Shown here piece after piece: positions 1 through 64,000 of a stretch of 64,000 nucleotides of DNA (within the stretch, counting starts at the first letter, position 1; each line of letters starts with the position of its first letter). The translations under genes and the position numbers were made by a program. Source of the stretch: Vulcanimicrobiota bacterium (GTDB taxonomy: Bacteria; Vulcanimicrobiota; Vulcanimicrobiia; Vulcanimicrobiales; Vulcanimicrobiaceae); NCBI GenBank assembly GCA_003135555.1, contig PLCF01000072.1:1-64000 (forward strand), in the 5' to 3' direction. Below the pieces are notes generated by a model that saw only the letters and a list, made by a program, of their open reading frames with translations, was not told the DNA's origin and did not search any database.

Positions 1-890
1 CACGCGGCGCGGAGCGCCTGCGCCGGCAGGAGCGATTCGCTCGCCATCGGGGTCAGAAAGATGCGGAGCTGCGCCAGTTCCGAGTCGAGGATCTCGATGC
101 CGTCGAGGTTGCCGGCATCGACGTCGAGCTCGTACAGGTTCATGATCGCGTACAGGGCGAGCGCGGGATTCGATGCTTTTCGCGCGCAGTCGGTCATGCG
201 TACGAGATACGCGCGAGCGGCGGCCGGGTCGTCCTGGACGCCGACCGAAAGGTTGTGCAGGACGCTCAGCGCGCGCGCCGCGACATCGTACAGCTGGGCG
301 CGCTCGGCGTGCTCGAGCGCCATCTGCGCCAGGTCGAAGGCTGAGGTCATGTCGCCGTCGTTCAGCGCGACGAAGGACGCTTGGTGAAAGATGCGGGCGC
401 GCACGCCGTCGTCGTGGACCGCGTGCAGAGCGCGTAGCGCTTTCCTTGCCGCCCGTCGCGCGTCGTCGAGGCGGTGCGCGCCGACGTAGGCCGTTGCGAG
501 CAGCGCCGAGAGCTGGACCGAACCGGCTTCGCTCAGCCCACCGCGGCCGATCTCACCGGTGAGGAAGGTGATGACGTCCGATCGCGCTCGGCGCACCAAG
601 TCGAGCCCATAGCGCAGGACGATCTCGGTTCGGATGCCGTCGGGCGCATCGCGGAGCGCCAAATCGAACCAGACGTCGGCGAGGTCGAAGCGGCCGTCGA
701 GCGATGCCACCATGGCCTTGAGCGCGAGCGCGGTCGAATGCACTGCGAGGACGTGGTTGGGGACGGCCGCAAGCGCGAGCCGAACCGCGGCGACCTGCCC
801 CGAATCGAAGGCTCGAAAGCCGTCCTGCTCGAGCCATGCCGCGGCGGGCAAGTGCGTCGCCGCATCCCGTATGGTTCCGAGGTCCCCCAT
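1..890 (-). CDS. Helical-repeat (TPR/MalT-like) protein, probably a LuxR-type regulator; 3' end lies outside the window
   Basis: Manual translation from ATG 890 (MGDLGTIRDAATHLPAAAWLEQDGFRAFDSGQ...RARIFHQASFVALNDGD...YDVAARALSVLHNL...) stays open to the window edge. Ala/Leu-rich helical repeats. TAGGAT -10-like hexamer 6 nt upstream of the ATG. Not in the ORF track because it has no stop in the window. Confidence 0.6.
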   Translation of the reverse strand, partial: MGDLGTIRDAATHLPAAAWLEQDGFRAFDSGQVAAVRLALAAVPNHVLAVHSTALALKAMVASLDGRFDLADVWFDLALRDAPDGIRTEIVLRYGLDLVRRARSDVITFLTGEIGRGGLSEAGSVQLSALLATAYVGAHRLDDARRAARKALRALHAVHDDGVRARIFHQASFVALNDGDMTSAFDLAQMALEHAERAQLYDVAARALSVLHNLSVGVQDDPAAARAYLVRMTDCARKASNPALALYAIMNLYELDVDAGNLDGIEILDSELAQLRIFLTPMASESLLPAQALRAA

Positions 891-955
891 GACGCAATCC
901 TACCGGCGCCCGGTAACGGCGCCGACGCGGTGGTAACCGCGACGGTAACGGAGCC

Positions 956-1246
956 CTAGGGGATCCGCTTTGCCGGGAGGTTTTGGCCGTTCTGGTGCAA
1001 GGTCACGCTCGTCGCTTTCCCGTCGGCACCGAGCTCGAAGGTGAGCTGCGCGTCGACGACGCGCAGGAAAAACTCGGTCGAGCAGGACCACGCCGGTCTG
1101 ACGCGCCTTGTCGAACCCGATGAAGGCGTGATCTGCAGGTCGGTCGCCGTCGTCGCGTTGCCGCTCGCGTCGCCCGCCGCCGACGTTCCGCTCGGCGCGG
1201 CGAGCACGCAGCCGAGCGCGAACGTCAGGGTTACCAACCGTTTCAC
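956..1246 (-). CDS. Small protein with signal peptide and DUF3471-like C-terminal tail; possibly an internally deleted serine hydrolase remnant
   Basis: GTG start overlaps the phaZ stop (GTGA). The C-terminus TEFFLRVVDAQLTFELGADGKATSVTLHQNGQNLPAKRI resembles the tail of beta-lactamase-family hydrolases. Confidence 0.5.
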   Translation of the reverse strand: MKRLVTLTFALGCVLAAPSGTSAAGDASGNATTATDLQITPSSGSTRRVRPAWSCSTEFFLRVVDAQLTFELGADGKATSVTLHQNGQNLPAKRIP

Positions 1247-2610
1247 GGGCAGCCGATCACGTAGTAGTTCGGCCCGGTCCGTTTGAGCGTGGTCTGATAG
1301 AAGACGTTGTCGAGGCCCATGTTTTGGTTGGAACCGTTCGCGAGCGCGTAGCCGAAGCTGTCGTGCGCGCGCCCCGCCACCACGTGCGAATAGTTCGAGC
1401 CCGAGAAACAGGCCGGTGTCGGCGTCGCAGTCGGCGCGGGCGTCGGCGTCGCGGTCGGGGTCGGCCGCGGCGTCGGCGTCGGCGTGCCGCCACCGGTCGG
1501 CGTCGCGGTCGGGGTTGGGCTCGGCGTGGGGGTGGGTCCGCTCCCGGACCCGATGCGGTCGACCATCTTCTTGATCGCCGCCATTTGCGGCCCGGTCTTG
1601 AGCGCGTAGGTGCTCGTTTCGTAGCCCCACCAGTCCCAGCACCCGTTGGGGTTGTTGGGGCTACTGCTCGAGACCTGATACGGGTAGAGCACCAGGATAT
1701 TGTTGGTATCCGCGTACTTGTTCAGTCCGGCTTCGGTGATGAACTTCGTTCCGATCGACGCCTGCGTTTGCACGCATCCGTCGAGCGCGACGATGAGGCG
1801 GCACTGTTGGCCGCCCGCGCAATTCGCCGGGACGTACAGGTAGCCGTTCGTGTCGAGGTCGTTGGCACCGCCGCCGTACGGCGTTTGGTCGAAGTTGATC
1901 AGCGTTCCGCCGAGCGTGCCGGTGTTGCGCGCGTTGACCGAACCGTAGAAGTAGGTCAGCCACGCTTTCTGGGAGTCGTAGTTGCTGCAGTCGATCATGT
2001 ACGGGCTGGCCGTCGTCCCGCACGCCACCTCACCGTCGAGCGACTCCCAGCCGTGGCCCGATGCGAACGAGTTGTCGTACTTGGTCGAGACGCCGTAGTG
2101 CTGGTACTCGCTGTTGAGGTCGTTCATCGTCTTCTGCTCGACGGTGAAGTCCATCGTCCCCGACCACAGGTACGCCTTCTGCCCGTTGAGATTGGCTTTC
2201 GGGTCGATCGTTCCGGCGGCCGATTGGCTGTCGAGGTAGCTCTCCGAGGCCGCGAGCGAGCTCGACGTCGCGTATTGGCACGTCGTCTGCGCGGTGGTCA
2301 AGCTGTCTTGCGCGCAGTAGTACGGGCCGCCGGCGTAGATCGCCGCGAAGTGGAACGTGCCCGAGAACGCGACGTGCAACTGCACCGCCATGAAGCCGCC
2401 CGACGAGATCCCGGCCACCGCCGTCTTGGTCTTGTCGACGTTATAGCTGCCCAGACTCACCACGCTGCGCGGCGCGCGCACGCTCGCATTCGCCGCCGTG
2501 CTCACCTCCGCGGGCGGCACCGCGGACCCGCTGCCGGCGCAGCCTGCTACGACCGCGGCCAGGGCCACGGCTACGGCCGCGACGTGCGAAAACGACGGTG
2601 GAACACGCAT
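1243..2610 (-). CDS. phaZ: Extracellular PHB depolymerase (catalytic type II, Pro/Thr linker, C-terminal PHB-binding domain)
   Basis: N-terminal lipase box GISSGG; NPNGCWDWWGY motif; PT linker; C-terminal SNYSHVVAGRA...ANGSNQNMGL...TL...YY..GC substrate-binding domain; signal peptide with lipobox VAGC. Confidence 0.85.
   Translation of the reverse strand: MRVPPSFSHVAAVAVALAAVVAGCAGSGSAVPPAEVSTAANASVRAPRSVVSLGSYNVDKTKTAVAGISSGGFMAVQLHVAFSGTFHFAAIYAGGPYYCAQDSLTTAQTTCQYATSSSLAASESYLDSQSAAGTIDPKANLNGQKAYLWSGTMDFTVEQKTMNDLNSEYQHYGVSTKYDNSFASGHGWESLDGEVACGTTASPYMIDCSNYDSQKAWLTYFYGSVNARNTGTLGGTLINFDQTPYGGGANDLDTNGYLYVPANCAGGQQCRLIVALDGCVQTQASIGTKFITEAGLNKYADTNNILVLYPYQVSSSSPNNPNGCWDWWGYETSTYALKTGPQMAAIKKMVDRIGSGSGPTPTPSPTPTATPTGGGTPTPTPRPTPTATPTPAPTATPTPACFSGSNYSHVVAGRAHDSFGYALANGSNQNMGLDNVFYQTTLKRTGPNYYVIGCP
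1412..1540 (-). repeat. Low-complexity Pro-Thr linker repeat within phaZ
   Basis: Encodes PTPTPSPTPTATPTGGGTPTPTPRPTPTATPTPAPTATPTP. Confidence 0.9.
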
Positions 2611-2626
2611 GGAACACCCTCCGCTG

Positions 2627-3016
2627 TTACTTCTTCTTGGCACCGTTTTGAACGGAGAGCTCCCAACGATATCCGTCCGGATCGTGGAACCACAGACCCA
2701 GGTGCGGCGACTCCGGGGCTTCGGGACCGATCTCGTCGCCGGGGTCTTCCAGCTCGACACCATTCTTGAGCAGACCGTCGCGCGCAGCTCGGAGCCGTTT
2801 CATGTTCTTCACGTGGAACGACATGTGGCCGAACGCGGCCGGGTCGGGTTTGCCCTTCGACAACGCGATCGTGATCGCGTCGTTGCTGACCGCGACCCCA
2901 TCGTCGAAACGGAAGATCTCTTCGAGATCGAAGTTCGACGTCCACCACCGGGCACTCGCATCGGGATCGTTCACGGCGAGGCCGAAGTGCCCGACCGCTC
3001 CAAGCTTCACTCGCAT
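2627..3016 (-). CDS. VOC (glyoxalase/bleomycin resistance) family protein
   Basis: GHFGLAV...GHMSFHV...WFHDPDGYRWEL motifs. Confidence 0.9.
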   Translation of the reverse strand: MRVKLGAVGHFGLAVNDPDASARWWTSNFDLEEIFRFDDGVAVSNDAITIALSKGKPDPAAFGHMSFHVKNMKRLRAARDGLLKNGVELEDPGDEIGPEAPESPHLGLWFHDPDGYRWELSVQNGAKKK

Positions 3017-3107
3017 TGCCTTCCTCAGCTTCCGCCCCGGCGGGTGAAACCTTGCACGCCGAACGGCGGTCGAGACCCTACGTCGCCCCGGTCCAGGAGT
3101 TCAAAAC

Positions 3108-3752
3108 GTGTCCCCATCGCAAGCGCGCGTGACGTCGGTCAACGTCGGTCAGCCCGCACCGCTCCAAACGCCGCGCGGCGCGGTCGAAAGCTCGATCGTG
3201 AAGCGGCCGGTCGCCGGCCGCATCGGCTTCTACGGGGTCAATGCCGACGGCGACGATCAAGCCGACCGCAGCGTGCACGGCGGCGTGGACCGCTCGGTGT
3301 ACGCCTACGCCGCCGAAGACTACGCCTGGTGGGGCGGCGAACTGGGGCATGCGCTCGAGCCCGGAACGTTCGGTGAGAACCTCACCACGGGCGGTCTCGA
3401 CGTGAACCAGGCGCTCGTCGGTGAGCGCTGGTCGATCGGCGAGGCCGAGCTCGAGGTGTCGATTCCGCGGGTGCCGTGTTTCAAGTTGGGCGCCCGGATG
3501 GGCGATCCGGCCTTCGTCAAGCGGTTCGCGCAGGCGCGACGACCCGGACCGTACTTGCGCATCGCACGCGCGGGAACCATCGCGGCGGGCGACGCGATCG
3601 CCGTCGTCGCGCGACCCGCACACGGCATCCGCATCATCGATGTCTTCACCATCTACCTGTTCGAACGGCCGCGCTTGCACGAACTGCTGGGGGCTCCCGA
3701 GCTGGGCGCAGCCTGGACCGACTGGATCCACGAACAGCTCGCAGCGCGATAA
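3108..3752 (+). CDS. MOSC domain protein (YiiM-like)
   Basis: GDDQADRSVHGG, FGENLTT and PRVPCFKL motifs. Confidence 0.9.
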   Translation: MSPSQARVTSVNVGQPAPLQTPRGAVESSIVKRPVAGRIGFYGVNADGDDQADRSVHGGVDRSVYAYAAEDYAWWGGELGHALEPGTFGENLTTGGLDVNQALVGERWSIGEAELEVSIPRVPCFKLGARMGDPAFVKRFAQARRPGPYLRIARAGTIAAGDAIAVVARPAHGIRIIDVFTIYLFERPRLHELLGAPELGAAWTDWIHEQLAAR

Positions 3753-3758
3753 CCCGGT

Positions 3759-5174
3759 TCAGGTGCGCAGAACGGTGTCGATCACGAGCCGGCGCCGCAC
3801 CAGCGCGCCGAGCATGTCGCTAACCGCGACCAGGACGATCGCGACGAGCACATAGGCCAACAGCTGGTGATAGAACAGCAGCTCTTGCGCGTTGAAGATC
3901 TGCTGCCCCAGGCCGCCGGCGCCGACCATCCCGAGAATCGTCGACGCGCGAATGTTGTACTCCCAGCGATACAGCACGTGGGTGGCGAAAAGCGGCACCG
4001 CGTCGGGGACGAGTCCGACCAGCGCTCCCGCCGTCGCCGTCGCACCGCCGGCCACCAGCGCCTCGGCGGCCGCGAACGGCCCCAGTTCGAGGCTCTCGGC
4101 GAGCAACCGCCCGAGCACGGCCGCGGTGATGAGCACCAGCGCGACGGCGCCGGCACGCGGTCCCAGGCCGACGACGAGCGTCGCCAACAGCCCCATCGCA
4201 ACGTACGGGATCGAGCGCAAACCGCTCAACCCGACGCGCGCGATCAGCTCGGGTACCAGCGACCAGGGGCGCCAACCGGTCCCGCGCATCCAGCCCGACG
4301 CGAGCGGGCGCGCGATGAGCCACGCGACGGGCAGCGCGAGCAGCGCGCCGCCGAGGGTGCCCACCGCAGCGACCACCAACGTCTCTTGCGCGCCGACGAG
4401 CGCGGCATGCACGACCGTGCCGTCGAACTGCGGCGGGAACGCCCGCACGACGAAATGCGCGATGCGGCCCGGCGCTTGCGCGAAGCGCGCGAACGGCGTC
4501 GACGAAAGCGCGGCGAAGGCCGCCACGCCCACCGCTCCCGTCGCCAACAGCGTTACCCCCGCGACCCACGCGGGTGCGCGCGATCGCAACCATTCGGCGA
4601 ACGCGTCGAAGATGATGATGAACAGCGCGATCGCCGCGAAGAACAGTCCGAACGCGCGGAAATCGGCGAGGTTGAGCGCCTGCAGGATCGCGGTGCCGAG
4701 ACCCCCCGCACCGACGACGCCCACGATGACCGAGTTGCGGATCACGCAGTCGACGATGTACGCACCGAAGCCGACGATGGCGGGGTACGCCGTCGGCAAC
4801 AGGCCGACGAGGAACGCGGCGACGGGGGTCGCGCCGCTGGCCCGCAACGCCTCGGCCGGCTCGCGCCGCACGGCGAGGAGCAGCTCGGCGAAGAGCTTCG
4901 CCGCGACGGCCGCGTTCTGCAACCCGAGCGCGAGCGTCCCCGCAGCGGGCCCGAAACCGAGTGCCGCGACGAAGACCACGGCCAGCACGAGATCGGGGAT
5001 CGCGCGCACCAGCAGCGCGATCGCGTTGACCACCCGGCCCAACGGGCCGCCGGCGGCGATCGCCACGCCGAGCGGCGCACCCAGGACGACGGCGATGAAC
5101 AGCGCGCCGGCCGTGATGCCGATCGTTTCGAGGACGGGTTCGCGGAAGAACTCGATCAGCTGGCCGGGCGTCAT
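3759..5174 (-). CDS. PhnE-like ABC permease with two fused permease modules
   Basis: Two repeats of the PhnE-type core (RAIPDLVLA...GVVGAGGLG and RSIPYVAMG...GMVGAGGLG). Start taken as MTPGQLIEF. Confidence 0.85.
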   Translation of the reverse strand: MTPGQLIEFFREPVLETIGITAGALFIAVVLGAPLGVAIAAGGPLGRVVNAIALLVRAIPDLVLAVVFVAALGFGPAAGTLALGLQNAAVAAKLFAELLLAVRREPAEALRASGATPVAAFLVGLLPTAYPAIVGFGAYIVDCVIRNSVIVGVVGAGGLGTAILQALNLADFRAFGLFFAAIALFIIIFDAFAEWLRSRAPAWVAGVTLLATGAVGVAAFAALSSTPFARFAQAPGRIAHFVVRAFPPQFDGTVVHAALVGAQETLVVAAVGTLGGALLALPVAWLIARPLASGWMRGTGWRPWSLVPELIARVGLSGLRSIPYVAMGLLATLVVGLGPRAGAVALVLITAAVLGRLLAESLELGPFAAAEALVAGGATATAGALVGLVPDAVPLFATHVLYRWEYNIRASTILGMVGAGGLGQQIFNAQELLFYHQLLAYVLVAIVLVAVSDMLGALVRRRLVIDTVLRT

Positions 5175-5176
5175 CG

Positions 5177-5860
5177 TTACTCGTTCACGATGCGCCCGTG
5201 CTCGAGCCGCACGACGCGGTCGAAGCGCGCGGCCAGTTCGGGCTGGTGCAGCGAGCACAACAGCGTCGCGCCGCGCGCCCGCGCGTCGTTGAGCAGCATG
5301 CGGACCGTTTCGTGCGCGAGCTCGGCGTCCAGCGATGCTGCCGGCTCGTCGGCGAGCACCAGCGCGGCTTCCTGGATGACGGCACGCGCGATCGCCACCC
5401 GCTGGCGCTGGCCACCCGAGAGCCCGTAGGCACGATCCGCATAGCGATCGGCAAGCCCGACGCGCTCGAGCGCCGCTCGCACGTCCCCGCGCTCCCCCGG
5501 CGTCGGGAAGGTGACCGCTCGCAGCGCCCCGAGCGTGGAGCGTGCGCCGAACGTTCCGGCGATCACGTTCTGCCACACGCGCAAACGATCGACCAAGCCG
5601 TGCGCCTGAAAGATCATCGCTATCGTTGCCCGCCGCCGGCGCAACGCGGCACCGTTGAGCGTATGCATGTCGTCGCCGCCGACGAGCACCCGTCCGGCGG
5701 TGGGGTCGAAGGCGGCGTAGGCGAGGCGAAACAGCGTCGTCTTGCCCGAACCACTCGGCCCGACGATGGCGACGCGCTCGCCGCGCGCCACCTCGAGGGT
5801 CACGTCGTCGAGCGCGAGCCGCATCCCGTAGCGGTGCGTGACGCGTTCGAAGACGAGCAC
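5177..5860 (-). CDS. PhnC-like ABC ATP-binding protein
   Basis: Walker A GPSGSGKT, signature LSGGQRQRV, Walker B LADEP; GTG start just after the binding-protein stop. Confidence 0.9.
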   Translation of the reverse strand: MLVFERVTHRYGMRLALDDVTLEVARGERVAIVGPSGSGKTTLFRLAYAAFDPTAGRVLVGGDDMHTLNGAALRRRRATIAMIFQAHGLVDRLRVWQNVIAGTFGARSTLGALRAVTFPTPGERGDVRAALERVGLADRYADRAYGLSGGQRQRVAIARAVIQEAALVLADEPAASLDAELAHETVRMLLNDARARGATLLCSLHQPELAARFDRVVRLEHGRIVNE

Positions 5861-5864
5861 GCGA

Positions 5865-6707
5865 TCAGAGCAGCTTGAGTCGCTCGGCCACTTTTCGCAG
5901 CGGCTCGTACTCGGCGTCATTGGCCACGACGTATTTCGTGGCGCGCAGCACGTCGAGTACCGCCGGGTCGGTCGTGCCCAGGAAGGCCTTCTTGATCGCC
6001 TCGGCGGTCGCCGCATCGAGCCCCTTGCGCACGACCCACACGTAGTCGACGAACGGGCGGCTGGTGAAGAACACCCGCGCCTTGGCAGGGTCGATCGTCT
6101 TCTCCTCGACCAGCTTGCGGTACACGGTCTCGTCGATGGCGCCCGCGTCGACCGAACCGCCGTTGACGGCGATCGCGGTAGCGGTATGGTTGCCGGTGTA
6201 CCGTGTCTGCAGGTCTTTGTCGGGATCGATCCCGGCGTCGAGCATCTCCTTGACCGGTTGCAGATGACCGGAGGTCGAGTTCACGTCGCCGAACGCGAAC
6301 TGCTTGCCGCGCAAGTCGGCGAGCTTGACGATCTGCGGGCGGCTGGTGATGAACAGCGAGTGGAACTGCCGGTCGGCCTCGCGCTGCACGAGCGGGATGA
6401 CCCCGTAGAGCTTGCGCGCCTTGAGGTAGGTCAGCCCGCCGAAATACGCCAGGTCGACGCTGTCGTTCCCGATGGCCTCGACGGTGGCCGCGTAGTTGGT
6501 CGGGATGACCAGCTTCACGCTGCGCTTTACCGCGCGTGAAAGCATGTCGACCAACGGCTGTTTCGCGGCGTACGAGCTGGGTGTCGTCGCGACCTCGGGG
6601 ATGAACGCGACGGTGAGCGTATCCGCCGCCAACGCCCGGCGCGGGGCGAGCGTGGCCGCAGTACCGAATGCCGCGACTGCGGAAAGAAACGACGAACGCT
6701 CGATCAT
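5865..6707 (-). CDS. PhnD/PtxB-family ABC substrate-binding protein (phosphonate/phosphite or putative-selenate type)
   Basis: FAFGDVNSTSGHL motif; Tat-like N-terminus; GGAG ribosome site before ATG 6707. Confidence 0.85.
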   Translation of the reverse strand: MIERSSFLSAVAAFGTAATLAPRRALAADTLTVAFIPEVATTPSSYAAKQPLVDMLSRAVKRSVKLVIPTNYAATVEAIGNDSVDLAYFGGLTYLKARKLYGVIPLVQREADRQFHSLFITSRPQIVKLADLRGKQFAFGDVNSTSGHLQPVKEMLDAGIDPDKDLQTRYTGNHTATAIAVNGGSVDAGAIDETVYRKLVEEKTIDPAKARVFFTSRPFVDYVWVVRKGLDAATAEAIKKAFLGTTDPAVLDVLRATKYVVANDAEYEPLRKVAERLKLL

Positions 6708-6774
6708 AGAGACTCCTGCAGGCGATGTACGGTCCTGCGTTTGTGCCCGTTCCAGCGCGCTCCTCCGCCGCCGT

Positions 6775-6963
6775 TCAGGGACGCTGCTCGAAGACCGCAG
6801 CCGCAAGACCGAGCGCGATGATGCCCGCGAAGCTGACGGCGGCCACCGGGCTCGGCGCCGCACTCCGCAACAGCACGACCGCGACCACGATCGCGAGCAC
6901 CACCGCCGCGGGAGCACGCCGCGAATCGCCGGCGATGAACTCCCAGATTGCCGCGAGCCTCAT
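6775..6963 (-). CDS. Small two-TM membrane protein
   Basis: MRLAAIWEFIAGD... with two hydrophobic segments; ATGA overlap with the upstream gene. Confidence 0.7.
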   Translation of the reverse strand: MRLAAIWEFIAGDSRRAPAAVVLAIVVAVVLLRSAAPSPVAAVSFAGIIALGLAAAVFEQRP

Positions 6964-7688
6964 GCACTCGCCTCGCCGCGCACGCGCGCCGCGACGACGA
7001 GCAGCGCCGCGGTCGCCAGATAGAACGCCGCCAGGAGCAGCAACGAGAGATCGGCACCCCACCACGCGATGCCCAAGCCTTCGCCGGTCCAGAACGTCCC
7101 GAACGACGTCAGCATGACGCCCACGACGAACTTCATGGTGTTCTCGGGGACCCGCGACGCGGGGCGTTGCAGCGCCACTCCGGCGAGGACGACGAGCAGC
7201 ACCGCTGCCCCCGCGCCGGCGGCCGACCATTGCAGCGCCGCTGCGGAACCGGCGCCGAAGGTGACGACGATGATCGCCACCTCGAGACCTTCGAGGAGCA
7301 CGGACTTGAACGTCGTCACCATGCCGATGCGGTCGGCCTGCAGGTCCTCGACGTCGCGCATCGCCGAAACCTCGCGCGCGAACGCGGCGTTCTCATCGCG
7401 CAGAGCCTTGCGGCCGGCGTACCGCAAGATCGCCTTGCGCAGCCAGGCCAGACCGAACAGGATCAGCACGATGCCGACGACGAGCTTGAGCTGGTCGATC
7501 GGAATGAGGTGCAGGAGCGGTCCGAAGAGCGCGACGATCACAGCGAGGACCACCAAGGCGTAGGCGGCGCCGCGCAGGGCGACCGGCCACGAACGCGCCA
7601 CCCCGATCGCCAGCACGATCGTCAGCGCTTCGACCGCCTCGACCCCGGAGGCAAGGAAACTGGTCCCCGCGAGCGTCCAACCGTTCAT
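6960..7688 (-). CDS. COG4280-type membrane protein with paired ExxE motifs (FTR1/OFeT-like)
   Basis: VEAVEALTIVLA and LLEGLEVAIIV repeats, PENTMKFVVG; ATGA overlap with the esterase gene. Confidence 0.8.
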   Translation of the reverse strand: MNGWTLAGTSFLASGVEAVEALTIVLAIGVARSWPVALRGAAYALVVLAVIVALFGPLLHLIPIDQLKLVVGIVLILFGLAWLRKAILRYAGRKALRDENAAFAREVSAMRDVEDLQADRIGMVTTFKSVLLEGLEVAIIVVTFGAGSAAALQWSAAGAGAAVLLVVLAGVALQRPASRVPENTMKFVVGVMLTSFGTFWTGEGLGIAWWGADLSLLLLAAFYLATAALLVVAARVRGEASA

Positions 7689-9475
7689 TGGAGGGCGTGC
7701 GCGGCGTGGGTTTCCTCGATGAAGATCAGGCCGTCGAAGCGCTTGCGCACGTCGGTCGAGACGTAAAACGCATTGTCCATCGCCGGACTGTACATCCAGC
7801 CGATCTCGCGTTCCAGCGTTCCACCGTCGAGCCAAGTGCGCAACGGGCTGGGCGGCAACGTATCGAGGTTGAGAAAGTAGCGCGCGCCGCCGGAGCGCAG
7901 CACCGCTTCGAGCGAGTCGGGAAGCGCGGGCGCGAGATCCTGCGCCATGATCCGCGAACTGACTGCGGGCGATGCGCGAACGGTACCACGATCCATCGCG
8001 AACCCCAGCCGGTAGTAGGCGTGACCGTAGCGCTCGTCCAGGAACGAGCCCATCGACCGATCCGCACCCAGCGTCGTCGAAGAGACGTGGAAGTTGTGCG
8101 CCCACACGACGATCTTCGCGCCGCGGTACCTCGTGTCGGCTAGCCAGCCGACGTTTTCCGCCATCGCGAGGTCGCGCCGCGTGCCCATACTCGAGCCGGC
8201 GCCGAAGAGGCTGGCGTATTGCTCGACGACGCGGGCGTCGTGTGCGGTGTCGAGGTCCGGCCCTAATTTGGCGAGCAGCCCTGAGACGCTCGCGACCGCT
8301 TCGGTACAGCCCGCCGGGAGCGCGTTCGCGTCGAGGCCGAGCGCGCCGGGCAAGCACGCATACGCGTGCTCGATCGCGCTCGCGATCTGCGGGTCGTGCG
8401 CCTTCGCGAAATCGACCACTGCGAGCCGCGCGACTTGGGCCGATTGCACGTCGAACCCGGCAAAGTGCACGATCGGGTGCTTGCCGGGCGCCGCGTCGTA
8501 GTCGCGAATCCACTGCGCCAGCGCGAGGACCTCGGTGGTCTGCCACACTCCGAACTTCAAGCCTGCCAGCGCGACTCTGGCTTCTCCGACTCCCGTCGTG
8601 ACGTAGTTTTCCATCGCGCGCGTTTCGGGCTGATACGCCTCGATGGCGAACACGGTGAAGCCCTTCTTCTCCACGAGGTCGCGCAGTACACGGTCCTTCA
8701 TGCTGAAGAACTCGCTCGTCCCGTGCGTCGCTTCTCCGAGCCCGACGATGCGTGCGTCGCCGATCGCACGCTCCACCGGCCCCAGGTCCGCCGACGCGCC
8801 GCCGGGATCGGTCGTGGTAAGCGGAGCGGCGGCCGAACGCAACGCCGCGATCGCCGCCGCACGTTGCGCCGCGTCGAGCACGTGCGGAGGGACCGGTACC
8901 GGAATCACCTGTGACTGCGAGGGTCGCGGCTGCGTCGTTCCCGTGACCGGGACGGTAGTCTCCACGACGTCGAGCCGGGGGGCGGTGATCCACAGCTTGC
9001 CGTGCTGTGCGATCAAGAGGCCGCCGGTGTGAATCCGCGTCGCGCCGTCCGGCACATCCAACACCACGCTGACCTTCGTCCAGTCGTGATCGCCGGTCAA
9101 GCCGCGGCCGCTGGTCATCATGTTGTCGAACGCGACCGCGGTGGGCGCATCGATGCGCATCCACAAGCTCGCGTTCGTCTCGACCCCGGCCGTCTTGACC
9201 TCGCCGCTGAGCCGCACGCGCTTGCCGAGATAGGGCGCCGCGTCGAAGCTCCAGTCGTTCGCGGCGAACGCGTCGTTGGCGGGCCCGTTCGCGGCCAGCA
9301 GCAGCGTCGGTTGCCCGGCGCGGGTCGTCGCCGGGTCGACCGCGATCGAATAGCCGGACCCTTGGAAACCGAACGTGGAAAACGGCTGCAGCGGGATCTC
9401 GAGCGCGCGGGCGCCCAGGGGCGTGCCAACCAGCATAAGCACGGTCAGGGCGGCAAGACATCGACGAGCAAGCAC
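7685..9475 (-). CDS. Erythromycin esterase family protein with N-terminal beta-sandwich domain
   Basis: GLGEATHG and WAHNFH motifs; signal peptide. Start codon uncertain (GTG 9475). Confidence 0.8.
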   Translation of the reverse strand: MLARRCLAALTVLMLVGTPLGARALEIPLQPFSTFGFQGSGYSIAVDPATTRAGQPTLLLAANGPANDAFAANDWSFDAAPYLGKRVRLSGEVKTAGVETNASLWMRIDAPTAVAFDNMMTSGRGLTGDHDWTKVSVVLDVPDGATRIHTGGLLIAQHGKLWITAPRLDVVETTVPVTGTTQPRPSQSQVIPVPVPPHVLDAAQRAAAIAALRSAAAPLTTTDPGGASADLGPVERAIGDARIVGLGEATHGTSEFFSMKDRVLRDLVEKKGFTVFAIEAYQPETRAMENYVTTGVGEARVALAGLKFGVWQTTEVLALAQWIRDYDAAPGKHPIVHFAGFDVQSAQVARLAVVDFAKAHDPQIASAIEHAYACLPGALGLDANALPAGCTEAVASVSGLLAKLGPDLDTAHDARVVEQYASLFGAGSSMGTRRDLAMAENVGWLADTRYRGAKIVVWAHNFHVSSTTLGADRSMGSFLDERYGHAYYRLGFAMDRGTVRASPAVSSRIMAQDLAPALPDSLEAVLRSGGARYFLNLDTLPPSPLRTWLDGGTLEREIGWMYSPAMDNAFYVSTDVRKRFDGLIFIEETHAAHALQ

Positions 9476-9567
9476 CCCACGCGCATTCCTTCGTTCAAGG
9501 CACAGTCCTGGAACGCGGGCTGCTGCGAGCGAGCGGATTCGCGCGATTGGACGCAAAAAGAGCTCCC

Positions 9568-9753
9568 GTGCTGGAGATGCGCCCGCAGTGCGAGTCTTGC
9601 GAACGCCCGCTGCCGCCGGCCGAGCCGGGCGCGCTGATCTGTTCGTACGAGTGCACCTTCTGCGCCGAGTGCGGCGAGCAGCGGCTGCACGGCGCCTGCC
9701 CGAACTGCGGCGGCAACCTTGCGCCGCGGCCGACGCGTCAACCGCGAGGCTAA
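9568..9753 (+). CDS. DUF1272 family Cys-rich protein
   Basis: MLEMRPQCESC...ICSYECTFCAEC...CPNCGGNLAPRP. Confidence 0.9.
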   Translation: MLEMRPQCESCERPLPPAEPGALICSYECTFCAECGEQRLHGACPNCGGNLAPRPTRQPRG

Positions 9754-9803
9754 TCGCCGCGCCCGCCGCGAACGCCAGCTCAGCATCTTCGCCGCCGACC
9801 GAG

Positions 9804-11114
9804 CTACGCCGTCAAGTTCCCGTCGCGAACGCGCCAGCGTCCGCCGACCATCACGTGGCGCGGCGCAGCCCGGTCGGCGGCGAAGACGTAGCGGTCCACG
9901 ATCTCCGAAGGCGGCGCGCCCGCGAGCGGCGCCGCACGGTCGTCGAGCACGATCAAGTCGGCGCGTCGTCCCGCCTCGAGAACACCGGCACGCAAGCCGC
10001 AGGCCTGCGCGCCGCCCAGCGCCGCGCGGGCGTAGAGCACCTCGCCACAGGACGCACCCGCCTCCGTCGCCGCGACCACGCGGCGTCGCGTGACCAGCCG
10101 CTGACCGTACTCGAGCCAGCGCAGCTCCTCGGGTGGCGAGATCGAAACGTTGCTGTCGGAGCCGATCGCCAGCGTGCCGCGCGCCGCGAGATACGGCGCG
10201 AGCGGAAAGAGGCCGTCGCCCAGGTTCGCCTCGGTCGTCGGACACAGACCGGCCGCGGCGCCGCTGCGCGCGAGCCCGTCGCGCTCGGACGCGTCGAGGT
10301 GCGTCGCGTGCACGAGGCACCAGCGCGCGTCCACGTCGTGATGCGCCAACAGCCAAGCGACGGGGCGTGCGCCCAGCGCGGCTTCGACAGCTGCGACTTC
10401 GCGCAGCTGCTCGGCGACGTGCATGTGGACCGGGACGTCCCGCGGCGACGCGTCGACGAGCTCGCGCAGCTGGTGCGGTGCGACCGCGCGCAGGGAGTGC
10501 GCGCAGACACCGATCACCACGGAGGCGTCGTGCGCGTAGTCGGCACGCAGCCCGGCGGCGATCGCCAGCACGTCGCCGGGGTCGCCGGCGAACCGCCGCT
10601 GCCGCGACCCGAGCGGCGCACCCGACGCGTCGGCCTGCGCATACATCGCCGGAAGCAAGCAGATCGCGATCCCCGCGTCGCCGGCTGCGGCGATGAGCGC
10701 GCGCGACATGGCTGCAGCATCGGCGTACCACGCACCCTGCGGATCGCGGTGCAGGTAGTGGAACTCCGCGACCGACGTATAGCCCGCCAACAGCATGGCG
10801 CGGTAGGTTTCGCGCGCGACGTCGCGCAGCACGTCCGGATCGAGCGTCGCCGCGAGCGCGTACATCGCCTCGCGCCACGACCAAAAGTCGTCGCCGCCGG
10901 AAGCCCGCCGCTCCGCGGTCCCCGCCATCGCGCGCTGGAAGGCGTGTGAGTGCGCGTTGGGCATTCCGGCCATGACGGGTCCGTCCACGCGCTCGGCAGC
11001 GCCCGGCGCGGCGCCGGCCCGCACGTCGAGGATCGTGCCGTCGGGGGCGATCTCGAACGCGACGTCGGGCGCCCAGCCGCCGGCGAGGAACGCTGCGCGC
11101 GCGAAGAGCCGCAT
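9804..11114 (-). CDS. hutF: Formimidoylglutamate deiminase
   Basis: NAHSHAFQRAMAG, AEFHYLH, HSLRAV, CPTTEANLGDG motifs. Confidence 0.93.
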   Translation of the reverse strand: MRLFARAAFLAGGWAPDVAFEIAPDGTILDVRAGAAPGAAERVDGPVMAGMPNAHSHAFQRAMAGTAERRASGGDDFWSWREAMYALAATLDPDVLRDVARETYRAMLLAGYTSVAEFHYLHRDPQGAWYADAAAMSRALIAAAGDAGIAICLLPAMYAQADASGAPLGSRQRRFAGDPGDVLAIAAGLRADYAHDASVVIGVCAHSLRAVAPHQLRELVDASPRDVPVHMHVAEQLREVAAVEAALGARPVAWLLAHHDVDARWCLVHATHLDASERDGLARSGAAAGLCPTTEANLGDGLFPLAPYLAARGTLAIGSDSNVSISPPEELRWLEYGQRLVTRRRVVAATEAGASCGEVLYARAALGGAQACGLRAGVLEAGRRADLIVLDDRAAPLAGAPPSEIVDRYVFAADRAAPRHVMVGGRWRVRDGNLTA

Positions 11115-11235
11115 GCGCCGCCGTTCGCCCGAATTGAAGCGGTTCCGCTCCCTCAGTAGAAGTACGGACGACGCACGCGCGCGGCGGCGCTACGCTCGGC
11201 GAGACTACACGCCACGGAACGCCGGAGGGAGAACC

Positions 11236-12990
11236 ATGGACCCCGGGATCTATACCTCACTGGACGCGCGGTTGCGGCGGCTCGAGCTCGAAGCCCAAGC
11301 GCTACGGACCGATCTCGAACTCGTGGGCGACGCAGCACTCCGCCGGCGGGCCGCGACGGCCGATGCCGCATCGCCCGCGGTCACGCGCCCCACAGCCGCG
11401 GTCACGGCGGGCCTGGTCGCGGCAACCGCGGCCGCACCGCCGCGCAAACCGCGCTCGCTCGAGGATTTCGTTGCGGGTCGGGGCCTGCAATTGACAGGCG
11501 TGTTGCTGGTGCTGCTGGGCACGGCGTTTTTCCTGAACCTGGCCTTCACGCACGGCTGGATCGGGCCGGCCGAGCGGATCGCGCTCGGCCTCGTCGCCGG
11601 TACGGCGTTGATCGTCGGCGGCGCATGGCGCCGCGACGCGCGGTTCCTGCCGATCGCCGAAGGGCTGATCGGGCTGGGCGCGGGGATCCTCTACTTGTCG
11701 CTGTGGGCCACGGTCGCGCTGTACCCGCAGCTGCACGTCTCGCGCGGTTCCGCGTTCCTCGCGATGATCGCGGTGACGTCGGTGCTCGCGGTCCTGGCCG
11801 TCACCCGACGCTCGGAACGAATCGCCTTGCTCGGCCTCGTCGGCGGCTTTCTCACGCCGGCGCTGCTCGCCGGCGGGCCCGTGGACCGGCCGGTGCTCGC
11901 CGCGTATCTGTTCGTGCTCGCCGCGGCGTTCGCGGCGATCGGCGTGCGCGCTCGTTTCCGCATCGTCGAGCTCGGCGCGTTCGTCGCGACCGCGGCCTAT
12001 GCCGGAACCTTCGCGCCCGACACCACGCAGCAGTGGAGCACGGCCGCGTCGTGCAGCGTCTACACCGCGTTCTTCGCCTTGTTCGCGGTCGCGTTCTCGA
12101 TCGGCGCGCGCCGCGACGACGCCGCCTCCAACGCGCGACTCACGTTGCTGGCCGTCGACACGTTGCTGTATGCCGGCGCGCTCGAAGGCGTCTTCGCCGG
12201 TAACCAGACCCAGCTCGGCATCGCGCTGCTCCTCCTGGCCGCCGCGTTCATCGGCGTCGCCGGTGCCGTCGCGCTGCCGCAGCGTCTTACGCTGGCGTAT
12301 GGGTATCTCGGACTCGCCGTGGCGACGCTCGCGCTCCCCGCGCTGCTCCATCGCACCTCGCTCATCGACGCGCTGGCACTCGAAGCCGCGCTGCTCGTCG
12401 CGCTGGGCGCGCGGCGAACCGACCGCAACGTGCAGCTAGCCGGAGCCGCGCTGTTTGCGATCGCCGGCTGCTTGCTGTTCGTGGAGTCCTCCCTACTCCC
12501 GCCGGCCGGAAGCGCGTTCAGCGCGCTCGCGCTGGCCTTCGCCGTAACGATCGGATCGATCGCGTTCGCGCTCACGCAGCTTCCGCGCCCGGCGCAAGGG
12601 GTACCCGGCAGCCTCACCTGGTACGGCGCCGGGATGATGACGGCAAACCTGATCGCCGTCGTCGGGATCGCCCGCGTGCTGCTCGACGCGCTGGGCGGAC
12701 CGGCCTGGAACGTGGCGGTGCCGAGCCACGCGCAGGTCGCGATATCGCTGGCCTGGACCCTCTATGCGACCGTGCTGTTCGGCGTGGGATTGCGGAGCGG
12801 CCGGCACTTGCTGCTGCGCCAAGGACTGCTGCTCTTCGGGGTGACGATCCTCAAAGTGTTCACGGTCGATCTCAGCAACGTCGACATCGCTTGGCGCATC
12901 GCGTCCTTCGTCGGACTGGGCGTCGTGTGCGTCGCGGTGTCGGCCTGGTACATGCGCACGCAGGCGCCGCCCAACGAAGCCGAAGCATGA
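11236..12990 (+). CDS. DUF2339 family multi-pass membrane protein
   Basis: Many TM segments; GWIGPAERIALG; C-terminal KVFTVDLSNVDIAWRIASF; GGAGG ribosome site. Confidence 0.8.
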   Translation: MDPGIYTSLDARLRRLELEAQALRTDLELVGDAALRRRAATADAASPAVTRPTAAVTAGLVAATAAAPPRKPRSLEDFVAGRGLQLTGVLLVLLGTAFFLNLAFTHGWIGPAERIALGLVAGTALIVGGAWRRDARFLPIAEGLIGLGAGILYLSLWATVALYPQLHVSRGSAFLAMIAVTSVLAVLAVTRRSERIALLGLVGGFLTPALLAGGPVDRPVLAAYLFVLAAAFAAIGVRARFRIVELGAFVATAAYAGTFAPDTTQQWSTAASCSVYTAFFALFAVAFSIGARRDDAASNARLTLLAVDTLLYAGALEGVFAGNQTQLGIALLLLAAAFIGVAGAVALPQRLTLAYGYLGLAVATLALPALLHRTSLIDALALEAALLVALGARRTDRNVQLAGAALFAIAGCLLFVESSLLPPAGSAFSALALAFAVTIGSIAFALTQLPRPAQGVPGSLTWYGAGMMTANLIAVVGIARVLLDALGGPAWNVAVPSHAQVAISLAWTLYATVLFGVGLRSGRHLLLRQGLLLFGVTILKVFTVDLSNVDIAWRIASFVGLGVVCVAVSAWYMRTQAPPNEAEA

Positions 12991-14180
12991 GCGCGATCGA
13001 CGCCGGGCCGGCGTGGAGCGCTTGGACGCGGGTCACGCCGGTCGCCGCCGCGCCGGCCGCGCACCAGCGTTACGTGCGCGTGCGACTGCCCTTTGCGATA
13101 TCTCCGGCCGCGGACGGGAGCTATCCCGACGTGCGCATCGTGGATGCGCATGGCAACGAGCTGCCCTACGCGCTCGATCCCGCGCGCGAGGCGCCGTCGG
13201 AGCGAACGCTCGACGTGATCGATCGCGGGTTCGTTCCGCACCGCTGGACGCAGGCCGTGCTCGACCTCGGTCCGAGCGGGAGCCTCGTCGACGCGGTGAC
13301 GCTCGACGCCGGCGAGCGGTCGAACGCGACGTTCTTCGAGCAGGTGGCCGTCGACGCGAGCGACGACCGCGCGACCTGGCGCATCGTGCGCACCGACGCG
13401 ATCATCTATCGCGTCGCCCAGGACGACGGCCGCGGTAGCACGACGCTCACGTTCCCACCGACGCGCTCGCGCTGGCTGCGCGTGCGCATCCTCGATCCGC
13501 ACGCCGCGTTCCCGATCGCAGGCGCACACAGCGCGACGGTGCCCCCGCGTGAGCCGCCACTCGCGCGGTTACCGGTCGCACCCCGCGCAGCCGTTGACCG
13601 TGCGGCGCACACGCAGACCTGGACCTTCGCCGCAGCGACGCCGATGCTCGCCACGGCGGTCGTGTTCGCCCCGGGCGAGGCGTACTACGAGCGCAACGTG
13701 CGGGTCGAGACCAGCGACGACGCAAAGCAGTGGACGCCCGTCGGCGACGGCACGATCTCGCGCTACGCCGAGGGCGGCGCGCAACTCACGGTCGCGCTCA
13801 CCGAGACCACGGCTCGGTTCGTGCGCGTGATCGTCGAGAACGGCAACGACGCGCCGGTTCCCGGCCTCGCGCCGCGGCTGCTCGGCCGCGTTCACGACCT
13901 CGTGTTCGAGCCGGGCGCGGCGCCGTACCGGTTGCTGTCGGGAAATCCCGCCGCGAGCGCGCCGCGTTACGACCTGGGCGCACGCCTGGCGCACGAGACC
14001 TGGCATGCGGACGTCGCGCGCGCGGGCGGTACCGTTGCCAACGCCGGATTTCGCGACGAACGCCCCGTCGGCGAGCGCTTCCCCTGGCTCATCAGCGGCG
14101 CGCTCATCGCCGTCGCCGTCCTCCTCGGCGCCCTCGCCATCCGCACCGTCCGCCGCAGCCAGGACGACACGCCGTCGTAG
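12987..14180 (+). CDS. DUF3999-like protein with C-terminal TM anchor
   Basis: DVRIVDAHGNELPY, VIVENGNDAP, GNPAASAPRYDL; ATGA-coupled to DUF2339, its usual partner. Confidence 0.7.
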   Translation: MSAIDAGPAWSAWTRVTPVAAAPAAHQRYVRVRLPFAISPAADGSYPDVRIVDAHGNELPYALDPAREAPSERTLDVIDRGFVPHRWTQAVLDLGPSGSLVDAVTLDAGERSNATFFEQVAVDASDDRATWRIVRTDAIIYRVAQDDGRGSTTLTFPPTRSRWLRVRILDPHAAFPIAGAHSATVPPREPPLARLPVAPRAAVDRAAHTQTWTFAAATPMLATAVVFAPGEAYYERNVRVETSDDAKQWTPVGDGTISRYAEGGAQLTVALTETTARFVRVIVENGNDAPVPGLAPRLLGRVHDLVFEPGAAPYRLLSGNPAASAPRYDLGARLAHETWHADVARAGGTVANAGFRDERPVGERFPWLISGALIAVAVLLGALAIRTVRRSQDDTPS

Positions 14181-14190
14181 GCGCGCGCGA

Positions 14191-15423
14191 ATGACGACCG
14201 TCGCGTACGACACGGTGTGGGTCAATGCTCGGCTGGCCACGATGACGCCGGGCGGTGTGCCGTACGGTGCAATCGAGGACGGCGCGCTGGCGGCGCGCGA
14301 CGGCGCGATCGCGTTCGTCGGTGCGCGCGCGGACTTGCCCTCCGGTTCGACGTCGCGCACGATCGACGCCGGCGGGCGTTGGATCACCCCGGGGTTGATC
14401 GACCCGCACACGCACCTGATCTTCGGGGGCGAGCGGGTGGCCGACTTCGAGCGCCGCGTCGCCGGGGAGAGTTACGTTGCCGCTGCGGGCAGCGGCAGCG
14501 GGATCGCACACACCGTCGCGCTGACGCGGGCGGCCGACGAGGAGACGCTGTTCGCCGCGGCCGCGCGGCGGCTGCGTACGATGATCGCGAACGGCACCAC
14601 GACCGTCGAGATCAAGTCGGGCTACGGGCTCGACGTCGAGACGGAGCTGCGGCTGCTGCGCGTCGCGCGCCGGCTCGGCCGCGAGCTCGGCATCACCGTG
14701 CGGGCCACGTATCTGGGCGCCCACGTCGTCCCGTCCGAGTACTCCGGCCGCCGCGACGCCTACCTCGACCTCGTCTGCGACCAAATGTTGCCTCGCGTCG
14801 CCGCTGAGCAGCTGGCCGACGCCGTTGACGTCTTCTGCGACACGATCGCGTTTTCGCCGTCCGAGACCGAGCGGGTGCTCGTCGCGGCGCAGCGGCTGGG
14901 GCTCGCGGTGAAGCTGCATGCCGACCAAATCGCCGACACCGGCGCGGCCGCGCTGGCCGCGCAGCACCGCGCGCTCTCTGCGGACCACCTGGAGCACACG
15001 AGCGACGAAGGCATCGCAGCGCTGGGCCGCGCCGGAACGGTCGCGATCCTGCTTCCGGGCGCGTACTACTATCTGCGCGAGACGGTGAAGCCTCCCGTTG
15101 ACGAGTTGCGCGCGCACGGTGTGCGGATCGCGCTGGCTACCGATTGCAATCCGGGGACCTCACCGATCCTCACGCTGCCGACGATCTTGAATATGGCGTG
15201 CGTCCTGTTCGGCCTCACGCCGGAACAGAGCCTCGCGGGCGCGACCCGCAACGCCGCCCGCGCGCTCGCTCTCGACGACCGCGGCGAGCTGCGCACCGGA
15301 GCGCGCTGCGACCTGTCGCTCTGGGACGTCGATTCGCCGGCGGAGCTCTGCTACTGGCTAGGCGGGAGCCGCTGCGCAGGCGTCGTCATCGCCGGCGAAC
15401 CGCGCGCGCCCGACCCGGGTTGA
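14191..15423 (+). CDS. hutI: Imidazolonepropionase
   Basis: PGLIDPHTHL, EIKSGYGL, SADHLE, ATDCNPG motifs. Confidence 0.95.
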   Translation: MTTVAYDTVWVNARLATMTPGGVPYGAIEDGALAARDGAIAFVGARADLPSGSTSRTIDAGGRWITPGLIDPHTHLIFGGERVADFERRVAGESYVAAAGSGSGIAHTVALTRAADEETLFAAAARRLRTMIANGTTTVEIKSGYGLDVETELRLLRVARRLGRELGITVRATYLGAHVVPSEYSGRRDAYLDLVCDQMLPRVAAEQLADAVDVFCDTIAFSPSETERVLVAAQRLGLAVKLHADQIADTGAAALAAQHRALSADHLEHTSDEGIAALGRAGTVAILLPGAYYYLRETVKPPVDELRAHGVRIALATDCNPGTSPILTLPTILNMACVLFGLTPEQSLAGATRNAARALALDDRGELRTGARCDLSLWDVDSPAELCYWLGGSRCAGVVIAGEPRAPDPG

Positions 15424-15451
15424 CCCGAGCGCAATCGGGTACGCTGCAGCT

Positions 15452-16159
15452 ATGCTACGTGGTTACGAACGTGTTGCGCTCGCCATCTGTGCGAGCGCGC
15501 TGGTGGTCATCGCGGCGAGTTCGGTCGCGGCTCGGGTCGGGGCGGCCGCGCGCATAGAGCGCTACGACGAGCTCACGGTTCGCCGCTTGCGCGTCGTCGA
15601 CGCCTCGGGCGCAACGCGGCTGCTTCTCACCGGCAAGCCGGTCCCCCACAACAAAATCGCGGGCAAGCAGGTGCCGCGCATAACGGATGCGCGGATGGAT
15701 GCGGGGATCATCTTCTACAACGATCGCGGCGACGAGCAGGGCGCCCTCACCTACTCGGGTCGCGACGGCGAACAAGGTGAAGCGCTGACCTTCGACGCCT
15801 GGCAACAGGATCAAGCGCTGGAGATCCAGCACAGCGACGGTCCGAGCGGGAGCGATTCGTACATCGCCGGCAACGAGTTGCCTCATACGTCGCTGTACGA
15901 CGACATGGTGGAGCTCAACCGAGCGTACGCGGCGGCTAAAACCGGCGAGGATCGAGTCGCTCTGCGACGTCGCTGGCGGCGCGAAGGACGCCTCGGGTAT
16001 CAGCGCTGGATTGTCGGCAACAGCGCCGGGATCTCGCAGCTCGCGCTGAACGACGCGAAGGGACACCCCCGGCTGCGGCTACGCGTGACCGCCGACGGCG
16101 ACGCACGCGTCGAGTTCCTCGACGCCGACGGCAACGTCGTCAAATCGGTCACGCCCTGA
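15452..16159 (+). CDS. Exported hypothetical protein with beta-rich repeats
   Basis: Signal peptide; recurring (D/N)xxGxxR beta-turn motifs; TACGCT 6 nt before the ATG. Confidence 0.65.
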   Translation: MLRGYERVALAICASALVVIAASSVAARVGAAARIERYDELTVRRLRVVDASGATRLLLTGKPVPHNKIAGKQVPRITDARMDAGIIFYNDRGDEQGALTYSGRDGEQGEALTFDAWQQDQALEIQHSDGPSGSDSYIAGNELPHTSLYDDMVELNRAYAAAKTGEDRVALRRRWRREGRLGYQRWIVGNSAGISQLALNDAKGHPRLRLRVTADGDARVEFLDADGNVVKSVTP

Positions 16160-16194
16160 GCGGGCGGACGCTACGAGAACAAACTGGAGGAGAT

Positions 16195-16422
16195 ATGGCA
16201 GATAGAACATTCAAGCTGGTCGAGCTCGTCGGGAGCTCCGATCAATCGATCCAGCAGGCGGTGCGGAACGCGATCAAGCGCGCCTCCAAGAGCCTGAAGG
16301 GGATTTCGTGGTTCGAGGTCACGCAGATCCGCGGTCACGTCACGGACGGCGATGTGAGCCAGTTCCAGGTCACGCTCAAGGTCGGGTTCCGGATCATGGA
16401 CGAAGGCGAGCTGGCCGGCTAA
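16195..16422 (+). CDS. Dodecin (flavin-binding)
   Basis: KLVELVGSS...WFEVTQIRG...FQVTLKVGF; GGAGGAG ribosome site. Confidence 0.93.
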   Translation: MADRTFKLVELVGSSDQSIQQAVRNAIKRASKSLKGISWFEVTQIRGHVTDGDVSQFQVTLKVGFRIMDEGELAG

Positions 16423-16435
16423 CGCTCGCGCCTGC

Positions 16436-17236
16436 CTACGGCTGCGCGGGCAGCGCCGCAACCAAGAGCGCTTCGCACGCGGTGCGCAACACGTGCGAGA
16501 GGCGCGCGGCCTTGGCGTCGTCCCACAGCGAACGCGAGCCGTCGGCGAGATAGGTCGTCTGGTTGATCTCGATCTGGATCGCATGCACGCGATCGGCCGG
16601 GTCACCGTAGTGGCGCGTGATGTAGCCGCCCTTGAAGCGGCCGTCGACGACGACGGAGTATTGCGAGGGTTTGACGATGCCGAGGATCGCGTCGACCAGC
16701 CGGCGATCGCAGGAGGCGCCGGAGTTCGTCCCAACGTTCACCTGTGGCAGCTCGCCTTCGAACAGCAGCGGCAACGGGCTCCAGATCGAGTGCGCGTCGA
16801 GCAGCAACGCGAAACCGTGCTCGGCGCGCAGCCGCGCCAGCTCCTCGCGCAACGCGGCGTGGTAGGGGTCGAAGTAGCGCTCGCGCCGGGCCGCGATCTC
16901 TTGCACGCCGGGCTCCGTACCGGGCTCGTACAGCGCGTCCCCCTCGAAGGTTTCGGTCGCGCACAATCCCGTGGTACGGGCGCCCGGATAGAGCGTCGCG
17001 CCCGAGGGGTCGCGGTTGAGGTCGACCACGTAGCGCGACTGCCGCGCGCGCAGCACGCTCGCCCCCAGCGAGGTCGCGAACGGATAGAGGCGATCGGCGT
17101 GCCAGTCGGTATCGACCAGCGCGTGCCCCGGCACCGTGAGGCGCGCCGCGATCTCGTCGGGCAGCGACGTGCCGACGTGCGGCGCGCTGATGAGCAGCGG
17201 TCCTTTGCCGGGGCGCAGTTCGAAGACGTCGCTCAT
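16436..17236 (-). CDS. hutG: N-formylglutamate deformylase
   Basis: [39 protein letters not shown] motifs. Confidence 0.93.
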
Positions 17237-18755
17237 CGGGCCATGGTGGGCAGCAGATCGGCGACGAGGGGCGTGAAGCGGCCCGCCAGCACCAGCTCGG
17301 CGACGCGCGCGATCTCGGGCGCTAGATAGCGGTCTCCGCTCCCCCCGCCGTCGGGCGCGATCTCGGCCAGCACCGCCTCGAGCGTGTTCGAGGTTCGCAG
17401 CGGGCGGCGGAACGCGATCCCACGAGCCGCGGCGAGCAGCTCGATCGCAACGATGTGCGCCGCATTGCGCACCATGTCGCCCAGCCGCCGAGCACCGTGC
17501 GTCGCCATGCTCACGTGGTCTTCTTGTCCGGCGCTGGTGGGGATGCTGTCGACGCTGGCCGGATGCGCGAGGCCCTTGTTCTCCGACGCCAGCGCCGCGG
17601 CGGTGACCTGCGCGATCATGTAGCCCGACTCGAGTCCCGGTTCGGTCGCCAGAAACGCCGGCAGCTGGCTGAAGGTCGGATCGACCAGCAGCGCGCAGCG
17701 GCGTTCGCTGATGTTGCCGATCTCGGCTATCGCCAGCGCGAGCGCGTCGGCGGCCAGCGCGACCGGCTCGGCATGGAAGTTGCCGCCCGAGATCACCTCG
17801 CCGGTCTCGGGGAAGACCAGCGGATTGTCCGAGACCGCATTGGCCTCGTCGACGAGGATCCCGGCAGCGTCGCGCAGCGTGCGCAGACAAGCCCCCAGGA
17901 CCTGCGGGATGCAGCGCAGGCTGTAGGGATCTTGCACGCGTCCGCAGTCGCGGTGCGACTCGTTGATCTCGCTGCCCTCGATGAGCGCGCGCACCGCCGC
18001 GGCGACGTCGCTCTGCGACGCGTGACCGCGGACCGCGTGAATGCGCGCGTCGAACGGCTTTACGCTGCCCAGCGCAGCTTCGATCGTGAGCGCTCCCGCG
18101 ACGAGCGAAGCCGCCAGCAGGTCTTCGGCCCCGATCAGGCCGCGCAGCGCGAGCGCGGTCGATACCTGCGTGCCGTTGAGCAGCGCCAGCCCTTCCTTCG
18201 CGCGCAACTCCGAGAGCGCGACGCCGGCGGCCGCGAACGCGGCGGCGGCGGGAAGAGCGCGGCCTCCGACGACCGCGTCGCCGACCCCGATCAGTGCCGC
18301 AGCGAGATGCGCCAGCGGCGCGAGGTCGCCCGATGCGCCGACCGATCCCTGGCCCGGGATGACCGGCAGCACGTCGCGCTCGAGGCAGGCCAGTAGCGTT
18401 TCGACGATGCTCCAGCGCACACCCGAATAGCCGCGCGCCAGCGAGTTGAGCTTGAGCGCGATGACGAGCCGCACGACCTCACGCGAGAGCGGCGCACCGA
18501 CGCCGCAGGCGTGCGACACGACGAGGTTGCGCTGCAGTTCGGCGAGCTTGTCCTGCGGGATGCGCGTCTGCGCCAGCTTCCCGAAGCCGGTGTTGACGCC
18601 GTAGACGCTCGCATCTTGGGCCGCGATCGCTGCCACCGTCGCGGCGGCGCGGTCGACGCCGGTCTTGGCCGCGGGGTCGAGCGTGAGCGCGGCATTGTCG
18701 CAGAGCAGTGCCCGTACGTCGGCGGGTCGTAGCTCGCCGGCTCGCAGGTTCACCG

Positions 18756-18759
<4 letters not shown>
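17233..18759 (-). CDS. hutH: Histidine ammonia-lyase
   Basis: [11 protein letters not shown] motif [25 protein letters not shown]. Confidence 0.95.
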
Positions 18760-20435
<1,676 letters not shown>

Positions 20436-20553
20436 TCCGGGACCCTCCGCCCAGCTACTCCCGGCCGCAGCGGCGCGGCACCTCTCGCCGCTTGCTTGGC
20501 GGAGGAGCGCCCCCGGACGGGGCCGCATCCTTGACTCCCAGGAGGGACCGCGC

Positions 20554-21108
20554 ATGACCACGCTCCACGGCATCGACGATCTGGTCGTCGCGCTACGGGA
20601 GCTCGGCGAGGTGCTGCAGCCGGTGCGCGTCGCTGCGACGCTGCGCGGTGTCCGGATCGATCCGCGCACGCTCGAGCCGTTCATGACCTGGTCGCCCGGG
20701 CGTTACACGCGCAACCTCGTCGCGCGCGACTCCGCCTTCGAGCTCATCGCGATCTGCTGGGAGAAAGACGCGCGCTCGATGATCCACGACCACGCCGACT
20801 CCGACTGCGCGTTCGTGCTGCAAACCGGCGCGATCACCTGTGAGAACTATCGGGTCGCGTATCCCGACGGGTTCGAAAAAGGGCCGTGCGATCTGCGCCG
20901 GACCACCACGCGCACGCTACGCGAAGGCGAGATCGATATGCGCAGCGGCCACCTCTCGGTCCATCGAGTCGGCTCGTGCAACGGCCGCGCCGTCACGTTG
21001 CACGTCTACGCCAAGCCGATCGATCGTTGCACCGTTTTCGACGAGGACGGGACGACGAAGATCATGCCCTCACACTACGATACGGTCCCGTCGCCGGCAG
21101 CAGGGTAG
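20554..21108 (+). CDS. Cysteine dioxygenase family cupin
   Basis: YTRNLV, IHDH, HRV and TLHVY motifs; GGAGG ribosome site. Confidence 0.88.
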
Positions 21109-21216
21109 CGAGCGCACGACTGTTGCCGCGCGGGCGCGTCGCACGGATACTCGACGTATCTAACGGCGCGCGCAACACGTGGGCCGATTTGCTTTACCAT
21201 CGAGGGGTGAGGGTGT

Positions 21217-21789
21217 ATGAATCCGTTCCGTTCAGGCCGGCTCTTCAGCGCGGTGGCTAGTGTTTTCTTCATCGCGACGGTCGGCGTCGCGTTCAATGGT
21301 TGCGGTTCGTCCGCGGCGACATCGGCAGTGCCGACCCGGCAGCCGGAGGGCAACGTCAGACACGTGAAAGACGCGGCTGCCCCCGGTGGCCCCAGTGACC
21401 CCACTGAGCCCCCCGGTAGCCCTGTTAATTGGAGTCCCCCCACGCCGGTGCCCGCTACGTCGCCTCCGGATCCGGCATGCAACGGGCTCAGCCCCTCGTC
21501 CAGCTGTTTTGGCCCGGGGGCGTCGCCGCCGACGCCGAACCTCAACCCGCAATTCATCGACCAGTTCGGCATGGCGTGCGATCCGATGAATCCCAAGAAG
21601 ACGATGGACGGCTCGATGCAGGTATGCTCGCTGAATCCTGGTTGGGATTCTTCCGGGACGCCCCTCAATCCGGTGCACAACGGGATCGATCTTTCGAACT
21701 ATCAACCACAGTGCACCGATATCTACGGCAGCCTGATGAACTCCGCCAGTTACCACCAGTGCTACAAGATGCGGATGTGGGTCAACTAG
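21217..21789 (+). CDS. Pro/Cys-rich putative lipoprotein of unknown function
   Basis: Lipobox FNGC, Pro-rich linker, six further Cys; GAGGG ribosome site. Confidence 0.65.
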   Translation: MNPFRSGRLFSAVASVFFIATVGVAFNGCGSSAATSAVPTRQPEGNVRHVKDAAAPGGPSDPTEPPGSPVNWSPPTPVPATSPPDPACNGLSPSSSCFGPGASPPTPNLNPQFIDQFGMACDPMNPKKTMDGSMQVCSLNPGWDSSGTPLNPVHNGIDLSNYQPQCTDIYGSLMNSASYHQCYKMRMWVN

Positions 21790-21890
21790 CGCGCTGAGCG
21801 CCGCAGAGCTCGTCGAAGCGTGAGCGAATGTGGCTCATGCTTCGACGGCGCTCAGCACGACAATGAGGACCCCTGTCACCCCGACGTGGG

Positions 21891-23138
21891 TTAGCCTCCG
21901 CAGGCGTTGCAGGCGGGGTGGGTGCGGTCGTAGACAGGCTGCTTGAGGTACTCCGCGGGGTTGTAGGTCCAGAACTGCGAGACGTTCGGGTAGGTTTGGA
22001 CGACGACGTTTTGCAGCTGTGAGCCTTGCTTCTCGACGCGGCGGATGTAGATGTTCTGCACGGGGTTGCCACGGTCGTCGAGGTGGACCGGACCGCGTGG
22101 TGCGTCGGTGATGCGCACGGCGCGCATCGCCTTGACGAACGCCACGGCATCGCCGGAATTACCCTTCACGGCGGCGAGGCCGCGGTCAAGGTACTGGGCG
22201 CCGACGTACGTGCCTTCGGCGTAGTACGACGGTTCGTGACCGTACGCTTTCGTATACGCGGCGACGAACTTGTCGTTGGCGGGCGACTTGAGCGCGGCGG
22301 TGTATTGCAGCGCCGTGACCATCCCGGCCGCGTCGGGCGTGTCTTGGAGCGTACTCTCGTCAGTAGTGTTGCCCTGACAGATCAGCGGCATCTTCAGACC
22401 GAACGCTTTGTACTGCTTGACGAAGTTGACCGCGGCCGCACCGGAGTAGCTGCACATCACCGCGTCAACGTCACGGGGAAGGGCCGACAGGAACGGCGAG
22501 TAGTCCGACGTCACCAGCGGCGTCCAGACTTGTTTGGTGACCTTGCCGCCGTCGCGTTGGAACGTGTCGACGAAGCCGCCCAGGCTCTCCCAGCCGAAGC
22601 TGAAGTCGTAGGCGATCGTTGCGACCTTGCGATACTTGAGCGTCTTGTAGGCGTAGTCGCCGAGCACGTGCGTCGGCTGGCTGCTGGTCCACTCGGTGCG
22701 CACGATATAGTCGCTGGGCGTGCGCTGCGTGATGTCGTCCGACGATACGATCGGGTAGACCGCGGCGACCTTGTGTTGTTCGATGTAGGGCACGATCGCC
22801 GAGCCGACGGCGGCGGAGAGCGGGCCGAACACGACATCGACGTGATCTTGCTCGACGAGCTTGCGGATCTGCGTGAGGCCGACCGACGGATTGCCTTGAT
22901 CGTCGGCGACGTCCACCTCGACCTTCATCCCGCCCAGCGTGTTGTTGTGCTCCTTGAGGTACAGCTCGAGCCCTTCTTGCATGTACTTGCCGGGGGCCGC
23001 GAAGACGCCGGTCACCGGATACAAGAACCCGATCTTGAAGGTCTTGGCCTGCGCGCGTGCATCGTGGGTCTGGGCGCCCACGCTTCCCAGCGCGAAAGCG
23101 GCCGCGGCGATCGCGGCCAAACGCTTGACGTTGGTCAT
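21891..23138 (-). CDS. ABC substrate-binding protein (LivJ/K-like, aromatic-binding type), copy 2
   Basis: IGFLYPVTG, ADDQGNP, DYSPFLS; signal peptide. Confidence 0.9.
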   Translation of the reverse strand: MTNVKRLAAIAAAAFALGSVGAQTHDARAQAKTFKIGFLYPVTGVFAAPGKYMQEGLELYLKEHNNTLGGMKVEVDVADDQGNPSVGLTQIRKLVEQDHVDVVFGPLSAAVGSAIVPYIEQHKVAAVYPIVSSDDITQRTPSDYIVRTEWTSSQPTHVLGDYAYKTLKYRKVATIAYDFSFGWESLGGFVDTFQRDGGKVTKQVWTPLVTSDYSPFLSALPRDVDAVMCSYSGAAAVNFVKQYKAFGLKMPLICQGNTTDESTLQDTPDAAGMVTALQYTAALKSPANDKFVAAYTKAYGHEPSYYAEGTYVGAQYLDRGLAAVKGNSGDAVAFVKAMRAVRITDAPRGPVHLDDRGNPVQNIYIRRVEKQGSQLQNVVVQTYPNVSQFWTYNPAEYLKQPVYDRTHPACNACGG

Positions 23139-24409
23139 TTGGTGTACCCCTGGAAGCTCGGCGAGTAGACAGGCTGTTTGAGATAATCGGCGACCTTGTA
23201 CGTCCAGAACTGCGAGACGTGCGGATAGGTCTTGATGACGACGTTCCAAGTCTTGGCGTACTTCGCCGCGTCGCCGCTGGTCGCGACGACTTTGCGCACG
23301 TAGACGTTCTCGACCGGCGCACCGTACTGGTCGAGCACCATCGGACCGAACGCCGACTCCGCGAGCTTGATTTGGCGCACCGCGCCCAGGAACATCCCGG
23401 CGTCGCCGGTATTGCCGTGGATCTTGTCGATCGCTTGCCCGACCCATTGCGCGGCCGTGTAGAAGGAGGTCGCCATGTAGGACGGCAGCACGCCCTCGGC
23501 CTTTCCGTACTTGTCGATGAATGCGCGCGTCGGCGCCGCGTCACGCCCTTCGGCGAAGTGGCCGAAGCTCGTGATCCCCTCCACGATCTCCGGTGCGATC
23601 GACCGAATGTTGGACTGGTCGGTGGTCGTCTCGTTGGCGATCAACGGGATCTTGCTCTTGAGCCCGAGCGAGCTCCACTGCTGCAAGAAGTGCACTGCGT
23701 CGGCGCCGACCATCTCGACGAACAGCGCGTCGGGTTTGTCGGCTTGAATCTTGGAGATGTAGGGCGAGTAGTCGGCGGTGCCCAGCGGCGCCCAGACCTG
23801 ATCGATGATCTTGCCGCCTTTCTCGCTGAACGTCTGCGCGAAACCGCCGGCGTTCTCGTAGCCGAAGGCGTAGCTGTTCGCCAGCGTCGCGACCTTGCGA
23901 TACCCTTGCTCGTAGGCCCACACGCCGGCGACGTGCGTCGGCAGGCTCGAGCTCCAACCCGCGACCTTGATTATGAACGCACTGGCCTGGCGCTGCGAGA
24001 GGTCGTCGGCCGAGACGGTCGGGAGAAACAGCGGGATACGGTGCGCGACCGTGTACGGCGCGACCGCCAGCCCTTCGTTGGCGAGGTACGGCCCGACGAC
24101 CACCTGCGCGCCGTCCTGCTCGACGGCGTGCCGGGCTTGGTCGAGCGCATGGGCCGCATTCGAGGCGGTATCGTAGACGGTAGTCTGAATCGTGCGGCCG
24201 CCGGCCTTGCCGCCGTGCTCTTTCCAGAACAGCTCCCAGCCGGCCACCATGTCGTGACCCGCGGCGGCGGCGGAGCCCGACGTCGGCGCGAGCAGCGCCA
24301 CCTTGATCGGACCTGGGTCGGCCGAGCGCGACGGCGCCGGCGTGACGAGAGCGAGCGTCGCGAGCGCGACGGCGAGGGCGGCGGTCTTCGCGGTGGTGGA
24401 TGTCCTCAT
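23135..24409 (-). CDS. ABC substrate-binding protein (LivJ/K-like), copy 1
   Basis: PLGTADYSPYISKI; C-terminus paralogous to the adjacent binding protein. Confidence 0.9.
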   Translation of the reverse strand: MRTSTTAKTAALAVALATLALVTPAPSRSADPGPIKVALLAPTSGSAAAAGHDMVAGWELFWKEHGGKAGGRTIQTTVYDTASNAAHALDQARHAVEQDGAQVVVGPYLANEGLAVAPYTVAHRIPLFLPTVSADDLSQRQASAFIIKVAGWSSSLPTHVAGVWAYEQGYRKVATLANSYAFGYENAGGFAQTFSEKGGKIIDQVWAPLGTADYSPYISKIQADKPDALFVEMVGADAVHFLQQWSSLGLKSKIPLIANETTTDQSNIRSIAPEIVEGITSFGHFAEGRDAAPTRAFIDKYGKAEGVLPSYMATSFYTAAQWVGQAIDKIHGNTGDAGMFLGAVRQIKLAESAFGPMVLDQYGAPVENVYVRKVVATSGDAAKYAKTWNVVIKTYPHVSQFWTYKVADYLKQPVYSPSFQGYTK

Positions 24410-24443
24410 CGATTCGATCCCTCCGGTATCGGTGCGAGCTGCG

Positions 24444-25145
24444 CTAGATGCCCAGGAACGTGGTTCGGACCGCGTGGTCGGTGCGAAGGATCTCCGGATC
24501 GCCGTGAAACACGACCCGGCCTTTGCTGATGATGTACGCCGTATCCGCGACGGCCAACGCGAGCGGAAGATTCTGCTCGACCAGGACGATCGCCAGACCG
24601 GTCTCTTTGAGCCGGCTCATCGTCGCTTCGAGTTCTCGCACGATAAGCGGCGCCAACCCTTCCGACGGCTCGTCCATGAGCAGCAAAACCGGGTTGGCCA
24701 TGAGTGCCCGGCCGATTGCGAGCATCTGTTGCTCGCCGCCGCTGAGCTGCCCGCCGTAGTTCCCGCTGCGCTCGCGCAAGCGTGGAAACAGCTCGTAGAC
24801 GGTCTCGGCGGTCCAGCGGCCCGGGCGGCCCGGGACGCCGCCCACGGCGAGGTTTTCCCGTACCGTGAGCGACGGGAAAATGCGCCGGCCCTGCGGCACG
24901 AGGCCGACGCCGCGGCGCGCGATCTCGTGCGACGGAAGCTTCTCGATCGCCTCGCCGGCGAACGCGACGCGGCCGGTTCGCGGCGGCGTGAACCCGATCA
25001 CCGACCGGATGAGCGTCGTCTTGCCGACGCCGTTGCGCCCCAGCAGCGCGGTGACGGTGCCGCTCTCGGCCTGCATCGAGACGCCCTGGAGCACGTGGCT
25101 GTGCTCGTAGTAGGTGTGGATGTCGACGACGTCGAGCAGGCTCAC
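24444..25145 (-). CDS. LivF-like ABC ATP-binding protein
   Basis: GRNGVGKT, LSGGEQQMLAIGRAL, DEPSEGLAP. Confidence 0.92.
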   Translation of the reverse strand: MSLLDVVDIHTYYEHSHVLQGVSMQAESGTVTALLGRNGVGKTTLIRSVIGFTPPRTGRVAFAGEAIEKLPSHEIARRGVGLVPQGRRIFPSLTVRENLAVGGVPGRPGRWTAETVYELFPRLRERSGNYGGQLSGGEQQMLAIGRALMANPVLLLMDEPSEGLAPLIVRELEATMSRLKETGLAIVLVEQNLPLALAVADTAYIISKGRVVFHGDPEILRTDHAVRTTFLGI

Positions 25146-25939
25146 AACTTCCCGCCCAGATAGATCTCTTGCACGTTCGCGTCGCCGCGAATCGTGTCGA
25201 GCGGCCCGTCGGCGACGACGCGGCCATTGTGCAGAACCGTGAGCCGCTCGACGACGTCGAACACGACGCCCATGTCGTGCTCGATGAGCACCATCGTCAC
25301 TCCCTCGCGCTCCGTCTTGAGCATCTCGGTGACGAGCGTTGCGTCGCCGGGGGCGAGCCCGGCCGTCGGCTCGTCGAGCAGCAGGAGTTTGGGGCGCTGC
25401 GCGAGCGCGAGCAGGATCTCGATCTGCCGCTTCTCGCCGTACCCCAGCGTGTCGACGACGGCGTTCGCGCGCCCCACCAAGCCGACGCGCTCGAGCAGCG
25501 CGCACGCCTCGGCGTCACGGGCGCGAAAACGGCTGCGCGGCGCGAGCAGCTGGAAGCGCTCGGCGCTGTGCGCCTGCAGCGCTAAGACCAGGTTCTCGAC
25601 GACGGTGAGCCGCGGAAACAGCGTCGTGGTCTGAAACGTTCGCGCCATCCCGCGGCGCGCCCGGGCATAGGTGCTCAGGCGCGTGACGTCCCTGCCCAGA
25701 AACTGCACCGAGCCGCGGGTGGGCGGCAGTTCGCCGGCGATGATGTTGAAGAGCGTCGACTTGCCCGCGCCGTTGGGACCGATGATCCCGCAGCGCTCGC
25801 CGGTGCGGATCGACAGCGAGACGTCTTCGAGCACGCGCACGTTGCCGAAGCGTTTCGAGACTCCGTCGAGCGCGAGGCAGACGCCGGCGGGCGCGGCCAT
25901 GTCATCCTGACCGTTCGACGGGCTCACGGGAACGATCAC
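25142..25939 (-). CDS. LivG-like ABC ATP-binding protein
   Basis: GPNGAGKS, LGYGEKRQIE, IEHDM. Start is GTG 25939 or ATG 25900. Confidence 0.9.
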   Translation of the reverse strand: MIVPVSPSNGQDDMAAPAGVCLALDGVSKRFGNVRVLEDVSLSIRTGERCGIIGPNGAGKSTLFNIIAGELPPTRGSVQFLGRDVTRLSTYARARRGMARTFQTTTLFPRLTVVENLVLALQAHSAERFQLLAPRSRFRARDAEACALLERVGLVGRANAVVDTLGYGEKRQIEILLALAQRPKLLLLDEPTAGLAPGDATLVTEMLKTEREGVTMVLIEHDMGVVFDVVERLTVLHNGRVVADGPLDTIRGDANVQEIYLGGKL

Positions 25940-26913
25940 GGTTCCTCGGTCGCGAGCGCGGCGCGGCGCCCGCGCAGGCGCGCCCACAGCCGCGGTATGA
26001 GCGCGACCAGGCCGCCCGGCGCGTACATCACCACGGCGAAGTAGACCAGACCCAAGATCATCTCCCAGCGCTGCGTCACCGCGCTGAGCTCGTTGCTGAG
26101 AAAGACGACGACGAAGGCGCCGAAGAGCTGACCGTAGAGCGTCCCGATGCCGCCCAAGATCACCATGATAAGGATTTGGGTCGTCTGGTCGAGCGAGAGC
26201 GTGACCGGTCCGACGAACTGGTTGTACCAGGCGAACAAGACGCCCGCCATTCCCGCAAACCCCGCCGACAGCATCAGCGCGAGATACCGGTAGAGCCACA
26301 CGTTGTAGCCCAGTGCGAGCATGCGGCGCGGCGTCTCCCGGACGCCCTTGAGCACCAAGCCGAAGGGCGACCGCACGACGATCAACAACAGCGCGAGCGC
26401 GAGGACGAAAAATGCCAAGCAGACGTAGTAGTAGCCGGTGTTCGCGGAGACGTCGAACGGCCCGACGTGCGGGCGCACGATCCCGGTGATCCCGTTGTCG
26501 CCGCCGCTCACCGAGACCCACTGGTAGGCCAGACCCCAGACGATCTCGTTGAGCGCGATCGTCATAATGATGAACCCCACGCCTTCGCTGCGCAACGCGA
26601 CCAGGCCGAAGAGCGCCGCCGTCAACACCGCTGCGACGATCCCCAGCACGATCACCTCGGCGAAGCCGGTGATGTGGAAGCGCGTCGCGCCGATCGCCAC
26701 GGTATAGGCGCCCACACCGAACAGTGCCGCTTGACTGAAGTTCACGAGGCCGGTGAAGCCGACGAGCAGGTCGAGGCTCATCGCGACGATCGCATAGATC
26801 CACGTCTGCGTCAGCAACGAGATATAGAACGTCGGCACGCCCAGACGCGGCAGCAGCAGCGCGACGATCAGGCCCGTCGCCGCGGCGATCGCCCAGCGCG
26901 TGCGCACGCTCAT
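25936..26913 (-). CDS. LivM-like ABC permease
   Basis: DLLVGFTGLVNF, GGDNG, RSPFG motifs. Confidence 0.9.
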   Translation of the reverse strand: MSVRTRWAIAAATGLIVALLLPRLGVPTFYISLLTQTWIYAIVAMSLDLLVGFTGLVNFSQAALFGVGAYTVAIGATRFHITGFAEVIVLGIVAAVLTAALFGLVALRSEGVGFIIMTIALNEIVWGLAYQWVSVSGGDNGITGIVRPHVGPFDVSANTGYYYVCLAFFVLALALLLIVVRSPFGLVLKGVRETPRRMLALGYNVWLYRYLALMLSAGFAGMAGVLFAWYNQFVGPVTLSLDQTTQILIMVILGGIGTLYGQLFGAFVVVFLSNELSAVTQRWEMILGLVYFAVVMYAPGGLVALIPRLWARLRGRRAALATEEP

Positions 26914-27773
26914 AGCTTTCTCCCGAACAACCCTTGCGGGCGGAACGCCATGATGAGCGCGACCGGGACGAAGATCGTGAAGTAGGACAGCTCGGGGAAC
27001 ATCGCCTTGCCGAACGCATTGACCAGACCGATCAGCAGGCTGCCCACGAAGGCCCCCGTCAGGCTGCCCATTCCGCCCACGATGACGACGGCGAAGGCCA
27101 GCGGCAGGAGCTCGCCGTCGAGCCCGGGGTAGGCACTGGTGATGGGGCCGCCCAGCATCCCGCCCAGCCCCGCGATGAGCGCGCCCGCCGCGAAAACGAT
27201 GTAGAAGGCGCGATTGACGTCGACGCCCAGCCCGCGCGCCATCTCCTCGTCGTCGACGCTGGCGCGAATGATCACGCCCAGCATCGTGCGCTGCAGCGAC
27301 AGAAACATGATCGCCGCAATGAGAAAGCTGATCCCGATGAGCGCGAGCCAGTATTGAGGGAAGACCAGCGAACCGACGGTGATCGAGCCGCCCAGCATCG
27401 CCGGCGGCGCGATGGCGTGCGGGTCGCCGCCCCAGCGCGCCAGGATTCCGTCGTCGAGGATGAGCGCGAAGCCTAAGGTGAGCAGCAACGACGTGAGCGG
27501 GTCGGCGTGATAGCGGTGCAGGAAGGCGCTGTACACCGCCAGCCCCAGCGCCATCGTCAACACGCCGCCGGCCAGTCCGGCGAGCCAGAAGTTCCACCCT
27601 TGCCCGACCAAGGAGAGCCCGATGTAGGCGCCCAGCAGATAGAACGCCGTCTGCGCGAGATTGATGATGCGCATCAGCCCGAAGATCAGCGTGAGACCCG
27701 AGGCGATCAGAAACAGCAGACTTCCGTAGGCGAGCCCGCCGAGAGCGTTTTGGACGTAGAACTGGATGCCCAT
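26910..27773 (-). CDS. LivH-like ABC permease
   Basis: ASGLTLIFGLMRIINLA, VGGMGSL motifs. Confidence 0.92.
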   Translation of the reverse strand: MGIQFYVQNALGGLAYGSLLFLIASGLTLIFGLMRIINLAQTAFYLLGAYIGLSLVGQGWNFWLAGLAGGVLTMALGLAVYSAFLHRYHADPLTSLLLTLGFALILDDGILARWGGDPHAIAPPAMLGGSITVGSLVFPQYWLALIGISFLIAAIMFLSLQRTMLGVIIRASVDDEEMARGLGVDVNRAFYIVFAAGALIAGLGGMLGGPITSAYPGLDGELLPLAFAVVIVGGMGSLTGAFVGSLLIGLVNAFGKAMFPELSYFTIFVPVALIMAFRPQGLFGRKL

Positions 27774-27792
27774 CGATCCTCGCGCTACACCG

Positions 27793-28686
27793 TTACGGGT
27801 CGGCCGGAAGTCCGGCCATGGTTTTCAAGACCGAGGCGATGGCGGCGGTGTCCTGTTTTCCGCGGCCCTGCGCCAACGCCGCGGCGTAGAACGCGGCACT
27901 CTGCGTGAATAGCGGCGTCGGCGCTCCGACCTCCTGGGCGAACGCCGTGATGATGTCGATGTCTTTCTGATACACGTCGAGCTTCATCGTGGGCTCGTCG
28001 TAGTGCCCGGCGACCATCATCGGGCCGCGCACGCCGAGCATGCGCGAGGCGCCCGCGCCGTCGCCGACCACCTCGAGCATGAGTGCCGGGTCGACCCCGG
28101 ACTTGAGCGCGAGCACCACGGCTTCCGCCGTCGAGAGGTTGTGAATCGTGACCAGCAGGTTGGCGATGTACTTGAGCTTCGAGCCGGCGCCGAACTCACC
28201 GACGTACCGGACCGAACGCGCCGTCGCCGCCAGGACGTGCGCGGCGGCGTCAGACGCCGCGCGGTCGCCGCTGACGTAGAAGACGATGTCCTTGACGACC
28301 GCTTGCGAGCCGGTGCCGCTGACCGGCGCGTCGAGCAGCGTCACGCCGCGCTCGGCCAGGCGCGCGCGGGCGCGTTCCTTCACCGCCAGCGGGAGCGTGC
28401 TGGCTTCCACCACGACGAGCCCGGCGCGGGCGCCCGCGGCCAGCCCGTCCGGGTCGAACAATGCCGCCTGGAGCGCCGCTGCGCTGGGCAGCGCGGTGAT
28501 CACGAAGTCCGCATCTTGCGCGAGCGCGCGCGGCGTCCCGGCGGCGCTGCCGCCGCGCTGTCCGAAGCGCTGCGTCGCGCCGGCCGCGACATCGAACCCG
28601 GTCGTAACGAACCCCGCGTCGATGAGATGACCGGCGTAGGCGGAGCCCATGATCCCCAGGCCGATCACCCCGACGCGGTTCGACAC
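27793..28686 (-). CDS. NAD(P)-dependent oxidoreductase, 3-hydroxyisobutyrate dehydrogenase family
   Basis: GVIGLGIMG, DAPVSG, catalytic KxxxN (KYIAN). Confidence 0.9.
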   Translation of the reverse strand: MSNRVGVIGLGIMGSAYAGHLIDAGFVTTGFDVAAGATQRFGQRGGSAAGTPRALAQDADFVITALPSAAALQAALFDPDGLAAGARAGLVVVEASTLPLAVKERARARLAERGVTLLDAPVSGTGSQAVVKDIVFYVSGDRAASDAAAHVLAATARSVRYVGEFGAGSKLKYIANLLVTIHNLSTAEAVVLALKSGVDPALMLEVVGDGAGASRMLGVRGPMMVAGHYDEPTMKLDVYQKDIDIITAFAQEVGAPTPLFTQSAAFYAAALAQGRGKQDTAAIASVLKTMAGLPADP

Positions 28687-28689
28687 CGG

Positions 28690-29799
28690 CTACGCGACCG
28701 ACGTGCGGCGCGCGGCGGCGAGCGCGGCGTTGACGCGCGGCATGACCTCAGTCGCCATCAGCTCCATCGAGCGCCGCGCCAGCGCCGCGTCGGCCCAGTC
28801 GTGACCGGCATAGAGGAGCGTGCCGAAATCACCGATCGCGGCGCGGAATGCCAACAGTTGCTCCACGACGGAGTCGACCGTCCCGCAGATCACCAGCGAG
28901 TCGAGGACGTAGTCCAGGGTGATGGCGGAGTCGGGCATCTCGCGGTTGGCCTTGAACAGCTCGGGCCGGCCGTTGCCGATCAGCTTCGTCATCAGCGACT
29001 TGAAGTAGTAGGCATAGGGTCCGTCGTGCCCCTTGGCGTAGCGCCGCGCCGTCGCATCGTCGTCGGCGACGAAGACGCTCTTGGCGACGCGCCAGTCGAC
29101 CGGATCGGCGGTGCGCTTGCCGTTCGCGCAACCCTCCTGATACTTGGGCCAGTGCGAGGCGACCCAATTGGGCTGCAGGAAGTTCGCCGAGATCGGCGTC
29201 CAGCCGCGTTCGGCCGCCGCGACGACGCCCTTCGAAAACGGGGCGACGGCGGTGACGACGATGGGCGGGTGCGGCTGCTGATAGGGCTTGACGATGCTGC
29301 CCTGGCCGGTCTCGCGATTCATCGTGCGCCGCGTCGAGAGCGACCAGTACTCGCCCGCAAGGTCGTAGGGCGCCTCGCCGGCCCAGATCGCCAACACTTG
29401 GTCGATCGCTTCGACGAACATGGCCGTGCGATCGCGGTCGAGGTTGCCGAAGGCCTCCGCGTCGGAGAGCAAACCGCCCGGACTGATGCCGAAAAGAAAC
29501 CGTCCTTCGAGCAAGTGATCGATCATTGCAACCTGCGCGGCGACTTGCGCCGGATGGTTGTTGGGGAGATTGACGGTGCCGCTGCCCAGGACGATTTTGC
29601 TGGTGCGGTCCAGCAGCGACGCGATGAAGCTCAGGCACGACGTCACGGGCTCGGCGAGATCGGTGACGTGCTCGCCGACGAATGCCTCGACGAAGCCGAG
29701 CTCCTCGGCCAGGACGATCGCTTCGCGGTCTTCCTTGAGCACCTCGGTGTAGTTGCGCGACGGGGGGTGAAGGGGCATCGTGAAGTAGCCGAGCCGCAT
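28690..29799 (-). CDS. LLM-class flavin-dependent monooxygenase (diketocamphane-monooxygenase-like branch)
   Basis: GEH, GRFLFGISPGG, KPYQQPHPPI, EVMP motifs. Confidence 0.9.
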   Translation of the reverse strand: MRLGYFTMPLHPPSRNYTEVLKEDREAIVLAEELGFVEAFVGEHVTDLAEPVTSCLSFIASLLDRTSKIVLGSGTVNLPNNHPAQVAAQVAMIDHLLEGRFLFGISPGGLLSDAEAFGNLDRDRTAMFVEAIDQVLAIWAGEAPYDLAGEYWSLSTRRTMNRETGQGSIVKPYQQPHPPIVVTAVAPFSKGVVAAAERGWTPISANFLQPNWVASHWPKYQEGCANGKRTADPVDWRVAKSVFVADDDATARRYAKGHDGPYAYYFKSLMTKLIGNGRPELFKANREMPDSAITLDYVLDSLVICGTVDSVVEQLLAFRAAIGDFGTLLYAGHDWADAALARRSMELMATEVMPRVNAALAAARRTSVA

Positions 29800-29824
29800 C
29801 CGCGATCCTCCGCCCCAAACCCGC

Positions 29825-29834
29825 TATCTATCGA
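29825..29834. promoter_or_regulatory. Putative TetR operator, partial copy
   Basis: TATCTATCGA matches the reverse complement of 31697-31706 and lies between the divergent LLM and tetR genes. Confidence 0.5.
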
Positions 29835-29971
29835 CCGATCACCCAAATCGAGCGCCGGCGCGGCCTCGGGGTCGGGACGTGTTCACGCGGCCCGACGCTT
29901 TTCCTTGCGCCGCCGCAGCTGCGCTCCGGACGGCGACAGGAGGCGCGCTGATTATCGCCATATCAGCACGG

Positions 29972-30655
29972 ATGGCCTCGAAGAGGCGGCTCTCGGCCGA
30001 CGAGCGCGAGCGTCTCATCGCCCGCGGTGCGGTGGCGTTCTTCTGTGAGGCCGGCTTCGGCGGGCAGACGCGCGAGCTGGCGAAGCGGCTGGGGGTCACG
30101 CAGCCCCTGCTCTACCGCTACTTCCCCAACAAAGAAGCGCTGATCGATCGCGTCTACCGCGAGGTCTACCTCAACCGCTGGGACCCGCGCTGGGAAGAGC
30201 TGCTCGACGACGACTCGCGCCCGGCGCGCGAACGGATCATCGCCTTCTACCGCGACTACGCCAAGGCCGTGCTGAGCTACGAGTGGATCCGCATCTTCAT
30301 GTTCTCGGGTTTGCGCGGGATGAACCTCAACAGCCGGTATCTCACGCTGGTACGCGACCGGATCTACACGCGGGTGATCCGCGAGGTTCGGCGCGAGTAC
30401 GGTATGCCGTCACCGGCCGAGGTTCCGATCGGCGAGCTGGAGTTCGAGCTGGTGTGGGCACTGCACGCCAGCATCTTCTATATCGGGATCCGCAAGTGGA
30501 TCTACGGCCTCGAGATCCCCGAGAACGTCGATGAGGTGGTCGAGAAGCTCGCCACGTCGTTCCTCGACGGCGTCCCGGCCGTCATGGCGCGTGCGCTGGA
30601 AGGGGCGCCGAAGACCCGCGCTGCGCGACCTCGTCGAGGTCGCGAGCGCGCGTAA
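29972..30655 (+). CDS. TetR/AcrR family transcriptional regulator
   Basis: HTH TRELAKRLGVTQPLLYRYFPNKEAL. Confidence 0.92.
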   Translation: MASKRRLSADERERLIARGAVAFFCEAGFGGQTRELAKRLGVTQPLLYRYFPNKEALIDRVYREVYLNRWDPRWEELLDDDSRPARERIIAFYRDYAKAVLSYEWIRIFMFSGLRGMNLNSRYLTLVRDRIYTRVIREVRREYGMPSPAEVPIGELEFELVWALHASIFYIGIRKWIYGLEIPENVDEVVEKLATSFLDGVPAVMARALEGAPKTRAARPRRGRERA

Positions 30656-31643
30656 GAAAGCTGCGCGCGTTCCCGCCCAGGATCGCGGCGCGCGCGGCCG
30701 CGTCGAGCCCTGGGATGTTCGCGACGGTCCCGCGCGGGTCGTCGATCCCCATGTCGAACGGACGGTCGGTCCCGACCACGACCCGGCCCGGACCGACGCG
30801 TTCGACGAGGTACGCGAGCAGCGCGTCGTCGTGCGTGACGATGTCGAAGTAGAGTTGCGCGAGGTAGGCGCTGGGCGGCTTGGGGATCGTCTTGGTTTCG
30901 GGCCGTACTCGGTACCCGTGGTCGAGCCGTCCGGCGATCGCCGCCAGCGTACCGCCGCCGTGGGCCAGGATCATGGTGAGCTGCGGAAAGCGCTCGAACA
31001 CCCCCGCGAAGATCAGCCGCGCGGCGATCAACGCTGTCTCCGACGGATTCCCGAACAGGTTGCCCAGGTAGTAGGCCCCGGCACGCGTGCCGCCGAGCTC
31101 GTGGTGCGGGTGCATGAACACCGGCACGCCGAGCGTGCAGCAGGCGCTCCAGAATGGGTCGAGCGCGGGGTCGTCGAGCGGCGCACCCGCGACGCTCGAG
31201 CCGATCTCTACACCCCAGCATCCCAGCTGTTCGACCGCGCGGCGCAGCTCGACGACCGCGGCACGGGGCGACTGCAGCGGCACGGTTGCAAACGTCGCAA
31301 AGCCCTGCGGGGCGCGCGCGGCCGCGGCGGCCAGCGCGTCGTTGCCGGCCCGGCAGATCGCGGCGCCCAGCTCAGGCTCCGCTCCGTAGGCAAAGTAGAA
31401 CGGCGGCAGGCACAGGATCTGGCGGTCGATCCCCTGCTCGGCGGCGAGCGCGGCACGCGCGTCGAGATCGTAGAGCAGCGGGAAATACGGCAAGCGGGAT
31501 CGCTCGGCCGCGTAGCCGCAGACCGAACGGTCGAGGTCGACAACCCCGGCGTCCTTGCGGGCATCGATCAGCCCACGCCGGCGCAGCGCAGCGACGAAGG
31601 CGTCGGGGAGAAAGTGCGCGTGGCAATCGATGCAGAGCGGCAT
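30582..31643 (-). CDS. Amidohydrolase_2 family protein (ACMSD-like decarboxylase/hydratase)
   Basis: IDCHAH, FMHP, AHGGG, GTDRPF; its 3' end overlaps tetR by 74 nt. Confidence 0.88.
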   Translation of the reverse strand: MPLCIDCHAHFLPDAFVAALRRRGLIDARKDAGVVDLDRSVCGYAAERSRLPYFPLLYDLDARAALAAEQGIDRQILCLPPFYFAYGAEPELGAAICRAGNDALAAAAARAPQGFATFATVPLQSPRAAVVELRRAVEQLGCWGVEIGSSVAGAPLDDPALDPFWSACCTLGVPVFMHPHHELGGTRAGAYYLGNLFGNPSETALIAARLIFAGVFERFPQLTMILAHGGGTLAAIAGRLDHGYRVRPETKTIPKPPSAYLAQLYFDIVTHDDALLAYLVERVGPGRVVVGTDRPFDMGIDDPRGTVANIPGLDAAARAAILGGNARSFLTRARDLDEVAQRGSSAPLPAHAP

Positions 31644-31668
31644 GTGCCTCCTCGTCCTGCGGCAGGCC

Positions 31669-31708
31669 TTGACACGCGCCGTGCCACCGTGTTTTATCGA
31701 TAGATAAA
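31669..31708 (+). promoter_or_regulatory. Sigma70-type promoter with overlapping palindromic operator
   Basis: TTGACA (31669-74), 17 nt, TG-TTTTAT (31692-97); inverted repeat TTTATC-GATA-GATAAA at 31693-31708. Confidence 0.65.
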
Positions 31709-31715
31709 TAACCCT

Positions 31716-32288
31716 TTGGCCGCTGTCATCCTGTCACCGCAACCTGTCGAAACGCTGAGGAAGGGGGACCGAACGACGGACGACGAGCCGACGACCCCGA
31801 CTTTCGACGCGCGTGACCTGCGCAGCGCGTTGGGCACCTTTGCGACCGGCGTCGCGATCGTCACGACGCGCGATCCCGAAGGACGGCTCTACGGGCTGAC
31901 CGCGAACTCGTTCAGCTCGGTGTCGCTCGACCCGCCGCTGGTGCTGTGGGGACTCTCCCGAAACGCGCCAAGCCTGCCGGCATTCCGAGCCGCCACGCAC
32001 TTCGGCGTCAACGTGCTGGGCATGGAGCACCGCGAGCTCTCGGTGCGCTTCGCGCGCGGACAGGCCAACAAGTTCGACGGCGTCGGCTACGTGCTCGGTG
32101 AGTACGGCGTCCCGCTGATCGAGGGTGCCGCCGCGCACTTCGAGTGCCGCATCGTCGACCGCTACTACGGCGGCGATCACGAGATCTTCCTCGGCCACGT
32201 CGAACGCTACGCCTACGAGCGCAAGCCGACGCTTCTGTTCTGCCACGGCGCCTATCATCGCGCCCACCCGCTCGACGAGGATGCTTAG
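31716..32288 (+). CDS. Flavin reductase family protein
   Basis: LGTFATGVAIVT, TANSFSSVSLDPPL, GGDHEIF. Start uncertain (TTG 31716 or ACG 31773). Confidence 0.88.
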   Translation: MAAVILSPQPVETLRKGDRTTDDEPTTPTFDARDLRSALGTFATGVAIVTTRDPEGRLYGLTANSFSSVSLDPPLVLWGLSRNAPSLPAFRAATHFGVNVLGMEHRELSVRFARGQANKFDGVGYVLGEYGVPLIEGAAAHFECRIVDRYYGGDHEIFLGHVERYAYERKPTLLFCHGAYHRAHPLDEDA

Positions 32289-32821
32289 CGCGGCGCCGGC
32301 GACGGCTCCGGCGTCGCGGGGAACATGCGTATCACCGGTGACGTCACCGTTCCGCCGGGCGGAATGAAGTCGTGGATCGGGCCGCCGACGGTCCCCAGAC
32401 TGTTCACGTACGCGTAGATGGCGTGCAAGTCGGCGTCGCTGAGCGCTTGGAGGTTCGACCACGGCATCGGCGGATGCACTTCGAACGGCGGCTTGCGCAC
32501 CACGGCCATCCAGCGCGCTTCCGGGACGCGGGTGAAGAACAGGCGCAGGTTGATCGCGTACGACGTGCCCCACGGACCTTGAAAGCCGACGGGATTTCCG
32601 GCCAGGCGCTGCGCCTCGGGGATCTGACCCTTCGCCTGCGCGAACCCCGGCGTATGACACTCGTTGCAGCCGCCGTAATTTACCAAGTACCGTCCCGCCG
32701 CGATCGCGTCGCCGGCGGCAACATGCGGCTCCGTATCGGCGCCGGCGCCGCTGCGCAACCCGACCGGCACGAGCAGCGCGCACCACAGAACGGCGAGGCC
32801 GAGAATCAGCCGCAAGCGCAT
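32285..32821 (-). CDS. Mono-haem cytochrome c
   Basis: GGCNECHTPG haem motif, GPWGTSYAINL, PPMPW; signal peptide. Confidence 0.88.
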   Translation of the reverse strand: MRLRLILGLAVLWCALLVPVGLRSGAGADTEPHVAAGDAIAAGRYLVNYGGCNECHTPGFAQAKGQIPEAQRLAGNPVGFQGPWGTSYAINLRLFFTRVPEARWMAVVRKPPFEVHPPMPWSNLQALSDADLHAIYAYVNSLGTVGGPIHDFIPPGGTVTSPVIRMFPATPEPSPAPR

Positions 32822-32864
32822 GGCAGCTACCTCCGATACGGACTGATCGGCGTGTCCGGAGTGA

Positions 32865-34601
32865 TCACCTGTCCGCGGGGACGATCGGCAGCAGCAGGTA
32901 CGCCGTGCGATCGGCTCCCGCATGGAGCGCGTTCGTGCCGCCGAACACCTGCGCGGGCCGGTCGCGGGGGTCGTCATGCAAGAACGGACCGCTGCCCGTC
33001 ATCTCGTTCTTGAAGTTCGAGAGCCGGCCCCCGGTCGGGCCGGGGTAGACATAATCGCTGCCGCGCACCGTCAACGCGAGACGGTATCCCGCGGGCAGCA
33101 CGATCGACGTCGGCCACAGCTCGACGTCGAGCTGCACCGGCTCGTCGGGCACGAGCGGCTCGGCGGCGGCGTGGGTGTGATGGGGCCGGTACTCGGTCGT
33201 CAGCACCGGATCGAGCGCGCGGTGCGACGCCCGCAGCCAGCCCTGGGCGAGCGGGGTGTGCGGATCGATCGCGCCTTGGAAGACGACCTCCTCGCCGTCG
33301 GGTGCAAAGGCGCGCAGGATGGCGAAGACGTCTGCATCCGGGGTTGTGGAGGACAGAAACAGGCGCGCCGCGAGGGGACCGGTGATCTCGGTCTCGCGCT
33401 CCAGCGCTGCGGCAACGAACGTGACGCCCTCGCCCAGCGCGTTGTACTCGACGCGCGCCGGCTCCGTCGGCGGCTCGGTGCGAAGTGCGCGCCCGTCGAG
33501 ATCGAGGTACAACTTCGTCCACCGCGTACCCTCGAGCGGCCACGCATCCGCGTGACGTTCGACGAACTCGTCGAGCCGGCGCACCTGCAAGCGCACGCGC
33601 GGCCAGTCGCGCAGGCTGTCCTCGTCCTTGAGGTAGTGCGCGAAAAACTGCTTCTGCAGCGCGACGCCGTAGTCGGTGTAGAACTCGGTCCAGTGCTCGA
33701 TCCCGTGCACCTCGAGCCATTTGTCGCGCGACGCCGCGCGCACGAAGCCTTCGAAGTTCCCGCGCGGATGCAACCCTTGGCCGCCCCAGTTCGCCGCGGA
33801 CAAGAACGGGACGACGACGCGCTCCCAGTCCGGCGAGCGGCTGCGGTGATAGTCGTCGTCGAGCGGATGCGCCAGGATGTCGGCGCCGAAATCGGCCCGG
33901 TTGCGCGCCAGGTCCTCATCGGGAAGGGTCTCGGGGCCACAGACGAACTCGCCGGTGACGCGGCTGCGCGGACCGTGCTCGCCCCGACCGTACTGTACGC
34001 TCTTGACCTGCAGGTCGTACCAGTTCTGCGCGAAGGTGCACAGGATGCCGCCGTGGTGGGTGAGATCGCGATAGAAGTCGGCTGCGCCTTCCCACACGCA
34101 CATCGCGGCGAGGTGCGGCGGCTGCAGCGCCGCGACGTACCACTGGTTCATCGCATAGTAGGAGATGCCGTTGAGGCCGACCTTGCCGCTGCTCCACGGC
34201 TGCGAACCGGCCCACTCGATGCACAGCGCCAGATCGCGCGTCTCGCGCGGCGACCACGGATCGAGAAAGCCCGGCGAACGCCCGGCCCCGCGCGAGTCGA
34301 CGCGCACGCACGCGTATCCGGCCGGAACCCACTTCTCGGGATCGACGACCTCCCAGTTCTGGTACCGATTCGTCGAGCCGGCAGTCACGTCGGGATGCTG
34401 CGCGGCCATCCGTTCCCACGCGCTCGGGTAGCCGTCCTGAAATGCGAGCCCTTTGGCGTACGGTCCGTAGCTCAGGATGACGGGGTGCGGGCCGAGCCCG
34501 ACCGGGCGGAAGACGTCGGCGCGCAGCATGATACCGTCGTCCATCCCGATCGGCACGTCCCAGTCGATCTGCATGGCAGGGTCGTCGCGCTCGCGCTCCA
34601 T
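32865..34601 (-). CDS. CocE/NonD family hydrolase
   Basis: LRADVFRP, DSRGAGRSPG, nucleophile GISYY, GWLRASHR. Confidence 0.92.
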   Translation of the reverse strand: MERERDDPAMQIDWDVPIGMDDGIMLRADVFRPVGLGPHPVILSYGPYAKGLAFQDGYPSAWERMAAQHPDVTAGSTNRYQNWEVVDPEKWVPAGYACVRVDSRGAGRSPGFLDPWSPRETRDLALCIEWAGSQPWSSGKVGLNGISYYAMNQWYVAALQPPHLAAMCVWEGAADFYRDLTHHGGILCTFAQNWYDLQVKSVQYGRGEHGPRSRVTGEFVCGPETLPDEDLARNRADFGADILAHPLDDDYHRSRSPDWERVVVPFLSAANWGGQGLHPRGNFEGFVRAASRDKWLEVHGIEHWTEFYTDYGVALQKQFFAHYLKDEDSLRDWPRVRLQVRRLDEFVERHADAWPLEGTRWTKLYLDLDGRALRTEPPTEPARVEYNALGEGVTFVAAALERETEITGPLAARLFLSSTTPDADVFAILRAFAPDGEEVVFQGAIDPHTPLAQGWLRASHRALDPVLTTEYRPHHTHAAAEPLVPDEPVQLDVELWPTSIVLPAGYRLALTVRGSDYVYPGPTGGRLSNFKNEMTGSGPFLHDDPRDRPAQVFGGTNALHAGADRTAYLLLPIVPADR

Positions 34602-34660
34602 ATGTTCATCTACGCGGACGCGGACTGTTCTCCCACCCGCGAACTCGAGGCTCACGCAGC

Positions 34661-36166
34661 ATGACGACGTTGGACGGAACCGCAGTACACGGACATTTCA
34701 TCGACGGGCACGAGCGCGCGAGCGCCGATGGCCGTACGTTCGAAGTCCGCAATCCCGCCAACGGTGAGCTCGTCGCGCGCGTCGCCGAAGGCGGCGCGGC
34801 GGAGATCGGCCTCGCGATCGATGCCGCGAGCGCGGCCTTCGACGCGGGCTGTTGGTCGCGGCTGCCGGTGCGGGAGCGACATCGCATCCTCAACCGGCTC
34901 GCCGACCGGCTTGAAGCCGCGCTGCCGGAGTTGGCCACGCTCGAGTCGACCTGCGTCGGGCGCCCGCTGCGCGAGATGCGGGCCCAGCTCGGGCGCCTCC
35001 CGGAGTTCTACCGCTACTTCGCGGCGGTCGCGCGGACCGCCGAAGACGCCGTGACGCCGTTCGAGGGCGCCTATCTGAACTACGTGCGGCGGGTACCGCT
35101 GGGCGTCGTCGGCCAGCTCACGCCGTGGAACCATCCGCTGCTCATTTTGACCAAGAAGCTCGCGCCGGCGCTCGCGGCCGGAAACTGCGTGGTCGTCAAG
35201 CCGTCCGAGCTCACGCCCCTCACCACGCTCGCGCTGGCGGCGCTCGCGCGCGACGCGGGGTTGCCCGACGGCGTCTTCAACGTCGTCACCGGATTCGGCG
35301 CCGAAGCGGGCGCCGCGCTGTGCACCGATCGGCGGCTGCGTAAGCTCGATCTGACCGGCGGGACCGAGACCGGCCGCGTGGTGGCCAAGCTCGCCGGTGA
35401 AAACCTCATCCGGGTCACCTGCGAGCTGGGCGGCAAAGCGCCGGTGATCGTGCTCCCAGACGCCGACCTCGACCGCGCCGCCGCCGGGGCGACCTTCGCC
35501 GCGTTCATCGCGTCGGGGCAGACCTGCGTCGCCGGAACACGAGTTCTGGTTCATGAAAGTCAAGCCGCCGCGCTGGTCGATCGCATGGTGCGGCGGGCCC
35601 GCGCGATCCGCCTCGGCGACCCGCTCGACCTTGCGACGCAGCTCGGCCCGCTGGTTTCGGCGGCGCAACTCGAGCGCACCGAGCGCTACGTCGAGATCGG
35701 CCGCGCCGCGGGCGCTACCGTGGCCTGCGGCGGACGCCGCCCGGGCGGCGCGCTCGGGTCGGGCTTCTTCTACGAGCCGACCATCTTCGCCGGCGTCCAA
35801 CCGTCGATGCGGATCGCGCAGGACGAGATCTTCGGGCCGGTCACCTGCGTGCTGACGTACCGCGACGACGACGAGGCCGTGCGGATCGCCAACGACATTC
35901 CGTTCGGCCTGGCGGCATCGATCTGGACCGGCGATGCCGCGCGCGGGATGAAGCTCGCCGAACGCTTGGAGTGCGGGGTCATCTGGATCAACGACCACCA
36001 CCGCATCGATCCCGCGCTCCCGTGGGGCGGGATGAAAGACAGCGGGATGGGCCGGGAAGCCGGCCTCGACGGCTACCGCGAGTACACGACGACCAAGAGT
36101 GTGATCGTCAACCTGGACGAGCCGGTCGACTGGTACGCGACCGACGACATCGTGCGGCTCAGCTGA
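34661..36166 (+). CDS. Aldehyde dehydrogenase
   Basis: PWNHP, KPSE, ELGGK, GQTCVA, EIFGPV. Confidence 0.95.
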   Translation: MTTLDGTAVHGHFIDGHERASADGRTFEVRNPANGELVARVAEGGAAEIGLAIDAASAAFDAGCWSRLPVRERHRILNRLADRLEAALPELATLESTCVGRPLREMRAQLGRLPEFYRYFAAVARTAEDAVTPFEGAYLNYVRRVPLGVVGQLTPWNHPLLILTKKLAPALAAGNCVVVKPSELTPLTTLALAALARDAGLPDGVFNVVTGFGAEAGAALCTDRRLRKLDLTGGTETGRVVAKLAGENLIRVTCELGGKAPVIVLPDADLDRAAAGATFAAFIASGQTCVAGTRVLVHESQAAALVDRMVRRARAIRLGDPLDLATQLGPLVSAAQLERTERYVEIGRAAGATVACGGRRPGGALGSGFFYEPTIFAGVQPSMRIAQDEIFGPVTCVLTYRDDDEAVRIANDIPFGLAASIWTGDAARGMKLAERLECGVIWINDHHRIDPALPWGGMKDSGMGREAGLDGYREYTTTKSVIVNLDEPVDWYATDDIVRLS

Positions 36167-36243
36167 GATGGGGGCAACGCACCGGCGCCGCTCCCGGCTT
36201 GCCGCCCGCGAGGAAACGCGCGGGCGCGCGTGAAGAGCCGTCC

Positions 36244-36720
36244 ATGATTCGAGTCGACGTCGCAGAGCTGGCCGAGCGGTTGGAATCCAATGCTGCGGAG
36301 TTGGCCGAGCTCATTGCGTCGTTTCCCGCCCAGTCGCGCTCGGCGCCGCTCGGCGACGAGTTCTCGGCGGTCGAGCACACCTGTCATCTGCGCGACCTCG
36401 AGCGCGACGGATTCACGCCGCGCATACGCAGCGTCATCACCGACAACGATCCGGTGCTGTTCGGTTTCGACGGAGCGGGCGTCGCCGCGGCGGCGGACTA
36501 CCGCTCCGAAAATACCATCACCGCGCTGAACGATTTCCTCGAAGCGCGCAAAGCCAACGTCGACACGTTGCGCGCCCTGCCCGAGGCAGGATTCTCACGC
36601 GTCGGTCACTATGAGGGCAGCGCCCCCATCACCCTTGGCGACGTCGTGGCCGGGATGCTCGATCACGATCGGGACCATCTCGGCCGCCTCCAAACGATGC
36701 TCGCGCAAACCACCGGCTGA
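36244..36720 (+). CDS. DinB family protein
   Basis: EHTCHLRDLE and HDRDH metal-binding His motifs. Confidence 0.85.
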   Translation: MIRVDVAELAERLESNAAELAELIASFPAQSRSAPLGDEFSAVEHTCHLRDLERDGFTPRIRSVITDNDPVLFGFDGAGVAAAADYRSENTITALNDFLEARKANVDTLRALPEAGFSRVGHYEGSAPITLGDVVAGMLDHDRDHLGRLQTMLAQTTG

Positions 36721-36756
36721 CCGTCAAGGGCGGTGTCGTCCAGACCGAAGTGACGG

Positions 36757-37761
36757 TCACCAATTGCAGAATGGCGGAGTGGGCGGCGCCGGGGTCCCTT
36801 TCGGTGCGGGCGTCGCTGCCGGTGGGACCGACGGTGGCGCGGAGCTCGTCTTCGGCGTATTGCCGCAGACCGAATCGAGCTGCTCCTTCATCAAGTGGCC
36901 GATCGCGTCGTCCGCTGCGCGCAGGGCTTGTGACTCGGCGGTGGTTTGGCCGCCGATGGTCGAGCCAAGGCCATTCCCGGCAAACGCGCTGAGCACGTTG
37001 CCTTGCAGGCCCGCCGTGCCCCCGGCATTGAGCACGCTCGATTGCTGCGTCTGCACCGATGCTCGCGCACCGGTCGCCGGGAGCGGCGCGGGCGTCGGAA
37101 ACACCGTCGTCGACGTCGTCTGATACGTCCGTTGCGGTGAAAACGCGAGATAGATCGTCGTCAGCACGGCGAGCGGGAAGAACTCGATCTGCGAGCGCCC
37201 GTACTTCCCGGACGCGACATATGATGCCCACACCACGGATGCCTCACCGCTGATCGCGGCTGGGCCTGGACTGGGGGACGACGCGTCGGGCGCCGGCGAC
37301 GGCGCCAACTTGGGATGACATTCCGCAACGAGGATGCTGAGCGTCACATCGGTCGAGTTACGAAGCAGCGCGATCCAGTTCTCCGTCGAATTCGCGCTCG
37401 ACGGCGGCAACACGATGAATGCCCCCAGCGTATGCGTGGGATCCATTCGGCATTGTTCGAGATAATCGCCAAGCGTCCACTGACCCTCGGGAACGATCCA
37501 CGCATTGGAGCGCACGGGGCCGATATTCTGCTGCCCGTTGTCGTGCAATCGCTTGGCCATGAGCACGGCGATCTTTCCGTTGATCGCGGGGTCGCCGAGC
37601 GCCATCGTGAAGACGACCGGATGATTGAAGGTGATCAACGGCGGCGGCGATTTTTCGACCTGAGCCGACGCGCGCAACGATCCGGTGCCGGCGAGGCCGA
37701 CCACCATCGCCAAAGTACCGACGAGTACGGAAACCGTACGAATCGGAACGATTCGAATCAT
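36757..37761 (-). CDS. Exported hypothetical protein
   Basis: Signal peptide (ASAQ), Pro-rich linkers, GGAG ribosome site. Confidence 0.65.
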   Translation of the reverse strand: MIRIVPIRTVSVLVGTLAMVVGLAGTGSLRASAQVEKSPPPLITFNHPVVFTMALGDPAINGKIAVLMAKRLHDNGQQNIGPVRSNAWIVPEGQWTLGDYLEQCRMDPTHTLGAFIVLPPSSANSTENWIALLRNSTDVTLSILVAECHPKLAPSPAPDASSPSPGPAAISGEASVVWASYVASGKYGRSQIEFFPLAVLTTIYLAFSPQRTYQTTSTTVFPTPAPLPATGARASVQTQQSSVLNAGGTAGLQGNVLSAFAGNGLGSTIGGQTTAESQALRAADDAIGHLMKEQLDSVCGNTPKTSSAPPSVPPAATPAPKGTPAPPTPPFCNW

Positions 37762-37842
37762 CTGTAGCTCCAAGTGCTGGGGCCGCGACGGTTCGTTCGC
37801 CCAACGAAGGAGCCCTTCGCCTCGTTTCCAGCCCTTCGCGGG

Positions 37843-38919
37843 TCACGACATCACGGTGGCGCGTGCGGCTGCTGCCCAGGGGTCGACCAGCAGCTTGATG
37901 TGCGCGGCGCGGCCTTCGAGCAGCGGCACGATCCCGTCCTCGACGAGGCGCTCGAGCGGGATCGCTTGCGGTGCGACGTCTTGCCAGAGGTCGGGCTCCG
38001 ATGCGAGCAGCCGGGCGGCCTCGGGAACGTCGTCGCGGCCGATGAGCGCGTTGGTCCCGACAATCTCGAGCTCTTTGGTCGTCACCCGGCGCAGGTCGAG
38101 CGCGATCGGATGTTTCGCGATCCCGACCTCGACGACGCGGCCGCCGGGTTCGACCGCCGCGACCGCGGCGGCGACCCCCTCGTCCGTTCCGGTGACCTCG
38201 AACACCAGCGCCGGTGCGAAGCCGGCATCGACGGCCGCGGGTGAGAGCATCGTCGCGACCGCCCCGAGCCGCCGCGCGACGGCGAGGCGTTCGGGCGAGA
38301 CGTCGGCGGCGACCACCGCCGCGCCGTGACGCGCGAGCGCAAAGATCAAGAACGAGCCGATCCCGCCCGCGCCGATGACGAGCACGTTCGCGCCCGCACG
38401 CGGGCGCCCGCGGCGCAGCGCGTGGACCGCGATGGCCATCGGCTGCGTCAGCACGGCGGCGTCTGCGCTGAGCCCGAAAGGGGCGGCGCGGAACACGATG
38501 TGCGCAGGGACGCGCACGAACTGCGCCAAGCCGCCGTCGCGGTGCAGCCCGACCGTCGCATACCGGGCGCAGATGCTGGTCCGGCCGGCGCGGCACTGCG
38601 CGCACTCCCCGCACCACAGCGCGGCGCCGGTCACGATCGCGTCGCCCTCGGCGAACCCGTCGACCCCCGCGCCGATCTCGGCGATCGTTCCGGCGAACTC
38701 GTGGCCCGGAATCAACGGACCCTCGTGACCCGTGAGGCCGTGGCGCGCGTGCAGCGGGTACATCTGCGGTCCGGCGAACTCAGCGGCGTCGGTGCCGCAG
38801 ATGCCGTTGGCGTGGACGCGCACGAGCACTTCACCCGGCGCGGGGCGCGGGCGCGGAACCTCTTCGATGCGGATGTCGCGCGGACCGTGGCAGACCGCGG
38901 CGCGCATGGTCGCCGCCAT
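37843..38919 (-). CDS. Zn-dependent alcohol dehydrogenase (butanediol/threonine DH-like)
   Basis: GICGTD, GHEFAG, CGECAQC...C, GAGGIG. Confidence 0.92.
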   Translation of the reverse strand: MAATMRAAVCHGPRDIRIEEVPRPRPAPGEVLVRVHANGICGTDAAEFAGPQMYPLHARHGLTGHEGPLIPGHEFAGTIAEIGAGVDGFAEGDAIVTGAALWCGECAQCRAGRTSICARYATVGLHRDGGLAQFVRVPAHIVFRAAPFGLSADAAVLTQPMAIAVHALRRGRPRAGANVLVIGAGGIGSFLIFALARHGAAVVAADVSPERLAVARRLGAVATMLSPAAVDAGFAPALVFEVTGTDEGVAAAVAAVEPGGRVVEVGIAKHPIALDLRRVTTKELEIVGTNALIGRDDVPEAARLLASEPDLWQDVAPQAIPLERLVEDGIVPLLEGRAAHIKLLVDPWAAAARATVMS

Positions 38920-38978
38920 GGTCCCCGCAGTTACGCGGCGCGGGGGCGGCGGCCTCCGCACGTGGAAGCCGTGCGGTG

Positions 38979-39872
38979 ATGCAGTCTCACGGCCGCACGA
39001 TCTACACGCCGGCCTACGCGCGGCCGGCGCTGGGGCCGTTCCCCGGCGGCGCGCGGCTCGCGCTGCACCTCATCGTCAACGTCGAGGTGTGGGATTACAA
39101 CGCGCCCCTGCCGCGCACGGCGCTACCGCCACCGCTCGGCGGCGGAACCGTGCCCGACGTGCCCAACTTCGCGTGGTATCAGTACGGTCAGCGCGTCGGC
39201 ATCTGGCGGTTGCTCGACACGCTGGGGCGCCACGACGCGCGCGCGACGCTGAGCGTCAACTCCGCCGTGTGCCGGGAGTATCCCGCGATCATCGAGCGCA
39301 CCGTCGCAGCCGGGTGGGAGATGATGCCGCACGGCGTCGTGCAGCGCACGATGGCGACCGTCGACGACGAACGCGCCGTCATCGACGCGGCGCTCGCCGA
39401 ACTCGAAGCCGCCACCGGTACGCGGCCGCGCGGCTGGCTCGGCCCGGCCCTGGTCGAGACGCCGCGAACCTTGGACCTGCTCGGCGCGGCGGGCTTGGAG
39501 TACTGCTGCGACTGGGGGCCGGCCGATGACGTGCCCTACGACCTCGTCGTCGAGGGCGGGCGAATGGTGGCGATTCCGTACCCGGTCGATACGAACGACA
39601 TCGTGGTCTTCGCCGTCGAACACCACTCGGCCGAGGAGCTCTATCATCGCTGCGCGGCCGCGCTCCAGACGCTGCACGCGGAGAGCGCGACGTCACCGCG
39701 CGTATTGGCGATCGCGCTGCATCCGTACCTGACCGGCACCGCACACCGCATCGGCGTGCTGGACCGGATCCTCGAGCTGGCCCGCACACAGTACGGCGCT
39801 TGCATCATGACCGCCGGCGAGCTGCTCGACTGGTACGTCGCCCAGACGCCACAGCCGCAGCGATCAGCGTAG
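38979..39872 (+). CDS. Polysaccharide deacetylase family protein (PuuE-like amidohydrolase)
   Basis: IVNVE, YGQRVGIWRL, PRGWLGP, LHPYLTG. Confidence 0.88.
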   Translation: MQSHGRTIYTPAYARPALGPFPGGARLALHLIVNVEVWDYNAPLPRTALPPPLGGGTVPDVPNFAWYQYGQRVGIWRLLDTLGRHDARATLSVNSAVCREYPAIIERTVAAGWEMMPHGVVQRTMATVDDERAVIDAALAELEAATGTRPRGWLGPALVETPRTLDLLGAAGLEYCCDWGPADDVPYDLVVEGGRMVAIPYPVDTNDIVVFAVEHHSAEELYHRCAAALQTLHAESATSPRVLAIALHPYLTGTAHRIGVLDRILELARTQYGACIMTAGELLDWYVAQTPQPQRSA

Positions 39873-40112
39873 CCCCGAGCTTTCCGGGGCGATCACGTCG
39901 CGCGTCGACCCGAAGATCGCCCACCCGAGAACGGCGAACCACGCTAACACGAACCATCCGAGCCCGAGGTTCAGCACAACAATCGCGACGCGCTGCGGGC
40001 GCCCCAGCGAGGGACGAGCGAGTGCAACGATCGCCGGGAGGAAATAGAGACGTGTCGACAGCTCCCAAGCGACGAACCACACTTCGCGCAGGAACGCCGC
40101 CGCGAACTCCAT
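39864..40112 (-). CDS. Superinfection immunity protein (T4 Imm-like)
   Basis: YFLPAIVA...IVVLNLGLGWFVLAW...WA family signature. Confidence 0.8.
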   Translation of the reverse strand: MEFAAAFLREVWFVAWELSTRLYFLPAIVALARPSLGRPQRVAIVVLNLGLGWFVLAWFAVLGWAIFGSTRDVIAPESSGLR

Positions 40113-40124
40113 CGTGCCGCCGGG

Positions 40125-40883
40125 CTAGTCCCCCAAACGCGGATCGGGAGCACCCAGCGGATCGAGCGGGGCGCCGGGGTCGAGTGGGCTGCGGTCGTCG
40201 GGGTGCGACCCTTTGGGCAGACCCGTAGCCGGGTCGGCGTCGGCGGCGTCGCCGATGGCGCGGCGCGGCGAGGGCGTCCGGTTCTCCGCTACCCGCTCGT
40301 CGGTCTCGGTGCGCTCGGTCGAACGGTCGTCATTCATAGTCGCAGCGTTCCCGTCCCGGCCGCCCTTCAACAGGCTGCTCCAATCCTGGGGCCACCTGCC
40401 GCCGGCATCCGGAATGAAGACGACGCGGACAGCGACGAGTTCATCGACCACGTACCGACCGTATGCGGTGTACTCACCGTCGCCGATGCCGGATGTCGAA
40501 CACGCGCCGTGCGCGCCGATGACGATAGACTCCTCGGAAATATGAGCCTCGTCGATTCCCTCGGCGTCTTCGTAGACGCAGACCGTTGCGGCGTCGACGC
40601 CAATGTCTTCTGAGATCAAGTCCTCGATGAATGCTTCGTCAGAGACTGTGGAGTGTCGGCAGCGCAGCTCTGCGATCCGCGTCCCCCATTCGCCGTATTC
40701 CCCGGTCACGACCTCGACGCCCCAGGTCCCTTTTCGCGCGCGAAGGTCGTACACGGCGCACTCGACTCGCTCGCCGAGATACAACGGATCGGCGATCTGC
40801 AGCGAACCTGACCGCACCTCGAAGCGCCGCTCAGGGCGAAACACCTGGCGCTCTGTGCGCTCGTTTGAATGCTTGTCATCCAT
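40125..40883 (-). CDS. DUF4241-like protein with disordered acidic tail
   Basis: SGSLQIADP, IGVDAAT, SGIGDGEY motifs. Confidence 0.65.
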   Translation of the reverse strand: MDDKHSNERTERQVFRPERRFEVRSGSLQIADPLYLGERVECAVYDLRARKGTWGVEVVTGEYGEWGTRIAELRCRHSTVSDEAFIEDLISEDIGVDAATVCVYEDAEGIDEAHISEESIVIGAHGACSTSGIGDGEYTAYGRYVVDELVAVRVVFIPDAGGRWPQDWSSLLKGGRDGNAATMNDDRSTERTETDERVAENRTPSPRRAIGDAADADPATGLPKGSHPDDRSPLDPGAPLDPLGAPDPRLGD

Positions 40884-40922
40884 GCTCGCATCGTTTCCGC
40901 GGGCCGCGCATCGCCATGACGA

Positions 40923-41726
40923 TCACGGGAGATGCGCCGGCATCTCATTGCCGTCGTACGTGCCGGAAAAGCGCGTCGCAATACCTTCAAAGTACTCGTC
41001 GAGGGCAAGCAGCTCGTCGCTGCTGCGGGGAACAGCACCTTGCGCCACCACACCGAATTGCGCCTCGTCCTCTTCGGGCAACGGTTCGAACACCGATACT
41101 GAGTCTACACGCATTTCCGCGACAACGGCATCAGCCGCATCACGCGCGTTATCCGCCGTCGGAAACAAGAGAAAGAACGAAGATCCGCGCTCCCGGTCTC
41201 CGTTCCATCGCGGCGGTCTTTGATACTCACGAGCTTCGGGACCCTTGAATTCCCATTCCGGATCCCAGCCTGCGTCGATCAGAACCCGCAGCGCCAACGC
41301 GGGCACGAATTGGCGGTACGGGAATTCCTGTTGCTCTTTGGTCAGACGGCCGACGCGCCATACGTTGGTTCCATCATCCAGCCACCACGAGCCGACCCGG
41401 TGACGGCCATCGGGTCCAGGAAATGTCGCGGCACGAAACACCGGCAGAGCAGGATTATAGCCGGCTGGCAGCTCGGCGTGCCCGACGAATCGGAGTCTGC
41501 GTTCCTTTGCTTCGAGCGCAACGTTGCCCATCAACGTCACGAACAACTCGGACGCGTTCCGAGTCGCGCACGCCGCGTCCGTACCGACCGATTCGGCAAC
41601 GGGCGACAGGACGCGCATCGCCCAACCATACTCACGATGCTTTGCAATGGCTTGCACGTACGCGAAGCCGTGATCGACCGAAAGCTCGAACACGTCGCCC
41701 TGACGTACCGCTTCTCTTTTGCTCAT
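40923..41726 (-). CDS. Imm26-like N-terminal domain fused to an RraB-like C-terminal domain
   Basis: GDVFELSVDHGFAYVQ N-terminus; FLLFPTADNARDAA...IATRFSGTYDGNE C-terminus; ATGA overlap with the RidA gene. Confidence 0.6.
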   Translation of the reverse strand: MSKREAVRQGDVFELSVDHGFAYVQAIAKHREYGWAMRVLSPVAESVGTDAACATRNASELFVTLMGNVALEAKERRLRFVGHAELPAGYNPALPVFRAATFPGPDGRHRVGSWWLDDGTNVWRVGRLTKEQQEFPYRQFVPALALRVLIDAGWDPEWEFKGPEAREYQRPPRWNGDRERGSSFFLLFPTADNARDAADAVVAEMRVDSVSVFEPLPEEDEAQFGVVAQGAVPRSSDELLALDEYFEGIATRFSGTYDGNEMPAHLP

Positions 41727-42121
41727 CGATCTGCAGGGATGGCGGCTGTCGCTTCGATCTCGACCATCGCTTCGTCTTCGACCAGGGCGGTGACTTCAAC
41801 GACCGACATGGCCGGAAAGTGCTTGCCCATCACCTCGCGGTAGGCGTCCCCGATCTCGCGCTGTGCGGCGAGGTACCCGCGTTTGTCGGTGACGTACCAG
41901 GTCAGGCGGACGACGTGCTCGGGGCGCCCGCCGGCCTCGGCGAGGACCGTGACGACGTTGCGCAGCGCCTGGCGCGTTTGACCGGCGATGTCGCCGGCGG
42001 CGAAGCGGCCCTGTTCGTCCCAGCCGATCTGGCCGCTGACGAACACCATCGTTCCTTGCGCGCTCACGCCGCACGAATAGCCCTTGGGGCGCGGCCAGCC
42101 GGCGGGTTGCAGGATCGTCAC
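41723..42121 (-). CDS. RidA/YjgF family protein
   Basis: PAGWPRPKGYS, FVSGQIGW, VEIEATA. Confidence 0.92.
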   Translation of the reverse strand: MTILQPAGWPRPKGYSCGVSAQGTMVFVSGQIGWDEQGRFAAGDIAGQTRQALRNVVTVLAEAGGRPEHVVRLTWYVTDKRGYLAAQREIGDAYREVMGKHFPAMSVVEVTALVEDEAMVEIEATAAIPADR

Positions 42122-43740
42122 GTGCGTGCCTCCGCCGCGGTGCGCAATTTGAAGCGCTGCAGCTTGCCGGTCTCGGTGCGCGGCAGCTCGCGCACGAAGT
42201 CGATCGCCCGCGGATACTTGTACGGCGCGATCCGTGCCTTGACGAACTCCTGCAGCTCGCGCACCAGCGCGGGGTCGCCGTCTCCATCCCGAAGCACGAC
42301 GAACGCTTTGACGATCGACCCGCGAGCTTCGTCGGGCGCGCCGACGACGGCGCACTCGAGCACCTGCGGGTGTTCGAGCAAGGCGCCCTCCACCTCGGGG
42401 CCGGCGATGTTGTAGCCTGAGGAGATGATCATGTCGTCCGTGCGCGCCTGATACCAGAAGTAACCGTCCGCATCGAGCCGGTAGGCGTCGCCGGTGAGGT
42501 TCCAGCCATTTTGCACGTAGTCGCGCTGACGCGGATCGGAGAGGTACCGGCAGCCGGTCGGGCCCTTCACCGCCAGCCGGCCGACGCTGCCCGGCGGGAG
42601 CGGCCGGCCGTCGTCATCGAGGATGCACGCCGCATAGCCCGGGACGGGCGTCCCGGTCGCGCCGGGGCGAATCGCATCGCCCGACGCGGCGATGAAGATG
42701 TGCAGCATCTCGGTCGAGCCGATCCCGTCGATGATCCGCACCCCCGTCGCATCTTCCCACAGCGTGCGCGTCGCGACGGGCAGCGTCTCGCCGGCCGAGA
42801 CGCACGCGCGCAGCGTGTGCAGATCGTAGCCCTTCGCGAGCGGTGCCATCGCACGGTACGACGTCGGCGCGGTGAAGCACACGGTCGCGCCGAAGCGCTG
42901 GATCGCCGCGAGCAGCGCTTCCGGCGCCGTCTTCTCGATCAGCGCGGTCGAGGCGCCGGCACGCAGCGGGAACAGCAGTGCGCCGCCGAGCCCGTAGGTG
43001 AACGCCAGCGGCGGCGTGCCGACGAACACGTCGTCAGGTCCGGGTGCGAACGTGGCGGGCGGGAAGGTGTCGCAGATGGCGAGCACGTCGCGGTGGAAGT
43101 GCATCGTGCCTTTCGGTCGACCGGTCGTGCCCGACGTGAACGCGATCATGCAGACGTCGTCGCGGGCCGTGTCGGCGTTCGCGAACGCCGGCGGCTGGCG
43201 CTGCGTCAGCGCCGCGAGGCCGCTGTCGCGTTCGTCGTGCGAAAAGACGACCGTGCGCAGCGTGGGGCACGACCCCATGGCCGCGTCGAGCTCGTCCCGC
43301 AGCCGCACGTCGCAGATCGCGTGCGAGACCTCGGCCGCGGTGATGACGTCGATCAACTCTTTCGCGCGCAGCAACGGCATCGTGGTGACCACGACCGCCC
43401 CGGCCTTGACCACGCCCAGCCAGCACGCGGCCGTTACGTCGTTGTTGAAGCCGCGCAGCAGCACGCGGTTGCCCGGAACGACCCCCAGCTCGGCGCGCAG
43501 CACGTTCGCGATGCGGGCAGCGTCGTCGAGCAGCCGAGCGTAGGTGACGCGCCGCTCCGGCGTCACGATCGCGGTCCGATCGCCCAGCCCGCGCGCGACG
43601 GCAGCGTCGAGCAGCTCCGCGGCGCAGTTCAGCCGCTCCGGATACTGCAGCTCCGGCAGCGTGAACAGGAACTCCGGCCACTGATCGCGCGGCGGCAAGT
43701 GATCGTGAGCGAACGTGTCGACGTGCGCGCTGGTCGTCAT
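42118..43740 (-). CDS. abmG: 2-aminobenzoate-CoA ligase
   Basis: SAHVDTFAHDHLPP N-terminus, FTSGTTGRPKGTMHFHRD, DGIGSTEMLHIF. Confidence 0.88.
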   Translation of the reverse strand: MTTSAHVDTFAHDHLPPRDQWPEFLFTLPELQYPERLNCAAELLDAAVARGLGDRTAIVTPERRVTYARLLDDAARIANVLRAELGVVPGNRVLLRGFNNDVTAACWLGVVKAGAVVVTTMPLLRAKELIDVITAAEVSHAICDVRLRDELDAAMGSCPTLRTVVFSHDERDSGLAALTQRQPPAFANADTARDDVCMIAFTSGTTGRPKGTMHFHRDVLAICDTFPPATFAPGPDDVFVGTPPLAFTYGLGGALLFPLRAGASTALIEKTAPEALLAAIQRFGATVCFTAPTSYRAMAPLAKGYDLHTLRACVSAGETLPVATRTLWEDATGVRIIDGIGSTEMLHIFIAASGDAIRPGATGTPVPGYAACILDDDGRPLPPGSVGRLAVKGPTGCRYLSDPRQRDYVQNGWNLTGDAYRLDADGYFWYQARTDDMIISSGYNIAGPEVEGALLEHPQVLECAVVGAPDEARGSIVKAFVVLRDGDGDPALVRELQEFVKARIAPYKYPRAIDFVRELPRTETGKLQRFKLRTAAEART

Positions 43741-43744
43741 GGCG

Positions 43745-44566
43745 TCAGTCGCCTTCGAACACGGGGGTGCGTTTGGCGGCGAAGGCCTCGTACGCGCGCC
43801 GGAAATCGCGCGTCGCCATGCAGATCGCCTGCGCTTCGGCCTCGGCCTCGATCGCCTCGTCCAGCCCCATCGACCACTCCTGGTGCAGCATCTTCTTGGT
43901 CATCGCGTGCCCGAAGGCCGGCCCGCTCGCGAGCGCGGACGCGAAGGTAGCCGCTTCGGCCAGCACCGCTTCGGGCGCGCAGAGCCGGTTGAAGAACCCC
44001 CACGCTAACGCCTCGTCGGCGGACATCGAGCGACCGCTGTAGAGCAGCTCCGCCGCGCGGCCGTGCCCGATGACGCGTGGTAACAACGCGCACGCGCCCA
44101 TGTCGGCGCCGGCCAGGCCGACCCGCGTGAACAAGAACGCGACGCGTGCGCCGGGCGTCCCGTAGCGCAGGTCCGAGGCCAGTGCAAGCATCGCGCCCGC
44201 GCCCGCGCAGACGCCGTCGACCGCGGCAACGATCGGTTGCGGGCAGGCGCGCATCGCCTTGACCACGTCGCCGGTCATCCGGGTGAACGCCAAGAGCTCC
44301 GGCATCGCCATCGCGGTGAGCGGTCCGATGATCTCGTGCACGTCGCCGCCCGAACTGAAGTTGCCGCCGGCTCCGGTGACGACCACGGCCTGCACGTCGC
44401 GCGCGTAGACGAGCCCGCGGAACAGGTCGCGCAGCTCGGCGTACGACTCGAACGTCAGTGGGTTCTTGCGCTCGGGCCGGTCGAGCGTGACGGTACCGAC
44501 GCCACCGTCGACGGCCCAGCGGAAATGCTGCGGTTCGTAGGCCGCGAAGTTCTGGTCTCGGTTCAT
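43745..44566 (-). CDS. Enoyl-CoA hydratase family protein
   Basis: [32 protein letters not shown]. Confidence 0.92.
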
Positions 44567-45054
44567 CGCGCGGAGTCGCTTTCACGGGCATTGAGGTGGC
44601 GCTTGAGCTTGGCGAGTAACGCGTAGAGCTGGGTGCGGTCGTGTTCGCCCAACCCGGCGAACATCTCGACGATCCAGCGCTCGTGGCGTCGAGCCATGTC
44701 GGCGAAGGACCGGCGTCCGGCTGCGCTCAGCTTGACGATCGACGCACGCCGGTCGCCCGGCGCGACGCTGCGGGTGATCAGCCCTTCGGCGAGCAGCTGG
44801 TCCGCGATGCGCGTGATGTTCCCGCCGGTGACCATCATGCGCTTGGAGATCGCGGTCATCCGCAAACCGCCGGGGTTGCGCTCGAGCTGCGACAGGAAGT
44901 CGAAGCGCGGCAGCGTCGTATCGAAATCGTCGCGCAGCCTGCCGGAGACGCGGCCTTCGATGAGGTTCGTGCACGCCAGCAGCCGCAGCCAGACGCGCAC
45001 CGAGAGATGATCGTCGTGGGTGGCGCGTGATTCGGTGTCGATGCGTTCGTACAT
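44563..45054 (-). CDS. MarR family regulator
   Basis: [19 protein letters not shown] motifs. Confidence 0.92.
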
Positions 45055-45830
45055 CAGTGTTGCACCTCACCGCCGTCGATCACGATCGTTTGCCCGGTGA
45101 TCGCGTCGGCCTCGGGGCGGCACAGCCACACCACCGCCGCGGCAACCTCGTCGGGCCGTACGAAGCGGCCCAGCGGGTTGTGGGTCAGGATCGCCGCCGC
45201 GGCGGCTTCCTCGGTCCGCCCGGTGTTGGCGACGATGGACGAGACCGCACGATCGAGCATCGCCGTCTCGGTGAAGCCCGGGCATACGGCGTTCACCGTG
45301 ATCCCTTTTGCCGCGAGCTCGGTCGCCAGCGCACGCGTCAGCCCGACGACGCCGTGTTTGGACGCGCAGTACGCGGCGATGTACTTCCCGCCGACGAGTC
45401 CGGCCGTACTCGCGATGTTGACGATCCGCCCGCGCCCGGCGGCGATCATCGCGGGCACCACCTCGCGCGTGCAGTGATACGTGCCGGTGAGGTTGACCCC
45501 GATCACCGACGCCCACGTTGCGGCGTCGAGCTTGGCGAAGGGGCGGCTCAGCGCGATCCCCGCGTTGTTCACCAGGATGTCGACCTCGCCGTGCCGAGCG
45601 CGCGCGTCGGCGAACGCCGCCGCGACGGCGGCCTCGTCGGCCACATCGGCAACGACGACGTGCGCCGCCGCGCTTTGCGGCAGCGACGCCGCATGCCGCT
45701 CGAGCACGCCCCGTTCGCGACCCAACAGCGTCACGCGTATCCCCTCGGCGGCCAAGGCACCGGCAACCGCGGCGCCGATCCCGCGTCCGCCGCCGGTGAC
45801 GAGCGCGTGCCGGCCGGCGAGCGTGCTCAT
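45054..45830 (-). CDS. SDR family oxidoreductase
   Basis: [17 protein letters not shown]. Confidence 0.93.
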
Positions 45831-48115
45831 CGCGTCACCTCGCTGGCCGCGTCGGCTGCGATCTGCGCCGCGCGCCGCAGCGTGCGCACATACTGCTCGC
45901 GCCCGGGAAGGTACTGCGCGGGCCAGGGCTGCTCGTCGTAGCCCAGCTGCGCCGCGGCGTGCAGGGTGAAATAGGGATCGGCGAGGTGCGGCCGCGCCAG
46001 CGCGACGAGGTCGGCTCGGCCGGCGGCGATGATGCTGTTGACCTGATCGGCGTCGGTGATGTTGCCGACAGCCATCGTGGCGATGCGCAGCTCGTTGCGG
46101 ATCTTGTCCGAGAACGGCGTCTGGAACATCCGGCCGTAGACCGGCTGGGCCAGGCGCGACGTCTGGCCAGCCGACACGTCGATGAGGTCGGCGCCGGCCG
46201 CGTCGAACGCGCGCGCCACCGCGACCGCATCGTTGGGCGTGATCCCGCCCTCGACCCAGTCGGTCGCCGAGATGCGGACCGAGATCGGTTTGTGCTCCGG
46301 CCAGACCGCGCGGATCGCCGCGAACACTTCGAGGGGATAGCGCAAGCGGTTTTCCAGCGACCCGCCGTACGCGTCGGTGCGCCGGTTAGTCAGCGGCGTG
46401 ATGAAGCTCGAGAGCAGGTAGCCGTGCGCGCAGTGCAGCTCGAGCATGTCGAAACCGCACTGCAGCCCCATCGCCGCGGCGCGCGCGAACTCGCCCTTCA
46501 CCCGGTCCATGTCGTCGAGCGTCATCGTGCGCGGAACCTGATTGCGCTCGCCGTAGGCGATCGGCGAGGGCGCCATCACCGGCCAATTGTCGCGCAGCAG
46601 CGGCTCGTCGGCTTCCTCCCAGCCCAATTGCGTCGAACCCTTGGGTCCCGAGTGCCCCAGCTGGAGGGCAATCTTCGCGGGCGTGTTGTCGTGAACGAAG
46701 CCGACGATGCGCGTCCAGGCGGCGACGTGCTCGGGGCGGTACATCCCCGCGCAGCCGGGCGAGATGCGGCCCTCGGGCGAGACGCAGGTCATCTCGGTGA
46801 ACACCAGGCCCGCGCCGCCCTGCGCGCGCGCGCCGAGGTGGACGAGGTAGAAGTCGTTGGGCGTGCCGTCGACGCAGCTGTACATCGCCATCGGCGAGAC
46901 GACGACGCGGTTGCGCAACTCGAGCTCGCGCAGCCGAAACGGCGCGAACATCGGCGGGACGGGCTTGGCCGTTCCGGCACGTTGGGACAGCCAGGCCTCG
47001 ATGTCTTCGACGTAGCGGCGGTCGCGCAGGCGCAGGTTGTCGTGACTGAGGCGCTGGCTGCGCGTCAGCAGGCTGTAGGCGAACTGTTCGGGCTCCAGGT
47101 TGGCGTAGCGCGCGACGTTCTCGAACCATTCGGTGCTGTTGCGCGCCGCGTTTTGCAGGCGCAAGACCTCGATCCGGCGCTCCGCCTCGTACTCCTCGAA
47201 TGCGCGCCTGCGCTCTACGTTACGCCGCAACGCCGCGGCCAACGCGACCGCGTCCTCGAGCGCGAGCTTCGTCCCCGACCCGATCGAGAAGTGGGCCGTG
47301 TGCGCGGCGTCGCCGATCAGCACCCGGTTGCCATCGTGCCAGCGCGCATTGTTGACCTGCACGAAAGTTATCCATGGATTGGCGAGGTGCTTCGCGTTGC
47401 TCAGCAGCGGGTGGCCCCCGAGGTACCGCGCGAAGAGCCGCTCGCAAAACGCAATCGACTCGTCGGGGGTCGCCGTGTCGAGCCCAGCGGCACGCCAGGT
47501 CTCCTCGCGGCACTCTACGATCACCGTGCCGGTCTGGGCGTCGAACTGATACGCGTGTACCTGGAACCAGCCGTGCGGCGTCTCCTCGAAGGCGAACGTG
47601 AAGGCCTCGAAGCGCTGGTGCGTCCCCAGCCAGATGTAGCGGTTGCGGCGGTTCTCGAGCGTCGTTCCGAAGGCGGCGGCGTGCTTGCGCCGCGTCGGCG
47701 AGTTCGCGCCGTCGCCGACGACGATGACGTCCGCACCGGCATGGTCCGCGTCGTCGGCCTCGACCTCGAAGCGCAGCTCCACGCCCTGCTCGGCGGCGCG
47801 CTCTTGCAGGATGCGCAGCAGCCGCTTGCGCGCGATGCCGGCAAACCCCTGACCGCCGGCGCGAATGGTGCGGCCGCGATAGTGGACGTCGATGTCTTCC
47901 CAGTGCACGAAGCTCTCGACGATCCGCGCGTATGTCGGGGGATCGGCCGCGGCGATGTTGCCCAGCGTCTGATCGGAGAAGACCACGCCCCAGCCGAAGG
48001 TGTCCTCGGCGCGATTGCGCTCCAGGACGACGATCTCGGCGTCGGGCCGTGCCGACTTCATCACGATCGAGAAAAACAGGCCGGCCGGTCCGCCGCCGAT
48101 GCAGACTATTCGCAC
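45827..48115 (-). CDS. abmA: Bifunctional anthraniloyl-CoA monooxygenase/reductase (salicylyl-CoA 5-hydroxylase family)
   Basis: GGGPAG...[10 protein letters not shown] and [12 protein letters not shown] monooxygenase half fused to an old-yellow-enzyme half (HCAHGYL). Confidence 0.92.
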
Positions 48116-48147
48116 GATGCCTCCGAGCCAAAAACTTGCGGCATCGA

Positions 48148-48178
48148 TAGTTTATATCTAAACTAAATGCCCTGTCAA
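48148..48178 (-). promoter_or_regulatory. abm operon promoter with palindromic (probably MarR) operator
   Basis: Minus-strand TTGACA (48178-73), 18 nt, TAAACT (48154-49); inverted repeat TAGTTTA-TATC-TAAACTA at 48148-48165. Confidence 0.7.
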
Positions 48179-48268
48179 TCCCGCTGCGCGAGGTCCGCGG
48201 CCCCCTCCGGTGAAGGGGTCCGTGGGCGGTTCGACCCGCCGGTTCTTTGCCGTTCACGAGGGGATCAG

Positions 48269-49453
48269 ATGCGTATTGTCGCCCGCGCCTCACTCGCCGC
48301 GCTGCTGACGCTGTCGATGGCAGGCTCGAGCGCGTTTGCGGCCGACCCTGCGCCGCTCAAGATCGGGATGATCACCACGCTCTCCACCGCCGGCGGCTAT
48401 TTGGGCGAGGACATGCGGGACGGTTTTCAACTCGCGATCGACGAGGAGCACGGCAAGCTGGGCGGCGTGCCGGTGCAGGTCGTGGTCGAAGATGACGGTC
48501 TCAAGCCGGCCAACGGCAAGCTGATCGCCGACAAGTTCCGCATCCAGGACAAAATCGACGTCTTCACCGGGATTATCTACTCCAACGTGGCGCTGGCGGT
48601 CGTACCGGGCTTGGTGGAGAGCGGCGCGTTCTACCTCAGCCCGAACGCGGGGCCGTCGCAGCTCGCCGGCAAGGGATGCAACAAGAACTTCTTCGTTGTG
48701 TCGTGGCAGAACGACACCCCGCACGAAGCCACCGGGCAGTACGCGCAATACCTCGGCCTCAAGAAAATGGTCGTCGTCGCGCCCAACTACACCACCGGGA
48801 AGGACGCCGTCGCGGGATTCAAACGAACCTTCCACGGCGAGATCGCCGAAGAGATCTACACCGCGCTGGACCAGACCGACTACTCGGCGGAGCTCGCCCG
48901 CATCCGCGCCGCGAACGCCGACGGCATCTTCTACTTCCTCCCCGGCGGTTTGGGGATCAACTTTCTCAAGCAGTTCACCCAAGCCGGACTGAAAAAGACG
49001 ATGAAGGTCGTATTGCCGGAGTTCTCGCTCGAGAGCCACGTGGTCGCGGCGGTCGGTAACGCTGCCGAAGGTCTCTACGGCACCGCGCACTGGCTCAAAG
49101 ATCTGCCCTACGCCGCCAACAAGAAGTTCGTCTCCGAGTTCATCAAGAAGTATCACCGCGAACCGACGCCCTATGCCAGTCAGGGATACGACACCGCGAA
49201 GCTGCTGGCCAGCGGCCTGCGCGCGGTCAACGGAGACGTATCGAAGGCCGACGCGTTTCGTGCTGCGCTGCGGAAAGCCGATTTTCAGTCGACGCGCGGC
49301 GCGTTCAAGTTCGGACCGAACCAGTTCCCGATCCAGGACTGGTACAGCGCCAGGGTCGTGCGCGACGCGAAGACCGGGAAGCTGGTGATTCGCGGCGTGG
49401 GCAAGATCATGGCGCAGGCCGGCGACGTCTACTCCAACGCGTGCAAGCTCTGA
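48269..49453 (+). CDS. ABC substrate-binding protein (benzoate/aminobenzoate type)
   Basis: EDDGLKP, SPNAGPSQLAG, SWQND, PIQDWY. Confidence 0.9.
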   Translation: MRIVARASLAALLTLSMAGSSAFAADPAPLKIGMITTLSTAGGYLGEDMRDGFQLAIDEEHGKLGGVPVQVVVEDDGLKPANGKLIADKFRIQDKIDVFTGIIYSNVALAVVPGLVESGAFYLSPNAGPSQLAGKGCNKNFFVVSWQNDTPHEATGQYAQYLGLKKMVVVAPNYTTGKDAVAGFKRTFHGEIAEEIYTALDQTDYSAELARIRAANADGIFYFLPGGLGINFLKQFTQAGLKKTMKVVLPEFSLESHVVAAVGNAAEGLYGTAHWLKDLPYAANKKFVSEFIKKYHREPTPYASQGYDTAKLLASGLRAVNGDVSKADAFRAALRKADFQSTRGAFKFGPNQFPIQDWYSARVVRDAKTGKLVIRGVGKIMAQAGDVYSNACKL

Positions 49454-49470
49454 GCCCCTGACCCCCTGAC

Positions 49471-50385
49471 ATGAGCCTGGCGCTCGAGCAGCTCCTCAAC
49501 GGACTGCAGTTCGGGGTGATGATCTTCTTGCTCGCCGCCGGGCTCACGCTCGTATTCGGCATCATGGGCGTGATCAATCTGGCGCACGGCTCGATCTACA
49601 TGCTGGGAGCGTTCGTCGCCGCGTCGGTCGCCGGCACCGGCGCGCCGTTCGTCGTTGCGGTCCTGGCCGGCGCAGCGGCCGCGGGGCTGGCGGGGATCGC
49701 GATCGAGCTCGTGGTGATCCGCCGTTTGTACGCGCGCCACCACCTCGATCAAGTGCTCGCAACGTTCGCGCTGATCCTCATCGCGAACGACGGCGTCTCC
49801 ATGATCTGGGGCAAGACGCCGCTCAACATGGCGGTTCCGGCGGCGCTGAGCCCGGCGGTAACGCTGGGTGGATTCATCTATCCGGCCTACCGGCTCGTGC
49901 TCATCGCGGCGGGGATCCTGATCGCGGCGGCGCTGTACGTCCTGATCTCGCGCACGCGCTTGGGGATGTTGATCCGTGCCGGCGCGACGCATCGCGAAAC
50001 CGTCGCCGCACTGGGCGTCGACATCAGCCGCCTCAACACCGTGGTGTTCGCGCTCGGCGCCGTCCTTGCCGGCACGGCGGGCGCGCTGCTCGCGCCGATC
50101 CTCGCCGTCCAAGTCGGCATGGGAGAGCAGATCCTCATCCTGACCTTCGTCGCGATCATCGTCGGCGGCCTGGGATCGATCCGCGGCGCCTTCGCGGGCG
50201 CGCTGCTCGTCGGCGTCGTCGACACGCTGGGCCGCGCCTACATCCCGGTGATCCTCAAGCCGATCGCCAAGCCTGAGATCGCGGACTCGCTGGGCGGCGG
50301 CCTGTCCGCCGTGGCGATCTACGTGCTCATGGCCATCGTGCTGGTGTGGAAGCCGCGAGGCCTGTTCCCTGTCGGCCCTCGCTAA
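49471..50385 (+). CDS. LivH-like ABC permease
   Basis: AAGLTLVFGIMGVINLAHGS. Confidence 0.92.
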   Translation: MSLALEQLLNGLQFGVMIFLLAAGLTLVFGIMGVINLAHGSIYMLGAFVAASVAGTGAPFVVAVLAGAAAAGLAGIAIELVVIRRLYARHHLDQVLATFALILIANDGVSMIWGKTPLNMAVPAALSPAVTLGGFIYPAYRLVLIAAGILIAAALYVLISRTRLGMLIRAGATHRETVAALGVDISRLNTVVFALGAVLAGTAGALLAPILAVQVGMGEQILILTFVAIIVGGLGSIRGAFAGALLVGVVDTLGRAYIPVILKPIAKPEIADSLGGGLSAVAIYVLMAIVLVWKPRGLFPVGPR

Positions 50386-51319
50386 CACGCGCCGGCGCGC
50401 GGCGCTGCTCATCGCAACGCTCATTGTCTTGCTGGCGCTCCCGGCGGCGGCGGGCGTGCTGCACCAGCCGTTCTGGATCAACGCGTGCACGCGCATCGTG
50501 ATCTTCGCGCTGGTCGCCGCGAGCCTCGACCTCATCGTCGGCTACGGCGGGCTGGTGAGCTTCGGCCACGCCGCCTACTTTGCCGTCGGCGGCTACACGG
50601 TCGCGGTGCTCGCGCAGCACGGCATCGACGCGGCGCCCGTCGCATGGGTCGTCGCCGTCGCGCTATCCGCCTTGCTGGCCGTGGTCGTGGGCGCGCTCTC
50701 GCTGCGCACCTCGGGGATCTTCTTCATCATGATCACCCTGGCGTTCGCCCAGATGGTGTTCTTCGCGCTCATCGCAATCAAGGCATGGGGCGGTAACGAT
50801 GGCCTGCCGCTCGGCGCGCGCGCCACGCTGTTGGGGCTGGATCTGCGTGACCCCACCGTCCTGTACTTCGTGTGCCTCACGCTGCTCGTCGCGTTCGTCG
50901 CGTGCGCCGCGCAGCTGGTGGAGTCGCGCTTCGGGATCGTCCTGCGCGGCATTCGCGGCAGCGAACGCCGCGTGCTCGCGCTGGGCTTCCCGACGTTTCG
51001 CTACAAGCTCGTCGCCTTCGTCATCGCCGGCGCCGGCGCGGGCCTAGCCGGCGCGCTGTGGGCGGACTACGCGCGGTTCGTCAGCCCCGACATGGCTTCG
51101 TGGTCGCGCTCGGGCGAATTCCTCGTGATGGTGATCCTGGGTGGAATCGGGACACTCGCGGGCGCGGTATACGGCGCGGCGCTGCTGCTCGGGCTCGAGT
51201 CGGTGCTGTCGGGCCTCACCGAGCACTGGATGCTGCCGCTGGGCCTGATCCTGCTCGCGATCGTCCTGTTCGCCAAACGCGGCGTCTACGGCTGGATCGC
51301 GGGGCGCGACGATGGCTGA
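50369..51319 (+). CDS. LivM-like ABC permease
   Basis: GYGGLVSFGHAA, GGNDG, SRFG. Start uncertain (CTG 50369 after GAGG, or TTG 50429). Confidence 0.88.
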   Translation: MSALANTRRRAALLIATLIVLLALPAAAGVLHQPFWINACTRIVIFALVAASLDLIVGYGGLVSFGHAAYFAVGGYTVAVLAQHGIDAAPVAWVVAVALSALLAVVVGALSLRTSGIFFIMITLAFAQMVFFALIAIKAWGGNDGLPLGARATLLGLDLRDPTVLYFVCLTLLVAFVACAAQLVESRFGIVLRGIRGSERRVLALGFPTFRYKLVAFVIAGAGAGLAGALWADYARFVSPDMASWSRSGEFLVMVILGGIGTLAGAVYGAALLLGLESVLSGLTEHWMLPLGLILLAIVLFAKRGVYGWIAGRDDG

Positions 51320-52061
51320 GCCGGCGCTCGCGGTCCGCGGCTTGCGCAAGTCGTTCGGCGCGCTCGTCGTCACCGCCGATCTGGATCTCGACGTCGCTAC
51401 GGGCGAGTGTCACGCGGTGATCGGCCCTAACGGTGCCGGTAAGACCACGCTGCTCGACCAGCTCGCGGGCGAGCTGGTCCCCGACGGCGGCCGGATCGTG
51501 TTCGCCGCGCGCGACGTAACGCGGCTCGGCCCCGACGCGCGCGCGCGGCTCGGAATGGCGCGCTCGTTTCAAATCCCGACCCTCATCGCCGATTTGACCG
51601 CGGAAGACAACGTCGCGCTCGCCGTCCAGGCCCGCACGGCGACGGCGATGCGCTTTTGGCGCAGCGCATACCGCGACAGCATGCTACGCCTCCCAGCCCG
51701 AGCCGCGCTGGCGCGCGTCGGCCTTGCCGCTCGTGGAAGCGTCGCCGCCGGCGATCTCGCGCACGGCGAGCAGCGCCTGCTCGAGGTCGCGATCGCGCTC
51801 GCGCGTGAGCCCACGCTGTTGTTGCTCGACGAGCCGATGGCGGGTCTGGGGCACGACGAGAGCCGCGCGATGATCGCGCTGCTCTCGAGCATCAAAGGCA
51901 CGCTCACCATGCTGTTGGTCGAGCACGACATGGAAGCCGTCGCGCACCTAGCCGATCGCGTCACGGTGCTCGTCGCGGGACGCGCGGTGGCCAGCGGCGG
52001 CTACGACGCCGTCCGTGCCGACCCGGTGGTTCGCAGCGCGTACCTCGGCGGCGACGCATGA
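51312..52061 (+). CDS. LivG-like ABC ATP-binding protein
   Basis: GPNGAGKT, LAHGEQR, VEHDM. Confidence 0.92.
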   Translation: MAEPALAVRGLRKSFGALVVTADLDLDVATGECHAVIGPNGAGKTTLLDQLAGELVPDGGRIVFAARDVTRLGPDARARLGMARSFQIPTLIADLTAEDNVALAVQARTATAMRFWRSAYRDSMLRLPARAALARVGLAARGSVAAGDLAHGEQRLLEVAIALAREPTLLLLDEPMAGLGHDESRAMIALLSSIKGTLTMLLVEHDMEAVAHLADRVTVLVAGRAVASGGYDAVRADPVVRSAYLGGDA

Positions 52062-52768
52062 GCCGCCTGCTCGCCGTCGAGGCTATCGAGAGCGGCTACG
52101 GCCGCAGTCGCGTGCTGTTCGGGACGACGCTGCACGTCGACGACGGCGAGACCGTGGCGCTCGTCGGCCGCAACGGGATGGGCAAGACGACGACGATTCG
52201 TACCATCATGGGGCTGTGCCGGGTCACCGCCGGCACGGTAGCCTTCGCCGGTGCCGACATCACCAACGCCGCGCCGCATCGTGTGGCGCGCCGCGGAATC
52301 GGGCTCGTCCCCGAAGGACGCCAGGTGTTTCCGACGCTGACCGTGCGCGAGAACCTGATCGCGACCGCGGCGAACTACGGCCGCGTCGCGCAGCCGTGGA
52401 CGCTGCCGGACGTGTTCGCGATCTTTCCGCGGCTGGCCGAACGCGCGCACGCGCTGGGCAGCCAGCTCTCCGGCGGCGAGCAGCAGATGCTCGCGATCGG
52501 CAGGGCCCTGATGCTGGGTCCGCGCTTGCTGATCCTCGATGAAGCGACCGAAGGGCTCGCCCCGCTCTTGCGCGAGGAGATCTGGACCTGTTTGCGCACG
52601 CTGCGCGCACGCGGTCAGTCTACGCTCGTCGTCGACAAGCAGCTCGATGCGCTAGCGACAGTCGCCGACCGCGCGGTGGTATTGGAAAAGGGGCGCACCG
52701 TCTGGCAAGGCGCCCCATCAACCCTCGCCACCGACCCCGCCCTACACGACCGCTATCTCAGCGTTTGA
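52058..52768 (+). CDS. LivF-like ABC ATP-binding protein
   Basis: GRNGMGKT, LSGGEQQML, DEATEGLAP. Confidence 0.92.
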   Translation: MSRLLAVEAIESGYGRSRVLFGTTLHVDDGETVALVGRNGMGKTTTIRTIMGLCRVTAGTVAFAGADITNAAPHRVARRGIGLVPEGRQVFPTLTVRENLIATAANYGRVAQPWTLPDVFAIFPRLAERAHALGSQLSGGEQQMLAIGRALMLGPRLLILDEATEGLAPLLREEIWTCLRTLRARGQSTLVVDKQLDALATVADRAVVLEKGRTVWQGAPSTLATDPALHDRYLSV

Positions 52769-52778
52769 GTGACGGCAG

Positions 52779-53477
52779 CTAAGCCGCGAGCGGGATGAAC
52801 GCGTCGTCGAGCGCGGCCAGGACGCTGGTGGGAAGGACCGACACGACGAGATGGCGCGGCAGGAACCACGTCACCCCGGCGATCGCCGTCTCGAACTCGT
52901 CCTGGTCGTCGAAATCGTCGCGCGCGATGCGGAAGACCAGCTGTTCGCGCGGCTCCTGATCGGGTGAGACCAGCGTCAACACGGCGGGTTCCTCGATCCC
53001 CAGCGTGCGCGTGAAGTACAGGTATAGCAGGGGGCGAACGTAGCGCGGCAGCATCGACTCGTCCGGCGCTTCGACCTGCATCCGCTCCGTCGCCTTGAGG
53101 ACCTCGCGAAACGTCGCCGATTCGCCCGGTGCGACACCGATGCGCGGAAACTCCCAGCCGCCGAAGGCGCGCCGCGTGACCAGATCGCCGCAGGTGAACA
53201 CCCACGCCGCCAGCTCGCCCACGGGCTCGATCGCGATCCCGAAGCCGCGGTCGGTCGCGAGGTCGACCAGGTCGCCCACCGCGATGTCGCCCTCGTCGCC
53301 CTCGCCAGGCAGCTCGAGCGCGAAATACGGGAAGCCGTCGGGCCCGAGGAAGATCTGCGGATCGCACCGCCGCAGCCGCGCAGTCTCGACGAGGTCGTAG
53401 AACCGATGGCGCCACTTCGCACCACGCTCCGCCTCCGGAACGGCAAGATGGACGCGCAAGGCATCAGCGTCGTTCAT
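52779..53477 (-). CDS. Hypothetical protein (GPDGFPY motif)
   Basis: Globular-looking composition, typical codon usage, TACAGT 7 nt before the ATG. Confidence 0.7.
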   Translation of the reverse strand: MNDADALRVHLAVPEAERGAKWRHRFYDLVETARLRRCDPQIFLGPDGFPYFALELPGEGDEGDIAVGDLVDLATDRGFGIAIEPVGELAAWVFTCGDLVTRRAFGGWEFPRIGVAPGESATFREVLKATERMQVEAPDESMLPRYVRPLLYLYFTRTLGIEEPAVLTLVSPDQEPREQLVFRIARDDFDDQDEFETAIAGVTWFLPRHLVVSVLPTSVLAALDDAFIPLAA

Positions 53478-53501
53478 TGTCCGTACTGTACCCGATCTCG
53501 A

Positions 53502-53921
53502 CTACGCAGCCGCGGTAGCCTTCCGTGTCGCTGGTCGTCCGCCTAACCTTCCGTTTGCCGCAGACGACTCGGCCTTCTTGGTGCTCTTACGAGAGCCCAA
53601 GAGCTGCGCCGCTGCGCTACGTACGATGCCTTCGCCGGCGGCCGCGATCATCAGCGTTTCGAGGCGAACGCCGACATCGGGCGCTTCGAACCAAAGCGCA
53701 TTGCCGGGCGCTTCGATTTCCGGTTTGCGCAGCGCGACCGGATCGATCTTCGCAAATCCCGGTACCCGCACTCGCGGGACACTGAGCGTAGACCCGGTGT
53801 TTAGACGAACGATGATCGCATCTTGGGCCTTCGCATACCGCGCATCAACGATCACCGTCAAATGCTTTGCCGCAGCGCGGGCGCGCCTCCCAGCGGCCCG
53901 GATTTCGAAATGCATCGCCAT
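53502..53921 (-). CDS. DUF2442 family antitoxin-like protein
   Basis: GNALWFEAPDV core plus SxxKAxSSAANGRLGGRP tail. Confidence 0.8.
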   Translation of the reverse strand: MAMHFEIRAAGRRARAAAKHLTVIVDARYAKAQDAIIVRLNTGSTLSVPRVRVPGFAKIDPVALRKPEIEAPGNALWFEAPDVGVRLETLMIAAAGEGIVRSAAAQLLGSRKSTKKAESSAANGRLGGRPATRKATAAA

Positions 53922-53931
53922 TCAAATTCGA

Positions 53932-53960
53932 ATATTAAACCAAACGGTTAGGTTTGGCAA
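53932..53960 (-). promoter_or_regulatory. Promoter of the DUF2442 gene with inverted repeat
   Basis: TTGCCA, 17 nt, TAATAT; inverted repeat CCAAAC-n6-GTTTGG at 53940-53957. Confidence 0.65.
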
Positions 53961-53978
53961 GCGAAGGGCGGCTGCCCG

Positions 53979-55556
53979 TTAGCCGGCGATGGCGTTGCGG
54001 CCGGCGGCTTTTGCCTGGTAGCAGGCGGCGTCGGCCTCGTCCAATGCTTCGGCGGCCGAGGCGGTGTCAGCCTCGAGCGGAGCCAGGCCGACCGAAACGC
54101 CGACGTCGAGCTCCTCGCCGTCGTGTTCGATGCGGTACGTCTCCACCGCGGCGCGCAGCTTCTCGGCGATCCGCCGGGCGTCGTCGATGCGGCAGTTGGC
54201 GAGCAGCAAGCCGAACTCGTCGCCGCCAATCCGCGCCAATACGTCGCCGCCGCGAACGACCCGCCCCATGACGTGCCCGATCTCGCGCAGCAGCCGATCC
54301 CCGGTCGCGTGTCCGAAGCGGTCGTTCACGATCTTGAAACGGTCGAGATCCAAGAAGGCGAGCACGTGGTGTTCGTGGCGTTCGCGTGCGCCGCGAATCG
54401 CCTCGTCCAGCCGTTCGGCGAACGCGCGCCGGTTCTGCAGACCGGTGAGCGGGTCGTGGGCCGCCTCGAACGAGAGCCGCAGCTTGAGCCGATACTCCAA
54501 GGTGACGTCGCGCAAGACGACGACCGTCCCTTGCTCGTCGGGGTCGATGCGCGACGCGACGTAGGCGACGTCGACGATCCCGGTGCGCGTGCGCAGATGT
54601 CCGTTGCCGCGCCGCACCCCCTCGGCACCGCTTTGGGGCACGACGGCGATCGGCCGCGCCTCGTCGTCGACCATGCAGATCACGTCGTCGACGGCGCTGC
54701 CGTACGCGTCGGCAAGATCGATGCCGAGCAGCCGCTGTGCGGCCGCGTTGACGAACTCGACCCGGCCGTCGGCCAGCACGGTGACGACCGCGTCGGCGAT
54801 GGCGGCCAGCGTCGTTTGCAGCTTCCGTTTCTCCGCTGCGAGGGCGCTTTCGAACTGCTTGCGTGAGGTCACGTCGCGGAAGCTGACCACGTGCCGCACC
54901 GTACCGCGTTCGTGAAGGACCGGCGTCGACGCCAGCTCCGTCCAGAACGGCAAGCCGGATTGGTCGTAGAGAATGACGACCGCGCGGGCCGCTTCGCGCT
55001 CGGTGATCCGCGAGCGCAGCCAGCGCATCCGGTCGCGATCGGTCAGCGGGCCCCACATGCAGTCGGCGGTCTTCCCGACGATCTCCGCGGCGGCAAATCC
55101 GAACAGTTGTGTAAAGCCGGCGTTCACGTGCAGGACGTGCGGCGCGGTGTCCAGGTCGGGCGGCGCGCTGAGGATGGCGACGGCCTCGCCGAGCTGCTCG
55201 AGGCTCTCGGTAAGGTGCTCGATCGCGCTGGGGCTGTCGGCTGCACGATCGGCCGGGCTGCACGCGGCTCCGATCTCGGCCGCGAGCGCCGTGAGGGCAG
55301 CCTCGTCGCCGTCGGTCGAGGGAGCGATCAGTAACAGGTCGGCGGCGCTCCCGTCGGCCAGCACGACCGGATAGCCCCGGAAGGACCAGGCGCCGCTGGG
55401 CCAGGCGCGGCGCACCGCGCGCAGCAGCGCGTCCGCAGCGGCCGCGTCCACCCCCCACGCCGCGACCGGCGCGTCGTTGCCGGGGACGGCGACGAGCGCG
55501 GCGGACGCGCCCGCGATGCGGGCCGCGATCCGAAGCAGCGCGGTGACGGTCTCCAT
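53979..55556 (-). CDS. PAS-PAS-GGDEF diguanylate cyclase
   Basis: Two PAS-like segments, HDPLTGL, DLDRFK, intact RIGGDEF. Confidence 0.92.
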   Translation of the reverse strand: METVTALLRIAARIAGASAALVAVPGNDAPVAAWGVDAAAADALLRAVRRAWPSGAWSFRGYPVVLADGSAADLLLIAPSTDGDEAALTALAAEIGAACSPADRAADSPSAIEHLTESLEQLGEAVAILSAPPDLDTAPHVLHVNAGFTQLFGFAAAEIVGKTADCMWGPLTDRDRMRWLRSRITEREAARAVVILYDQSGLPFWTELASTPVLHERGTVRHVVSFRDVTSRKQFESALAAEKRKLQTTLAAIADAVVTVLADGRVEFVNAAAQRLLGIDLADAYGSAVDDVICMVDDEARPIAVVPQSGAEGVRRGNGHLRTRTGIVDVAYVASRIDPDEQGTVVVLRDVTLEYRLKLRLSFEAAHDPLTGLQNRRAFAERLDEAIRGARERHEHHVLAFLDLDRFKIVNDRFGHATGDRLLREIGHVMGRVVRGGDVLARIGGDEFGLLLANCRIDDARRIAEKLRAAVETYRIEHDGEELDVGVSVGLAPLEADTASAAEALDEADAACYQAKAAGRNAIAG

Positions 55557-55691
55557 CTCCCTGGAATATCGGCCGTTTGGGCGCCGGGGCGCCGCGGCAC
55601 CGCCCTTTGTGCGCCCGCTAACGTTTCCTCAGAGGCGGAGGAGCTCGAACGGCGGTTGAGCGCCTTGCCCGAAGCCGTGGCGTCCGGCGAG

Positions 55692-56201
55692 CTAGCCGAC
55701 CGTCACGACCGCGCGGCTCCACGCATCTTGCGCCGCGTCTTGTTGGAACACCGCCGCGGTATCGACGACGAGGCTTTGCCCGGCTCGGTGCACGGCGTAC
55801 CGGTCCATCGCGCGATCCGGGCGGCCGTCGATGAGTTCGCCGTCGGGCTGAAAATGCGCGTCGTGCTTGGGACAATGGAATTCTCTTGCGTCGGGTAGCC
55901 ACTCCAGCCGCGTCACCGCGCGGTGCGGACAGACGATCGACAGCGCGTAGACCGCGTTTCGCACCCGCGCGAGGATCACACCGTTGCCGGCGTCGATCAG
56001 AGCGCCTTCCTTTGCCGGAAGCGCGTACGTAAGCACGCTGCCGTGCGATCGCGTCGGCACGATGGAACCGACCGATTGTGCAAAGGCCGGGTCGGCGAAG
56101 AGCCCTGAACCGACGATTCCGGCCAGCGCACCAAGGGCCGACGAACGCAGGAATCGCGCGCGGCCGATCGGACAGCTCGCTGCGCAGGTGGGGTGATTCA
56201 T
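55692..56201 (-). CDS. Rieske (2Fe-2S) protein
   Basis: CPH...CPKH ligand motifs; Tat-like RARFL leader; ATGA overlap with the upstream gene. Confidence 0.88.
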   Translation of the reverse strand: MNHPTCAASCPIGRARFLRSSALGALAGIVGSGLFADPAFAQSVGSIVPTRSHGSVLTYALPAKEGALIDAGNGVILARVRNAVYALSIVCPHRAVTRLEWLPDAREFHCPKHDAHFQPDGELIDGRPDRAMDRYAVHRAGQSLVVDTAAVFQQDAAQDAWSRAVVTVG

Positions 56202-56716
56202 TTCGACAGCGACAGCACGATGCTGACCAGCACGATCGATCCCCACAGGAGCGCGCTCACGATCGAGGTTGCCCGGACGCGTGCCCACGCAAGCGTCGCC
56301 GCCCCTCCCGAATCGAGGCGCAAGGACCCTTCGGCCGCCGTCATGAGCAGGGCGTTGCCGAGCAACATCGCGATGAGTGCCATCTTTATCCAGAACGGCG
56401 CCGACACGACGTACGTTTTGACGTCGGCGGCAAAGAGGGCGAGGCCGCTGAGCATGCAGATCGCAAGTGCGACCACGATGGTGCGGTGTACCGCATGCAA
56501 TTCCGCAAAATGGTGTGCGCGAATGGGAGGAGCCCAGCGGCCCGAACGCAGGGTGCCGCGGTCGTGAGCGATCGCGAGCCCGCCGGCGACCAGCATGGAA
56601 AGCACGTGCGTCCCGACGACGGACATCTCGAGGGGAGCCGAGTGACTGAAGAGTGACCGCCAGGGTGCCGTAAGTCCGACCAGTTCGCGGACCACAACGA
56701 TGCTTGCCAAGCCCAT
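56198..56716 (-). CDS. Four-TM membrane protein (DUF6644-like)
   Basis: SGLALF, PFWIKMALIAMLLGN, SALLW. Confidence 0.7.
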   Translation of the reverse strand: MGLASIVVVRELVGLTAPWRSLFSHSAPLEMSVVGTHVLSMLVAGGLAIAHDRGTLRSGRWAPPIRAHHFAELHAVHRTIVVALAICMLSGLALFAADVKTYVVSAPFWIKMALIAMLLGNALLMTAAEGSLRLDSGGAATLAWARVRATSIVSALLWGSIVLVSIVLSLSK

Positions 56717-56782
56717 GACCTAAGGATCGCGCCCAGTCCTTACATCGCGCTTGGATTCACATGAGGCTGCCGTGAGAGCGCC

Positions 56783-58564
56783 TCACGGCGACACAAGCGA
56801 CGCCCACGATCGTGAGGCGTGCGCATGCCGGTGAAATCCCGCGGGCGTGAGCCGTTGCGCGATTCTCGATTCGGTCACGGCGCCTGAACGCCCGAGCAAG
56901 AAAGCGGCAGCCCGCAGGCTGACCCGCGCTCGCCCGGGCCGTACGGTAAACGGCCCGCGATAGACATGCGACGTCGCCGACGGCGCACTGCCGTCGGTCG
57001 TGTAGCGAATGACCGCCCGGGCGACCGGCACCCGCAACGTCACCGTGAGCTGAGATGCCGTGGTCAGCACGTCGACGGACTGAACGTGCCCCGGTACCGC
57101 TTCGAAGACCGCCGGGCCGCCCGAGAAGGCGAACGACACGTTGGGGATGCGGAACGGGTAGCCGTGTGCTTCGAGCCAGGTGAACTGAGCCGGCAAGCGC
57201 GCCAAGAACGAGCTCCAACTCTTCCTCGAGCGCGGCGTCCAGGCAATCTCCGCGAGCGCGAGCTCGCGCGGGAGCGTCATCCAAAAGAGGTGGCCGGCCG
57301 TGGCGATGTGTTCGGTCCAGACGTTCGCTTGTGCTCCGAGGACGTGGGCGGAGTCGTGAGCCCGCAGGCCGGCCGGCATCACGCTGTCGGAGTAGACTTC
57401 TTCCAGCGTCGACATGTGCCGCGTCGCCGGCGGTTCTTGCGCCGGGTCTCCTTGCGCCGCGTCGAAGTACAGCGGCGGCGACGTGATGACGACGTCGTTT
57501 CCATGCCGCGCGATCGACGCCGCACGTTGACGGCCCGTCCACACCATCACCGTTGCGCGCCGCGACAGGGACGCCGAGTAGACGTCGTCCCACGCGATGA
57601 AGCGCCGCCCGTGCGACTCGGCGTAGCCCTCGATCGCGCGGGTGAACGACGACTGACTCAGCGACGCCGGCCAGTCGACCTCGTCGCCGCCGGCGTGCAG
57701 ATAGGTTGACGGAAACTGCGCCATCGCATCGGCCAGCACGTTGCGCGCGAATTCCAGACCGCTGCCGGTCTGGCAGAGTGTCGAGCCGCAGGCGAACTGC
57801 GGATACGCGCGCAGTGCCGCGCTCGCGTGCGCCGGCATCTCGATCTCCGGAACGACCGTGACATACCGGCGTGCCGCATAGGCAACGATCTCGCGAACGT
57901 CGGACGGTGAGTACGCTTCTCGGCCGGCTGTCAAGGCCGGGTAACGCGTGCTCTGCAGGCGCCACGCTTGATCGTCGGTGAGATGCCAGTGGAACACGTT
58001 GAGCTTGTAGTGCGCCGCGACGTCGATGTACCGCTTGACCACCGCGACCGAAAAGAAGTGCCGTGCCACGTCGAGGTGGATGCCGCGCCAGCGATATTCC
58101 GGCCGGTCGACCACGCTCACGAAACGCGAGGAGAGGTGACCCCTCGACCGCCCCGACACCTGATCGAGCGTCTGGAGCCCGTAGAACAACCCGCGGGCCG
58201 TATTGGCGCGGATCGTGACCCCGTGTCGCCCAACGCGTAGCTCGTAGCCTTCGTCGCCAAGCTGCGCGCTACGTCGGGGCAGGCGTTCCAAGACGATGTC
58301 AGCCGGCTTGCCGTGCGCAGTCCAAATCGTCACGAGACCGTTTCGCGCGAGATACGCGCTCAGCCGCTCGGCGACGTTGCGTTCGACCCCGGCGCCCACG
58401 GCAACACGCGCCCCGCTGGCCCACACAAAGGCGCCCGATGTCGTGCGCACGCTGCGCGGCCACGGCACGATGGAAGGCGCCGGCGCCGCCGCAGCGCCTG
58501 CCGGAACGCTCGAGAGCAAGCCGAACGCGGCGACGGCGGCGAACGCGCGTATGTGGACCTCCAT
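56783..58564 (-). CDS. Beta-N-acetylhexosaminidase (GH20) with C-terminal Fn3-associated domain
   Basis: RGIHLDVARHF, HWHLTDDQAWR, catalytic HAGGDE, IRYTTDGS. Confidence 0.93.
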   Translation of the reverse strand: MEVHIRAFAAVAAFGLLSSVPAGAAAAPAPSIVPWPRSVRTTSGAFVWASGARVAVGAGVERNVAERLSAYLARNGLVTIWTAHGKPADIVLERLPRRSAQLGDEGYELRVGRHGVTIRANTARGLFYGLQTLDQVSGRSRGHLSSRFVSVVDRPEYRWRGIHLDVARHFFSVAVVKRYIDVAAHYKLNVFHWHLTDDQAWRLQSTRYPALTAGREAYSPSDVREIVAYAARRYVTVVPEIEMPAHASAALRAYPQFACGSTLCQTGSGLEFARNVLADAMAQFPSTYLHAGGDEVDWPASLSQSSFTRAIEGYAESHGRRFIAWDDVYSASLSRRATVMVWTGRQRAASIARHGNDVVITSPPLYFDAAQGDPAQEPPATRHMSTLEEVYSDSVMPAGLRAHDSAHVLGAQANVWTEHIATAGHLFWMTLPRELALAEIAWTPRSRKSWSSFLARLPAQFTWLEAHGYPFRIPNVSFAFSGGPAVFEAVPGHVQSVDVLTTASQLTVTLRVPVARAVIRYTTDGSAPSATSHVYRGPFTVRPGRARVSLRAAAFLLGRSGAVTESRIAQRLTPAGFHRHAHASRSWASLVSP

Positions 58565-58626
58565 CTACGCGAGGGATTCGCGACGTGCCTCGAGTAACTT
58601 GCAGGGCAATACTTTAGCATCATGAC

Positions 58627-58936
58627 GGCCACGTCGCGCCGCTACGCTATGCGGGATGCGCAATCGTCCCGCCGTCGATGCGAGCCCCAAAGCGGTCGCG
58701 GCGATCGACGCCGTTCTGGATCGCTTCGGCGCTGGCGCGCTCCGCGTCGCCGCGAGCGCCGGCGTGCGCTTCGTCCACCTGCGCGCTACCGAACGGTACC
58801 GCGACCGTTCGCGCGCCTTGCGGCGGCTCGCCAGCGGGGTCGACGACTGGCCGGTGCCGCCAACCGGGCTGTTCGTCGTCGAGGAGCGCGCCGTCTACCT
58901 GCGCTCCACATCACCGATGACGGTGGCGCACGAATT
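58627..58936 (+). repeat. Direct repeat copy 1 (promoter plus 5' part of MRNRPAV ORF)
   Basis: Aligns with 61094-61243 and 63738-64000. The right end is inferred from the compositional switch. Confidence 0.88.
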
Positions 58937-58955
58937 ATACGCAGTCCAACTGTAA
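58656..58955 (+). pseudogene. Truncated putative zincin-like protein (MRNRPAV family)
   Basis: The ORF ends AHELYAVQL*. Codon usage turns AT-rich right after HE, so an HExxH motif appears to be cut. Confidence 0.55.
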
Positions 58956-59216
58956 ACAAACACGGGTGCGGTGCCCGAACCCATTCGCCGCTGCCGGCGG
59001 CAGTCACGGTATCTGCGCGCCTACACCCTCGACCCACTCAGGGCTGCGGGGATCGACCCCGCTGCGAACGACAGCGCGTGAAGGGCGCTTGCGCTTGACG
59101 CTCGTCGCGACGATCGCAACGTCGGTCCCTTTACTCTGGACGACTCGTTCGTTATTTAAAAGACTAACGCTCGAAAACGAAACGTAGACCAGCGCCTGCG
59201 TGGCCTGACGGCGCGG

Positions 59217-60812
59217 CTACGGAAACGCATAGTACGTTCCGGTTAGCGCACGCCGTTCGCCAAGCGGGTATCGGGGAAGCGGCTTTCCTTCGAACACCTG
59301 ATGAAGGTCCGTCATTAAGGCCAGTGAATCTGCGAAATACCCGTGCCCCAAGAAATCGGTGTCGACGTTTGTCGCATCAATGACGTCCATACCGGGAACG
59401 AGCGTAATGACTTGCGCGTCGCCGAGCCGGAGGCCCCCGTTATATTTGTGTGACCACGCCAGCGCAGTATCTCTCGCCGATGCATAGACGGTAATCCGCC
59501 TCGCGGTGCTGCGCATGTTCGTTGCGAGTTGCTCTGTAAAAATCTGTGCATCGATGTCCGGCGCTGCCATCTCGATGTCATGGATCGCCTGGGTCTGTTT
59601 GCCAGCCGCCAAAAGCTTAAGCGAATACGCGAGCGCGGAATTACCCATACTATGCGCCACGATATGGATATTAGTCACGCCTGTTTTCGACGAGACGCCT
59701 ACGATGACATCGCTCAAGTGCTTCGCGGTCCAGACCGCATTGACGTTGTCGACTGGATAACCCCACGTTGTCCCTTGAGACGGCCACGAGTAACAAATTG
59801 CCGGACCATCAAGCGTGAGATCATGGGCGAGTTGCCCAGTTCGAAGGAGCGCGTCCTCAAACGGAACGTTGAACCCGTGAATAAAGAGCAAGGCTTCTTT
59901 TGCCTTGCTCCGAAACGTCATGAGCTTAAGGGCCCGATAGAAACTGGAAGCAGATTCGACATGCGAGTCTAGGATAACCATGTCTCGCTTCGGGTCCGGT
60001 TGACGTAAGCGTATGTACAGAAACGTCGGCGGACTCTCGACATTTCCAAACTTGTGATCGTCAGGAATGCTCACCTCCGCTTCCCCAAACGTCAGAACGC
60101 TGCGAGCCGCACCAAACGATGCGATTGGACCGAGCACGCCGGTGGCGTCGCGCTCACGGTCCCGATCCGTAGCAAAATAGACGCGTAAAGTAGCGAATCC
60201 GCGCGTCCGGGGTCGCGCAGTCGGCGCCGGCGTCGCGCCGCGGTCGACCCCATAAACCGAGGAGCTACCGGAGAGCAGAGTTGCTATCGACTCGACGATC
60301 GTGTCCAGGTAATACAAAGTGCTGGCACGAGCATGCACTCGTTGAGCGTCGGCGCGGCAGGCATACCGCGCATTTCGATTTAATCGCAACCCGTAGCCGT
60401 CGGACTCACGCGCAACGTAGATCCCTGCTCCGTCGACCGTCGGAATAACCCAGACCATCGGATTTGCGTCGGTACAATTAGATTGCGCTGAAGCGCTCGA
60501 CGCATTTCCCACGGGCTCGGGTCCCTGGCTCACCACGGGCGCGGCGAAATCCACGATGACGGCGACGCGGCTATGCGCACTCAGCGCCTCAGAGCGGCAG
60601 ACATAGCGGGCGTCCCGATTCAACTGAAGACCGAAGCCTGCGGAACCTTTCTCCACATAGATGCCGGGGCCGTCGATCGCTGGAACTTGCCAGACGACAG
60701 TATCCGAGCCGGCACAGTTAGGCAGCGCACTGTCTTCTATCTTCGGTGCAGACGACGCAAGAATGGCCGGGGAAATCGCCACAAGCCACGCCAGCGCAAA
60801 CAACTTCTTCAT
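59217..60812 (-). CDS. Secreted DUF900 alpha/beta hydrolase with two tandem N-terminal Cys domains
   Basis: VYFATDR, FIHGFN, YSWPS, AHSMG, AAPDID, GHGYF; signal peptide; AT-richer than the core genes. Confidence 0.88.
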   Translation of the reverse strand: MKKLFALAWLVAISPAILASSAPKIEDSALPNCAGSDTVVWQVPAIDGPGIYVEKGSAGFGLQLNRDARYVCRSEALSAHSRVAVIVDFAAPVVSQGPEPVGNASSASAQSNCTDANPMVWVIPTVDGAGIYVARESDGYGLRLNRNARYACRADAQRVHARASTLYYLDTIVESIATLLSGSSSVYGVDRGATPAPTARPRTRGFATLRVYFATDRDRERDATGVLGPIASFGAARSVLTFGEAEVSIPDDHKFGNVESPPTFLYIRLRQPDPKRDMVILDSHVESASSFYRALKLMTFRSKAKEALLFIHGFNVPFEDALLRTGQLAHDLTLDGPAICYSWPSQGTTWGYPVDNVNAVWTAKHLSDVIVGVSSKTGVTNIHIVAHSMGNSALAYSLKLLAAGKQTQAIHDIEMAAPDIDAQIFTEQLATNMRSTARRITVYASARDTALAWSHKYNGGLRLGDAQVITLVPGMDVIDATNVDTDFLGHGYFADSLALMTDLHQVFEGKPLPRYPLGERRALTGTYYAFP

Positions 60813-60905
60813 ACTGGCCCACCCCCGGAAGCTACCGCTTCCCCAGCCACCGGCCGATGAACGCGGCGATTCTGGCCATTGACGCGGCTCGCCTGCCGCC
60901 GCCCC

Positions 60906-60953
60906 GCGGTCGTCGACCGGTTCGGCACCGACGCGCTGCGGGTCGTAGCTGCA
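60906..60953 (+). repeat. Degenerate internal fragment of the MRNRPAV repeat
   Basis: Encodes AVVDRFGTDALRVVAA versus AVLDRFGAGALRVAAS in copy 1. Confidence 0.6.
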
Positions 60954-61093
60954 AGACTTAACGGACGCCCTCTGTTCGCCGCGCCCGCGAGGAGGTTCAC
61001 GCCGATCGCTCGCAGCGCGCGAGACGTAGAGACCCGCTCGGCGTCCCCGTGCGGCTCAGCGCAAAAGCGGCCGTCACAGCGGCGACGCTCTGC

Positions 61094-61243
61094 GGACACA
61101 TCCGACCGTTACGCTACACGCGATGCGCAACCGTCCCGCCGTCGATGCGAGCCTCGAAGCCGTCGCGGCGATCGATGCCGTTCTGGACCGCTTCGGCGTC
61201 GGCGCAATGCGCGTCGCGGCGAGCGCCGGCGTACGCTTCGTCC
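61094..61243 (+). repeat. Direct repeat copy 2
   Basis: TACGCT-n7-ATG plus 40 codons, 36 of 40 aa identical to copy 1. Confidence 0.9.
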
Positions 61244-61539
61244 TGTTGCTGAGACGCAACGACAAGGCAATCCTAAAAGCCTATAAGGAATTCTGGGACA
61301 AGGTGTGGTGGAATCGCCACCAAAACTGGGTCTATCGCATTGAGTCTAAACAGCAGCCTCTAACGAGAGAGCAGATGCCGCTTTTCAAACGGGCGGCGAG
61401 CGCCGCACGACGGATCGAACGCACGTACGGTAAGAAGAATCTTGGATGGGACGACTTTGAATGGGGCCTCCTGAGCGGTCGAATGTCGGCGCTAGCCTGG
61501 GTAATGGGCGGCGAATGGGACGAGTCCCTGGACACTTGA
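61123..61539 (+). CDS. Chimeric ORF: repeat-derived N-terminus fused to a foreign C-terminal domain
   Basis: The first 40 aa are the repeat. The rest ([11 protein letters not shown]...[31 protein letters not shown]) is AT-richer and resembles, from memory, the C-terminus of some PIN-like proteins. Confidence 0.65.
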
Positions 61540-61656
61540 GCCGCCGCATTCGGCTGTTTTTCTATCTTGTGAAGGTACCAATCACCAATTGGTCATGACG
61601 GGGGACAAAGAGCTAAGCTAAGACATCAGGTATCTGTATGGCGCACGCTGCAAGCG

Positions 61657-63012
61657 TCAAAGTCGGCCGACGAGCCCGCTTAGCGCGGGGGTTCGCGAAA
61701 AGCGCCGATCACCAGGATCGGGCTCGACGATGCGGCGGGGTACTAAGTACGGCCGCGCCAGCTCCTCAACTTCATATCCAAAGCGCCGGGTCAAGCCGTC
61801 AATGCTCGGCTGGTTGGGCCTACCGTATTGCCTGAAAAGGTTGCCCGCAACGTCCTCAAACTCAACGATGACTTGTGCGATGACCCCCATGGGTTCGTAA
61901 TGGCCTGACCGTTTACTTAGCGGCACGGTTCGAACATAGCGGCCGCCATTTGCCGCAATGGTCACGGGAGCTTCCAAGGTCGTAAGTCCAGGAAGGAAAG
62001 CACGGACCTTGCTTGCAGCTCCTGGGCCGACATTCTCGACTACTAAGTCGATCTCGATGTTTGTTGGCTCAATCCTGCGAGTGGCTGCGACGAGAATATT
62101 TAGGCGCGGACGAAATGCCATAAGCCGTACGTCGTCTTCGAGGGCGTCGTACGGCATTCCGAACGGGCGATCGCGTTCGGCTAGGGCCTTTGCAAATGTC
62201 GCGGCTGCTTCGCTTGCGATATTAGCCTCTCGCGACGATGTCCCCGCGGAGCCTTCGGAACTCGGCATCGTCGGCGTCGCTGTCGACACCATCGCCGGCC
62301 TGAGGTGCCTCAGTAGTTGAGTCATAACTAGGTCGAGGTCGTCCGCCGGAAAATAGTTCAGCGTAGCAAGAAATGGGCTTAAGGATTGAAGCTTCTCACG
62401 CGGCACATCACACAGGAGCGGCAGTACAACGACCTTACGCTCTTCAATCTGACGCTTCAGCAATGCTTCAAGTTCGGCTCGTGGATAACTCTTCTCAAAG
62501 TACATCTGTGTCAGGATTAAGATCGCAAAGCGTGATTGCGTGAGCCCCTTTTGAATTGCCGAAAGCAGCGGCTCGCCCCACATAACGCGATCGCGGTCAT
62601 ACCAATAGGAAACCTTTTCCTCATCGAGCCTTTCGAGAAGCTTAGTCACGTAGCCACGGTCTTCGCCTGCGTACGAGACAAAGACATCGTATGGATAGTC
62701 CTCCTCGAACGAGCGGACTACGATCTCCTCGGCACCGCCGCTCGAACCGCGGCTCCGCTTTCGCGATCGAGCCATAATAGCCGCGCCACGTGTCGTCAGC
62801 GTAGCCATGCTTCCAGCTCTGATGCCGGCCGGATGGTGCTTTATATCCACTGCGCCCTCATCGGCTAGGATATCGAGCTCATCAAGAACAGCATCCGGGG
62901 TGAACCCGAGCTCCCTCGCTATCACGGCCGCGTCGAAGTATCGTTCACTCCCGCCGTCGTTCATCAACTGCTGCAGCGCTTCTAGGACGGCCAGGCTATC
63001 ATTATCCATCAT
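61657..63012 (-). CDS. wHTH-TIR-beta-sandwich protein, candidate defence protein
   Basis: N-terminal IARELGFTPDAVLDELDILADEG; TIR YDVFVSYAGED...YWYD...RAELEAL; C-terminal VENVGPGAA...VEFEDVAGN. Confidence 0.85.
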   Translation of the reverse strand: MMDNDSLAVLEALQQLMNDGGSERYFDAAVIARELGFTPDAVLDELDILADEGAVDIKHHPAGIRAGSMATLTTRGAAIMARSRKRSRGSSGGAEEIVVRSFEEDYPYDVFVSYAGEDRGYVTKLLERLDEEKVSYWYDRDRVMWGEPLLSAIQKGLTQSRFAILILTQMYFEKSYPRAELEALLKRQIEERKVVVLPLLCDVPREKLQSLSPFLATLNYFPADDLDLVMTQLLRHLRPAMVSTATPTMPSSEGSAGTSSREANIASEAAATFAKALAERDRPFGMPYDALEDDVRLMAFRPRLNILVAATRRIEPTNIEIDLVVENVGPGAASKVRAFLPGLTTLEAPVTIAANGGRYVRTVPLSKRSGHYEPMGVIAQVIVEFEDVAGNLFRQYGRPNQPSIDGLTRRFGYEVEELARPYLVPRRIVEPDPGDRRFSRTPALSGLVGRL

Positions 63013-63244
63013 TTTCCGTTTCTATCGTCGAATACTTAGCGGCCCAATAACAGGCATATAAAGCCGACGTCGCCGTTGGACATAGTCTAGCAGAATGTTG
63101 GCAGTTTCCGCTGCATTTTACGAGACGGTCCTATTCAGGATCTCAGATGAGTCCGCGTCACGCTCGCTTTGAGCTCGACCTCGCTTGTTCCCAAACGTTC
63201 GCACGCAATGAGTAGGTCGCAGTCGCGAACGATATCGTCGTCTA

Positions 63245-63484
63245 TTACCGACTGCAGACCGCTAAGACGGCCGCGGCAACCATATCGGTCTTCCAGCGTC
63301 GCGGTAGGATGACGGATGCCGTATTCGCAGTATACCTAGTGTTCCAATCTAAGATGCTGCGGGGCGCCATGATTCGCTCGTCACTGCAATCGCTCGGTGA
63401 TGCAATGAACACCTGATAGCAGGTACAGCCCTTATCGGCATTCAGCTGGACCGAGCGCCCGGAGGCCTCGGCCGAACTTTTCAA
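63245..63484 (-). pseudogene. DUF4062-like N-terminal fragment
   Basis: YQVFIASPSDCSDER...WN...LPRRW motif followed by an early stop. Confidence 0.55.
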
Positions 63485-63737
63485 CGACGCGGCACACGTA
63501 GGCGAAGGACCATCTTACGGCAACACATTGGTCACGATATCGTAGTCGCCGACGAACAATCCAACGAGCCCGTGATCATACTTGCAATGCATCCTCCCCT
63601 TCAGCACCGACCGGCGTGGACGCCGTCCGAACATCCCTCGAGATCTGCTCACACGGTCACCTTGCTCCTTAACTTGACCTCATAGCCATGGCTTTCCGCG
63701 CGACTGCCGCCGCTTGGAAACACCCCCGACCACGTGT

Positions 63738-64000
63738 GGCCACATGCCGCCGCTACGCTACGCGGGATGCGCAATCGTCCCGCGGTCGAAGCGAGCCCCG
63801 AAGCGGCCGCGGCGATCGACGCCGTTCTGGATCGGTTCGGTCCCGGCGCGTTACGGGTCGCGGCGAGCGCCGGCGTACGCTTCGTCCACTTGCGCGGTAG
63901 CGAACGCTACCGCGATCGCTCGCGCGCGCTGCGCAGGCTCGCCAGCGGGGTCGACGACTGGCCGGTACCGCCGGCCGGGCTCTTCGTCGTCGAGGAGCGC
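63738..64000 (+). repeat. Direct repeat copy 3 (runs off the window)
   Basis: TACGCT-n7-ATG; 71 of 78 aa identical to copy 1. Confidence 0.9.
63767..64000 (+). CDS. MRNRPAV-family ORF, partial (open at the window end)
   Basis: Manual translation: [78 protein letters not shown]. Confidence 0.75.
   Translation, partial: MRNRPAVEASPEAAAAIDAVLDRFGPGALRVAASAGVRFVHLRGSERYRDRSRALRRLASGVDDWPVPPAGLFVVEER

Follow-up and report, generated by a model that had tools for sequence, protein, structure and literature searches.

Displaced halves of a zinc-peptidase gene mark a probable pile of decayed site-specific elements in Eremiobacterota

The results presented here indicate that the array in the window (the whole 64,000-nucleotide stretch that was analysed, from contig C50 of genome G000) probably consists of site-specific elements that have piled up and decayed in their attachment-site gene. 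The repeats that delimit it are displaced halves of this gene, which encodes a core zinc peptidase, and not cassette spacers. The outcome is integron-like and is reached by a different route: relatives stack recombinase-free cargo at a second site of the gene while one gene copy remains whole. The sequence-only reading of this DNA had proposed one conserved gene as a recurrent anchor for foreign DNA, and this held. It had also proposed an integron-like array whose spacer was a promoter plus an ORF fragment; the variable array stood, while the spacers turned out to be halves of the attachment-site gene.

Table 1. Features of the locus (positions in the window unless stated otherwise)
Feature	Position	Strand	Description
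GH20 beta-hexosaminidase gene	56783..58564	-	left host flank; Pfam GH20 E 5e-76
Copy 1	58627..58934	+	displaced 5′ half: upstream motif and codons 1-93; TACGCT 58643-58648; ATG 58656
Copy 1 end	58929-58934		6-bp overlap CACGAA on the H92-E93 codons
Element end (att arm)	58935..58957	+	23 nt, TTATACGCAGTCCAACTGTAAAC
Cargo 1	59217..60812	-	531-aa protein, C-terminal DUF900 alpha/beta hydrolase
Copy 4	60817..61090	+	5′ fragment of the peptidase gene, strongly decayed; best core 60907-60950
Copy 2	61091..61245	+	5′ fragment, codons 1-41; ATG 61123; no arm motif behind
Foreign gene piece	61246..61539	+	last ~97 codons (C-terminal part) of a conserved hypothetical gene; in-frame fusion with copy 2
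TIR cargo	61657..63012	-	451-aa TIR-domain protein, weak N-terminal HTH
Short remnant ORF	63245..63484	-	no Pfam match; weak PADLOC PDC-S60, E 0.002
Copy 3	63738..64000	+	start of the intact 184-aa HExxH zinc-peptidase gene (C50:63767-64321); ATG 63767
Sites in the copy 3 gene			free site A, codons 92-93; site B, codons 138-140

Results

The repeats are parts of one peptidase gene

The three direct copies and their ATGs were found as described, together with identities of 71/78 residues between copies 3 and 1 (the 7 differing residues all lie among the 78 codons inside the window) and 36/40 between copies 2 and 1 (4/40 differ), and copies 1 and 2 do break off at different codons. At the nucleotide level, copies 1 and 2 matched copy 3 at 88% over 310 nt and 84% over 159 nt, respectively. 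The degenerate fourth fragment placed at about 60906 is real but weak, with an nhmmer E=0.003 for its core and a local alignment score of 156 against 124+/-8.5 (maximum 150) in 200 shuffles. Copy 3 had been listed as another fragment; when the contig was followed past 64000, it ran on into the intact peptidase gene, of which copies 1, 2 and 4 are displaced 5′ parts. A blastn search of the whole assembly with the unit returned three copies, all at the locus, and otherwise matches of 49 nt or less, so the repeat is not a genome-wide IS or MITE end.

The peptidase gene was present in 328 of 348 genomes of the host's Eremiobacterota family, and its viral relatives amounted to two weak matches. This bacterial family is one of soil and peat. 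The TACGCT-n7-ATG motif, matched in 26/32 orthologues of the genus, is the gene's own upstream element. That it works as a leaderless promoter at the copies is something we only infer, because a sigma70 promoter and terminator scan of the locus stayed at chance level and gave no promoter. The fold is that of the ATLF/PPEP peptidases: it resembles PPEP-1/2/3 and the catalytic domain of anthrax lethal factor (Foldseek probability 1.0, TM 0.66-0.70) and shares with these ATLF-like enzymes the HExxH motif and the conserved Tyr129 and Glu140, although identity to PPEP and lethal factor is 14-21% and the host protein is small, stand-alone and without toxin context.

Copies 1 and 3 are sisters (88.8% nucleotide identity, FastTree 0.997; the best sequence from another genome reaches 84.4%). 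Their codons differ by 23 synonymous and 7 non-synonymous changes and, therefore, both diverged as working genes. Genus-wide trees built separately from the two gene halves, 5′ and 3′, lacked the resolution to reveal a chimeric copy 3. The foreign gene piece fused to copy 2 had 396 homologues, the top ones 66-82% identical and several longer at the N-terminus. It gave no Pfam match and may be part of a PIN-domain protein. The att junction of copy 2 would have been lost through a later in-frame deletion into this foreign gene. The arm is retained behind copy 1 and lost behind copies 2 and 4.

Cargo, empty allele and recombinase searches

The cargo was confirmed to be AT-richer than the host, with GC contents of 0.585 and 0.562 versus 0.68-0.72 for host genes. 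The DUF900 hydrolase assignment held (Pfam E 7e-44). For the supposed wHTH-TIR protein, the TIR domain was recovered (TIR_2 E 8.5e-19; PADLOC PDC-S66 E 7e-31, covering the TIR part only) and the wHTH came down to weak HTH matches, whereas the DUF4062 remnant found no backing in Pfam. The defence label given to the cargo applies only in part, on the strength of the PADLOC run on the window and the cargo of the G409 element described below; judged from its domains, the TIR protein is a possible defence gene.

Comparison of the locus downstream of GH20 across relatives revealed an empty allele, in which the GH20 gene adjoins the intact peptidase gene. It was seen in runs X4 and X5 from close relatives at 96-97% identity, with a joint that skips the cargo, and the array therefore varies between strains, as had been anticipated. 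Run X6 covered the stretch in short pieces only. The locus (L001) contained no tRNA or tmRNA target and no Rfam match. Four tyrosine-recombinase matches occurred in G000, none of them on C50, which agrees with the earlier remark that no integrase is in view; an IntI integrase gene is likewise absent beside the array. Neither a cognate recombinase nor a trio of tnpA, large tnpB and tnpC was found in G000, an assembly that is 84% complete. Other fragment-cargo-gene duplications exist in G000, and their flanks showed no arm by eye or by motif scan.

A shared junction at site A

Tyrosine-recombinase elements of the Tn554/GInt/SE kind use two fixed 6-bp overlaps in the core peptidase gene, CACGAG of HEFAH (site A) and TYGCNG of YFAE (site B). 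Both lie on zinc-ligand codons, and the elements at both sites are bounded by short inverted arms beginning TTAT. The arm behind copy 1, TTATACGCAGTCCAACTGTAAAC, matches the recombinase-distal end of an element in G409. The copy-1 junction recurs on the same codon in G009 (22/23 nt identical) and G409 (17/23 nt), and similarity ends after these 23 nt; binomial P values for such a coincidence of codon and end are 5e-12 and 4e-6. With no mismatch allowed, the arm occurred among 401 genomes in G000, where it is present once, and G009 only, and at 3 mismatches the 401 phylum genomes gave three further matches, none near the peptidase gene. Two other sets of matches were set aside: the one locus from a metagenome scan, L123, has the same length and match position as L098 and is not independent, and the 22 matches of a 15-mer in viral contigs came without a peptidase gene. 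Because the fixed site and the arm are common to G009 and G409, the copy-1 junction was very probably made by site-specific recombination and not by the homology-facilitated illegitimate joining that had been suggested.

The G409 element spans 24 kb at site A, duplicates the overlap CACGAG and has short, imperfect inverted ends (GTTTACAG/CTGTAAAC). It carries three tyrosine recombinase-like genes and a 138-aa ORF, with a type III RM system and AriAB-like genes as cargo. G009 has a left arm of the site-A type together with a right arm of the site-B type, as well as an identical run of 132 nt that stops at the site, and it carries CACAAT versus the gene's own 6-mer. The overlap in the window, CACGAA, is a synonymous variant and uninformative on the previous target. 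Fragments of the 5′ part lie upstream of the intact gene in the window, G009, G010 and G035; those of G010 and G035 stop at codons 16-17 and 15, respectively, and lack arms. Partial peptidase matches in G019, G024, G167, G205, G366 and others proved to be contig ends rather than fragments.

Recombinase-free arrays at site B

Site-B left arms were found in G436, G249, G167 and G268. The G249 element encodes a TnpA/B/C-like trio of 352, 650 and 131 aa (assigned by size and Pfam), and foreign 6-mers stand at the tnpA end in G249 (CCCCTG) and G436 (GAACTG). The G409, G249 and G436 elements all split the peptidase gene; autonomous or two-arm elements sit in paralogues on conjugative elements (SSB, VirB1, VirB10, relaxase, TraG).

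In 12 other genomes, displaced 3′ tails lie downstream of the intact gene in arrays that total 24 recombinase-free units, each made of a gene tail, cargo and one 11-bp arm. The count covers arm-plus-tail units, with 17 loci given, and leaves out a motif match inside a tail in G433. Up to five units stand in a row, those with both borders seen measure 0.25-3.5 kb, and 15/24 displaced tails keep an uninterrupted frame up to the natural stop. The arms are conserved over 12-13 nt, beyond which the inner flanks are mostly different. The arm TTATGTGGAAT joins the 5′ half in site-B elements and the 3′ tail in arrays. Its exact 11-mer had 11/13 matches inside arrays and none in one single-contig genome, and no conserved dif site was identified. 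The arm, we assume, resembles those of XerC/D and loxP. At 0-1 mismatches, site-B junctions beside the gene occurred in at least 10 of 18 genomes of genus g30; a family-wide count at 2 mismatches (288/348 genomes) was swamped by chance matches and discarded.

Some site-B units are common to several genomes at different positions, so unit order varies at this site. The tail and cargo that end the intact gene in G180 recur in G166 and G287, there as a displaced unit (77-90%), two genera share an MFS unit at 96% identity, and G180 and G269 share 749 bp at 99.6% up to the arm, beyond which two different peptidase homologues follow. The recombinase module had no match in ten array loci (L146-L155), L001 or L098, and close homologues of the large Tn554-like recombinase were present in 4/348 genomes, none an array genome.

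Sister elements in a DNA-ligase gene

A DNA-ligase gene is the target of sister elements in G023, of the same genus, and in G133, which enter it at its KYDG codons. Directly after their recombinase module, these elements hold a full-length copy of the ligase gene; the rescue copy in G023 is an intact 567-aa ORF. The four-gene module (three recombinase-like ORFs and a small ORF) is present in G409, G023 and G133 and absent from the window and G000. No peptidase repair copy was seen in an autonomous element at any examined locus.

Discussion

Tandem accretion of GInt/SE/Tn554-type elements, with the target repaired and the recombinase genes then lost, has in our judgement about an even chance of being the right explanation. 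Copy 1 and its 23-nt arm very probably form the left junction of an element at site A. The incoming element would have brought along a close relative's version of the peptidase gene as a repair copy. Homologous recombination of this copy with the displaced host half could then have deleted, in a single event, the recombinase genes together with the other arm and the displaced 3′ half. What would stay is [5′ half | distal arm, cargo, intact gene], and the target site would be available once more. Further rounds would build the array while older units, such as copies 2 and 4, erode. At site B, a mirror process would give [intact gene, cargo, arm | 3′ tail] repeats. That no 3′ fragment of the gene was found in G000 is what such a collapse predicts, and the ligase rescue copies of the sister elements, the shared site-A junction, the site-B arrays, the mostly synonymous divergence of copies 1 and 3 and the empty allele in near relatives also speak for this account. 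Several observations stand against this course. Autonomous elements just split the peptidase gene and carry no repair copy of it; the arm is present at one of the three displaced copies of the window only; site-B units fall below or at the low end of GInt cargo sizes; arm-less duplications occur elsewhere in G000; and the mixed arms and 132-nt run of G009 are left unexplained. A site-A repair copy must also point against the recombinase genes, unlike in the ligase case and, since the TTATGTGGAAT arm changes sides between elements and arrays, the opposite orientation must be assumed.

A bolder reading, which we hold possible though rather doubtful, is that Eremiobacterota own an integrase-free, integron-like gene-capture platform in the core peptidase gene. 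Each unit (one arm, cargo and a repair half) would be a non-autonomous cassette that excises as a circle and is moved in trans by visiting Tn554/GInt-type recombinases of conjugative elements, integrating at the intact gene, pushing older units outward and shuttling between the chromosomal gene and mobile paralogues. The end of arm conservation at 12-13 nt, the open tails, the units recurring at different positions and across genera, the G180/G269 run and the elements in conjugative paralogues all favour it, yet every one of them also fits repair followed by collapse. Moreover, no cognate recombinase was found in G000, no circle was seen among the contigs examined, the few genomes with large Tn554-like homologues include no array genome, and one-arm site recombination is not described in the portions of the surveyed literature on these elements that were available.

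We find it improbable that a gene-disrupting element inserted and that DNA of a relative restored the gene through one homologous and one illegitimate join, deleting most of the element and leaving donor flank as cargo. All three autonomous elements seen in the peptidase gene do disrupt it, the DNA on either side of the gene differs widely from genome to genome and fragments group with the intact copy of their own genome; against this, random joins should sometimes leave recombinase remnants, of which twelve loci held none, a change of inner flanks right at the arm is not expected and identical units recur across different genomes. More improbable still is that homology-facilitated illegitimate recombination, with the conserved 5′ end as its anchor, did the work by itself and without a site-specific enzyme. 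It may have shaped copies 2 and 4, and it suits the arm-less ends of copy 2 and of the G010 and G035 fragments as well as the arm-less partial duplications elsewhere in G000, but it cannot account for three genomes that share one codon and one 23-nt end, which refutes it for copy 1, or for 24 tails that begin at one codon behind one arm. Local duplication with decay, or an assembly artefact, is scarcely credible: copies 1 and 3 match each other more closely than anything else and none of the contigs listed spans the whole stretch, but the divergence is mostly synonymous, the junction is common to other genomes and contigs of run X2 (same study as the possible source of the window) show 0 differences both through the copy-1 junction as far as copy 2 and through the TIR gene as far as the start of copy 3, in line with the earlier view that the copies are diverged and neither recent nor collapsed.

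Accretion with repair and collapse would mean that gene-disrupting site-specific transposons can become a harmless, reusable gene-collection site. The findings extend the Tn554/GInt/SE range to Eremiobacterota and bring in an ATLF-like peptidase and a DNA ligase as two additional targets, both struck on catalytic-motif codons. Two att sites defined to the base and the apparently intact three-gene set of G249 make the chemistry of these elements, so far poorly understood, open to tests with one-arm and two-arm donors. Such arrays would escape tools that rely on an integrase or attC sites.

Comparison with known systems

The layout had been thought to match no described system; relatives do exist, namely tandem islands that hold displaced fragments, the accretion of CIMEs, and Tn552-II with its target-gene-like copy. 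No report of such arrays in Eremiobacterota, or of the peptidase as a target, was found in the literature searched, which took in few subscription papers.

GInts (PMC5385486) and SEs (PMC10214605), as far as the available parts of these papers describe them, share with the present elements a four-gene module at one end, cargo, a short and poorly conserved far end, a 6-nt overlap, fixed gene targets, exchange among close relatives and defence cargo. Their fixed site, 6-bp overlap and imperfect inverted ends are found in G409, and the left junction is the same in G000 and G009; the assignment, to GInts and SEs jointly, is by module layout and ends, and the window itself is without GInt/SE genes. 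In the same portions, GInts carry 2.5-70 kb of cargo in Proteobacteria, Verrucomicrobia, Bacteroidetes and Firmicutes (PMC5385486) and SEs occur in Gammaproteobacteria (PMC10214605). The supplements searched name no peptidase or ligase target, and the parts available describe neither rescue copies nor recombinase-free arrays (PMC5385486, PMC10214605).

The accessible text on the Tn554 family and Tn552-II (PMC12486829, PMC3414803) describes a likeness in the TnpA/TnpB/TnpC-sized trio and in a short overlap from the previous target, which in Tn554 and SEs is a foreign 6-mer at one end. For Tn552-II, rescue of the disrupted gene by a target-gene-like copy has been proposed, and a further likeness is the shuttling of elements from chromosomal to plasmid target homologues and back (PMC12486829, PMC3414803). 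Tn554-family elements appear there as single elements of staphylococci and actinobacteria, without stacked recombinase-free units, and the Tn554-like trio of G249 serves site B, not the window's site A.

In CIME and tandem islands, according to the portion of the source available, an intact target gene and displaced end fragments bound tandem units, many without integration genes (PMC5704250). Similarly limited extracts report 15 Dehalococcoides ssrA islands without an integration module (PMC3146451) and islands with 5′ fragments as known but rare, 159/3919 in Islander (PMC4383910). The likeness lies in an intact target with displaced fragments in the right order and orientation (5′ upstream, 3′ tails downstream) and in units that lack integration genes yet keep an att arm, as behind copy 1. 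No autonomous element adjoins the array in the window. In contrast to what those portions describe, the elements here target two catalytic-motif sites inside a protein gene, the coding DNA that serves for repair measures 140-310 bp and at site A comes with the upstream motif, and the recombinases are of the Tn554/GInt/SE type, normally target-splitting, with one short arm kept per unit.

Integrons resemble the arrays in outcome, a variable row of 1-3-gene units, each with a short recombination site, the newest probably beside the fixed site. Of the 87 inverted repeats listed, the 25 longest included none at a unit border, and Rfam gave no match. Unlike integrons, the arrays have no IntI-like gene beside them, use a double-stranded arm with a 6-bp overlap and carry half a host gene in every unit.

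Displaced peptidase fragments and an intact gene

The repeated gene start in the window belongs to a zinc-peptidase gene whose relatives bear Eremiobacterota or Vulcanimicrobiota titles. The gene is present in 328 of the 348 family genomes and in 184/186 of the high-quality ones; the family-wide tallies (gene presence, recombinase homologues and site-B pattern) include genomes marked unpublished, of which the junction claims are independent. It usually lies close to an FHA/PP2C phosphatase/FtsW-RodA cluster with highly variable genes at either side. The confidently predicted structure (pLDDT 95) matches the ATLF/Pro-Pro endopeptidase zincin fold, and H92, E93, H96, Y129 and E140 were invariant among 47 homologues. 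Conjugative elements carry some of the many divergent whole paralogues found elsewhere in genomes (L167-L180). One genome harbours two whole copies with 3.5 kb between them (G339:C6, L166), and another a peptidase domain inside an ORF of ~1290 aa (G038:C76, L109).

The three copies starting at 58656, 61123 and 63767 were recovered with the identities reported by the sequence-only reading (71/78 amino acids between copies 3 and 1, 36/40 for copy 2), as was the fourth, badly decayed one; a search of the whole assembly revealed no further copies. Copy 3 is not a fragment: extending the contig past 64000 (the window is the initial 64 kb of 112 kb) recovered an intact gene with the motifs HEFAH and EYFAE. 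Copy 1 comprises ~30 nt of upstream DNA and codons 1-93, and copy 2 codons 1-41. The TACGCT-n7-ATG element is indeed conserved; it is the native upstream element of the peptidase gene, matched in 26/32 genus orthologues. Of the codons in which copies 1 and 3 differ, 23 are synonymous and 7 non-synonymous, an orthologue-like pattern; both therefore derive from functional genes of close relatives. Copy 2 continues in frame into the end of a longer foreign gene, an indication that its break arose by deletion. In this fusion, which may be expressed, the native start and upstream motif precede a foreign C-terminal domain.

Coordinates of gene copies, elements and neighbouring features
Feature	Location	Description
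Copy 2 fusion	window 61123-61539	open, 138 aa
Copy 3	C50:63767-64321	intact gene, 184 aa
Downstream gene	L001 8309-10150 (contig C50 64.3-66.2 kb)	533 aa, directly downstream of intact peptidase
Repeat pair	contig C50 66032-66113 and 66811-66886	~80 bp
G009 array	L098 9618-14291	5′ fragment + site-A arm, cargo, site-B-like arm with 3′ tail, intact gene
G023 ligase element	L211 7020-14687, with L223/L224 (G023:C251)	full-length ligase copy aboard, intact ORF
G133 ligase element	L210/L225 (G133:C2)	full-length ligase copy aboard
Other G000 duplications	C25 31524-34652; C16 34818-36044; C97 48335-51933; C58 104312-107873	fragment-cargo-gene, 89-97% identical

A polymorphic insert at the H92-E93 codons

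Copy 1 ends with GCG-CACGAA, followed by TTATACGCAGTCCAACTGTAAAC, at the H92-E93 codons (site A). The 5′ fragment of G009 and the 5′ part of the G409 gene stop at the same codon and share 22/23 and 17/23 nt of TTATACGCAGTCCAACTGTAAAC, respectively; beyond these 23 nt, similarity among the three genomes was at chance level. The G409 gene is interrupted by 24 kb with the 6-mer CACGAG at both ends. The far end of this element carries three recombinase-like genes (the third in pieces) and a 138-aa ORF, a type III RM system is among its cargo genes, and the end retained in the window is the one distal to the recombinase genes. Since 5′ fragments cluster in a tree with the intact copy of their own genome, the insertions in G000, the genome of the window, and in G009 seem to be independent events, although gene conversion could mimic this pattern. 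Such fragments were present in 4/37 genus genomes examined, many loci having short flanks. Over the 132 nt that end at the site, the G009 fragment is identical to the intact gene of that genome, against 85% identity before this stretch.

Runs X4 and X5 come from two further studies. In both, the GH20 gene flanking the array was covered at 96-97% identity, most cargo had no depth and a joint jumped over it. Run X2 contained contigs that match the cargo and the copy-1 junction without a difference. Hence the 5-kb insert exists and its presence is polymorphic; this comparison used contigs only, at a likeness threshold of 85, so the exact joint position is unreliable. The downstream side is also polymorphic, because joints in X2, X4 and X5 skip the 533-aa gene, for which no Pfam or PADLOC match was obtained. 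The repeat pair on the same contig shows very high depth and many loose ends and is probably a dispersed intergenic repeat.

Arrays and elements at the YFAE codons in relatives

The 63 genomes with at least two peptidase matches were searched again (two unpublished omitted) and selected regions were fetched. Displaced 3′ tails begin at codons 138-139 (site B) after ATTCCACATAA; 24 tail units were counted in 12 genomes (17 loci given), with a maximum of five in G201, and by pattern matching they occurred in at least 10/18 genomes of one genus. In G436, G249, G167 and G268 an inverted copy of the ATTCCACATAA arm stands behind the 5′ part, which gives an 11-6-11 site. In G249, site B of a peptidase paralogue that resides on a conjugative element holds a TnpA/B/C-like trio (352/650/131 aa), and the 6-mer next to the tnpA end is foreign. 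Site-B insertions in G167 (L162; Gabija-like and Mrr genes), G153 (L160) and G268 (L234; like G153, PDC-M01/Septu-like ATPase-HNH pairs) had no recombinase genes within the fetched stretches.

Origin of the recombinase-free units

G023 and G133 each have a sister element of the four-gene type at the catalytic-lysine (KYDG) codons of a gene for an ATP-dependent DNA ligase. Between the 5′ half and the 3′ half of that gene lie first the recombinase module, then a full ligase copy and then the cargo. With these as model, the rescue copy within an element would recombine with a host half of the target gene and delete the recombinase module; a gene fragment would remain, together with a single arm, the cargo and the gene in intact form. 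We infer that this is the most likely source of recombinase-free units, at about even chances. For the peptidase, no element with a rescue copy turned up, nor did any element show the orientations that this route requires. We rate as less likely the chief alternative, in which the one-arm units are themselves mobile cassettes that recombinases act on in trans. Site-B units reappear in different genomes, at other positions and even across genera; G180 and G269 share a 749-bp piece, 99.6% identical up to the arm, followed by different peptidase homologues. Searches of the site-B arrays found no recombinase remnants. The four tyrosine recombinases encoded by G000 (genome 84% complete) all map outside the window contig and are distant from the element proteins, with 27-29% identity at best. 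Autonomous relatives are rare (4/348 and 8/348 genomes).

Related recombinase modules lie at other sites in G029, G379, G317, G166, G257 and G372 (L203, L205-L209). In G023 a further piece of the ligase gene, from its 3′ part (residues 387-567), lies 12 kb beyond the element, with no recognised arm. The other duplications of G000 involve PspA-, LigD-, ComM- and flagellar-like genes, named from ORF starts, and that on C58 starts with the arm-like TTATGCGGAATT.

Cargo and comparison with described systems

Site-B arrays carry for the most part transporters and enzymes, whereas Gabija-, PDC-M01- and RM-like genes occur in elements that have two ends or a left arm. Within the window, the defence-type cargo proposed earlier applies to the TIR gene, which looks defence-like, and not to the rest.

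Literature searches, including supplements of the GInt and SE papers, returned no account of this peptidase target, of such elements within Eremiobacterota, or of one-arm units of this element family arranged in stacks. Earlier papers already describe tandem islands that contain displaced fragments, and units without integration genes (PMC4383910, PMC3146451, PMC5704250), gene modules with a 6-bp overlap in GInts, SEs and Tn554 (PMC5385486, PMC10214605, PMC3414803, PMC8138268), and a target-gene-like copy, proposed as rescue, in Tn552-II (PMC12486829). The integron-like array of the sequence-only reading resembles an integron in outcome but is not one. Nor is the window a GInt or Tn554, because the genes of such elements were lost or never present. 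The array is real and polymorphic, and its mode is like CIME or tandem-island accretion.
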